NCBI RefSeq assembly: GCF_046119375.1
Contig: NW_027362765.1
Location: 271,064,001 to 271,128,000, forward strand
Reading direction: 5' to 3'
Length of the DNA stretch: 64,000 nt
DNA from: Phyllobates terribilis
Taxonomy: Eukaryota
Shown here one piece after another: positions 1 to 64,000 of the stretch. The first letter of the stretch is position 1; each line of letters begins with the position of its first letter. The translations under genes and the position numbers were made by a program. The notes beneath the pieces are model-generated. The model was not told where the DNA came from. It saw only the letters and a list, made by a program, of their open reading frames with translations, and did no database searches.

Positions 1-774
1 AGTCCACAATCCAAGCTGCTTGAGGTCTAGTGTGAAGTTTCCACAATCAGTGATGGTTTGGGGAACCATGTCATCTGCTGGTGTAGGTCCACTGTGTTTC
101 ATCAAGATCAAAGTCAGCGCAGCCGTCTACCAGGAAATTTTAGAGCACTTCATGCTTCCCTCTGCCGACAAGCTTTTTGGAGATGGAAATGTCATTCTCC
201 AGCAGGACTAGGCACCTGTTCACACTGCCAAAAGTACCAATATCTGGTTTAAACAACAGTATCACTGTGCTTGATTGGCCAGCAAACTCGCCTGACCTTA
301 ACCCCATAGAGAATCTATGGGGTATTGTCAAGAGGAAGATGAGAGACACCAGACCCAACAATGCAGACGAGCTGAAGGCTGCTATCAAAGCAACCTGGGC
401 TTCCATAACTCCTCAGCAGTGCCACAGGCTGATCGCCTCCATGACACACCGCATTGATGCAGTAATTGATGCAAAAGGAGCCCCGACCAAGTACTGAGTG
501 CATTTACTGAACATACATTTCAGTAGGCCAACATTTCGGATTTTAAAAACATTTTTGAATCTGTTGTTCTAAAGTATTCTAATTTACTGAGATAATGACT
601 TTTGTGTTTTCATTGGCTGTAAGCCATAATCATCAACATTAACAGAAATAAACACTTGAAATAGATCACTCTGTTTGTAATAACTCTATATAATATATGA
701 GTTTCACTTTTTGTATTGAAGAACTGAAATAAATTAACTTTTTGATGATATTCTAATTTAGTGAGAAGCACTTG
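1..774 (+). mobile_element. Tc1/mariner transposon, 3' part (defective transposase plus right terminal repeat)
   Basis: ORF pieces 20-211 and 177-497 give [24 protein letters not shown] and AKGAPTKY; there is a stop at 209-211 and a frameshift; the element ends ...GCACTTG followed by TA (775-776). Confidence 0.9.
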
Positions 775-1437
775 TAATTAGTGATAGCGGCACTTAAAAG
801 GATGCTCTGAAAATGTGATAAAGATGGCCACCGTCACATATTTCAAAACTCACAAAAAACTCATTGTGAGAAAACAACCTCAAAGATCTGGGCCAGTTGT
901 AGATCTCAGCTGACACGTGCAGTGTATGGAGGGTGAATGACGGAAAGGGATTAAAAAAAAAACAAACAAACCTGTGTGCTTGGGCAAAATGGCAAAGGAT
1001 CTGCTACATTCAGATGATTATTCCATTTGCTGGCAATGGGCTGCACAGTGAAGCACAGGCCAACACCGTCCCCCTCCCTGCTGCACAGCAATCATGTGGT
1101 TCTGGTCACCAGTATGGAACCTATAGTGTAGGCGCCTATGTATCCGCTAGGTATTAGAATTAGCTGTATAGTTATCAATGGTTTGCTGGTGTTGAGACGT
1201 CCATGGTAGGTGTGGGGCAGGGTATAAAGAGGGCTTGATAAAGCGTCGTGTGTACTGCGTGTTGGGCGCTGTTTGCTCATGCTGCAGTATGGAATATTGG
1301 GTCACTGTTTATCATATGGGGCTTGTGCAATGGATTATTATGCTGCTGCCTTTTCTCTACTTTCCTGGCATCTTTAGTGCAGAGGCTTTATAGGATTAGG
1401 TTGTCACCCCTGCACCTTGGTAAGGTGTAAGATTTAA

Positions 1438-1825
1438 GCTATGTGCCCACGTTGCATTTATGAAGCAGAAAATTTCTGCTTCATTTCTGCAAGTCCTCTC
1501 CCGGAAAAACGCATGCGGAATTCCGCACGCGTTTATCGCGCATTTTTCGCGCGTTTATCACGCGTTTTCCACATGCGGAATTGCCTTGCGTTTTTTATGC
1601 ATTGGACTAAGGCAATTCCGCTTGCGGAAACGCAAAATTAAATGACATGCTGCGGATATTTGAACGCAGCATAAACGCTGCAGAAAAATCCGCAGCATGT
1701 GCATAGAACTTGCGGAATCCCATTGGGGACCATGGGGGGGCGGATTACCTAGCGTTTAACAAGCGTTTCCGCTGCGGAAATTCCGCAGCATAAACGCTTG
1801 AAAAACGCTACGTGGGCACACAGCC
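1438..1825. mobile_element. Non-autonomous TIR element (MITE, PIF/Harbinger-like)
   Basis: Inverted ends GCTATGTGCCCACGT / ACGTGGGCACACAGCC flanked by TAA/TTA; palindromic interior; no ORF. Confidence 0.7.
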
Positions 1826-2027
1826 TTAGGGTCAGGATAATAAGTCTAGTCCTCCAGCTCCTGTCCCATATGTGGCTTTGTTTTTTCTCTATTTATTTAC
1901 TGTGATTATGAGAAGCCTTCCATAATTAATGTGGGTCATTATTATGCATATATATTTATACATCTAGGGGTAGTTATCTTAGTAGTTTGCCACCATATAT
2001 AGGGGGATGTCTCCCCTTCAAGTATTA

Positions 2028-2527
2028 GGGTATGTGCACACGTTCAGTATTTGCAGAAGAAACATTTGCTACAAATACTGATGTGTTGGCAAGAAAAGCA
2101 CAGCATAAAATACATGCGTTTTCAATGCATTTTCCCCATTCATAGTATCTGCAGGAAAAACGCTGAAAAAAACTGACGTGCTGCAGATTTAAATCAGCAA
2201 GGAAAATTTAAGCAATGTGTGCATGAGACTAAGACCACGGCCCCACTATCAGTATTCGGTCAGTATTTTTTCTCAGGAGTGGGAGAGAAAACCAGGAGTG
2301 GGTGATAAATGCAGAATAGGTGACTTGTTTCTATTATACCTTTTCTCTGATTGTTCCACTCCTGGCTTTGGCTCCCACTCCTGAGAAAAAAATACTGACC
2401 AAATACTGATAGTGGGGCCGTGGCCTAAGGATTCTCATTCACTGCTGTAACTAGGAAATCCTTCAGGTTTTATGACAAAACGGTGTATAAAAAAAAAAAA
2501 AAAAAAACGCAACATGTGCAAGAAGCC
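2028..2527. mobile_element. Harbinger-like MITE interrupted by a second MITE
   Basis: Ends GGGTATGTGCACACG / CATGTGCAAGAAGCC; removing 2233-2428 restores a sequence resembling the uninterrupted copy near 13180-13230. Confidence 0.55.
2233..2425. mobile_element. 193-bp MITE nested in the MITE above
   Basis: Long inverted ends (GACCACGGCCCCACTATCAGTATT / AATACTGATAGTGGGGCCGTGGCC) and a TAA duplication at 2230-2232 and 2426-2428. Confidence 0.8.
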
Positions 2528-2741
2528 TTCATGGCCTCCGGTATATTTTCCCTCTATACCTCCCCAGCATCAATAAGTTACACATTATTATCTTTTTGTA
2601 GGTGTAGGACGTTCCGTGGCTTTATAAATATTTGTGCAATACTGGATACAGCGTGCAGTTTTTCGTTCTGTGATGTAGCTTTGTAGCTTGGATCCTTTTC
2701 TTAGGGTTATGGTGGGGTTTATTTTGCACAAACAAATTACC

Positions 2742-4710
2742 TGTAATGCACACGCCCGGGCTGAGCGGCGTGTGCGTGCGATTCCACTGGACCGTGCCGG
2801 AGAGTGAATGCCTGGAGGGGCGTAACTAGGTATTCACCCGATCCGACCAGGGTCGCACGACGGCATACGACGCCAGTGCACCAAGGAGGGACCAGGTGCT
2901 ACTCCAGGACAGACCCCGGACACGGCTGTTGACCCACACAGGGGAATACAGGAACAGACTGGTAGGCTGGCACACAGACTGGTGGGTATAGGCTGGCTCG
3001 ACTGGGATGCAGGCAGGCAGGTATGCAGGCAGGGGGGTACAGGCAAGCACAGCTAGAGTGCAGACAGGGAGGCACTAGCAGGTAGGAACACAGGCGGGAT
3101 AGGACCCAGTACACACTGGGACTCAGGAACAATACAGGCAGAGGGGTACAGGCAAGCACAGCTAGAGTGCAGACAGGGAGGCACTAGCAGGTAGGGACAC
3201 TGGCGGGATAGGACCCAGTACACATTGGGACTCAGGAACAGAACCACAGATGTGGCGGACAAACACAGCAGAGTGAGGCCGCCCAGAGAGGTGAGCGAGA
3301 GCAGGGCAGGACAAGGCCGCCAGGAGCGGTGAGCAAAGGGTCAGAGCTGAGCGAGACTGCCGGAGCAGTGAGCAAGAGTAAAGCAGGACGAGGCCACCTG
3401 GAGCGGTGAGCAAAAGGGTCAGAGCGGAGCAAGGCTGCCGGAGCAGTGAGCAAAAGGGTCAGAGCGGAGCAAGGCTGCCGGAGCGGCGAGCAAAGGACCC
3501 AGAGCAGGCTAGAACTGCCGGAGCGGCGAGCAAAGGACCCAGAGCAGGCTAGAACCGCCGGAGCGGTGAGCAAAGGAGTCAGAGCAGGCTAGAACCGCCG
3601 GAGCGGTGAGCAAAGGAGTCAGAGCAGGCTAGAACCGCCGGAGCGGTGAGCAAAGGAGTCAGAGCAGGCTAGAACCGCCGGAGCGGTGAGCAAAGGAGTC
3701 AGAGCAGGCTAGAACCGCCGGAGCGGTGAGCAAAGGAGTCAGAGCAGGCTAGAACCGCCGGAGCGGTGAGCAAAGGAGTCAGAGCAGGCTAGAACCGCCG
3801 GAGCGGTGAGCAAAGGAGTCAGAGCAGGCTAGAACCGCCGGAGCGGTGAGCAAAGGAGTCAGAGCAGGCTAGAACCGCCGGAGCGGTGAGCAAAGGAGCC
3901 AGAGCAGGCTAGAACCGCCGGAGCGGTGAGCAAAGGAGCCAGAGCAGGGGGGACAGGGCGCTGTTCACACAGAACAGACAGGAAGAGAAAGGCAGAGCCA
4001 GATACCCACAGGGTACTTGAAGTGAAGTAGCGAGTGGACCACAAACTCACAAACGGGAGTACAGAGACAACAAGCAGGAGTTAAGTACGAGTTCAGACTC
4101 TGCAGAAAAAGGAAGGGAACGGACATAGAGGCAAAACAGGTAAAGGATAGGAGAGAGTTCAGACTGGAACTGAGTGTACGGAGGAGACCGACACTGCAGC
4201 GGGATACAGGAGCGGATCTGGGAATACTGCCCCCAGAGAGGCGGGACGAACAGGCAAGGAGCGTGTTCAGACAAGACAGACAAGATACAGGAGCGGGTCT
4301 AGGTAATCGGCCCCTAGAAGGCGGGAGGAACAGGCTAGGAGCGTGTTCAGACAGGCCTAGAAATACAGCCTCCAGGATAGGCAGACAAGAGAACACAGAA
4401 CGGGACCTGGCACCTTCAGAGTGCAAGCACACACTGAATGAAACACTATGCTCAGGCAGGGATTGATTGGAGCAGCTGAGCTATATACCAGGTGACAGAC
4501 AGCAATAGGCTGAGGACGCACAAGGGGTGTGACCCACAGCAGGTACAAAAAAGCAGGAAGTGATCGGGCGCCGCCCTTAAGCAGCAGAAACAGACACAAA
4601 CAGACAGCATGGAGGGAATCCAGAGAGATATTCTGGACTGGAGATCAAGTGCGCGCTCTTGCACAGTGGGAGATGGACCACCATGCCAGGACGCCGCCAG
4701 GTATGTTACA
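2742..4710 (-). mobile_element. Solo LTR (~1.97 kb) of an LTR retroelement, in CENPX intron 2
   Basis: Termini TGTAA...TTACA; 5-bp target duplication TTACC at 2737-2741 and 4711-4715; TATA-like TATATAG on the - strand near 4482-4488; no internal coding sequence. Confidence 0.8.
3400..3945. repeat. 40-bp minisatellite inside the solo LTR
   Basis: Unit GAGCGGTGAGCAAAGGAGTCAGAGCAGGCTAGAACCGCCG repeated almost perfectly over 3541-3900, with diverged copies from ~3290. Confidence 0.95.
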
Positions 4711-4942
4711 TTACCCAACTATTTAGCCATTCTTTACAGGTATAACAGTGCAGATGATTGTCCTATAGTACATAGTCAGACCATCACACTATACATTTGT
4801 AGTTTCAGCTGATAATGTCCAAAAAACACCCAAAACTTGACCATTCATATTTTCTAACTCCCATACGACGGTCGGATGAAATGGTTGTCTGTAATGTCGG
4901 CTGCCATTTATCCGATGTGTCTGAGCGGTGTACGGTCCATAC

Positions 4943-4994
4943 TTTTAGTTTTCTCTTCTTCCAGGTGCATGTGCAGCAGTTTGGAGACTAGGCT
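4943..4994 (-). CDS. CENPX: CENP-X coding exon 2 (SLVSKLLHMHLEEEKTK + 1 nt)
   Basis: 52-nt exon between the acceptor CTCTTTCTCTTACAG and the donor GTATGG; matches recalled human ELVSRLLHLHFKDDKTK; phase fits exon 1. Confidence 0.85.
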
Positions 4995-5471
4995 CTGTAA
5001 GAGAAAGAGTAGCCTTTAACCCCGTCAGGACCAGCCCCTATTTAGGCCAGAGTTATTCGTTCCAGCATCACAGACTGATATTATTGTAAAAACATATGCA
5101 GTTTTCAAGATATTAACATTGGTTTTGTTTATCGTCTAGGATACCGACCACCGCTGTTGTCTAGCCTACAAGCTCTTTTCCCATTGAGCTTGTAAGCGCT
5201 GTGCTACAGCTGGCTGACATCACCGGAGTGCACTGGTACCTCAGTGCAGTGTTTACAAGCTAGACAGCCACGTGTTAATGTCTTTTTCCACAGGGGACCT
5301 GTCAGGGCCGGTTTTGTTTGGTATTTTATGTTGGGCCATAACTTTTTCATTAGTGGGCACCATGTGGCAGTTTAGATGTCACCACTTTTCCAGAATAAAA
5401 GCATTTTTCATGTTGAAATAATCATTTGAGTCCCCACATTAAAGGTCCAGTTTCTCGTGACAGCAGCTCGA

Positions 5472-5653
5472 TGGGGGGTAATGCAGGGGGTCACTACTGC
5501 TATGGGGGGTAATGCAGGGGGTCACTACTGCTATGGGGGGTAATGCAGGGGGTCACTACTGCTATGGGGGGTAATGCAGGGGGTCACTACTGCTATGGGG
5601 GGTAATGCAGGGGGTCACTACTGCTATGGGGGGTAATGCAGGGGGTCACTACT
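5472..5653. repeat. 31-bp G-rich minisatellite, left part
   Basis: Unit GGGGGTCACTACTGCTATGGGGGGTAATGCA, ~6 copies. Confidence 0.95.
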
Positions 5654-6669
5654 GACGAACCCCCAGGAGCTCAAAACGTTACCACGCCATTTCAAAGCAG
5701 TTCATAACCATGACCCACGCACGCTGCAGGTGCGTGGCATAGACGTGGTACACTTGGGCTCCCGGGGTGGAAATGCTAACCAATGTCTAGCACAAAAAGA
5801 GGCCAGATGGATCATCACTTTGGACACCCTGGCTCCGCGTGGCCTAAACGAAAGTCTTGGGTTCTCACCATTTCTGTGATTATGGCTCTTTGCTTCTTGA
5901 TGCTCTCCCTTGCTCCCCCGTGCCCGGCTGTCTCGATGTCCCTGGAGCGCCTCTGGGGGCGTGTCTTTTGGCACGCTCCCTGACACGCGCCCGGGACATG
6001 ACGGCTTGGGTGCGTGCAACGTGGTTCCGGGCGCACGCGCCATCATACTCCAATGAGCTCCCCTGACCCTTGGATCACATGACGGGTCAGGGGCATATAT
6101 AAGTAGGTCCTGTAGGCGCTCTAAGAATGCGCCTCTTGATAAAGACCGGCGAAACGCGCATCGGGGCACGCCGCCATCATCTCTACCTCTGTTGGGAGGT
6201 TCCAGGGACTGGAGGGCTTTTTGGACACTGTTGTGGGTGAGTGGCATACCTGATCCTGATATAGGGGGGTGGTCTGGGCAACAATTGGGATTACTCATAT
6301 AATCTGATGCAACTGTGCACTGATATTGTATGTAATATAATACTAAATTTCCCATATCCACCTCCTCTATGTATGTGCAACCGCCCTTATTTACATATTT
6401 ATATGATTATACATTTTGTTTGCCCTGTCACCCTTGTGACCCCCCAATATTAGGCACCATGCACTTTATATCCTCTTTTATGTGATGTTTCGTACTTGCT
6501 ATGTAATTTCTATTTAATAAAATCATGCTCTTTATGCCACATTACTCATTTGTTCTCCTTTTTCAATATATCAAATATGTGAGTAGGCAATTATCGGCCC
6601 AGGGTTTGACAACTTTGTCTACATACCGTGGTCCATTAAGCTCTACATGGTGGGCCACTGTTTGTTCAT
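5654..6669 (+). mobile_element. 5'-truncated Penelope-like retroelement (GIY-YIG endonuclease C-terminus plus 3' pseudo-LTR)
   Basis: The + strand reads TLPRHFKAVHNHDPRTLQVRGIDVVHLG / frameshift / PRGGNANQCLAQKEARWIITLDTLAPRGLNESLGFSPFL*, the typical PLE endonuclease end; AATAAA near 6516; inserted into the minisatellite. Confidence 0.8.
6132..6166 (+). ncRNA. Degenerate minimal hammerhead-ribozyme motif of the Penelope element
   Basis: CCTC-TTGATAA-AGACCGGC-GAAAC-GCGCATC-GGGG; the core deviates from CTGANGA and stem II is poor. Confidence 0.4.
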
Positions 6670-7520
6670 CTGCTATGGGGGCAATGCAGGGGGGTCGCTA
6701 CTGCTATGGAGGCGACGCAGGGGGTCACTACTGCTATGGAGGCGATGCAGGGGGTCACTACTGCTATGGAAGCAACGCAGGGGGTCACTACTGCTATGGA
6801 GGCAACGCAGGGGGTCACTACTGCTATGGAGGCGACGCAGGGGGTCACTGCTGCTATGGGGGCGATGCAGGGGGTCACTACTGCTATGGAAGCGATGCAG
6901 GGGGTCACTACTGCTATGGAGGCGATGCAGGGGGTCACTACTGCTATGGAAGCGACGCAGGGGGTCACTACTGCTATGGAGGCGACGCAGGGGGTCACTA
7001 CTGCTATGGAGGCGACGCAGGGGGTCACTACTGCTATGGAAGCGACGCAGGGGGTCACTACTGCTATGGAGGCGACGCAGGGGGTCACTGCTGCTATGGG
7101 GGCGATGCAGGGGGGGTCACTGCTATGGGGGCGACGCAGGGGGGGGCACTGCTATGGGGGGTGACGCAGGGGGGGGGCACTGCTGCTATGGGGGCGACGC
7201 AGGGGGGGGTCATTGCTGCTATGGGGGCGACGCAGGCGGGGGGGGGTCACTGCTATGGGGCAACGCAGGCGGGGGGGGGGGTCACTGCTATAGGGCAACG
7301 CAGGCGGGGGGGTCACCGCTATGGGGGCGACACAAAGGGGGGGGTCACCGCTATGGGGGCGACGCAGGGGGGGGGGGTCACCACTATGGGGGCAACGCAG
7401 GGGGGGGGTCACTTATGGGGCAACGCAGGGGGGGGTCACTGCTATGGGGGTGATGCAGGGGGGGGGTCACTGCTATGGGGGCGACGCAGGGGGGGGGGGT
7501 CACTGCTATGGGGGAACTGG
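6670..7520. repeat. 30-bp G-rich minisatellite, right part, decaying toward CENPX exon 1
   Basis: Unit GGGGTCACTACTGCTATGGAGGCGACGCAG, regular over 6690-7100 and then degenerate. Confidence 0.95.
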
Positions 7521-7661
7521 GGCAGTCTGCTCTTGGTTCCATAGGTAGTTTCTAAGCCATTATGTATGCAGTATTCAGTGTAAGATCACACAATCCATAG
7601 CGGGACATGCAGAAGCACCACGCAGAGAACTCCATGAGCAGTGAAGCAATGTAACACTTGC

Positions 7662-7697
7662 CTTACGAAACTCCACCGACTCTTCTTCCCGCTCCAT
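7662..7697 (-). CDS. CENPX: CENP-X coding exon 1 (MEREEESVEFRK)
   Basis: ATG at 7697-7695; 12 codons ending FRK as in recalled human MEGAGAGSGFRK; donor AAG|GCAAGT; head-to-head with LRRC45 as in other vertebrates. Confidence 0.8.
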
Positions 7698-8078
7698 CCT
7701 TCCTATCTGCCGCTTAGCCCTTCTCCTCCCCTAATCTAAACACGGAGCTGAGCGAGCAGCTGATTGGTGGATGGGCCTGTCAATCATAGCAGTCTCCACC
7801 AATCAAATCTCCCGCGGTGATTCCAAACAGAATTCTAAACACAAGAGTGCGCAGTGTAACGCGGAAGTCTGTCTCCAGGTCTTCTAGTGACATCACCGAG
7901 GGTGGCTATGTTTCCGAAGATAAAAGGCTACTTAGTTTTTATTAGGCGGCGTTGATAAAATGGCGCCGGTAATGGAGTCATAATCTCTCTGTAGTAGTCC
8001 TTTGGGTCTGACAGATTGAACTCAGTGCCTTCCTGGTTACATGTTGTGTGTACATGGAGAAACCGATAGCAGGTACAG
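7698..8078. promoter_or_regulatory. Putative bidirectional CENPX/LRRC45 promoter and non-coding first exon of LRRC45
   Basis: CCAAT boxes in both orientations (ATTGG ~7763-7767, CCAATCA 7799-7805), ETS-like GCGGAAGT 7861-7868, YY1-like AAAATGGCG 7957-7965, locally CpG-rich; strong donor CAG|GTAAGT at 8078/8079; acceptor TTTTCTATAG at 11338 upstream of the LRRC45 ATG. Confidence 0.55.
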
Positions 8079-8861
8079 GTAAGTGGCTGTCAGGTGTGTT
8101 ATTTCCATATAGTGCATGGGTACTATATACTATGTGTAGGTTCACATTGTCTGGTTTTTTGACTTGTTTGCATTCTGTGCAATTTAAGGGTGTGGCATGC
8201 CCTTTGTTGAGCTGATTGGTATATATGTAGCTTACCACGGGCCTAGGTGGTCTGGAGTTGGGACCCGGTCCTATTTGTCTACCCTTTTATATGCATTACT
8301 TCAACTTTGATATACAGTAAGGTTTTTAATATAGGCAGTATAGGTACCGTCCCAATTTAGGGTCACCTTGCCGCTGGTGGGACGGCTTGTATACTTTTTT
8401 TGATCAAAAATAGTTCACTAAGTACCCTATATTTATTATGCAATTTTGCTTTACATTTATATATAATTATGGTAGGGTATGAGATATATTTTTGTCTTGC
8501 TTCTTTTTTGCTAGTGTGAACATGCCTCTGTTTCTTGTATGTCTGCCATCTTAGACCTCAGTTCACATTGTCTGGTTATGTGTAGGTAGGGTAGGGTCTT
8601 ATGACCACTTGTGTCTTCTCGTGCCACAACATGACTAGCAGTGCAGTGTCCGTAGCCATGCAATGGCCATATGAGCAAACCCCATAGAAGTGAAAGGGAG
8701 TCGGTGGGCATGTGAGCCTACAGCAGGTAAGCCTTGCTCTGCCTTTAGCGCCTGGCATCCTATGATCTGAGCCTGGCCATGTTATATAATATGGGACACC
8801 CCAATGTGCCTTGGTCACATGGCATAGCAGGGCACCAGTATGTGGGCAATTGGCATGGCGG

Positions 8862-9145
8862 CGCTCCAGTACAAGGGCACTTGGCACGGCGGTGCTCTGG
8901 TACCTGGGCACTTGGCACGGCGGCGCCCCAGTACCTGGGCACTTGGCACGGTAGCGCCCCGGTGCCCGGGCACTTGGCACGGCAGCGCCCCGGTGCCCGG
9001 GCACTTGGCACGGCGGCGCTCCGGTACCCGGGCACTTGGCACGGCGGCGCCCTGGTACCTTGGCACGGTGGCGCTCCGGTACCTGGGCACTTGGCACGGC
9101 GGCGCTCCGGTACCTGGGCACTTGGCGCGGCGGCGCTCCGGTACG
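8862..9145. repeat. 31-bp GC-rich minisatellite
   Basis: Unit GGCACTTGGCACGGCGGCGCTCCGGTACCTG, ~9 copies. Confidence 0.9.
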
Positions 9146-9706
9146 TGCCTTAGTGCACGGCGGAGTTGTTATGGTGAGTGCAGGGTTGGGGTTAGTGTTA
9201 GAAGTCAGAGTTGTCAGGGCAGCGACCTGCCTATTGCCAGTTTGGGGGAACAGTTTGCTCATTGGTCATTACATACAGTACACCCATATGCATCATCTCT
9301 CCTCAATTAATGAATAAATGAGCTACACCCTTAAAAACATGATTTTTTTTTTTAAATCAAAAATGTATAAGCCCATCTACCACTGACCTCATTACAGAAG
9401 GGACCATGATTCTGCAGCCTCGCCTCTCCATGTTCCTTGGCCGTAAATAAACTGGAGAAGAAACGGATCCAGATATAATTTGCTCCAATTAAAATAGTCA
9501 TATTAGGATGAGCAGATGTCACTAAATGGCTTTCTGACAGATACGCATTTCATACAATTCCCCAGAGCCCCTTCATACTGCACACAGTTATGACACTTAC
9601 CTGTGACTGTGCTCAGGTCACATCTGCACTGGATCACTGTAGCTGGCAAATGGCTGTAATATATAACCATCACTGATACGCTGCGAATTTTCACCATTGT
9701 CAATGC

Positions 9707-10871
9707 TTAAGATCACAAAGTCTTGATTCCATATATAAAGGGAATATCTTTTACCAACTAACACAAAAAGCCCTTTTATCTATTTATTATGAAAGATAAT
9801 CTTTAATAGTCATATTTGACAAATATAACGTAAAGTGCCCATATAAAGTGACCTAGTGCAGGCAGAAATATACATTCATCATGATTAATTTTTCCTATTT
9901 TCACACCTTACTGAAGACGATAATCTTTCACTACTTGATATATAATATATAGGTGTGAACTTGAACAAAAACAGCCTATACATAATAGGTCACTAATCTT
10001 AAAAACAGCAGGAGAAGGTTATTGTAGGTGGGACTTATGAATACATATCTATTATTTCCCAAACTGCATCAATATACCACATACATGTCAAGGGCTCAAC
10101 CCTATAAATGGAGTCCTTAATCAGATGCTTTACACATATTACAGTATGATATTCACAAGGTTAACAGTGCTAATCCCCCTCACAGTTTGAGTTTATATAA
10201 TAAGCTGATACTCCATTCCAAAATACTTTTTCAAGACAATAACATGATCAAAGATAGAGCTCTCTGCAGGATGATCTTCTCCTGATGAACCACTAAACAA
10301 CGGGGAAACGCGTTGAGGAGTTTGGAGGAATGATGGGGGCAACCTAAATACATATTTCAGATAAGTCCTATCTTTGATCATGTTATTGTCTTGAAAAAGT
10401 ATTTTGGAATGGAGTATCAGCTTATTATATAAACTCAAACTGTGAGGGGGATTAGCACTGTTAACCTTGTGAATATCATACTGTAATATGTGTAAAGCAT
10501 CTGATTAAGGACTCCATATATAGGGTTGAGCCCTTGACATGTATGTGGTATATTGTTGGAGTTTGGGAAATAATAGATATGTATTCATAAGTCCCACCTA
10601 CAATAACCTTCTCCTGCTGTTTTTAAGATTAGTGACCTATTATGTATAGGCTGTTTTTGTTCAAGTTCACACCTATATATTATATATCAAGTAGTGAAAG
10701 ATTATCGTCTTCAGTAAGAAGGTGTGAAAATAGGAAAAATTAATCATGATGAATGTATATTTCTGCCTGCACTAGGTCACTTTTTATGGGCACTTTATGC
10801 ATGTTATATTTGTCAAATATGACTATTAAAGATTATCTTTCATAATAAATAGATAAAAGGGCTTTTTGTGT
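9707..10871. mobile_element. Non-coding Penelope-like insertion forming a ~500-bp inverted repeat
   Basis: 13-bp duplication CCATTGTCAATGC at 9694-9706 and 10872-10884; arms 9761-10257 and 10368-10871 are near-perfect reverse complements; hammerhead motif in the 110-bp spacer. Confidence 0.75.
10276..10320 (+). ncRNA. Minimal type I hammerhead ribozyme motif
   Basis: Stem I CTTCTC/GAGGAG, core CTGATGA (10282-10288), short stem II, GAAAC (10305-10309), palindromic AACGCGTT stem III, GUU triplet with predicted cut after 10314. Confidence 0.7.
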
Positions 10872-11385
10872 CCATTGTCAATGCTGCAGCATATATCCAT
10901 ATGTATTCCATGCGGATTTTGCAGCGGAAAAACCTGCTGCACGTGGACCTACACTTTATATTGACTCACTTAGGGTATGATTACAGTGGTGCAAATTCTT
11001 TTTGCTGAAAAATTAGCAAAGTGGATGAGATTTCTCCCCATCTCATCCACTTTTTGCATAAAAAAATCAATGCGGATTTTATCCCGTGATGCATTTATTT
11101 AAAATCTGCAGGAAATCCTACTAGTGCAGCATTCACACATCCGTATGTCATGCTGTGGGTACTGGCTGCTAATGTCTTGACCCAAACTTGATAGCCTCCT
11201 AGACATGTATAGGGTTCTCAAGTTTGGATCAAGAGGCCCGCGGCGAGTCTGTGCATCACAGTGTGTACTCCGATTATGTCACATATAGTGTGCATCTTCA
11301 TGTACTGGTCATGCGTGGTCTGCTTGGTTTTTCTATAGGTGGAAGCGTTTGAGCCCTGACGAAATATTCTGTTCGCACGCAAGTG

Positions 11386-11617
11386 ATGGATGAACTGAAA
11401 CGGTTATATATCATGCTGTGCCAGGAGAAGGGGGCAGAGCCCCAAGATGCAGTACTGAAGGAATTACAGAAGATGAAAGAGTCTTGTGGACAAGGGAAAC
11501 TGGATTTGTCCACCCAGAATCTCTCCATGGAGTCCTGCCAGGTCCTGGGTCTCCTCCTGCAGAATGATGTTACCTTCTCACATGTCGTCCTCAGTGATTG
11601 CATGCTCAGCGAAGATG
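11386..11617 (+). CDS. LRRC45: LRRC45 coding exon 1
   Basis: MDELKRLYIMLCQEKGAEPQDAVL...LSDCMLSED matches the recalled LRRC45 N-terminus; donor G|GTAAGT. Confidence 0.95.
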
Positions 11618-11690
11618 GTAAGTGCCCAACAATGCCAATGGTATGCACACTAATGCACACATTATGGATAATCCTTTTATGTTTTCACAG

Positions 11691-11752
11691 GTTTAAAACT
11701 TATTTTGCAAGGCCTCCGCAATAATGCTGTAGCTAAGTACCTGGACCTGAAG
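11691..11752 (+). CDS. LRRC45: LRRC45 coding exon 2
   Basis: CACAG| (G)LKLILQGLRNNAVAKYLDLK |GTCAGT, 62 nt. Confidence 0.93.
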
Positions 11753-11826
11753 GTCAGTGTGATTTTATTTGACTCTCCTGAGTTTTTTGGTGGCTTTGTG
11801 GTGTAAGACCATCTGTATTCTTCCAG

Positions 11827-11897
11827 GGTAATAATCTGCGTGGTGAAGGTGCAGAAGCATTGGGGAAGCTCTTGAGACACAACACCTCTGTAACCAG
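11827..11897 (+). CDS. LRRC45: LRRC45 coding exon 3
   Basis: TTCCAG| GNNLRGEGAEALGKLLRHNTSVT |GTCTGT, 71 nt. Confidence 0.93.
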
Positions 11898-12206
11898 GTC
11901 TGTGATGTCCTGCTTCTGTCTCTTATCTAACGGTAGTGTCATTGTAGTCCTGACATCATTATTATATCACTAGAGCGAGAACCTTTTATGCTTCAGACAG
12001 GAAATGATGAGATGCAGAAATAAGATTCATTACAAGGTTTTATAAGTTCACATGTACTACTTATTTATGGAACGCTAAGTGCACATTACAGGGTTTGTCT
12101 GCTGCATAATGTACAGGAACCAGTATGCACAATTCTACAGGTTATCATTACGTAGACAGACCAGGTCTACTGCAGGATGTTTTTTAATAAATGCCATTTA
12201 CTCCAG

Positions 12207-12385
12207 TCTGACGTTGGAGTGGAACAACCTCGGCATGTGGGAAGATGGATTCTCCCTTTTGTGCGATGGACTTAGCTGTAACCAAACTCTTCAAAGATTA
12301 GATCTCCGAAACAACCAGATCAACCATAAAGGGGCGGAAGAATTGTCCACAGCCCTGAAACAGAACCTCACGCTACGAGAATTAG
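12207..12385 (+). CDS. LRRC45: LRRC45 coding exon 4
   Basis: [15 protein letters not shown]...[16 protein letters not shown]...LREL, LRR motifs, AG/GT bounded, 179 nt. Confidence 0.95.
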
Positions 12386-12660
12386 GTATGGAGTACATAA
12401 GCTTCAAGGTAGTCAATTACTTGCCAATGTTAGCAGATGGTCCTCCTGATAAGGCACGTGGTGACATGTGAGGGATAGCCTGATGCAACATTCAGTCTTA
12501 TATCTGATTGAAGCCAAGCAGAAGACTGGCGGCCCTATATGTAGATCTGTATCATGGCTAATGCAGACATACACAGTCATAAGACTAATCCTAATACTCC
12601 TATGTACTCTACAGCCAGATAATAAGACAGTCTTTGCTACATTGATATTGCTCTCCACAG

Positions 12661-12789
12661 ACTTGCGATGGAATAATATTGGTCTCCTGGGAGGACGTGC
12701 CCTTCATGATTGTCTTCAGAGTAATAGAACCATACTGAAGATGGAGCTGTCAGGAAACAACATCCCCAGTGACATCTTAAAGGCTATTG
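12661..12789 (+). CDS. LRRC45: LRRC45 coding exon 5
   Basis: [15 protein letters not shown]...[16 protein letters not shown] bounded, 129 nt. Confidence 0.95.
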
Positions 12790-14605
12790 GTAAGAAAAGC
12801 GTATCATGAGGTTGACACAAGCTGTATGATCCTGATGAAATAATGAATTGCTCAGTTGACTATTAGTAGTGACTCCATGTTTCCTACTTGCTGGCTTATT
12901 TCTTATGAATGTGTGTGTATTCTCTCCCTGGAATTGAGTGTCTCCCTGTATTATGGGATTAGAGACCAAGTTTATGTACTCATGTTAAGTATTTGGGGCA
13001 GAAATTTCTGCATCTTTTGGCAGCAAAAATGCATCATAAAATAGGTGTATTATTGCCTTGTTTTTGATGCATTTTTGGTGCAGATTTTTCCCCACTCATT
13101 AGTATGGGTGAAGTCTGCAGCAAAAACTCTGAAAGAACTGACATGCTGCAGATTTATATCTGCAAGTAAAAAATAAACAATGTGTGTATAAGACTTCAGG
13201 ATTCTCATTCACTTTGCTGGCATCAAGAAACCCTTCTGTTTTTGTATCAAATCAGCGCAGAATAAACGTGATCAAAAATCGCAACAAGCTGCAACGCGTG
13301 CTTAGGCCCTAAGGCATGTGTTACTTGCAGATTTCATTGTGGATCAGGCTGCAGATTTCTCTCTATATAACTAAGCACTGAGTAGGGGGAAAATCTGCCT
13401 AACAATGAGTATTATATCTCCACACCTTGCCTTCATTTTCATGCACATTATTTTCCACAAAGTGTGACTGGGATGTTGAAGAACCCATTTACTTCTATTC
13501 TACTGTAAATTACTGCAGAGCCGTGGTGCGGAATCCATACCGCATATCTGAGACAAGTCTACGACATGTGAACTTTGTTCTGAGTAATAAGGAATACTGT
13601 ATTATCTGATGGCCAATTAAAGCAGACATTGTAATGGGTACATTGCAAATTCAGGTATTCCTTCTACAGTATACAGCACTGTACTGATATTTATGAAGCC
13701 CATATATAAGTGATAAATCAAAGAACAAAACATGCTTAGTCGCAAGATGCTTTCTCTAGTCCGAGCAGCCGGTGCTAGACCTGACCCATCCAACAACATG
13801 GACCATGTCGTTGTTTTTTTTTCTCTCCTCTCCTTTTTATATAGATATTTTTCCATGGCAATGAGCCAGATAGCTTTATTCCCAAACTCTGTATGCGACA
13901 GTTGGTGTCCTATACAACTTTCTGGCTATGGCTTTTTTAGGGGCTACACATGGCATGTTATCACATGCCTAAGGATGCATTCAATGGGTGTGAGTTCAAT
14001 AGTGATCTTATGCACAGGGCTGATTAGGTCAGTAACCCTTATCTAAAGTCAGACTAGCTTAGAACATGAGCACATCTAAAGCATCAAAACGGTGACTTGC
14101 TCTTTACATCCATTGCATGTAGGATTGCCCTGTAACCCAATGTAGTATGAGAACAGTGGAGTTGTGAATACACTGTGCAGTAGACATAGATGTGGTAACG
14201 TGTGCTTCACCTAGACTCTTAGGTAAGAACCTATGTCCCATGATATCTCCGCTTCTTCTCCCATTATGTTTTAATTAGCAAAGGATCTCCTGTTCTTTAA
14301 CCAGAATGAATATATATGCAGATGCCATCAGTAGGAAATGCTGCCTTATGCTTAGAGGAAGGGGGCAGTCACAGCCTTGAATATCCAGGCGGCTGCCTTT
14401 ATAATTCTGAAGATCTGTGCTTGGTGTACTTCCAGAATTATTACTACTCATGTATACAGCGCTGGGGTCGAAAACTAGGTATTAGTAAGCAGGTCATGAA
14501 ACCCAATTGCAAAAAATGATTTTTAGCTCCACATACATGCATTTAAGTTGGAAAGAAAATGTCCCCAAAGGTGGACGACCCAGTAATAACCTGTATTGGC
14601 TGCCA

Positions 14606-15382
14606 TCTATATATATATAATCGTCTTATCCCATCTGTCTGTCTGTCTGTCCAGGAAATCCCGCGTCGCTGATTGGTCCGGCCGCGGCCAATTAGCGACG
14701 TGGGATTTCAGAAAAAGATGGCGGCCGTTAGCGGCTCATCTGCCGGACCGAGGTCAGCGGCGATGCAGCAGGGAGATGACCAGCGCTAGCCGCTCATCTC
14801 CCCGCTGCTGGCAGCACAAGTACCCCAACAGGCGGCGCCGCTGACCTCCATGCGGCTAACGTCGGGAGATCAGCAGCTTGTCCCTATGATCTCCCGATAG
14901 CAAGTGTGAATGGAGGACCGGGGAGCGGTGCCGCCGGTCGGGATACTTCTGCTGCGAGCAGCCGCTCATCTCCCGGCTTCTCGCAGCGGAAGTAGCCGCA
15001 CAGGCAGCGCCGCTCCCCGGTCCTCAGTAATACTATTCGCTGATTGTTCGCGGGCTGCCGCGACCAATCAGAGATATTGGCAGCAAATTTAAACACCGTT
15101 TTGCTGATCGGTCGCGACTAATCAGCGATTTTAGGGCCAAATTTAAACAAGCTCTCCGGTCCTCACTAACACAGTTCGCTGATTGGTCGCGGCCGCCACC
15201 CGCGACCAATCACCGATATTGCTGCCAAATTTAAACACAGTTTTGCTGATTAGTCGCGGTTGCCGGCCGCGATCAATCAGCGATTTTGGCGCCAAATTTA
15301 AACAACGCTCTGCTGATTGCGTCCTATCGGCCGCATACATATTCTAGAATACCCGATGCGTTAGAATCGGGCCACCATCTAG
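14606..15382 (+). mobile_element. Non-autonomous Helitron, copy 1
   Basis: A|TC start, CTAG|T end, subterminal hairpin CCCGAT-GCGTTAGA-ATCGGG, no TSD; internal CCAATCAG-rich repeats. Confidence 0.8.
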
Positions 15383-15552
15383 TTTCATACATATTTACCC
15401 TGCAGCTTTAAAGGGTTAAGACCACCATACAGATTAGAGAAAAGTCTCAGATTTTGGCGGGGCCATCTGACCATGTCATGAGTATTGGGGCCTCCCAACT
15501 CTTCAAGAGGAAAGAGGTATTGGCATATTTTTGTCCGATCCTTTATTTTTCA

Positions 15553-16296
15553 TCTATATATATAATTGTCTTATCCCGTCTGTCTGTCTGTCCAGGAAAT
15601 CCTGCGTCTCTCATTGGTCCGGCCGCTGTCTGTCCAGGAAATCCCGCGTCGCTCATTGGTCCGGCTGCAGCCAATCAGCGACGTGGGATTTCAGAAAAAA
15701 GATGGGGCCGTTAGCGGCTCATCTGCCGCACGGATGTCAGCGGCAATGCAGCGGGGAGATGAGCGGCGCTAGCAGCAGAACTACCCCGACCGGCGCCGCT
15801 GACCTCCATGCTGCTAACGTCGGGAGATCAGCGGCTGGGGCCGCTGATCTCCCGACGGCAAGTGTGAACGGAGGACCGGGGAGCAGCGCCGCCTGTCAGG
15901 ATGCTTCTGCTGCGAGCAGCCGCTCATCTCCCAGCTGCTCGCAGCGGAAGTAGCCGCACAAGCAGCGCCGCTCCCCGGTCCTCACTAATACGACGCTGAT
16001 TGGTCGCGGTCGACGCCCGCGACCAATCAGCACTATTGGCGCTACATTTAAACAACACTCTGCTGATTGGTCGCGGCCTCCGGCCGACCGCGACCAATCA
16101 GCGAGATTGGCGCCAAATTTAAACACTGCTCTGCGAGATTGGCGCCAAATTTAAACAACACTCTGCTGATTGGTCGCTGTCGCGACTAATCAGCGATTTT
16201 TGGCGCCAAATTTAAACACCGCTCTGCTGATTGCGCCCGGTCGGCCTCATACATATTCTAGAATACCCGATGCGTTAGAATCGGGCCACCATCTAG
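15553..16296 (+). mobile_element. Non-autonomous Helitron, copy 2
   Basis: Same termini and hairpin as copy 1 (A|TC ... CTAG|T), 170 bp downstream of it. Confidence 0.8.
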
Positions 16297-17042
16297 TGGT
16301 ATATAAGAGACGTTGAGCAGCAGCATCTCCCCTCCTTCACTTGCAGCCTGAGGCGCATGTGTATGGGAGCTGGGCGACTTCTATCTAAGGGGTATGTGCA
16401 GCCTAAGTCTGAGAGACCACATGATACATTGCTGTGCCAAGCTCTCTGCACTGGCTAAGAGAAGGGGGCTCAAGTGCTGACCACCTTTTATTGTAGCAAT
16501 TAACCCAATATAATGTAAAGACTCATTTCTGACTGTACGCTAGATTGGCACATTAGCTGCTGCTGAAAACTGAGCATTTTCCTAATTTCCAGTTGTCGTG
16601 CAGTTTTAAAGCTTTTTCTGCAGTGCACATCCCTATGATGAGGCTGCCTCATGCAGTGCTGGACCCCAGAGTCTGTCGCTTGTCATTTAATACTGTAGTA
16701 TGCCTAATAATTTTCTACTAATATTACGTACAGTTCATGGGTATAGCAAGAACGAGATCCCACAGGGGACCTTTGTCTTCTGATGAGAGAAAATCACCCT
16801 TTTTGTAGGACTTATATGGAGATGTGTTCATTTTACCCTCTTCTGTCATTGTTAGTATACTGGATATAATGGGTATATGTTTATATAGGGAGACAATGAT
16901 GTCTTTGGTGATTTGGATCATCAGATTGGGAGATGCTGTTTGCATACATTTTTATGAAGAACAGTACTCATTGTACAGTCTGCACTGTGATGTACTGTGA
17001 TACATAACGTCTGTAGATAAAAAAGTGCTTTTTTTTTTTTAA

Positions 17043-17440
17043 AAGGGTTGTCCAGTTTAAGCAAGATATTACCTGTCCACATGATAACTTGTTGATCTGA
17101 GGGGATCTAACTGCTGGGACCCCCATCAATCAGCAGATCGGGCCACCTTTAGCCCCATTAGAATGAAGCAGCAGTGTTCATGTGACACCTCCACTCCATT
17201 CATTCTCTGTGAGGCTGTTGAGCACTTTGCTAGACTTTTCCGGCAGTCCCATGGAAAATGAATGGAGTGGCCCTCGGGTGTCTGATCTGCTGATCCACTT
17301 TGTACCGTGGATCAACATTCTTGGTATGGGATAAAAACTCTGCTGATCGGTGCATGTCCCAACAGTCAGGCCACCACCGACTGGCAAGTTGTCACCTATC
17401 CTGCAGATAAGTGATAACTTTTTTCACAGGAGAATCCCTT
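17043..17440. mobile_element. TTAA-flanked MITE (T2/Kolobok-like)
   Basis: TTAA|AAGGGTTGTCC ... GAGAATCCCTT|TTAA, palindromic interior. Confidence 0.6.
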
Positions 17441-17649
17441 TTAAGACCGTTTGTTGTCTTGAAATATTTTGAATCTTTTGTGAAAGTCTAAAGATTGGTC
17501 TAAGGTGCAAATATGTATAGACCCTAATAAGAATTTTCCACTTGTGACAATAGTCTTTTCTTTAATATAATTGTTTCAGACAACACCCATTGTCATTCAG
17601 TGAAGCAATTATTCGGCAGATATAATCTCTTAAGACCTTCATATACATA

Positions 17650-19286
<1,637 letters not shown>

Positions 19287-20180
19287 TAAACATGGTAATT
19301 GTGGTGAGGCATCAGATGGTTTCCCTCACACTTGTGGGATTTTAGGATTCGTAACGGAGCAGATAACAAAATGACATACATGTGCATCAGTTTTCAATCT
19401 ATTAGAAAAAACGCCATTAAAATATGAGAATATCAGCTCAAGATTTCTCAGTTTTATCATAGACAGTAGAGGTTCAGTGATGACTACTATGCACCACTTT
19501 GTCGTTACACCCTCCCAGGGTAATTTCCTCTACTTAACCCGTCTCCCAGCCTAATCATGATTACTGTACCCCAAGGCTTCCGTGATGCCCTACTCAGGCC
19601 GTACACTCATCTTTTACTCACCTAAATGAGTGGTGATCTGGAGTTCAGGTATTGATGCTTTGGCCTTTGGTTTGCTCTAGGGTAATGCTCAAGTTGTTTC
19701 ATAGGTTCATTTTGGGTAAATGTAGAATAAAATCATATATACGTGAAGCAGATTTCAGGGTGTGCTATGGAGGTGATAATCCCGTTCATGTCCGTTCTGA
19801 TTGCTTCTGATTTTTCACTAAAATTCACCCCCCACAATACATAGGGTGAAATTCGGAACAAATCAGCAAGAAAATGTGTGTTTTAAATCTCATGTAACGT
19901 GAATTTTGCTGCAGATTTGCAGACATAATCTCATGTCTGATTTTACTCTTATGTATACTTCTGTACTATTATGGGGTCTTGCCCCTAAAACACTCTCGTT
20001 TAGAGTATATACACTCACTAAAGGATTATTAAATATCCAATAGATAGGTGATCACTTAGAGATAGGTAGGAGTGTGACCACACGGAGACCCTGTAATCTC
20101 AGGAACTCCCATAGAAAAACAATGAAGCAGTGTTGCCAATAAGCGGCCACAGCTCCATTCTGAGAGAGGCATATCAGATA

Positions 20181-21446
20181 CAGGGCCCTGAAAAGTATTC
20201 ATAACCCATGAACTTTTCCACATTTTTTCACGTTACACCTACAAAATTAAATGTTTATTTGGATTTTATGTGCTATGCTAACACAAAGTAGCAAGTATTT
20301 GTGAAGTGTAAAGGAAATTATACCTGGTCTTTTAATTATTTTAAAAATCTAAATCTGAAAACTGTGACGTGCATTTCTATTCAGCCCCTCTGAGTCAATA
20401 TTTTGTAGGACCACCTTTCGCTGCAATTACTGCTGTAAGTCTTTTGGGGTCTGTCTCTACCAGATTTGCACATCTAGAAGCTGACATTTTTACCCAATCT
20501 TCTTTGCACACTAGCTGTAGCTTAGAGAGTGGATGGAGGCGTCTGTGAACAGCAATTTTCAAGTGTTTCACAGATTCTCAAAGGGCTTTAGGTCTGGACT
20601 GTGACTGGGCCATTCACACACATGAATTTGCTTTCATCTAAACCATTCCATTGTAGCTCTGGTAGTATGTTTAGGTCACTGTCCTGCTGGAAGGTGAACC
20701 TACTCCCCAGCCCCAAGTCTTATGCATCCTTTAACAGGTTTTCCTCCAGGATTGCTGTGTATTTAGCTCCATACATCTTCCCTGTCCTTGCTGAAGACAA
20801 GCATCCCCACAGGATGATGCTGCCACCACTATGCTTGAAGGTGGGGATGGTGTTTTCAGGGTGATGTGCAGTGTTATACTTCACACATAGCGTTTTACAC
20901 TTTGCCCAAAAAGTTCTACTTTGGTTTCATCTAACCAGAGCACCTTATTCCACATGCTAGCTGTAACCCCTAGGTGGGTGTTTGCTAACTGCAAATGGGA
21001 CTTCTTATGGGTTGCTTTCAAAAATGGCTTTCTCCTTGCCATTGTTCCAGATTTCTGGAGTAAATGACTAATAGTTGTCCTGTGAACAGATTCTCACACC
21101 TGAGCTGTGGATCTCTGTAGCTTCTCCACAGTGACCATGGACCTCTTGGCTGCTTGTCTTATAAGTGTTCTCCTTGCTTGGGATGTCCGTTTAGATGGAC
21201 GGACATGTCTTGGTGGGTTTGTAGTTGTGCAATACGCCTTCCATTTTTGGATGATGGATAGAACAGTGCTCTGTCAGATTACAGGGAGATGAATACAAAT
21301 GCATGTCACAATTTTCAAATTTATATTTTTAAAATAATTAGAAGACCATGTATAATTTCCTTTACACTTCACAAATACTTGCCACTTTGTGTTGCTATAT
21401 CAAATGAAATCAAATCCCAATAAAATAAATTTACGTAAAGGCACTG
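20181..21446 (-). mobile_element. Internally deleted, decayed Tc1 element
   Basis: TA|CAGGGCCCTGAAAAGTATTC left end, AAGGCACTG|TA right end, mirrored TIR sequence at 21310-21436, transposase remnants on the - strand at 20560-21250. Confidence 0.75.
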
Positions 21447-21453
21447 TAGATGA

Positions 21454-22235
21454 TGGGAAACGAAATAGATGTAGATATAACTTGGCACTCACAAAGGTTG
21501 CAGTGAATGAAAAAGTTTGTTCATCTAGGCAATCTTTATAGTTTAACGTTTTCGGTCCTACAGTCCTGTATAGGATGTACAGAAATAATGAAAATAAATC
21601 ACAAAATAATGAAATGTACAGATGTGCAATTCCAGATTCTGTGTTTGTTATTTAAATCTTATTCAAAATAGGTAATCAAGCAGAATACTCTGTTGGATGA
21701 CATATTACTGATGTATACGAAAATAGTGCAATATTGTGAAATACATATATAGATCATCTATGCCATAGTGTCAATCTAAGGATATACCAGAAAGGATATA
21801 GGATGATCTAGTTTGTGGTATGGGACTGAGGTACATTGGTGGAGTGGTATATTGCAAGATTACCCCTGGAAGCTGGAGGATAGCGCTCATGTCTGCGACG
21901 CAAGATGGCGCTCTATGTGGCTGCTACCTGCTTCTGTCTTTGTAGAGAAATCGATCCAGCTCACTCGCATGCAAGGTTCCCGTGGTTCAGAGCAACAATA
22001 GCGTCTATGCCTTGACGTGAAAAAGTCCAAGTAAAGGAAGGAAAGTCCAGCTCCTCGATCACGGAAAAGTCTTTATTTCAGTGTGAAGGAGTACAAAACG
22101 TCAGTGCAGTTTAAGATCTCATGATAAGCAGGTTAAAACATCTACTCGTTTCAGGTGAGTACACCCTTAGTCATGATGTCCATCATCTAAGAAGTCTCCA
22201 GGTTCGTGGAGCCAAACTTTCCTTCTTTTACTTGG
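21454..22235 (-). mobile_element. Non-coding Penelope-like insertion with short inverted arms and a hammerhead-like relic
   Basis: 11-bp duplication ACTGTAGATGA (21443-21453, 22236-22246); 35-bp inverted arms 22024-22058 / 22204-22238; the - strand reads ACATC-ATGACTA-AGGGTG(TACT)CACCT-GAAAC-GAGTA-GATGT. Confidence 0.55.
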
Positions 22236-22488
22236 ACTGTAGATGATTACTTGCGGATAGGTAGCGGTGTGACTGCTGGACACCCCTGTAATCTCAGGCA
22301 GTCCCATGCAGCGACAATGTAGCAGTGTCACCAATAATCGGCCACAGCTCCATTTTAACGAAGCATTTCAGATAGGTAACTTTGAATGAAATTGTCAGCC
22401 TCTTACTGTATAACCCACTAGACTGGAAATCTCCCCAACCTCAACTTTATAGGGTCAAACAGAAATTGCATTTGTGTCTCTGCTACAG

Positions 22489-22601
22489 AACACTCCATAG
22501 ATTATAACCTGGAAAGACATACGGTAAAGAAGGAGACTATAAATCAGAGGCAGATCCTAACCAAGGAGGTACAGAACTTGAAGCAGGAGAAGAATAAGCA
22601 G
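22489..22601 (+). CDS. LRRC45: LRRC45 coding exon 6
   Basis: EHSIDYNLERHTVKKETINQRQILTKEVQNLKQEKNKQ, AG/GT bounded, 113 nt. Confidence 0.9.
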
Positions 22602-22673
22602 GTGGGTGATGTGCACAGGTTTTTTTCATGATTTCCTTCCAGATTCTTCATAACTATGTGGCTTCTCCTATAG

Positions 22674-22732
22674 TTCCTGGACTTAATGGGGACCATTGAT
22701 AAACAGCGGGAGGAGATGAGCCGCAGCACAAG
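22674..22732 (+). CDS. LRRC45: LRRC45 coding exon 7
   Basis: FLDLMGTIDKQREEMSRST, 59 nt. Confidence 0.93.
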
Positions 22733-22817
22733 GTTGGTCTGCCTGCTTGATATCTTCATTTAGAAAATCATGTTTTTTTGTTTTTTATTTCTCCTCTTCT
22801 CTTTCTGTTACTATTAG

Positions 22818-22895
22818 AACGACAACTTTGCACGCCAGCAAACTTCAAGAGGCATTGGACGACAGGAAGTCGGTTGTAAATTCACTGACCTCCAA
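22818..22895 (+). CDS. LRRC45: LRRC45 coding exon 8
   Basis: TTTLHASKLQEALDDRKSVVNSLTS, 78 nt, phases fit the neighbouring exons. Confidence 0.88.
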
Positions 22896-23363
22896 GTAAG
22901 GGTCTCTGCGAGTCATTATCATCAGATTTAAGTGAAGCTCCATCTAGGATTTATGTCCTGATTCATGTGCCAAGAAAGTTCCTGGTGTATATGTGAAATG
23001 TATGCATTGCCCCTTTAGTCATTCACCCAGTAAAGGGCCAAGGCAGTGTGCTTTTAGCCTCTATCGGGCTTGTATTGAACCTGATATCGGTATCGCAGTA
23101 TACAGTAAAAATTAGTCTCCTATGAAATCCATCCCAAGGCTGGGCTTCACTGGAATGCCATGACAACAGCAACAGGGTGCCTTCAAGTTCGCCATGAAAA
23201 CCCATTGGTTCTTTGTGGTCACATAACTGACTGTAAGTGATAAGTGCCCAAATGGACGCCCCATCGCTCTACTTGACTCAAAGACTGACTGCAGCATTTT
23301 ACCTCTTTCCTCCGCAGACAATTTTAATTTTTTCTCTTTTTTTTTCTCCCCCTTCTTCCAAGA

Positions 23364-23400
<37 letters not shown>

Positions 23401-24521
23401 GTCCAAATAGCCGTATGATGGCTTGTTTTATACTGTGTACTGAAAAAAGGAGAAAAAAAAAAACAAATGTAAGAAATGGTGAAAAACAAATGCAGTGGTA
23501 AAAATGACATGGCGGCATGATTCTCCAGTTCAGTACCACTACGGTGATATAATATATTTTGCTTTTACTGCGGCAAATACCAGTTACTAGGTATTTACTG
23601 TTCCAACCAATTACTGCCGTCCTTATAATATAAAAGATACCTCCGCCTCTTATAACAGATAAAGTAGGGTCAAAACGCACATTGGGGTGGTGGCTAATGC
23701 GCTGACACATTTTTACTTAATATGAGTGGTTAGTACTATGTATTATGATATATGTACATGCTCTAGACTTCAGTGTGTTACACTGCACCATTTTCTAGGC
23801 ATGATCTTTTAGATTTTCTATTAGAGATGCCACTATTTTGTAAGAGCCCTCTGCCATCTAGTGGCTTTTCATGATAATGCTTTATACTTAATAGTTCTGT
23901 GTCCTGCATCAGCCTCTCCTCTATTTTCTTGTGCTTTTTATCTACATATGTTCTTTTCACAATTTGTGTATGTTTTCAATAAATTACGAATATCCTGTAT
24001 TCTGTTCTGCTTTTGCACAGCTGCAGCTTGTTACAATGTATCAGTGAAGGTAAAAGAAAGACTTGTACTGTCGCTGTGATTAGCACATGAGAGATTGTCC
24101 AGAATGGTACATTGTGACAAACTATCTGCTTTGTGAATAGGATTTTGGTTCGGTTCTAATCCACATTAAGGGTCCTTAGTATGAAAGATCAAAGCAAACT
24201 AACGGGGTCCCTTACATTTCATTCATAAGTATACATGCCCTGTATGCCATCTGTTCAGCTTTTCCTTGCCCCATTTCACATCACAGTTTGGTCTCTTACT
24301 ATGTGAGTGTATAGGGAGAGACCAGTCAGTCTAGAAGAGCTGGTCGGGGAGAACCTGCCGGAAACTGGCCTTGGTGAGAATGATGTTTTCTCTGGAACGC
24401 CACAGCATTTCAGAGTAAACTGTACATGCTGCTATAAATCAGCCACTGTCTGATCTGTGCTGCACGTGGTTCGAGCAGCATGAAACTCCTAACAGGGTGT
24501 AAGCATGTCTTCTGCCTGCAG

Positions 24522-24657
24522 GTTACACATGACTGATGCCGCCCTGGCTTTATCACAGCAGAAGGTGCAAGACCTTGGGGTGATCCTGACTCAGACGAAG
24601 CGTGAAGGCTCCAGCATGAGGGAACTGCATGCCAAGGAACTGAGGAAGGAGAAGGAG
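24522..24657 (+). CDS. LRRC45: LRRC45 coding exon 9
   Basis: LHMTDAALALSQQKVQDLG...AKELRKEKE, 136 nt. Confidence 0.92.
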
Positions 24658-26471
24658 GTCAGGAGAGGTGTGAGGGATGGGGTGACTTCAGGGGAGCTGT
24701 GGGACAGGCAGAATTGCAGATAACTATATGATGTGCTTTGAACAGGTACTGTGTTCTAGGAGAAAGGTGCACTTAAAAAGGTATTCCAGCCTGAAGCATG
24801 TCACCTATCCACTGGATAGATAAATGCTATATTGGAGGGGGGTTCGCTTGCCAAGGCCCACCTGGTAATCAGAATGGAGGTCGTTGGTCTTTCAAAACCA
24901 GAAGATTACTATTTGAATGGAGCAACAATTCACTCCATCACTCAGTCTATGGCACTGCCACAAAGCGGCTGATAAAGGCTTCCAGTTCGAGTACCCCATG
25001 TGGTTCACTGTGCTTTGCCCTCATGTTGCTCAAGTACATGATTTTATGGAACATTGGGTTTTTTTTTGTAATGGGAGAAAAAGAATTGATAATTAAGCTG
25101 TGCAAACCCAGAACTTTGTTTATAATTAGTGGCGCTGGCCAAATGGTAACGTTAAGGTCCATCTACGCTGCGCTATGGAAATGTTTGGCAGTCATCGAAT
25201 ATCCTGATTACACAGGCAGACCGCACTTTCGATGCGATCTGTAATGGATCGTTCAGTATACATAGCCTGCCATTGTCCTCGACAGCACAAGTTTTGTTTG
25301 CACAGGACGATGTGCTGCTGAGGACAATGATCTTTTGATCATTTCACCTGACGAACGAGCATTTTGTCGGGTGATCGGCAGCCTGTGTAGACTGCAAGAT
25401 AACGATAGAAGGAACGCTCGTTCACAATTATTGTGCAGCGTAAATGCCACTCTCATAGCAACTAGTCAGTAGTTATAGGTATTAGGCAATAGGGAGAACC
25501 TTGTCCGATGCCCCTTTTTCCAGCATTTGGTTATCAAAGGTGGGTGTCCCTAGTCTGAATTCCCCTGTATGAGGCAGAATAAAGAGCAGCTAACCAGTAG
25601 CAGTAACAACTCACAAAATCAGCTATTTTCTGCAGACCTCAGGAGCTGAACCCACTGTGATCAGCTGGTAACCGGAGTGGCTTCCATGTTAACCCCTTAG
25701 CATCATTTGCCATATGTTTATTACACTGATGCTAAATAGCTTCTTTGCTTGCCACTAACTATGCCGGCATCGCTCACAACAGCCAATAATGGAAATTACA
25801 ATGTCCCCAGCTGTTTAACCAATTAGATGCCATGTTCAATAAATGTCACCCCATCTATTCCCTACAGGGTGCCAGCGAGAACACCCCCAGGTCTGCCATC
25901 TGTGTACAATACTCTTCTTCTTTTTCTACATGATGAAAATAAAAAAAAATGCTATTCTATTTTTCTTTATCATAGCTTTATCCAAAAATGGAATAATGGT
26001 CAATAAATTCTATACCCTAAAATGGAATCAAAGTAAACTACTACAGCTTAGCCCACAAAAACAAACAAACATAAAAAAATGACTGAAGTATTAAAAGAAC
26101 AACTACCTAATACACACATAGTAACGATAATATTTTAGTATTACCACAAGATTGAACACCATAAAAACAAATCTAAAAAAATATATATATGTGGAGTTGC
26201 TGCTGAAATTCTAACCCCCCTCTCATACCAAAAAAATCAAAAAAAGTTTGAGTATTATATATACTTCAAAATGGTGCTATAAATAAAAATTCAACTCATG
26301 CCGTAAAAAAAAAAAAGACCTCATACAGCACCTATTTATGCAGTTAAAGTCAAGAGTTAGAAGGGTTTGTGCTTAGACGTATAGGGATCATGTAGTGAAA
26401 TATTAGGGGCAGGAAGCGGTCGGCTGCATGTCATGACATTTAATCCATTTTTCTATACATAATTTCTTTAG

Positions 26472-26549
26472 GAATCTGCAATGCGGGAAGCAAAACTCAG
26501 ACAAGAAATGGCAGGTGCCAATGAGAAAATACTGCTCTACCGCAATAAG
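26472..26549 (+). CDS. LRRC45: LRRC45 coding exon 10
   Basis: ESAMREAKLRQEMAGANEKILLYRNK, 78 nt. Confidence 0.9.
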
Positions 26550-28204
26550 GTATCATAAGGTATCGCTAGGTCTGCATCTGTAATGTACTCACAGACTAAG
26601 TGTTTTAGGCGGATGTGTCCTCAGATTTCACAATACATACTGTAAGGGATCGGCTCTCAGGTAGAGGTTGGTGCATACACAAGGATCTAGTTGCTTCAAA
26701 ATTGATTTATTTATTAAATGTCCATAAACCTACCAGTGTAACAAATACACATCTTCTGGGGACAAAACATTTAACAGACCCAAAATGGAAAATAGTCCAT
26801 ATACACCACGGGCTCACCTGTTTAAATGTCAGTCCTCACTCAGCCTCTAGCAGAGACTGAGCAACACAGGCAAGCTCTTTCCACCTTGCAGACACCACCC
26901 TAATGATACAGCTGGACTTCCTTATATCTGCCGTATCAGGCCCCGGAGTGGGGATATGTGAGCAGCCAGTCCCACCCATCTCTCTGACTGCTCGTAATTC
27001 TGGCCCTGGACACGCCCTATTAGCTCTCTCAGCACTATATGTGCTTGAGCCTGCTTTTCCGGGCTTACATCACTGAGGCTAAGAGCCTCAATGATACATA
27101 TCTCCCCTCAGGAACCTGTCCAGCGGCCATCTTACAATACATTATTAAATACATCTCTTTGACCTGATAGTTATGGTACATTTACTTTGAAAATCTGTGT
27201 CGGAATCTATATATAATCCTGATAAGATATGCATTTTATTTCTAGATTGAAACCGCTCATGAGTCCAAGTGTATTCAGTGTCCTCTCACCCAGCCTGACT
27301 GACAACTACAGCTTGTAGTGAGCAGTGTGAGATCTCCGCAGGGAGGAGGGACACTGAAGAGCTGTAAATCTGGTTAGGTAGGCGACTTTAATTTTTCAAA
27401 AAAACATTATACAGACATACTGATATGAATTATCAAAGTACACCAGCCTCATTGGGTCCAAAGGCCGTCATACGCATTAGACTTACATCGGCTGGACCTG
27501 GCAATATCTGATTCCGATTTTTTATTTTTTTTTCCTCAGTGAGATACGGCACTGCCAGAGGAGTCTGGCAGCAGCTCCCTCATAAATAAAACACTATGTA
27601 TGGAGGAATCTGTAGAGATGACTGTCGGCCAAACGATTGGCTGAGCCATCATTTAGCTGACAGCTGTCTATTGCGTATGGGGAGCTTTAGAGATCTATTT
27701 AATATTGTATGTATATTGTATACAGAAATCTGATGAGAGATTTGCTTTGAAGCTACATTGTCCGTGTGTTGTCTGTTTTTTTTTTTTCTCAGACTGCACA
27801 CACACCCATAGTTTCATGAATCTATACACAGATCCTTGAAAAACACGGATCCGCGTGTGAGATCCTTGGGAATCTGACCACATTCTATTCTAATCCGTGT
27901 TTGCAGATCAGAATTGGCCATTCCTGTCTACGGTGATCTGTGGAAGACGGAAGGCTTCAGATTTGCTTCATTTTTCATCTGTGTCTCACAAATCTGTTTT
28001 GCTTAGTGATATATTTGAATAAAAACATGTGACCTTTTTAGGGGTCTTTTCATTGGCTTGGGTATAGAGTTGAACTTTTAAAGTTCGGGGTTCGTACCTG
28101 GCACTTGGTGTCTAGTGCTAAACTCCGAACATGGACTTCTCCCGGTAGTCTGTGTTAATGTTCGGAGTTCTGGAGGAAGACCAGGGAGAGAGAGAACAAT
28201 TGCT

Positions 28205-29178
28205 GGAGTTTTGGGAGAGGAACTTTGTCCCATTGTCTGATGTGGGATTCTCCCAGCTCCTTAGTCTGGGTCTTTGCTGGATTTTTTATTTCATAATGTG
28301 CCAAATGTTTTCTATTGGTGAAAGGTCTGGACTGTGGGAGGGCTGGTTCATCACCCAAACTCGTCTGTGACGCCATGCTGTTGTGATGGATGCAGTATGT
28401 GGTTTAGCATTGTCTGGCTGGAATATGCAAGGCTTTTCCCTGAAATGCTTGTTGCCTGGATAGGAGCATATGTTGTTATAAAACCTCTATATAAATCTCA
28501 GCATTGATAGTGCCTTTTGAGGTGTGTAATCTGTCCATATAGGCACTTATGCAACTCCATATCACCAGAGATGCAGGCTTTTGTACAGTGTGCTGATAAC
28601 AAGCTGGATGGTCCCTCGCCTATTGAGCCCGCTGGACACGGCATCTGGGGTTTCCATAAAGAATTTAACATTTTGCTTCATCTGACCACAGAACAGTTTT
28701 CCATTTTAACTCAGTCCATTTTAAATGAGCTTTGGCCCAGAGAAGATGGTGGCATTTCTGGATTGTGTTTATATAGGGTTCATTGTTCCACATTTTTTAG
28801 GTGCAGTTGTTCACAGATTGGTGAACCTCTGACCATCTTTGCTTCTGAGAGACTCTGCCTCCATAGCATGCTCTTTTTAAACAGTTGTGTGACTTGGTTG
28901 TAAATTGATCCTCCAACTGTTTTTTATTACCACTTACTTTTCCAGCTTTTAGTTAACCCTGTCTTAAATTTTTTGAGATGTGTTGCTGCCATCAATTTCT
29001 AAATTTAGTTAATTTTTTTTTCAAATGAAATGGACACATGTCTACTCTTCACCTTCTGGTCTGTACTCTGTGTTCTGTTGTGAATGAAATTATAGCTATA
29101 AGAGATTTCCTAATCATTGCATTCTTGTTCTCTTTACCTTTTACACAGCTGTCCCAACTTTTTTTGGAATTGGGGTTG
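28205..29178 (-). mobile_element. Decayed Tc1 relic
   Basis: Terminal repeat ...GTCCCAACTTTTTTTGGAATTGGGGTTG|TA and transposase-like remnants on the - strand; left boundary approximate. Confidence 0.6.
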
Positions 29179-29456
29179 TATAATCTTGGGTGGATTTTTA
29201 GCCCAAATGTCTTAGAAAAACCATTTCTGTGATACATGTTTATTAGTGAAGCTGAAGAAATGCAGACATGGAGAATAGAAGAAAAAGAAACATTCCCACT
29301 TTCCAGTGATAGACAGAGATACACCATAGCCTGTTTTACTGGTTTAGTGCTTGGATGAGCCACTTTCTTAAAGAGATCTATTCAAAAGTCCAGCTGGTGT
29401 CTCCCATGAGAAGCTAGAAGAAATTGAGAAAAGCTATTGGGACAAGGTGACCTTAA

Positions 29457-29783
29457 GGCTGTGTGCCCACGATGCGTTTTTGATGCGGATTTGCAGCGCG
29501 GAAACTCTCCAGAAACGCATTGCATACCTTATTCGATGGCTTCCTATGACATTCTGCAAGTTCTGTGCACATGGTCAGAATTTTTTCTGTGCGGATTTTA
29601 CTCGCAGAAAAAATCCGGACATGACCAATTCTTGTGCGTTTCTGCATGCAGATTTGCCTATAGAATGCATTGGAAAAACACATGCAAAAACGCATGGAAA
29701 AACCGCATGCGTTTTTCTGCCAAGAAGATGCAGAAATGCTCAGGAAAATTTCTGCTTCATTTCTGCATCGTGGGCACTGAGCC
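29457..29783. mobile_element. Harbinger-like MITE
   Basis: TAA|GGCTGTGTGCCCACGATGC ... GCATCGTGGGCACTGAGCC|TAA. Confidence 0.75.
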
Positions 29784-30486
29784 TAAGGCTGTGTGCCCGC
29801 GATGCGTTTTTTAAGCATTTCTGCAGCAGCGATTCCGCCACGGAAACACTTAAAAAACGCTTGGTAGAAGGTCTGCAATGTTCCCCAATGATAATCCGCA
29901 TGTGTTGTGCACATGCTGCGGAAATTTCCGCTGCGGATTATCATTGCGGAAAAATACGCAGCACTACCATTAATTTTGCGTAATCGCGGTGTTTTCGCCG
30001 CCATTGACTTGCATTGAATGGCATAATATCCGCATCACTACATGTACATATGCGGATATTAAGTGATTCAATGTGCGGATGGTACCCGGGTCTTGAGAAG
30101 AGGAGACTCGCCTCCTGATCCGGGTACCATAATACTTGTAAAAAAAAAATAATTTAAAATAAACATTATACTCACCTTCTGATGGCCCCCAGTCTCTTTA
30201 GCGATGGCTCCCCGGCGGCTCGCGATGGTCTAAAAGGACCTTCCATGATGTCATTTAGTCATGTGACGGGTCACGCGACCGCTGACGTTGGCGGTCGCGT
30301 GACCTGTCACATGACTAAATGACGTCATGGAAGGTCCTTTTAGACCACCGCGAGCCGCCCAACGCACCGGACAAGGAGACCGGGGGCCATCAGAAGGTGA
30401 GTATAATGTTTATTTTTTATTTTTTACCATTCTTTTACTATTAACTTGGTCACACTATATATATCCATGCTGGTTGCATGGATTTA

Positions 30487-31685
30487 CCGTATTTTTCGGA
30501 CTATAAGACGCACTTTTTTCCTCCAAAATTTTGGAGGAAAGTGGGGGTGCGTCTTATAGTCCGAATACTATATTATTGTATGGCCGCATGGTGGTCGGTG
30601 TGGGGGAGCGGCAGCGGGGGATCAGCGGGGTACAGGATGCAGCAGCTCCCTGCTGTAGCCTAGCTGTGCCCGCTACTAAAGAAAATGAATATTCCCTGCT
30701 CCCCACGCCCATGGGTGTGGCGAGCAATGAATATTTATTTCTCTTAATAGCCAGCACACTGGAGCTGCAGCGCGGCTCCTGCTACCGCTCTGCGGTCTGT
30801 GTGCCCACTATTAAAGCTCATGAATATTCGCTACAACTCACTCCCATGGACTCGCACAGGGTCCCGGCGTGGGGAGCAGTGACTATTTCAGCACAGCGTC
30901 TCACACTGTCTGAGGGCGCCCTGCCGTGCGTGGCTCACACAGTGAGAGTGTCGGTAGCAGAGCGGGACAGCGCTGGAGGAGACAGGAGGTGAGTATGATT
31001 GTTAATTTTTTTTAATTTTTTTTTGTAGGCAGCGTGATGAGGGCTCAGAGGGTGCCATGCATACCAGGATGGGGGCTCAGAAGGTGCCATACATACCAGG
31101 ATGGGGGCTCAGAGGGTGCCATGCATACCAGGATGGTTGCTCAAGGGGTGCCATGCATACCAGGATGGGGGGCTCAGAGGGTGCCATACATACCTGGATG
31201 GGGGCTCAGAGGGGTGCCATACATACCAGGATAGGGGCTCAGAAGGTGCCATGCATACCAGGATGGGGGCTCAGAAGGTGCCATACATACCAGGATGGGG
31301 GCTCAGAGGGTGCCATGCATACCAGGATGGTTGCTCAAGGGGTGCCATGCATACCAGGATGGGGTATCAAGGGGTGCCATGCATACCAGGATGGGGGGAT
31401 AAAGGGGTTCCATGCATACCAGGATGGGGGATAAAGGGGTGCCATGCATACCAGGATGGGATGGGGGCCACTTATACCAGGATGGAGGGGCCATACATAC
31501 CAGGATGGAAGATATTAACAGAATTGGGGGACATTACCCCAATACCAGTGTCAGCAGCAGACCCCCTCCCCCATAACAGTGCATCATGACCACATTTTTT
31601 GCTTACATTTTTTTTTCCTATTTTCCGCCTTTAAAGCCTAGGTGCGTCTTATGGTCCGGTGCGTCTTATAGTCCGAAAAATTCGG
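30487..31685. mobile_element. TA-flanked non-autonomous Tc2/pogo-like element containing a minisatellite
   Basis: TA|CCGTATTTTTCGGACTATAAGACGCAC ... GTGCGTCTTATAGTCCGAAAAATTCGG|TA. Confidence 0.8.
31045..31510. repeat. 31-33-bp minisatellite
   Basis: Unit GGGGGCTCAGAGGGTGCCATGCATACCAGGAT, ~14 variant copies. Confidence 0.9.
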
Positions 31686-32934
31686 TATATAGTGTGACCA
31701 TGTTGTCAAGCACTTTCCAAGTGATGCTAAAATCGCTTGGAAAAGCGCTTGTCAACCCGCATGCGAAATCGCATGTGAAAAACGCGGGACATACGCTTGT
31801 CCCTGGCAGAAAAACGCATGTAAAATCCGCATGTACAATCCACATGCGTTTTTTTTTGCCAGGGGAGATGCAGAAACGCTCAGGGAAAAATCCGGAGCAT
31901 TTCTGCATCGTGGGCACATAGCCTAAGAGTGCGGCAGTTCTCTAATGATCGTTCAGGTGCTAGTGTTCAGACCCTTACCACTGAGATTTTAAGGAAACCT
32001 GTCATTGAAAGGCTATTAACCTGCAGATATAGTGTTAATAACATTACAATGCTGTCCAGCCACCTTACTGATAGCGTGGCTACCAGGAGAAAATGAACTT
32101 GGGAGCTGCCGGATTTCAGTCATAGAACCATGCTGTGCACGCCATGAATGGCAGCTATAAGCACTCTCTGCACACATGCGCTGTGGGCAGTGACCGCGCA
32201 TCTGACTGAAAGCCAGCAGCTACCAGGAGGGATAAAGTTAATTTCCTGCAGATTAACCCTATATACTTGCAGGTTAAAGTGAGCCTGACAGCTGATACCG
32301 TGGATCGGGCAGCATGTATCAGTTAGTGGCTGCAGGATTCCAGCCATTATATGTAGTGATGAGCGCGGTGTTCCATTCCCCGCGGCCGTTTGTCAGGCAA
32401 TCCTCCCCATGTTTTGTGGCTGTCTAACAGCCCTGAAACATGCAGCCGCGGGGACTCTAACATGTCACTCAAGGAATGATGCATTTAGATGAGTAGATAA
32501 CCGACTAACTATTTCATTCCTGATTATCTGCTCATGTAAACATGTCAGCAAATTGCAAGTTTGTTGGGTGATCATATCATTGATCCCTGTAAAAAAAATA
32601 AAATAAATAAAATCATTATCAGCAGCACATTACCTTGTGTAAACAGGGAAGATGCCACCAATAACCTGATACTGTATGGGAACAGAGTGACCATTGTTCG
32701 GCCGCTTGAGTAAACAGGACAGTAAATGAGCGGCAAACTAATATATATAATCCCTAATTAAGGTGCATTGATGGGTTGAAATCAACACGTCCAGATGCAC
32801 CATAAGCGTAATGTCCTATATAGGGAACAGTACTCTATTGGGTTCCGATATTGAAGCACTAAGTGCTTTGAGCGGTTTGTTTGGTTCTGTGATTATTATG
32901 TATTTATTTATTCCTTGTGCTTCATGCCCCATAG

Positions 32935-33046
32935 GTGGATGAGCTGGAGAGAAAGTGCAAGATGCAACAGGAACAACTGTTTGACTTGAAGCAGGAGCTC
33001 ACAAACACAAGTGCAGAGCTGAAGCTACGGGCCGTACAGGCAGAAG
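32935..33046 (+). CDS. LRRC45: LRRC45 coding exon 11
   Basis: [16 protein letters not shown]...[11 protein letters not shown], 112 nt. Confidence 0.95.
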
Positions 33047-33128
33047 GTAAGGACCGAGCCATCTCCTGAGTATGGATGAGATACTGGTATTCTTTTCTTG
33101 TATTGGTCTAATGGTGTCTTGCTCACAG

Positions 33129-33199
33129 AACGCTTGGAAGCAGAGAAAAGAAGATTTCGGCAGATACAAGATGAAGCCAGTGTGCTGCGTCAGAAAGAA
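33129..33199 (+). CDS. LRRC45: LRRC45 coding exon 12
   Basis: ERLEAEKRRFRQIQDEASVLRQKE, 71 nt. Confidence 0.92.
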
Positions 33200-33514
33200 G
33201 TATGTAGATAGACTGATCAATAAGGAGGATTTTCTCCTAAACTATTTATCACCCTTCCATTTCTCCCTTCACTTCTATAAGAATTTGCCGAGAAAGCGGA
33301 GCTGTCATTCTTATACAAGTGAAAGGAGAAGTGGTCACCCATATATTTTATTCACACAGAGGAATTGGGGACAACTGTTATTGGCATCAGTAATGGTCCA
33401 AGTGGTCAGACACCCAGCGATGATATATTTAGCACTGTTTCTGGGGAAAATCCCTTTAATATTGCTGGCCCTCACCCCTTTAATTACTGACCATAGCCTA
33501 TTATGTAATCACAG

Positions 33515-33607
33515 GTAGCGCACATGACACGTCACATGGAGGACAGTGAGAGGATGGCACAGGAGAGGATGCAACGTCTTGAAGCTACAAAGCTGGCCGT
33601 TGAAGAG
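33515..33607 (+). CDS. LRRC45: LRRC45 coding exon 13
   Basis: VAHMTRHMEDSERMAQERMQRLEATKLAVEE, 93 nt. Confidence 0.95.
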
Positions 33608-33827
33608 GTGAGATGATACATTTGTCACCTTTTAGAACATAAACTGACACATGGTTCAGCTGTAAAAGAAAAAACGTATAAAAAGAATTCTAAATGGGCG
33701 CACACATATTCCATGACGCTCAAGCGGTGGTAAAATCAGATGATCTGTCTGCATGAGAGTGAAAAATATGATCACCATGGACTGTGTTCATTTGGAACCA
33801 CTTAAACCGCCAGCTGGAACAGCTTAA

Positions 33828-34269
33828 AGAGAATCTGTCAGCAGGTTTTGTATGTAATCTGAAAGCAGCATAATACAGGGGAAGGGACTCTGATTCCAGT
33901 GATGTGTGACTGGATTGTGTATTTCTGTTTCAATAAAACCAGTGTTTTATCAGCAGGAGGTTATCCTTAGAAGGCTACTTGTCTCATACCATTTAGCCCT
34001 TCCTTGTCTGTGTAACCCTGACCCTGTCACTGATTACCGGCTTTCTGTCAATATACAGTGTGCACAGAAAGCTGCCAATCAGTGATGTGGGTGGGGTTAT
34101 ACAGGGCTCAGTATTCAGACAACTGCTAGATCTGCATCAGGGAAAACTGTGATTGTATCAAAATGACAGCATGCAAACCAGCAAGTGACACATCGCTGGA
34201 ATCAGTTTCTCTATCTCTATATCATTCTGCTCTCAGATTACATATCAAATACCTATTGACAGGTTCCCT
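33828..34269. mobile_element. TTAA-flanked MITE (T2/Kolobok-like)
   Basis: TTAA|AGAGAATCTGTCA ... TGACAGGTTCCCT|TTAA. Confidence 0.7.
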
Positions 34270-34351
34270 TTAAAGAGCACCATGACCAATCTGCGGTTTC
34301 CCTTTTTATTCAGTAAAAGAGAGAATAGCCCCAGATTGGTGATTTGTCTAA

Positions 34352-37340
34352 ACAGTCATGGCACCCTTGAAATTGTCCCAGAAAATTAAGTATTTCTCCC
34401 ATGAAATTATTGCAGTTACACATGTTTTGTTATACACATGTTTATTTCCTTTGTGTGTATTGGAACAAGACAAAAAAAATGAGGAAAAAAAGGCAAATTA
34501 GAATCATTTCACAACAAAACCCCCAAAATGGGCTGGACAAAATTGTTGGTACCCTCAACCTAATATTTGGTTGCAGACCCTTTGGAATAAATAACTGCAA
34601 TCAATCACTTCCTATAACCATCAACAAGCTTCTTACACCTCTCAATAAGATAAGATAAGATAAGATATACTTTATTTTATCCCGGAGGAAATTGCGGTAT
34701 CACAGCAGCAGAACACAGATCTCGAACATGACACATATAATAACAAAACATTTGGAATGCTTTAGACATTGCTTTTCAGCTCTTTCATGGTACACAACAC
34801 CTCCCAGTCTGTACAGTCAAAGCAGTCTTGTAACGCCTCCTCTGCTGCTGGACACCACTTCCTTATCTTTTTTAATTGTCACTGGTTGTTTGCGGACGTC
34901 TGGTTGGTAAGCAGGAGACAATAGTATGAGGTTGTGGTCAGATTTCCCCAGGGGGGGTAATGCAGCCGATGAATAAGCATTCTTAACATTAGCAAAGAGG
35001 AGATCCAGTGTGTTGTTGTCCCGTGTAGGACATTTGACATATTGATAGAACTTTGGTATTGCAGATGAGATCTTTACTCGATTGAAATCCCCAGAAATTA
35101 CAGTTAGAGAGTTTGGGTGTTTAGTCTGAAGCCGGGCCATCACCCCTGACAACACATCCCCAGCAGCCTCTGGGTTCGCAGATGGTGGTATATACATCAC
35201 AACTACAATAACAAGAGTGAATTCTCTAGGCAGATAGTAAGGCCTGAGGCCCACTGCTAACAGTTCAATATTTGGACAGCAATGTTTCTCCTTAACAGTT
35301 ACATGCCCCTGATTGCACCATCTGTTGTTAATGTAGAGTATCACTCCTCCACCTTTTTTCTTGCCGCATCTAACTCTCTCTCTATCAGCCCGAACCATTT
35401 GAAACCCTGGTACCGAGACACATGAATCTGGGACCTCCTCATGCAGCCAGGTTTCTGTAAAGCACATGAGACTGCATTCCCTAAACTCCTTCTGGGTCTT
35501 ACTCAGAGCCAGCAGTTCATCCGACTTATTTCCCAGCGATCGTACGTTACCCATGATAATGGATGGGACCACTGGTTTAAACCTTCTCCTCCAGGACTTG
35601 ATCTTCTTGCCTGCTCTGCAGCCTCTGAAAGGTCTCCTTATTTCCCGTGGAACATTCAGTATTGCCACTGCTGGAGAAGACTTTATCCTGCGCAGTTCCA
35701 GAAGACGATCCCTAGAATACACTGCTCGTTTAGCAACAGACCTAGGGTCCACCATCCCGTCATTATTCCCACCCGTCACACCAGTCCTCTCCATGGCAAA
35801 TCGTATACAGTGACCTCCACCGCTCACATATGGCTGTATCCCTGTCACAGGCTGTGGGTAGCAGCATGCATCCTTCAGTAGCATTAGCTGAGATGGTCCG
35901 TATTGCTTGCCCCAGAGTGTCTGTACCTGCAGGAGACTTGTAAGTGGTGGAAGAAGATCCAGGTGCAGATCTCGTGCTGTGTGCCCAGCAGCAGTTGATA
36001 GTGTGGGAAGTGTTGTATCTTCCATCCTGGACCACTCTTCTTTTGCAAACTGCTCCAGATCTCTTATATTTGAAGAGTGCCTTCTCCCAACAGAAATTTT
36101 AAGATCTCTCCACCGGTGTTCAATGGGATTTAGATCCGGACTCATTGCTGGCCATTTCAGAACTGACCCGCGTTTTGTTTCCATCCATTTCTGGGTGCTT
36201 CTTGAAGTATGTTTGGGGTCATTGTCCTGCTGGAAGACCCATGACCTAAGATGCAAACCAAGCTTTCTGACACTGAGCACTACATTGCAACCCAAAATCC
36301 TTTGGTAATGTTCAGATTTCATGATGCCTTGCACATAATCAAGGCACCCAGTGCCAGAGCCAGCAAACCAACCTCAAAACATCTTTGAACCTCCACCATA
36401 TTTGACTATAGGTACTGTGTTATTTTCTTTGTAGGCCTCATTCTGTTTTCGGTATACAGTAGCATACTGTGCTTCAACAAAGAGCTCCATCTTGGTCTCA
36501 TCTGTCCACAAGTCGCTATTCCAAAAGGATTTTGACTTACTCACGTACATTTTGGCAAACTGCAATCTAGCTTTTTTATGTCTCTGTGTCAGTAGTGGGG
36601 TCCTCCTGGGTCTCCTGTGATAGCATTTCATTTCATTCAAATGTTGATGGATAGTTTGCGCTGCCAAGGATGCACCTGAGCCTGCAGGACAGCTTGAATT
36701 TCTTTGAAATTTGATTGGTGCTGCTTATCCACTATCTGGACTATGCTGCATTGCAAACTTTCATAAATTTTTCTCTACCGTCCACATCCAGGAAGATTAG
36801 CTACCGTGCCATGGGTTGTAAACTTCTTGATTATGTTGCGCACCGTGGACAAAGTAACATCAAGAACTCTGGAGATGGACTTTTAACCGTGAGATTGTTG
36901 ATATTGTTCAACAACTTTGGTTCTCAAGTCCTCAGACCATTTTCTTCTCCTCTTTCTATTCTCCCTGCTTAGTGTGGTACACACAGACACACAATGCAAA
37001 GATTGAGTCAGCTTCTCTCCTTTTTATCTGGTTTCAGGTGTGATTTTCATATTGTCCACACCTGTTACTTGCCACAGGTGAGTTTGAATGAGCATCACAT
37101 GCTTGAAAACGAAGTTGTTTACTCACAATTTTGGAAAAGTGTCAACAATGTTGTCCGGCCCATTTTTGGGGTTTTGAGTGAAATGATGTCCAATTTGCCT
37201 TTTTGTCCCCTCTGTTTTTTGTGTTGTTCCAATACACACAAAGGAAATAACAAAACATCTGTAATTGCAATAATTTTCTGGGAGAAATTCTTCATTTTCC
37301 GAAACTATTTCAATTGTCCCAACACTTTTGGCCATTACTG
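34352..37340 (-). mobile_element. Defective Tc1 element interrupted by a LINE fragment
   Basis: Ends CAGTCATGGC... and ...CACTTTTGGCCATTACTG|TA; - strand transposase pieces 36374-36667 (RRTPLL..WTDETK) and 36028-36334 ([17 protein letters not shown]); the C-terminus resumes at 34645-34563 (..KGSATKY*). Confidence 0.9.
34646..36027 (-). mobile_element. Rex1/Babar-type LINE derivative: AP-endonuclease domain plus 3' tail, reverse transcriptase deleted
   Basis: APE motifs GNVRSL, FTETWL, YIPP, GDFN, TLDL and SDH all in one frame; (TCTTA)n tail preceded by AATAAAGTATA at the 34646 end; only ~200 bp between the APE/linker and the tail. Confidence 0.8.
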
Positions 37341-37571
37341 TATAACATAGTACTAAAACCACTCAGAAGTAGCCATAATGCCTCTTGAAAGGGCCCAAAA
37401 TTCTATTAAAGTCAGGCCCAAACTTCTGGGTTGTGAGATTCCAGCATACAGAGTGGGGCCCACTATCCTCCACGGTCACTCTTTAAACTAATCCAGCGCT
37501 GACTGGTATTTTAATAAGCTGTGACTGAGCGGTAATCGCTGTATTGATGTTACTGTACAGTAACACCTTAA

Positions 37572-38119
37572 AGGGGTTTTCCCACAAACAAAGTAGACTT
37601 TAATCAATAGATCTTGGAATAAAAAAGTTCCACAATTGGCTGTGTTAAAAAAATGTTTCTGTGCTGAGATAATCTTATAAATGTGTCCCTGCTGTGTGCT
37701 GTGTAATGGTTGTGTACTGACCATGCAGGAACATTGTCTGATCATACCACATCTCCATGGCAGGGAGGAAGCAAAAGAGTATACAGACATTACAGCATTG
37801 CAGATGATTCTTTTTGTGAGGTAAAACATTGCTTAAAAACAAGCAGTAAAATGTTTTGCCTCACAAAAAGAATCAGCTGTGATCCCATGCTGTTCTGTTT
37901 GTATACTCTCTTTTGTTTACTCTCCTGCCCAGGAGCTGTGGTATGATCAGACCATGTCCCTGCACGGTCAGACACAGCCATTACACAGCACACAGAAGGG
38001 GCACATTTATAAGATTATCTCAGCACAGGGACATTTTATTTAAACACATCCAAATGTGGAAATTATTATTATTCCAAGAGCTGTTGATTAAAGTGTACTT
38101 TGTTCGTGAGAAAACCCCT
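37572..38119. mobile_element. TTAA-flanked MITE (T2/Kolobok-like)
   Basis: TTAA|AGGGGTTTTCCCACAAACAAAGT ... ACTTTGTTCGTGAGAAAACCCCT|TTAA; the two halves are long inverted repeats. Confidence 0.8.
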
Positions 38120-38124
38120 TTAAC

Positions 38125-38543
38125 CACTTCCCGATATGGCCAAGTCTCCTCGAAGTCTTCTCTTTTGCAAGCTAAACATTCCCAAATCCTCTAATTATTC
38201 TTCATAGGACATTGTTTGCAGACTGGTCACCATTCTGGTCGCTCTTCTCTGAACTTGCTCCAGTTTTTCAATGTCTTTTTAAAATGTGGTGCCCAGAACT
38301 GGACACAGTATTCCAGATGAGGTCTGGCCAAAGAGGAGAAGAGGGGGATAATTACTTCACGTGATCTAGTCTGTATGCTTCTGTTAATGCAACTCAGAAT
38401 TGTGTTTGCCTTTTTTGCTGCTGCATCACACTGTTGACTCATGTTCAGCTGTGATTGATTAGTATACCCAAGTTTTTTTCACACGTGCTTTTGCTTAGCC
38501 CTATTCCCCCCATGCTGTATATGCTTTTTTCATTTTTCTTGCC
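38125..38543 (-). mobile_element. CR1 LINE 3' fragment
   Basis: ORF 38227-38442, MSQQCDAAAKKANTILSCI..RPHLEYCVQFWAPHFKK, is the CR1 RT C-terminus. Confidence 0.85.
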
Positions 38544-38544
38544 T

Positions 38545-41500
38545 TCACTTCCACCTGGGTCTCCAAGTCAGTCTGAGCCTGGGCTAACCTCTTTTGTCAA
38601 GGCATCCTTTCCAGGGCCCCTGACAAAGAACTGGCTGATCTTGCCGATCAAATTGCCCATGCGAGTAAATACATTCTCACAGCATCTTGACGCCGTGGGC
38701 TTGTTGGTGCTAGCTTCCAGCAACATCTTAGCCATTCCATTCACATCTTAGCCATTCCATTCAACATCTCAGCCATGAGTCCTATTGCTCAAGGTTTGGA
38801 ATGCAGATGCGGCCTCCAAAAAAATCCCTCACCAGTCTCCCCTTCCAGGATCTAAGGCTGTTCGGAACCAGACTGGACCAAATCAGCTCAGACACCACCG
38901 AAGGGAAGTGTACCTCCCTTCCTCAACACAGACCGAAATGTCTCCCTGCTTGAAAACGCACCATGCAGTTTCGTTTTCTTCCTCTGGGACCTCTAACCGC
39001 CGAGACAGCTTCCCGGAACAGTGGGATAAGAGGAGACCCTCCTTTAAGCCAGCCCATTCCTGGCAGCCATTAAATCAAGCCCTCCCGATCCAGGTCCTTC
39101 AGATTTTCCTCCGCATGACTGGTTGTCCCCACCAGGGGACTCTCCCAGGGTGGGCGGCCGTCTTCTCCTATTCAGGGACTCGTGGCTTTTGGTAGTTGAC
39201 AAAGCCTGGGTCAGAGAGGTCGTCTCCACCGGTTACAAAATGGAGTTCTCATCTATCCCCCATTATCGCTTGTTTGAATCCCAGCCCCCAAGGGATCCCT
39301 CGCTGGTGTCCGTTTCTTCTAGGCAATTTCCTCCCTTCTCCTGTCAGGCGTCATTGTTCTCCTTCCCTCCGTGGAACGCTTCTCGGGTTTCTACTAAAAC
39401 CTTTTTGTGGTCCCAAAAAAGGATGGTTCTGTCCTTCCTATACTAGACCTCAAACTCCTAAACAAGCGAGTGTGGCTCTGCTGCTTCAAGATGAAATCGC
39501 TCAGTGATTGCCTCCATGGAGCCTGCAGAATTCCTCTGTTCAGTGGACATCAAAGACATCTACCTTCACATCCCAATCTGTGCATCTCACCAAAGGTTCC
39601 TCCACTTCGCAGTTCAGGAACTCATTTTCAATTTACAGCTCTCCCCTTCAGCCTAGCGTCTGCTCCCAGAGTCTTCACGAAAGTCATGGCCACTGTCATG
39701 GCTCTTCTTCGCCCCAAAGAAATTCTAGTCATCCCCTACTAGGACGGGGCCTCGATCAGCAGATCGTCCAATCAGGACTGCTGCGAGAGTCTTCATCTGA
39801 CTCTCTACATGTACTCTTGCCTGGGCTGGCTCATCAACACAACAAAGTTGTCTCTGATCCCAGCCCAGCACCTAGTATACCTAGACATGCTCTTCGATAC
39901 TGCACGCGCCAGAGTTCTTCCCGAAGAAAAAGTCTCCTCTCTTCTTCACTTGATTCGTTCTTTTAGATGCCCATCACCATGTCCGCTTCGGACCTGCATG
40001 AGTTTTCTGGACAGGATGGTAGCCGCAATGGAATCGGTTCCCTTAGCACAGTTTCACACTGGCCCCCTTCAACTGGCACTTTTTGTCGAGTTGGGACAAA
40101 AAAGATTTCATTACTGGACTGTCCCCTTCTCCTTCACCTGCAAGAGGGGACCCTGGGAAAGGAGGTCTGGATGATCCGGATATTTTCATGGGACCTCTGC
40201 GATGAGATTGACCACTTCTGTGTACCACGCTCTCCTGGGCCAGTCGGGAGCCACAAAGATGATTGGCACTCCTTCCTACTTGATGTTCTTGATAAGCTTA
40301 GGGATCAGCGGCAGAGGTGGAGCGCGGAATCATTGGCACTTTCCTGCATCCACAACTTATGTCACCTGCAAGTAAGACAGTCATTGACTTGGTGGCTTTT
40401 CTCTCCCTTCATTCGCCATGTGAGATTCTTCCTCTCGCTACACTGGCAGATTGTGACTGGACGCTAGCCTGCTCGGTTGGGGAGCAGTCTTACAACACTT
40501 CACGGTCTAAGGCTGTTGGAAACCTCGGGAGTCCTTATTCCCCATTAACATTTTGGAGCTCCGATTCATCTATCTCTCGCTCAGGCACTGGCAGGACCTT
40601 CTAGCGGGCCACACTATGCGCATCCAGTCCGACAATGCCATGGTTGTGGCATACATCAATTACCCGGGCGGAACGCAAAGCAGATTCGAAGTCTCTCGAA
40701 TTCTGGCCTGGGCCAAACAGAAGGTGCCTGCAATCTTAATAAGTTGTATGGGCCTCTCCTCAGGCAAGTGAACCCTGAAGCCATCGATGTTCAGGCAGAT
40801 ATGTTAACGGTGGGGCACGCCCGACGTCGACCTAGTGGCATCCTGGGTGAACAACAAGGTTCCGCGGTTCGTGTACAGGTCTCTCAACCCCCTCGTGATT
40901 GGCTCTGATGCCCTAGTTCTTCCGTGGTCGCAGTTCCACCTTCCTTACCTTTTTCCACCTCTGCCGCTGATCCCTAAGCTTATCAAGAAGATCAAGTAGG
41001 AAGGAGTGCCAATCATCCTTGTGGCTCCCGACTGGCCCAGGAGAGCGTGGTACGTTGAAGTGGTCAATCTCATCGCAGAGGTCCCATGAAAACATCCGGA
41101 TCATCCAGACCTCCTTTCCCAGGGTCCCCTCTTCCACCAGAATTCAGTCTCTCAATTTTAACAGCATGGCTGTTGAAGCTGCAGTCCTGAAAGATGTAGG
41201 CTTCTCTGTCCAGGTTATTCAAACCATGATTAAAGCAAGAAAGCCCGCATCTACCATCGCACCTGGAAAGCCTTTTTTCGCTGGTGCAAGGCCAGCCAGA
41301 TGTCCTTCCCCATCCCTTCCTGTCTGGGCTATCACTCAGCTCTCTTAAGGGCTAAATCTCTGCCTTTTCAGTCCTATTTCAGAAGAATCTAGCTTCCCAC
41401 TCCCAGGTCAGGACTTTCTTACAGGGAGTTGCTCATTCTGTTTGTCCCTATCCTCTCTTGGACCCCTGGGATCTTAACGTGGTTCTGAAGGCTCTTCAGG

Positions 41501-42570
41501 GTTCCCCTTTGAACCTCTTTGAGATGTATTTGTCCTGGCTGTCCTGGAAAGTTGCCTTTCTACCGTAGTGGCGATCACCTCTATCAGGCGCGTCTCGGAG
41601 CTGGCGGCCCTTTCCTGCCATTCGCCCTTCTTTGTTCTTCACCAAGACAAGGTGGTGCTCCGCCCTGTTCCTTCTTTTCTTCCGAACGTGGTATCTCCCT
41701 TCTACCTTAACGAGGACATTGTTCTTCCATCTTTCTGTCCCTCTCCAACTCGCCCTCAGTAGCAGTCTCTCCACAAGTTGGATCTCGTCAGAGCTCTATG
41801 TCTATATCTTTCCAGGACGACACCTTCCAGACTCAGACTCTTTGCGGTGACCCTCGGGAATCACAAACAGAGATCTCCCAGCCTCCAAGACCACAATCTC
41901 CCACTGGATTCGTTCTGCTATCCTGGAAACGTATCGGGCACAGGATAGGCTGCCCCCACCCTGGGTCAAGGCTCACTCCACACATGCAGTGGGGGCTTCA
42001 TGGTCCAGTCATCATCAGGCCTCTGTTCGCAGCTCTGCAAGGCTGCTACATGGTCCTCTGTGCACACCTTCTCAAAATTCTACAGAGTTCATACCTATGT
42101 CATGGCCTGATGCAAGCCTAGGCAGGAAGGTTCTGCTAGCGGCAGTCGCCTCGGACCTAGACCTGTTATGGGCATTCTTCAGTTCTCCTTTTCCACTCTG
42201 GTGACTGCTTTAGGACGTCTCATGGTCTCCTGTGTCCCCCAAATAAGTGTTAGAGAAAAGAGGATTTTGGTTACTTACCGTAAAATCACTTTCTTGGAGC
42301 CTTCATTGGGGGACACCGTTCCCACCCCTGTTTACCTATATTGGGATTTGTTTAAGGTTCTTGTTTCTTGCTGCCTCTCCTCTTGCTTTCTCACTAACTG
42401 ATTCGCTTTGTGCCAGTTAGTGGTTGTACCCTGTTGAGGAGGATCTGTTTTTTTTTTTTTGCTTAATGTCAGCATCCTAGTGGCAGCAGCATACACCCAT
42501 GGGCTCCTGCGTGCCCGATGAAGGCTCAGGGAAAGGTATTTTACAGTAAGCAATCAAAATCATCTTATTT
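38545..42570 (+). mobile_element. Decayed, 5'-truncated DIRS1-like tyrosine-recombinase retroelement
   Basis: RT start VGGRL..W..GYKMEF, VPKKDG..ILDL, FQFTALPF..APRVFTK, mutated YLDD; RNase H and methylase remnants; YR pieces (AITSIRRVSELAAL, HSTR-like region); inverted terminal/ICR pair 42265-42305 vs 42519-42561. Confidence 0.85.
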
Positions 42571-42789
42571 TTACTAGCACTTTGCTGTTATAACCATTTA
42601 GGAAATTGCAACAACCTATTTAAGCTGTCCTCTATGTGTAACTTGCAGGGATTCTATTGATACGATCATTACCTCTAACCATCATGTTCCTCTAGTCACA
42701 AAGACAGGTAAACCAGCTCTACACTCCAATGAATCCTGTATCCCAACATCATACACCCCTATTTGTGTGATATGGAGGTAGTACATACA

Positions 42790-43215
42790 TGTCAAACTCT
42801 GGCCCGCAGGGTGATTTATATTTTGCCCTTGACACCAGACCCACCACCCCTATGTGGGGCCCATTATACTGTATGGAGCACTATGTGGAGCCCATTATAC
42901 TGTATGGAGGACTATGTGGGGCTCATTATACTGTATGAAGAACTATGTGGGGCCCATTATACTGTATGGAGCACTATGTGGAGCCCATTATACTGTATGG
43001 AGGACTATGTGGGGCCCATTATACTGTATGGAGGACTATGTGGGGCCATTATTCTGTATGGAGGACTATGTGGGGCCCATTATACTGTATGGAGCACTAT
43101 GTGGGGCCATTATAGTGTATGGAGGACTATGTGAGGCCCATTATACTGTATATTGATTGGCCGACGACCTTATCCAAGTTTTTCATGTTGGCCCTTTGTG
43201 TGTTTGACATCCCTG
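42790..43215. mobile_element. hAT-like MITE relic carrying a 31-bp minisatellite (42851-43150)
   Basis: Ends TGTCAAACTCTGGCCC / GGCCC..TTTGACATCCCTG; unit TATGTGGGGCCCATTATACTGTATGGAGGAC, ~9 copies. Confidence 0.65.
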
Positions 43216-43577
43216 AGGTAGTAGGATGTTTTGGTTATCTACGACAAGGTTTGGACAGCTGCTTCTGTACCTCCCATAGAATTCAGTGTAGAGTGACTTC
43301 ACTATGCCTGCTGTTATTAGGGGAACACGCACCCTTGTACTTAGGATGGGATGCTTGTATTGCATTTGTGGAAAACCCCTTAAATATGTTATGGGATTGC
43401 ATATTTTGTCTGTTTTTGGATATATATTACATGTACTCCTTCCTTGTATATTATTTGGAGTACCTGTAATTTGCAGCTCTTTAGATTTGGCTGGAAACCC
43501 TCTACTATTAGTCTAAAATCGCCCCAGGTCAGCTGCTCATCACTTTCATTAATGATGTTATTGATCTTTCTCCTCAG

Positions 43578-43670
43578 GAGCTGAGCAGGATAAAGTTAAC
43601 ATTAGCCAATGAACGTGCCCAAGCAGAAGAGGAGATTCAGAAAGCAAGGAGCACAGCCCAGCAGGAAGAG
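43578..43670 (+). CDS. LRRC45: LRRC45 coding exon 14
   Basis: ELSRIKLTLANERAQAEEEIQKARSTAQQEE, 93 nt. Confidence 0.95.
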
Positions 43671-45259
43671 GTGAGGATTAGCTCTATCTCTACCTTCCAG
43701 GCAATCTTAACCACAGGATCAGCATTATCTTTGCTTTCAACAGCAGTCTGCAGGAAAAAAAGCTTGTTATGGAATCAAAGGACAGATAACAGTCCTGGCC
43801 AGAACTGAGAATAATGTATCAGTCATATCAGTGCATAATCACGATACATCTCAGCAAGCAATATTAGAAGGTTTATCTATGAAATATCAGAAGAGGTTCT
43901 TGACATAGGCTACCAGCAACAAGCATGGTCGGGGCTCTGTTCTCGTGAATCCTCAGACCTCTGTACAAGATCATCTTCTAGGAGCCTATTCGTATTCCCA
44001 AAGGACTAAGCTAATGGCAAATTATTGGATTTGTTAGACAATTAGAAGTCTGTATTGACACCATACTTTATTTCTTTACGGAAATGACTTTATAAAAAAG
44101 GTAGGTTCCTTATATAGCTAGTCATTGTGCCCCCATATACAACTATGCACACTGCCCTCATACAAAGTATTCCAGAAATGGACTAAATGATATGTACAAT
44201 AATTGAGTAGGTAATAATCAAAATAAATGATTTTCTTAGTTGTCTCTTAGGAGAAACAGTCTGCTTATTTTCCAGAAACGCCAACCCTCTTGGGCCGAGT
44301 CTGTAATTGAACTTTGTGTTTCTCAAAGGAATGAGCTGCAGTACTAGACGGAGATACTGTTTCTAGTAAAAATAAAGACCTCTTGTTCTGAATCTCTTAA
44401 AGGGGTTGTCCAAAATTTAGAAATATAAAATATTTCTTTCAGGCATGCACTTAAAATATTAAACCGTGGCATACTCACCTTCTAGGGCATCTGCAGATCT
44501 AGTGCAAGCCTGCACCAACTACGGAAGCCATGCTTGCTCCGTGAGGAAGTCAGCGGACCAGTTCAGTCTGTGATGGGGTACAGTGGTCCTCTGACTTCCA
44601 AACAGTGCAGTCATCGCTTCCGGAGCCAGAACAGATCTCTGGATCCTTGGGGGCACTGCTGGATCTGTGGGGGCACTGAAAGATAAGAATACCACCATTT
44701 TTATTTCAAGCATATACATGCCTTTAAAAATAATAATTTCTAGATTTTTAACCCTTACGTACATGTGGACCTGGACAATTTTATCTGTTGCAGTAGGAAC
44801 AAAACTATATTTCTAACTCCACTTATAGGTCGCTACCCTGTAAGTTAATGTCTGACCCACCTGCACACAGTTCTTGCACCTCATCAGCACAGAACAAGGT
44901 TTTGTTTGGATGGGTGAGATGCGTCTCTGGGAGCAATGGGAAATGCAGATTGAGAACATTCTGGTGTTGAGATTTCTGTACTGATAGGAAGCAAGAACAA
45001 GAAGCAGCTGTTTGCACACAACTGTGATTATAATGGCCTATAGAATAAAGTTAATGTTCTGACTCATGGCACACAACAGAAGTAAAAAAAAAAATCGCAA
45101 AAAAAAACTTAGGCATTGTTGCTTTTTTTTTTTTTTTTTACACTTTACTACTACAATGGACTCCATCCTCCAGTTATGTTTGATTTATATACTCGTCACT
45201 TATATCTGCTCATCAATGACTTAATGAAATGTTAATGTTATCTTCCTCTCTCTGAGCAG

Positions 45260-45433
45260 CAGCAACATGCCGCCATTCTGCAGGACAAGATACGAACTGT
45301 AACCCAGTCCCGGGATCAGGCTCAGAATCAGGTCTTGCAGCAGAAGCAACAAGTTGGGGAACTTCAAGCTCAAAGCAACCAACTGTGCCTGGAAATAGAG
45401 GGCCAAAAAAGGCGAATTGATGGCTTACAACAG
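45260..45433 (+). CDS. LRRC45: LRRC45 coding exon 15
   Basis: QQHAAILQDKIRTVTQSRDQAQ...RIDGLQQ, 174 nt; tandem acceptor GAG CAG CAG makes the start uncertain by 3 nt. Confidence 0.9.
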
Positions 45434-46563
45434 GTAGGCATGACTTAAAAACATATGTAGAATCACAGTCACCCATCAATGGGCAGAAGATCTTACAGTT
45501 CAGTATTGGCACATGGCAAAATCACAACCCCTCTGAGTTATAACGTTGAGTTATACTCATGCTAAATGGCCATATTGCTGCTGATCTAACAGTTCAACCA
45601 AAATGCCATTGTCCTAATTTATGCCAACAACACTTGGGTCTGCAGGGATGTGTCAGAATCTTATCAATGTTCACTGATTAAAAGGAAAGTCCAGAACTTG
45701 GGTCATCAGTATAAGATCAGTGGGATCCTGGCAAATATTCACCCCTACCAATCAACTCTTTGCAGCTCCCATGGCGGCTGGATGTATATACTGTACAGAG
45801 TCAGAACAATATCAGTTCTTTTATTATTTTATAACAATTGCTGCTGTTGAGCAACTTTTTGAAAATTCTGGATAATGCTGGAAAAAATTTCAAAAAATGT
45901 ATAAATTCCATTTTTATCCATTACTACACACTAAAAAATATAAACAAATTAAATGCTACCACAGATTTACCCAAAACTGATGCCTAAAAATATGACTTGT
46001 CCTGCAAATAACAAGGCCTCAAATAGCTACAAAGCTTTAAAAATAAAGTTATGGCTTACAGAATTCAGGAAGGCAAAAAATAAAAAAATATTACATGGGT
46101 TTCCCAGTGACAAGCATTAATCACATACCTAGTGGAAAAGTGATAAATGCTAGATGACCCCTGAGACCACCACTGATATCTGGACTGCTACTATGAGGAG
46201 ATTGGATGGAAAGGAGTTGATTATGCATTCTGCCGCTCTACTCCAAATCTATTGTACGGATAGCCAAGCACTCCATATTAAAGTGATAATCCAGCTAGGC
46301 TCACTTTTGCATCGGACTGTTGCGGAATAGGACAGTTGTGTGGTACTTGCCGCTCATGCCAGCAGATATCTGTGAACATGTGCCTTATATTCACTATAAA
46401 GTACAGGAGAGAACATGTTGCCATATATAATGGGCCTAGTTTTAGTTCAGAGTATTACTCGTGTATAATTAATTAGAAGCTTTGGCTACATGCGAAACTT
46501 GCTTTACCACATAGGATTGGAAATGTACACATAAATCTGCAGTGATGATCTCTATACCTGCAG

Positions 46564-46711
46564 GAGTTATCAAAGAAGGACCAAGAAAAAGTGTCGGAAG
46601 TAACAAAGGTGCGAGTCGAGCTGCAAGAGCAGATAGGACACCTTGAAGCTGAGTTGATTGCACAGGAAGGGCTGAAGGAGAAGATTTCCGCATTGGAAAG
46701 ACAGCAGAAAG
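46564..46711 (+). CDS. LRRC45: LRRC45 coding exon 16
   Basis: [23 protein letters not shown]...ALERQQK, 148 nt. Confidence 0.95.
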
Positions 46712-46909
46712 GTACTGCCTAGGAGAATGCCGGTCTATACAGGGTATATACAATCAATACAACACTGGCTCATTTATGCATCATTAAAAATTGACTATAA
46801 GGCCAGTTTTAGACAAGGGTCTTATGGTATCACATACTGGCCCAACCGCCAGGTCTGATGACCCAACTGACATAACCAAACACTTCATAGATGCCAAGAC
46901 TTGTCTTTG

Positions 46910-47488
46910 GAGAAGAGGGGCCAAGGCCAAAAGAAGATGAACCATGCACAATGTATAAATATAGAAGATACTTTATTATTAAACATACAGATGAGGTAGA
47001 TAGGTACACATAAAATGATACACTGGTGGAAAATACCGGAGCATATGGCGGAAATAGTCACTGAATGTCTATATAGAGACAGACCACAGTCACGATCGCT
47101 ATTCAATTAAACTATTTGCATAAAGCCACAATATCTACTAAAGTGTGAATGTGACAACCAGCGGTCAACCTGAACCCGTATCACATATAATAATAATAAT
47201 GGTGCCTAATAGCATGAAAAGATTACCTAAAGAGATCAGGGGACCGTGGTGCAACAAAAGCCGGCGGAGCTCCAACCTCTCCAACTTTAATAATAAAGTA
47301 TCTTCTATATTTATACATTGTGCATGGTTCCTCTTCTTTTGGCCGTTGGTCCCTCTTCTCCTGTTACACAATATGATGAACCTATCATATATTGAGTCCC
47401 AGTAGGGCAGTACCAAATATGAATGATAAGATCTTTATTTTTATTATTACATGGAGTGTACTGCTTTTCTCTGCAAGTTCCCCTTATT
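46910..47488. mobile_element. Non-coding Penelope-like insertion with 75-bp inverted arms
   Basis: 15-bp duplication CAAGACTTGTCTTTG (46895-46909, 47489-47503); arms 46909-46983 / 47286-47361. Confidence 0.6.
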
Positions 47489-48835
47489 CAAGACTTGTCT
47501 TTGTAACACAGGTGTGCAAATATGCCAGAAACTTGCTTGTGTAAACCAGGCCTAGATATGTCATGTGGAGAAGACATAGCAGCACTCAGTGAGCTCTATG
47601 AAATCTGCAGATGTTCAATATACAAATTGTTAAATTGCATTACTGCTACTGTACTAAGAAATATGCGTGTCTGTTTTGATCAAATTGTTTGAGCCCACAT
47701 GCCTTGACAAAGTGAATCATACCGACTGATTGCTGCAATGAGCAGGCTCACCCCTCTTGTGGTTGTAGGCCTATAGAGTGAACTTGTGGTTAATTCATGA
47801 GCCAGCTCGATTCTGCTTGATTTACAATTATGGACAGACAGGAAGAGTGCCCCACTAAGATGGAGCCGTCACCCCCAGTACCTACCACATGGTCATTAAT
47901 GCGGATGTCCAGTTAAAGCTCCACTCCAGCAGGGTTTTTTATTGCAGCGCTGGAGTGGTGCTACTAATCTAAGTTCCCAGCTCTAGTTTAATACTTACCA
48001 GCTGCCATCTTCATCTTTTATCGTCATTGCCCCGGTCTGTTTCCAGCAGTTTGTGACCTGTGTTTCCTGGGCGAGCCAGAAGATATAGCTCAATGCAAGT
48101 CTGAGAGCAAGTGTCTCATAGACCTACATTGAGATCTTATGACCATGACCTCTGACTTGTGGTCAGTCAGAAGATGGTGGAGCGCAACCGGAGCGGCACC
48201 GAGAAGAGCTGAAGACAGCGGCTGGTAAATATGATCCTAGGGTCAGGGAACCTAGATTAGTAGCACCACTCCGGCACTGAAATAAAAAATTGCTGGAGTC
48301 GTTCTTTACAACAAGTTATCTCCTATCCATAGCTGATATGTTGATCAGTGGGGGTCCTGCACCGATCGGCAGAACAGAGAACTTTATCCCTTTTAGAATA
48401 GAATAGCAATCCGCATGCTGGACCCCCTGCTCTGTGCTGCGATCATCTGTTTCCAGCAGCCCCATAATGAATGGAGTAACTGCGGCTCCATTTTGTAACC
48501 GGTATATAGGTTCCTTGTCTAAAATAACAATTTTCTGATCCGTTGATCAGTGCAGGTATTAGCAGTGGAACAACCACTGATCATGAAGTCATTACCTATA
48601 CTGCGGATGGGTGATAACTAGTTTTAATCTCATGTAATACTATTGTAGAAAAAACGACTTAACTCTTTCCACTCTGATATTTGTTAAAATGACATAATAA
48701 AAAAATTCAAGGGAGTTTCTGTAATTTAATAAACCTACTATCATGCTGCAATAATTAGTAGAAGAGATTGCCCTAATTCCATCATGGTAGATTGTATTGT
48801 GTGATACCTCTGTGTTCTTCCCCCTCTCACTATAG

Positions 48836-49029
48836 TACAGGCCAATACCCACCGTGAGATGCTGCTGGATAAAGAAGGGGAGATCTCTTCCCTATTGGAG
48901 AAGCTAAGAATGAAGGACGCTGAGATTCTAAGGATGCGAGAGGAGGAAGCACAGAGAGCCAGCTTGCTACAGAGTGCCATCCTAAACTATATTAGTAGCC
49001 CACTTGGCTCCACCAGTGGGAGGAAATAA
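48836..49029 (+). CDS. LRRC45: LRRC45 coding exon 17 (last)
   Basis: VQANTHREMLLDKEGE...EEAQRASLLQSAILNYISSPLGSTSGRK*; the 17 exons sum to 2022 nt with consistent phases. Confidence 0.95.
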
Positions 49030-49201
49030 ACCAAGCTCTCCTAGCTCTGTACATGCAATAAGCCACAAGTGCCTTCCACAAGCCTATGAAGTGCTGAGAC
49101 CAGAGCACTCTTCTGAATACCGTGTGCACATTCACTGATCATCATTGGATAGTAATTTATTTTGTACGTAATGCATTTTATATGTTTTGTAATTACTTTT
49201 T

Positions 49202-49207
49202 AATAAA
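49202..49207 (+). terminator. Probable LRRC45 polyadenylation signal
   Basis: AATAAA 173 nt after the stop codon, followed by a T/GT-rich tract. Confidence 0.65.
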
Positions 49208-49439
49208 ACATTTTTTTCTGTATTTTATACTTGTGTACATTATTTATTTTTTATTTGTATTAAGCCTCAACGATGGCTAAGCACCGCGCTAAAATTATAT
49301 ATATTTAATTATCCTCCTGAACCCAGTTTAATTTTACAGCAAGCACAACATGAGTCCATTGTTTTCTTAAACATATATTTAAAAGAATCTTATTGATATG
49401 TAGTCATTCAGTAATCGGTAACAGATGAGAATTTGTAGT

Positions 49440-50860
49440 TTCTATAGGGGTATTCCAATGTTCCCATGAATACTTATACTATATAAGGGGTATTCCTCTC
49501 TTCCCATGTTTTTATAAGACATATGGGGATTCCCATCTTCCCATGATTTCTTCTAGTAGATAAGGAGTATTCCCGTCTTCCCATGGTTTCTTATACGGTT
49601 CTCCTCTTCCCATGGTTTCTTATAGTATCCGCATCTTTTCATGATTTTTTATATAAGGGGTAATCCCTTTTTCCCATGATTTCTTATTATATATAAGGGG
49701 TTTTCTCATCTTCCATTGTATTCTTATAACATATAAAGGGTGCTATTTTTCTCCCATGTTCTCATAAAACGTAAAAGAGTTAGTCCCCTTTTCACATGTT
49801 TTCCTATAATATATAAATAGTATTTGCATTTTCCCATGGTTTCTTATATACAATTAGTATCCCCATCTTCCCATGATTTCTTATAACAACATATTTATTT
49901 ATTTATTTTATTCACTTATATAGTGCCATTCATTCCACAGCGCTTTACAGACATTATGGGCACTCTCCCCATTGGGGCGCACAATTTAAATTCCCTATCA
50001 CTATGTCTTTGGAGTATGGGAGGAAACCCATGCAAACATGGGGAGAACATACAAACTCTTGATGGGATTTTTACCCACGACCCCAGTGCAGCAAAGCAAC
50101 AGTGCTAACCTCTGAACCACCGTGCCCAACATATAAGGGGTATTCCTCTCTTCCCATGATTTCTTCTGGTATATAAGGGGTATTCCTCTCTTCCCATGAT
50201 TTCTTCTGGTATATAAGGGGTATTCCCCTCTTCCCAGGATTTCTTCTGGTATATAAGGGGTATTCCCCTCTTCCCAGGATTTCTTCTGGTATATAAGGGG
50301 TATTCCCCTCTTCCCAGGATTTCTTCTGGTATATAAGGGGTATTCCCCTCTTCCCAGGATTTCTTCTGGTATATAAGGGGTATTCCCCTCTTCCCAGGAT
50401 TTCTTCTGGTATATAAGGGGTATTCCCCTCTTCCCAGGATTTCTTCTGGTATATAAGGGGTATTCCCCTCTTCCCAGGATTTCTTCTGGTATATAAGGGG
50501 TATTCCCCTCTTCCCAGGATTTCTTCTGGTATATAAGGGGTATTCCCCTCTTCCCAGGATTTCTTCTGGTATATAAGGGGTATTCCCCTCTTCCCAGGAT
50601 TTCTTCTGGTATATAAGGGGTATTCCCCTCTTCCCAGGATTTCTTCTGGTATATAAGGGGTATTCCCCTCTTCCCAGGATTTCTTCTGGTATATAAGGGG
50701 TATTCCCCTCTTCCCAGGATTTCTTCTGGTATATAAGGGGTATTCCCCTCTTCCCAGGATTTCTTATAATGTATAAGTAGTATCTGCATTTTCCATGGTT
50801 TGTTATAACATATAAGGGGTCTTCCCATGTTTCCTTATAACATATGAGGGGTATTCCCAT
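49440..50860. repeat. 40-bp minisatellite between LRRC45 and RAC3
   Basis: Unit ATATAAGGGGTATTCCCCTCTTCCCAGGATTTCTTCTGGT; ~16 near-perfect copies at 50131-50770, degenerate copies at 49440-49890 and 50770-50860. Confidence 0.95.
49895..50126 (-). mobile_element. tRNA-derived SINE (232 bp)
   Basis: The - strand starts GGCACGGTGGTTCAGAGGTTAGCACTG (A-box-like) with a decayed B box and ends in an (AAAT)n tail; 8-bp duplication CAACATAT at 49887-49894 and 50127-50134. Confidence 0.75.
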
Positions 50861-51111
50861 CTATGCCATTCATAGCAGTCTACATGCGGCGACTGGAGGA
50901 ATTTTAGAACCAGGCGAGTGGGCCGTGCTTTGTTGCTCTCATAACTTCATTCACTAGCATGGAAGGTAGTCAGCCATGCCTGGTCCATTATGTTGTTGAA
51001 TTTTTCCTGAGGCTGAGGTCTGACAAGCGTATGTTACATTGCCTGTTATTAATCCAGGAAACAAAGGACATTTTATCATCCGTATTTCACATCGGGCGGC
51101 TGCACCCCTTA

Positions 51112-51315
51112 GGCCATGTTCACACGTTCAGTATTTGGTCAGTATTTTTCCATCAGTATCTGTAAGCCAGAACCAGGCGTGGGTGATAAATACAGAAGTG
51201 GTGACGTGTTTCTATTATACTTTTCCTCAGTTCCACTCCTGACTTTGGCTTACACATACTGAGGTAAAATACTGACCAAATACTGAGGTAAAATACTGAA
51301 CTTGTGTACGTGGCC
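51112..51315. mobile_element. Harbinger-like MITE related to 2233-2425
   Basis: TTA|GGCCATGTTCACACGTTCAGTATT ... AATACTGAACTTGTGTACGTGGCC|TTA. Confidence 0.7.
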
Positions 51316-51811
51316 TTAGCCATCATGTTGTAGCCTTATGGCCTCACAGCCATTTACTGAAGGTTCGCACAATGCTTTGTTACAGTGAGGTATCCTATGT
51401 TATCCTCTGTCTAAGCTGTATATTGATAATCACAACGTTTTATTTTCGTCATTTATTACCAGTGTAGTATTACAGTAATGTCCTAGGAGATATGACATCT
51501 AGTCCCCTCAGTTCTACAACTATTTCTAACAAGTCTCCATAGAACATTCGGCTATTTCCGTCTCTATTCATTTCTAGGGTCCACGTTTCGTCTGTTTCCG
51601 GCAGCATTCGTGCTGGCACTCGGCTATTTTCGTTTCCTTATACCTCTACTTGAACCCCGTCTCGTTTGTTTCCGGCAGCATTCGGCCTGACGTTCGGCTA
51701 TTTCCGTGAACACTCGGATGTGTCAGTTCTCATCACTTCGGCTCCTCCAGGCTTCCCAGCTCCCGGTATCTCCGGTGTTTTGTCTTCAGCTGCTTCACAT
51801 TCGCCCGGGAG

Positions 51812-51846
51812 ATGCAGGCCATCAAATGCGTGGTAGTGGGAGATGG
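51812..51846 (+). CDS. RAC3: RAC small GTPase coding exon 1 (MQAIKCVVVGD-G), RAC3 by synteny
   Basis: 35-nt exon ATG..GATGG|GTGAGT, the standard RAC exon 1; RAC3 follows LRRC45 in other vertebrates; the peptide alone does not separate RAC1/2/3. Confidence 0.8.
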
Positions 51847-52150
51847 GTGAGTGGTTACAGAGCAGCTGTGCTGTGACCCGCCGGGTGTATAGTGATGCAG
51901 AGGCGGAGCCCGGGGTTAATTCTCCTGTATCATCCGGGCTGCACCCATAGTCCCACACCATCTACTGTATGTGCAGCCTATGTGTCCGTCCATTCTGTGC
52001 TGCAGGTAGAGCATCCCCTCATCTACACACAGCACATGTACAGCACACCCTGTATACAGCCATACCGTATATACAGCCATTACATCACTACATATCTGCA
52101 CCCAAGACCACATCGACGTGTACCTGCCGGCAGCGTATGTCACACATCTG

Positions 52151-55100
52151 CACACAGGTACACACATCTATACCAGCAGTACGCAAAACACACATCTATA
52201 CCAGCAGTATGCCATACACACATCTATACCAGCAGTATGCCATACACACATCTATACCAGCAGTACGCAAAACACACATCTATACCAGCAGTATGCCATA
52301 CACGCACGGGTACACACATCTATACCAGCAGTACGCAAAACACACATCTATACCAGCAGTATGCCATACACGCACGGGTACACACATCTATACCAGCAGT
52401 ATGCCATACACACACTGTTACACACATCTATACCAGCAGTATGCCATACACACATCTATACCAGCAGTATGCCATACACACATCTATACCAGCAGTATGC
52501 CATACACACATCTATACCAGCAGTATGCCATACACACACTGTTACACACATCTATACCAGCAGTATGCCATACACACATCTATACCAGCAGTATGCCATA
52601 CACACACTGGTACACACATCTATACCAGCAGTATGCCATACACACACGGCTACACACATCTATACCAGCAGTATGACATACACACACGGGTACACACATC
52701 TATACCAGCAGTACGCAAAACACACATCTATACCAGCAGTATGCCATACACACATCTATACCAGCAGTATGCCATACACACATCTATACCAGCAGTATGC
52801 CATACACACATCTATACCAGCAGTATGCCATACACACACTGTTACACACATCTATACCAGCAGTATGCCATACACACATCTATACCAGCAGTATGCCATA
52901 CACACACTGGTACACACATCTATACCAGCAGTATGCCATACACACACGGCTACACACATCTATACCAGCAGTATGACATACACACACGGGTACACACATC
53001 TATACCAGCAGTACGCAAAACACACATCTATACCAGCAGTATGCCATACACACATCTATACCAGCAGTATGCCATACACACATCTATACCAGCAGTATGC
53101 CATACACACATCTATACCAGCAGTATGCCATACACACATCTATACCAGCAGTATGCCATACACACACGGCTACACACATCTATACCAGCAGTATGCCATA
53201 CACACACGGCTACACACATCTATACCAGCAGTATGCCATACACACACGGCTACACACATCTATACCAGCAGTATGCCATACACACACGGCTACACACATC
53301 TATACCAGCAGTATGCCATACACACACGGCTACACACATCTATACCAGCAGTATGCCATACACACACGGCTACACACATCTATACCAGCAGTATGCCATA
53401 CACACACGGCTACACACATCTATACCAGCAGTATGCCATACACACACGGCTACACACATCTATACCAGCAGTATGCCATACACACTGGTACACACATCTA
53501 TACCAGCAGTATGCCATACACACACTGGTAAACGCATCTATACCAGCAGTATGCCATACACACACTGGTACACGCATCTATACCAGCAGTATGCCATACA
53601 CACACGGGTACACGCATCTATACCAGCAGTATGCCATATACACACGGGTACACGCATCTATACCAGCAGTATGCCATACACACACTGGTACACACATCTA
53701 TACCAGCAGTATGCCATACACACGGGTACACACATCTATACCAGCAGTATGCCATACACACACGGGTACACACATCTATACCAGCAGTATGCCATACACA
53801 CACGGGTACACGCATCTATACCAGCAGTATGCCATACACACACGGGTACACGCATCTATACCAGCAGTATGCCATATACACACGGGTACACACATCTATA
53901 CCAGCAGTATGCCATACACACTTGTACACACATCTATACCAGCAGTATGCTATACACACACTGGTACACACATCTATACCAGCAGTATGCCATACACAAG
54001 GGTACACACATCTATACCAGCAGTATGCCATACACACACGGGTACACACATCTATACCAGCAGTATGCCATACACACTTGTACACACATCTATACCAGCA
54101 GTATGCTATACACACACAGGTACACACATCTATACCAGCAGTACGCAAAACACACATCTATACCAGCAGTATGCCATACACGCACGGGTACACACATCTA
54201 TACCAGCAGTATGCCATACACACACTGTTACACACATCTATACCAGCAGTATGCCATACACACATCTATACCAGCAGTATGCCATACACACATCTATACC
54301 AGCAGTATGCCATACACACATCTATACCAGCAGTATGCCATACACACACTGTTACACACATCTATACCAGCAGTATGCCATACACACATCTATACCAGCA
54401 GTATGCCATACACACACTGGTACACACATCTATACCAGCAGTATGCCATACACACACGGCTACACACATCTATACCAGCAGTATGACATACACACACGGG
54501 TACACACATCTATACCAGCAGTACGCAAAACACACATCTATACCAGCAGTATGCCATACACACATCTATACCAGCAGTATGCCATACACACATCTATACC
54601 AGCAGTATGCCATACACACATCTATACCAGCAGTATGCCATACACACACTGGTACACACATCTATACCAGCAGTATGCCATACACACACGGCTACACACA
54701 TCTATACCAGCAGTATGCCATACACACACGGCTACACACATCTATACCAGCAGTATGCCATACACACACGGGTACACACATCTATACCAGCAGTATGCCA
54801 TACACACACGGCTACACACATCTATACCAGCAGTATGCCATACACACACGGCTACACACATCTATACCAGCAGTATGCCATACACACACGGCTACACACA
54901 TCTATACCAGCAGTATGCCATACACACACGGCTACACACATCTATACCAGCAGTATGCCATACACACTGGTACACACATCTATACCAGCAGTATGCCATA
55001 CACACACTGGTAAACGCATCTATACCAGCAGTATGCCATACACACACTGGTACACGCATCTATACCAGCAGTATGCCATACACACACGGGTACACACATC

Positions 55101-58100
55101 TATACCAGCAGTATGCCATATACACACGGGTACACGCATCTATACCAGCAGTATGCCATACACACACTGGTACACACATCTATACCAGCAGTATGCCATA
55201 CACACGGGTACACACATCTATACCAGCAGTATGCCATACACACATCTATACCAGCAGTATGCCATACACACATCTATACCAGCATTATGCCATACACACA
55301 TCTATACCAGCAGTATGCCATACACACACTGTTACACACATCTATACCAGCAGTATGCCATACACACATCTATACCAGCAGTATGCCATACACACACTGG
55401 TACACACATCTATACCAGCAGTATGCCATACACACACGGCTACACACATCTATACCAGCAGTATGACATACACACACGGGTACACACATCTATACCAGCA
55501 GTACGCAAAACACACATCTATACCAGCAGTATGCCATACACACATCTATACCAGCAGTATGCCATACACACATCTATACCAGCAGTATGCCATACACACA
55601 TCTATACCAGCAGTATGCCATACACACATCTATACCAGCAGTATGCCATACACACACGGCTACACACATCTATACCAGCAGTATGCCATACACACACGGC
55701 TACACACATCTATACCAGCAGTATGCCATACACACACGGCTACACACATCTATACCAGCAGTATGCCATACACACACGGCTACACACATCTATACCAGCA
55801 GTATGCCATACACACACGGCTACACACATCTATACCAGCAGTATGCCATACACACACGGCTACACACATCTATACCAGCAGTATGCCATACACACACGGC
55901 TACACACATCTATACCAGCAGTATGCCATACACACACGGCTACACACATCTATACCAGCAGTATGCCATACACACTGGTACACACATCTATACCAGCAGT
56001 ATGCCATACACACACTGGTAAACGCATCTATACCAGCAGTATGCCATACACACACTGGTACACGCATCTATACCAGCAGTATGCCATACACACACGGGTA
56101 CACGCATCTATACCAGCAGTATGCCATATACACACGGGTACACGCATCTATACCAGCAGTATGCCATACACACACTGGTACACACATCTATACCAGCAGT
56201 ATGCCATACACACGGGTACACACATCTATACCAGCAGTATGCCATACACACACGGGTACACACATCTATACCAGCAGTATGCCATACACACACGGGTACA
56301 CGCATCTATACCAGCAGTATGCCATACACACACGGGTACACGCATCTATACCAGCAGTATGCCATATACACACGGGTACACACATCTATACCAGCAGTAT
56401 GCCATACACACTTGTACACACATCTATACCAGCAGTATGCTATACACACACTGGTACACACATCTATACCAGCAGTATGCCATACACAAGGGTACACACA
56501 TCTATACCAGCAGTATGCCATACACACACGGGTACACACATCTATACCAGCAGTATGCCATACACACTTGTACACACATCTATACCAGCAGTATGCTATA
56601 CACACACAGGTACACACATCTATACCAGCAGTACGCAAAACACACATCTATACCAGCAGTATGCCATACACGCACGGGTACACACATCTATACCAGCAGT
56701 ATGCCATACACACACTGTTACACACATCTATACCAGCAGTATGCCATACACACATCTATACCAGCAGTATGCCATACACACATCTATACCAGCAGTATGC
56801 CATACACACATCTATACCAGCAGTATGCCATACACACACTGTTACACACATCTATACCAGCAGTATGCCATACACACATCTATACCAGCAGTATGCCATA
56901 CACACACTGGTACACACATCTATACCAGCAGTATGCCATACACACACGGCTACACACATCTATACCAGCAGTATGACATACACACACGGGTACACACATC
57001 TATACCAGCAGTACGCAAAACACACATCTATACCAGCAGTATGCCATACACACATCTATACCAGCAGTATGCCATACACACATCTATACCAGCAGTATGC
57101 CATACACACATCTATACCAGCAGTATGCCATACACACACTGGTACACACATCTATACCAGCAGTATGCCATACACACACGGCTACACACATCTATACCAG
57201 CAGTATGCCATACACACACGGCTACACACATCTATACCAGCAGTATGCCATACACACACGGGTACACACATCTATACCAGCAGTATGCCATACACACACG
57301 GCTACACACATCTATACCAGCAGTATGCCATACACACACGGCTACACACATCTATACCAGCAGTATGCCATACACACACGGCTACACACATCTATACCAG
57401 CAGTATGCCATACACACACGGCTACACACATCTATACCAGCAGTATGCCATACACACTGGTACACACATCTATACCAGCAGTATGCCATACACACACTGG
57501 TAAACGCATCTATACCAGCAGTATGCCATACACACACTGGTACACGCATCTATACCAGCAGTATGCCATACACACACGGGTACACACATCTATACCAGCA
57601 GTATGCCATATACACACGGGTACACGCATCTATACCAGCAGTATGCCATACACACACTGGTACACACATCTATACCAGCAGTATGCCATACACACGGGTA
57701 CACACATCTATACCAGCAGTATGCCATACACACACGGGTACACACATCTATACCAGCAGTATGCCATACACACACGGGTACACGCATCTATACCAGCAGT
57801 ATGCCATACACACACGGGTACACGCATCTATACCAGCAGTATGCCATATACACACGGGTACACACATCTATACCAGCAGTATGCCATACACACTTGTACA
57901 CACATCTATACCAGCAGTATGCTATACACACACTGGTACACACATCTATACCAGCAGTATGCCATACACAAGGGTACACACATCTATACCAGCAGTATGC
58001 CATACACACACGGGTACACACATCTATACCAGCAGTATGCCATACACACTTGTACACACATCTATACCAGCAGTATGCTATACACACACAGGTACACACA

Positions 58101-61100
58101 TCTATACCAGCAGTACGCAAAACACACATCTATACCAGCAGTATGCCATACACACATCTATACCAGCAGTATGCCATACACACACTGGTACACACATCTA
58201 TACCAGCAGTATGCCATACACACACTGGTACACACCTCTATACCAGCAGTATGCCATACACACATCTATACCAGCAGTATGCCATACACACACTGGTACA
58301 CACATCTATACCAGCAGTATGCCATACACACACGGCTACACACATCTATACCAGCAGTATGCCATACACACACGGCTACACACATCTATACCAGCAGTAT
58401 GCCATACACACACGGGTACACACATCTATACCAGCAGTATGCCATACACACACGGCTACACACATCTATACCAGCAGTATGCCATACACACACGGCTACA
58501 CACATCTATACCAGCAGTATGCCATACACACACGGCTACACACATCTATACCAGCAGTATGCCATACACGCACGGGTACACACATCTATACCAGCAGTAT
58601 GCCATACACACACTGTTACACACCTCTATACCAGCAGTATGCCATACACACATCTATACCAGCAGTATGCCATACACACATCTATACCAGCAGTATGCCA
58701 TACACACACTGGTACACACATCTATACCAGCAGTATGCCATACACACACGGCTACACACATCTATACCAGCAGTATGACATACACACACGGGTACACACA
58801 TCTATACCAGCAGTACGCAAAACACACATCTATACCAGCAGTATGCCATACACACATCTATACCAGCAGTATGCCATACACACATCTATACCAGCAGTAT
58901 GCCATACACACATCTATACCAGCAGTATGCCATACACACACTGGTACACACATCTATACCAGCAGTATGCCATACACACACGGCTACACACATCTATACC
59001 AGCAGTATGCCATACACACACGGCTACACTCATCTATACCAGCAGTATGCCATACACACACGGGTACACACATCTATACCAGCAGTATGCCATACACACA
59101 CGGCTACACACATCTATACCAGCAGTATGCCATACACACACGGCTACACACATCTATACCAGCAGTATGCCATACACACACGGCTACACACATCTATACC
59201 AGCAGTATGCCATACACACTGGTACACACATCTATACCAGCAGTATGCCATACACACACTGGTAAACGCATCTATACCAGCAGTATGCCATACACACACG
59301 AGTACACACATCTATACCAGCAGTATGCCATACACACACGGCTACACACATCTATACCAGCAGTATGCCATACACACACTGGTACACACATCTATACCAG
59401 CAGTATGCCATACACACACTGGTACACGCATCTATACCAGCAGTATGCCATACACACACGGGTACACACATCTATACCAGCAGTATGCCATATACACACG
59501 GGTACACGCATCTATACCAGCAGTATGCCATACACACACTGGTACACACATCTATACCAGCAGTATGCCATACACACGGGTACACACATCTATACCAGCA
59601 GTATGCCATACACACACGGGTACACACATCTATACCAGCAGTATGCCATACACACACGGGTACACGCATCTATACCAGCAGTATGCCATACACACACGGG
59701 TACACGCATCTATACCAGCAGTATGCCATATACACACGGGTACACACATCTATACCAGCAGTATGCCATACACACTTGTACACACATCTATACCAGCAGT
59801 ATGCTATACACACACTGGTACACACATCTATACCAGCAGTATGCCATACACAAGGGTACACACATCTATACCAGCAGTATGCCATACACACACGGGTACA
59901 CACATCTATACCAGCAGTATGCCATACACACTTGTACACACATCTATACCAGCAGTATGCTATACACACACAGGTACACACATCTATACCAGCAGTACGC
60001 AAAACACACATCTATACCAGCAGTATGCCATACACACATCTATACCAGCAGTATGCCATACACACACTGGTACACACATCTATACCAGCAGTATGCCATA
60101 CACACACTGGTACACACCTCTATACCAGCAGTATGCCATACACACATCTATACCAGCAGTATGCCATACACACACTGGTACACACATCTATACCAGCAGT
60201 ATGCCATACACACACGGCTACACACATCTATACCAGCAGTATGCCATACACACACGGCTACACACATCTATACCAGCAGTATGCCATACACACACGGGTA
60301 CACACATCTATACCAGCAGTATGCCATACACACACGGCTACACACATCTATACCAGCAGTATGCCATACACACACGGCTACACACATCTATACCAGCAGT
60401 ATGCCATACACACACGGCTACACACATCTATACCAGCAGTATGCCATACACACTGGTACACACATCTATACCAGCAGTATGCCATACACACACTGGTAAA
60501 CGCATCTATACCAGCAGTATGCCATACACACACGAGTACACACATCTATACCAGCAGTATGCCATACACACACTGGTACACGCATCTATACCAGCAGTAT
60601 GCCATACACACACGGGTACACACATCTATACCAGCAGTATGCCATATACACACGGGTACACGCATCTATACCAGCAGTATGCCATACACACACTGGTACA
60701 CACATCTATACCAGCAGTATGCCATACACACGGGTACACACATCTATACCAGCAGTATGCCATACACACACGGGTACACACATCTATACCAGCAGTATGC
60801 CATACACACACGGGTACACGCATCTATACCAGCAGTATGCCATACACACACGGGTACACGCATCTATACCAGCAGTATGCCATATACACACGGGTACACA
60901 CATCTATACCAGCAGTATGCCATACACACTTGTACACACATCTATACCAGCAGTATGCTATACACACACTGGTACACACATCTATACCAGCAGTATGCCA
61001 TACACAAGGGTACACACATCTATACCAGCAGTATGCCATACACACACGGGTACACACATCTATACCAGCAGTATGCCATACACACTTGTACACACATCTA

Positions 61101-63713
61101 TACCAGCAGTATGCTATACACACACAGGTACACACATCTATACCAGCAGTACGCAAAACACACATCTATACCAGCAGTATGCCATACACACATCTATACC
61201 AGCAGTATGCCATACACACACTGGTACACACATCTATACCAGCAGTATGCCATACACACACTGGTACACACCTCTATACCAGCAGTATGCCATACACACA
61301 TCTATACCAGCAGTATGCCATACACACATCTATACCAGCAGTATGCCATACACACACTGGTACACACCTCTATACCAGCAGTATGCCATACACACACTGG
61401 TACACACCTCTATACCAGCAGTATGACATACACACACGGGTACACACATCTATACCAGCAGTATGCCATACACACACGGGTACACACATCTATACCAGCA
61501 GTATGCCATACACACACGGGTACACACATCTATACCAGCAGTATGCCATACACACACGGCTACACACATCTATACCAGCAGTATGCCATACACACACGGC
61601 TACACACATCTATACCAGCAGTATGCCATACACACACGGGTACACACATCTATACCAGCAGTATGCCATACACACTGGTACACACATCTATACCAGCAGT
61701 ATGCCATACACACACTGGTAAACGCATCTATACCAGCAGTATGCCATACACACACGAGTACACACATCTATACCAGCAGTATGCCATACACACACTGGTA
61801 CACGCATCTATACCAGCAGTATGCCATATACACACGGGTACACGCATCTATACCAGCAGTATGCCATACACACACTGGTACACACATCTATACCAGCAGT
61901 ATGCCATACACACGGGTACACACATCTATACCAGCAGTATGCCATACACACACGGGTACACACATCTATACCAGCAGTATGCCATACACACACGGGTACA
62001 CGCATCTATACCAGCAGTATGCCATACACACACGGGTACACGCATCTATACCAGCAGTATGCCATATACACACGGGTACACACATCTATACCAGCAGTAT
62101 GCCATACACACTTGTACACACATCTATACCAGCAGTATGCTATACACACACTGGTACACACATCTATACCAGCAGTATGCCATACACAAGGGTACACACA
62201 TCTATACCAGCAGTATGCCATACACACACGGGTACACATCTATACCAGCAGTATGCCATACACACTTGTACACACATCTATACCAGCAGTATGCTATACA
62301 CACACTGGTACACACATCTATACCAGCAGTATGCCATACACAAGGGTACACACATCTATACCAGCAGTATGCCATACACACACTGGTACACACATCTATA
62401 CCAGCAGTATGCCATACACACACGGGTACACACATCTATACCAGCAGTATGCCATACACACACGGGTACACACATCTATACCAGCAGTATGCCATACACA
62501 CTGGTACACACATCTATACCAGCAGTATGCCATACACACACGGGTACACACATCTATACCAGCAGTATGCCATACACACACGGGTACACACATCTATACC
62601 AGCAGTATGCCATACACACACTGGTACACACATCTATACCAGCAGTATGCCATACACACACTGGTACACACATCTATACCAGCAGTATGCCATACACACA
62701 CTGGTACACACATCTATACCAGCAGTATGCCATACACACACTGGTACACACATCTATACCAGCAGTATGCCATACACACACTGGTACACACATCTATACC
62801 AGCAGTATGCTATACGCACTCGGCTACACACATCTATACCAGCAGTATGCCATACACACACGGGTACACACATCTATACCAGCAGTATGCCATACACACA
62901 CTGGTACACACATCTATACCAGCAGTATGCCATACACACACTGGTACGCACATCTATACCAGCAGTATGCCATACACACACTGGTACACACATCTATACC
63001 AGCAGTATGCCATACGCACTCGGCTACACACATCTATACCAGCAGTATGCCATACGCACACGGGTACACACATCTATACCAGCAGTATGCCATACACACA
63101 CGGGTACACACATCTATACCAGCAGTATGCCATACACACACGGGTACACACATCTATACCAGCAGTATGCCATACACACACTGGTACACACATCTATACC
63201 AGCAGTATGCCATACACACACTGGTACACACATCTATACCAGCAGTATGCCATACACACACGGGTACACACATCTATACCAGCAGTATGCCATACACACA
63301 CGGGTACACACATCTATACCAGCAGTATGCCATACACACACGGGTACACACATCTATACCAGCAGTATGCCATACACACACGGGTACACACATCTATACC
63401 AGCAGTATGCCATACACACACGGGTACACACATCTATACCAGCAGTATGCCATACACACATCTATACCAGCAGTATGCCATACACACACTGGTACACACA
63501 TCTATACCAGCAGTATGCCATACACACACGGGTACACACATCTATACCAGCAGTATGCCATACACACACGGGTACACACATCTATACCAGCAGTATGCCA
63601 TACACACATCTATACCAGCAGTATGCCATACACACACTGGTACACACATCTATACCAGCAGTATGCCATACACACACTGGTACACACATCTATACCAGCA
63701 GTATGCCATACAC
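52151..63713. repeat. 11.6-kb variant-unit minisatellite in RAC3 intron 1
   Basis: Invariant 28-bp core CACACATCTATACCAGCAGTATGCCATA, alone or plus a 10-12-bp module (CACACACGGGTA, CACACACGGCTA, CACACACTGGTA, CACACTGGTA etc.); roughly 300 units. Confidence 0.98.
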
Positions 63714-64000
63714 ATATTACACATTTAAACACTGGTAAATACATCTCTCTGCCAGCAGCACACCTTATAATGTGTTTCTATTACACATCTACAGACTTGT
63801 GCATACATATATACACTGGTACATATATCTAGCTTACAGTAGTGTGGAGTATAATTTGTATATAATACACATGGGTACATACATCTACCTGCCAGCAGTA
63901 TACCGTACAATCTGAATATATTAGATATTGGTACATACATCTTCCTGCCAGCAATATTCTATAGAAGATGCCTATATAGTTTCTATACTGACATGACTGA

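Follow-up and report, generated by a model that had tools for sequence, protein, structure and literature searches.

A long hairpin with a hammerhead ribozyme motif in its loop lies upstream of the start codon of the frog gene LRRC45, and it raises two questions: what kind of element left it there, and whether it does anything to the gene. It was found in the window, by which we mean the whole 64-kb stretch of Phyllobates terribilis DNA that was analysed. Very probably it is a young head-to-head insertion of two partial 5' leaders of a Neptune-type Penelope-like element (PLE) in the first intron of LRRC45; it likely arose in a single event and is likely inert.

Structure and position of the insert

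The host gene was recognised by the exon at 11386-11616, which has 92-97% identity to annotated poison-frog LRRC45. Contigs from four runs of two studies were used to define its structure; none of these runs is recorded as RNA, and they were treated as RNA-like since their contigs join exons at GT-AG. In all four, the contig entering at 11339 carries sequence ending at 8078, joining exon 1 to exon 2, and loose contig ends at 11337 match 8047-8076, again in four of four. Exon 1 is non-coding (7872..8078, plus strand; 205 letters in run X1), with a start that is a lower bound taken from the longest contig. Exon 2 (11339..11617, plus strand), with the start codon at 11386, is defined by contig coverage, GT-AG joints and LRRC45 identity. 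Because the contigs join 8078 to 11339, the insert lies in intron 1 (8079-11338) with its hammerhead in sense orientation, and the location in the LRRC45 5'-UTR intron proposed in the earlier note holds in every run.

The near-perfect arms of about 500 bp are also as first described. They occupy 9761-10257 and 10368-10871 and enclose a spacer of 110 nt; aligned as reverse complements, they differ by 4 substitutions in 493 columns and at 2 short indel sites. A target-site duplication, CCATTGTCAATGCT, bounds the insert on the plus strand, its left copy (9694..9707) being identical to the right one (10872..10885). It had been given as 13 bp around a unit of 1165 bp, but it measures 14 bp, the commonest length in the family, so the insert is 9708-10871 (1164 bp). 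On the left side only, a 53-bp unpaired extension (9708..9760, minus strand) is the PLE "tail", that is, the long 3' end; it continues the arm in sister copies, and long ends cluster at reference 671-696. With leader position defined as window position minus 10257, the left copy (9761..10257, minus strand) runs from leader position 111 into the tail, and comparison with sister copies identifies it as a 5'-truncated leader copy without hammerhead. The right copy (10258..10871, plus strand) has no tail and runs from leader position 1, the inferred transcription start, to a short 3' end about 50 nt short of the tail; 29 of 102 family copies start within 5 nt of the 10258-equivalent. Its arm (10368..10871, plus strand), delimited by the arm alignment, is a region of 35% GC and a putative PLE leader intron.

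The arms are 0.8% apart and the nearest sister copy is 2-4 substitutions away, which makes the insertion a young one. Long-read sequencing is known to produce palindromes as artefacts, and the inverted repeat could be such a product, or a local fold-back duplication made with no retrotransposition. Both are extremely improbable, since at each of the 4 sites and the indels that separate the arms one arm has the family allele, and the clean 14-bp duplication and one-sided tail match 40 other loci.

The parent element and the layout of its insertions

The statement that there is one copy only is true within the 64-kb window and fails in the genome, where a 21-mer of the spacer has 110 exact matches (reversed control, 0). 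A search of the frog's own genome returned 414 candidates, 40 of which were scored, and full-length arm matches are 93-98% identical. In longer copies at three loci (L031, L045 and L049) the leader continues into a frame whose RVT_1 domain scores E 4e-7 to 5e-6 and whose GIY-YIG domain scores E 9e-5 to 4e-4, both near the Pfam cut-offs; no complete ORF is present among the family loci examined. L031 and L049 have a Cys-rich linker, CGSCKFC ... CKS, upstream of GIY-YIG. According to PMC8557442, a Zn-finger-like Cys motif between RT and EN is common to Neptune and Nematis, and the linker together with the vertebrate host points to a Neptune-type element. L031 is laid out as inverted copy, direct copy, ORF and direct copy, which gives pLTRs in both tandem and inverted arrangement. 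This arrangement, the parent with RT and C-terminal GIY-YIG, the tail at one end with a duplication and the hammerhead in the pLTR are the features of an EN+ PLE. One family copy (L039) is accompanied, at 927-4859 of its locus, by a chromodomain-bearing Ty3/gypsy-type frame of 1311 aa.

The suggested Penelope-like origin with a minimal palindromic hammerhead is borne out. The non-coding, retrozyme-like insert gives way to an inverted, truncated copy from a PLE family that has an ORF. The frog sequence does share with animal non-LTR retrozymes, as described in bioRxiv 10.64898/2026.07.22.740005, that it is non-coding, hammerhead-bearing and PLE-related. Unlike those retrozymes, which form short non-coding head-to-tail arrays and have no ORF-bearing form, it is not a short tandem unit, and in longer copies its leader is contiguous with an autonomous-type ORF, the RT-EN gene. 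The family appears to be transcribed, as contigs of runs X1 and X15 (3012 and 4218 nt) span the ORF end, leader and tail of a subfamily that makes up about 20 of 89 copies.

For the layout of insertions, 79 clusters were sampled by similarity and by the spacer 21-mer, after 4 segmental duplicates had been dropped. Fifty of the 79 are inverted. In 40 of the fifty, one arm has a long 3' end and the other a short one, as in the LRRC45 intron; in the remaining 10 one arm ends elsewhere, and long-long or short-short pairs number 0. The duplication is at least 12 nt in 35 of 37 measurable pairs, most commonly 14 (17/37). The hairpin is a known kind of insertion, an inverted pLTR with tail and target-site duplication, and as such is ordinary transposon debris in a host intron. 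Inverted 5'-truncated pLTRs with tail and duplication are described in PMC8557442 and PMC3846280. The frog insertion resembles that scheme and Pen2a_Av (PMC3846280) in the 5'-truncated inverted copy set head to head, the one-ended tail, the duplication, the parent with RT and C-terminal GIY-YIG, and the Cys-rich linker, as in Neptune/Nematis. It differs from them in having no ORF, a tail of about 50 bp rather than 30-40, a duplication of about 14 bp rather than 8-10, an upstream TATA-like box and a leader intron of about 600 nt.

Alternatively, the 1164-bp unit could itself be what propagates, as a member of a fold-back or retrozyme-like family that is non-autonomous. Near-identical layouts do occur in two other independent insertions, with the inner junction at leader 1/111, as in the window, in L002/L003 (C7:431.52 Mb and 432.26 Mb) and at 3/107 in L005. 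Over the 50 inverted clusters, however, junctions vary widely, L002 has its tail on the opposite arm, longer copies have the leader running straight into the RT-EN gene, and the loci retrieved include no short non-coding unit repeated head to tail. We regard this alternative as highly improbable. The recurrence of the 1/111 junction in an independent insertion (L002), whose tail is on the other arm, counts against the preferred reading of a PLE insertion. The inner junctions of L002, L003 and L005, as independent insertions, sit a few bases inside the 5' end of the leader intron.

The preferred reading, one insertion event of the PLE, would proceed as follows. The GIY-YIG endonuclease of the element would make a 14-nt staggered break, and each DNA end would prime reverse transcription of the element's RNA, from the long site (the tail end) in one case and from about 50 nt further in in the other. 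The short-site cDNA would extend as far as the capped 5' end of an RNA that had not been cut, and would therefore include the hammerhead, the long-site cDNA would stop at leader position 111, and the two cDNAs would be joined head to head. Two-ended priming is inferred because the PLE protein studied in PMC11167929 cleaves both strands, extends them and initiates at two internal RT sites, which define the tail. That element, PAc (Poseidon of Anolis; Frangieh et al. 2024, PMC11167929), is like the frog element in these two internal start sites and, with respect to the LRRC45-intron copy, in an uncut RNA template; its sites are inside the ORF, whereas those of the frog are in the leader upstream of the ORF. 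The long 3' end of insertions falls, at leader position 679 of L031, on a branch-point-like CTTAT, 23 nt before the intron AG. Both RT start sites are thus inside the putative leader intron, and spliced RNA would be without them.

The hammerhead and the 5' ends of family copies

The minimal type I hammerhead lies at 10276..10320 of the plus strand. Its stem I (10276-10281/10315-10320) has 6 bp including one G-U, the core reads CTGATGA (10282-10288) and GAAAC (10305-10309), and there are a palindromic ACGCGT and a triplet GTT ending at 10314. These letters, the stem I, the GUU triplet and the cut predicted after 10314 stand as previously described. For stem II, a bulged A10289 followed by two C-G pairs (C10290-G10304 and C10291-G10303) is a better reading than an A-G first pair. 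An Rfam search, which had been called for, returned no hammerhead family among 7 weak matches at E<=10. The conserved core, the bulge after A9 and the palindromic stem III of minimal PLE hammerheads are all present at 10282-10314, and the first stem II pair is C10290-G10304, here and in the commonest family form, instead of G10.1-C11.1. Metazoan PLE minimal type I hammerheads, as characterised by Cervera and de la Pena 2014 (PMC4209133), likewise have the core CUGANGA/GAAA, an extra nucleotide between 9 and 10.1, a palindromic 15.2-16.2 region and a pLTR location. The frog motif differs from them in a stem II of 2 bp, with C10.1-G11.1 in place of the conserved G-C, and in the GUU of the LRRC45-intron copy.

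Among 75 whole family hammerheads, 53 are identical and read GUC, and T at the cleavage base is found in 3, including the LRRC45-intron copy. Judged from this comparison of sequences, GUU is a private decay of the family GUC, a CpG transition that would have followed the insertion. Counting 10314, the private variants of the LRRC45-intron copy are at 10314, 10497, 10556 and 10559. The template RNA of the LRRC45-intron copy would have been uncut, because the copy starts at leader position 1.

Whether the family ribozyme acts at all can be read from the 5' ends, which were scored in 102 of the 110 copies with the spacer 21-mer (98 after dropping 4 duplicates). By leader position, 36 of the 102 ends are upstream of -30, 2 at -29 to -6, 29 at -5 to 5, 8 at 6-14, 5 at 15-53, 0 at 54-57, 8 at 58, 2 at 59 and 12 at 60-88. 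Position 58 (the 10315-equivalent) is the first base past the predicted cut, and 8 of the 98 copies start there. With duplicates dropped, position 58 accounts for 8 of the 24 ends in the interval 15-88 (Poisson 1e-10, 8e-9 corrected; 0 of 200,000 uniform simulations). Longer copies have a TATA-like TATAAG 30 nt upstream of leader position 1, which, with an extra G in 6 of 7 copies, marks 10258 (plus strand) as the inferred capped transcription start of the element. This extra G precedes 6 of the 7 independent copies starting at 1, against 1 of the 8 starting at 58 (Fisher p 0.01). The contrast is suggestive, being that expected for capped versus ribozyme-cut RNA, and several of the Gs also match the partner arm. 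The ten ends at 58-59 comprise two that directly adjoin a duplication of 12-14 bp, a third that is 7 nt from one, three that are joined to an inverted partner and four where the duplication is short, complex or missing.

Stalling of the RT at stem I was considered as the cause of the pile-up at 58 and rejected. A stall should leave ends on the 3' side of the stem, from 63 onwards; stalling does not account for 8 ends exactly at 58 with none at 54-57; ends at 62-67 may be stalls. The 5' ends thus argue that the family ribozyme cuts part of the template RNAs in vivo. It would then belong to the element, likely trimming part of its RNAs. The literature search found no report of genomic 5' ends marking a PLE hammerhead cut. 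PMC11167929 reports no reads ending at the ribozyme site in Anolis, whereas 8 of the 98 frog copies start there. PMC4209133 gives only low in vitro activity of minimal PLE hammerheads, whereas in the frog genomic 5' ends mark the cut. In vivo cleavage by minimal PLE hammerheads is an open question in PMC11167929 and PMC4209133, and the family is a useful natural record of it. For a motif with a 2-bp stem II it offers two sharp genomic 5' ends: the first carries a cap-like extra G, and the second lies exactly at the cut and lacks it.

The LRRC45-intron motif itself likely does not cut, to judge from its GUU, the predicted competing fold and the lack of a second ribozyme for its 2-bp stem III. 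The hairpin offers no partner, as the minus arm is without the motif and would be antisense, and a single minimal hammerhead gave no cleavage in vitro in PMC4209133. In ViennaRNA, imposing stems I and II carries a penalty of 11.7 kcal/mol for the hairpin and 10.8 for the isolated spacer, compared with 6.8-8.2 when the copy is a GUC one; the program ignores tertiary contacts and scores the family GUC form as unfavoured too, so that the argument is relative only. Against an inert motif, the core is intact apart from GUU, which PMC3138052 lists among the cleavable triplets, and the family ribozyme appears to cut in vivo, possibly with the assistance of protein, by analogy with PMC11167929.

Leader splicing, editing and the host transcript

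Is the leader ever spliced? In one of the four runs (X2), a single 166-nt contig of depth 23 links 10360 directly to where the PLE ORF starts; the roughly 600 nt left out open with ATAAGT and close with CAG. Because of this join, the arms are read as largely the leader intron of the element and the loop as its first exon. The donor-like CAG|ATAAGT (10358..10366, plus strand), for which this spliced contig is the evidence, is a perfect U2 donor but for A at +1. The first exon has ATG ATG and then an in-frame TAA (10330..10347, plus strand), and the observed join is in frame between the ATG at 10330 and the ORF. Most copies have the stop five codons on, and it reads CAA in 2 of 69 listed copies (L038 and L045; C391 and C280). 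All genomic donors examined are AT (69/69 copies and 110/110 matches). A GT-donor form was found 0 times in the genome search and in 0 of the 69 copies, a wider donor pattern for sister families gave 1 candidate match, and the joined leader form occurs 0 times in the assembly. The X2 join could possibly come from a GT allele or deletion private to that animal, or be a template-switch artefact at the shared CAG.

Another reading is that the family splices its leader at the genomic AT donor only after A-to-I editing, with AU read as GU, which would switch element RNA between a spliced message and an unspliced template in which both RT start sites are retained. Fold-back copies such as the hairpin have the donor 7 nt from the 500-bp duplex, so that editing could turn 91 nt carrying the hammerhead (10270-10360) into a cassette exon of the LRRC45 5'-UTR. 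The donor A is predicted to be paired (0.92) at the top of the duplex, and AT-AG introns, edited and unedited, are known in human from Parada et al. 2014 (PMC4176328). Like the non-canonical and editing-dependent AT-AG introns described there, the frog case has a U2-like donor with A at +1 joined to AG; unlike them, it is in a retroelement leader and is represented by one contig, with editing hypothetical. We consider the editing switch decidedly unlikely. The single AT-AG spliced contig does raise the question of how PLEs balance splicing and intron retention. Exonization into LRRC45 was set aside, as no joint 10360-11339 is present in the four runs; this is a weak negative, since contigs drop rare forms and the RNA donors may or may not carry the insertion.

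A further alternative is that the PLE stub acts on LRRC45, either through editing or dicing of the 500-bp duplex or through cutting by the hammerhead with proteins or element RNA in trans, lowering or altering output. A near-perfect duplex transcribed within intron 1 speaks for it, as does the family's in vivo cleavage supported by the 5' ends, and a long duplex is a generic ADAR substrate. Editing or dicing of the hairpin dsRNA had indeed been anticipated, and neither was found: the RNA-like contigs, which cannot show rare edits, gave no sign of A-to-I editing. They have 18 substitutions, and all T>C/A>G changes but one are present in genomic copies (14-68 of 89), so that these differences are the alleles of a subfamily's other copies and not edits. 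The exception, 10787, is at an 11-bp duplication where the alignment is ambiguous. Likewise, no aberrant LRRC45 joint was seen, and if the intron were edited to some extent, that would be no surprise and would not by itself imply a function. Intronic cleavage need not block splicing. Action of the stub on LRRC45 is therefore unlikely, and a role in LRRC45 regulation is unsupported. Under the preferred reading of an inert PLE insertion, LRRC45 pre-mRNA would most likely be spliced normally, the hairpin being removed with the intron. No contig in the four runs crosses the 9707/9708 junction, either with the insert or as an empty site, and none is assignable to the hairpin locus, a weak negative.

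Regarding the surroundings of LRRC45, a divergent ATG exon, MEREEESVEFRK, lies at 7662-7697 on the minus strand, about 170 nt from LRRC45 exon 1, and ends at a GC-type donor. It resembles the start of CENPX, which we take to be the head-to-head neighbour of LRRC45; a Pfam CENP-X search matched another contig and not the window, and a motif scan gave no further exons. The region of the LRRC45 promoter and first exon has a GC-rich minisatellite on each side (6670-7514 and 8843-9144), with units of 30 and 31 nt. Positions 52272-63714 are taken up by a satellite of 11.4 kb that is strongly strand-skewed and has units of 40/28 nt.
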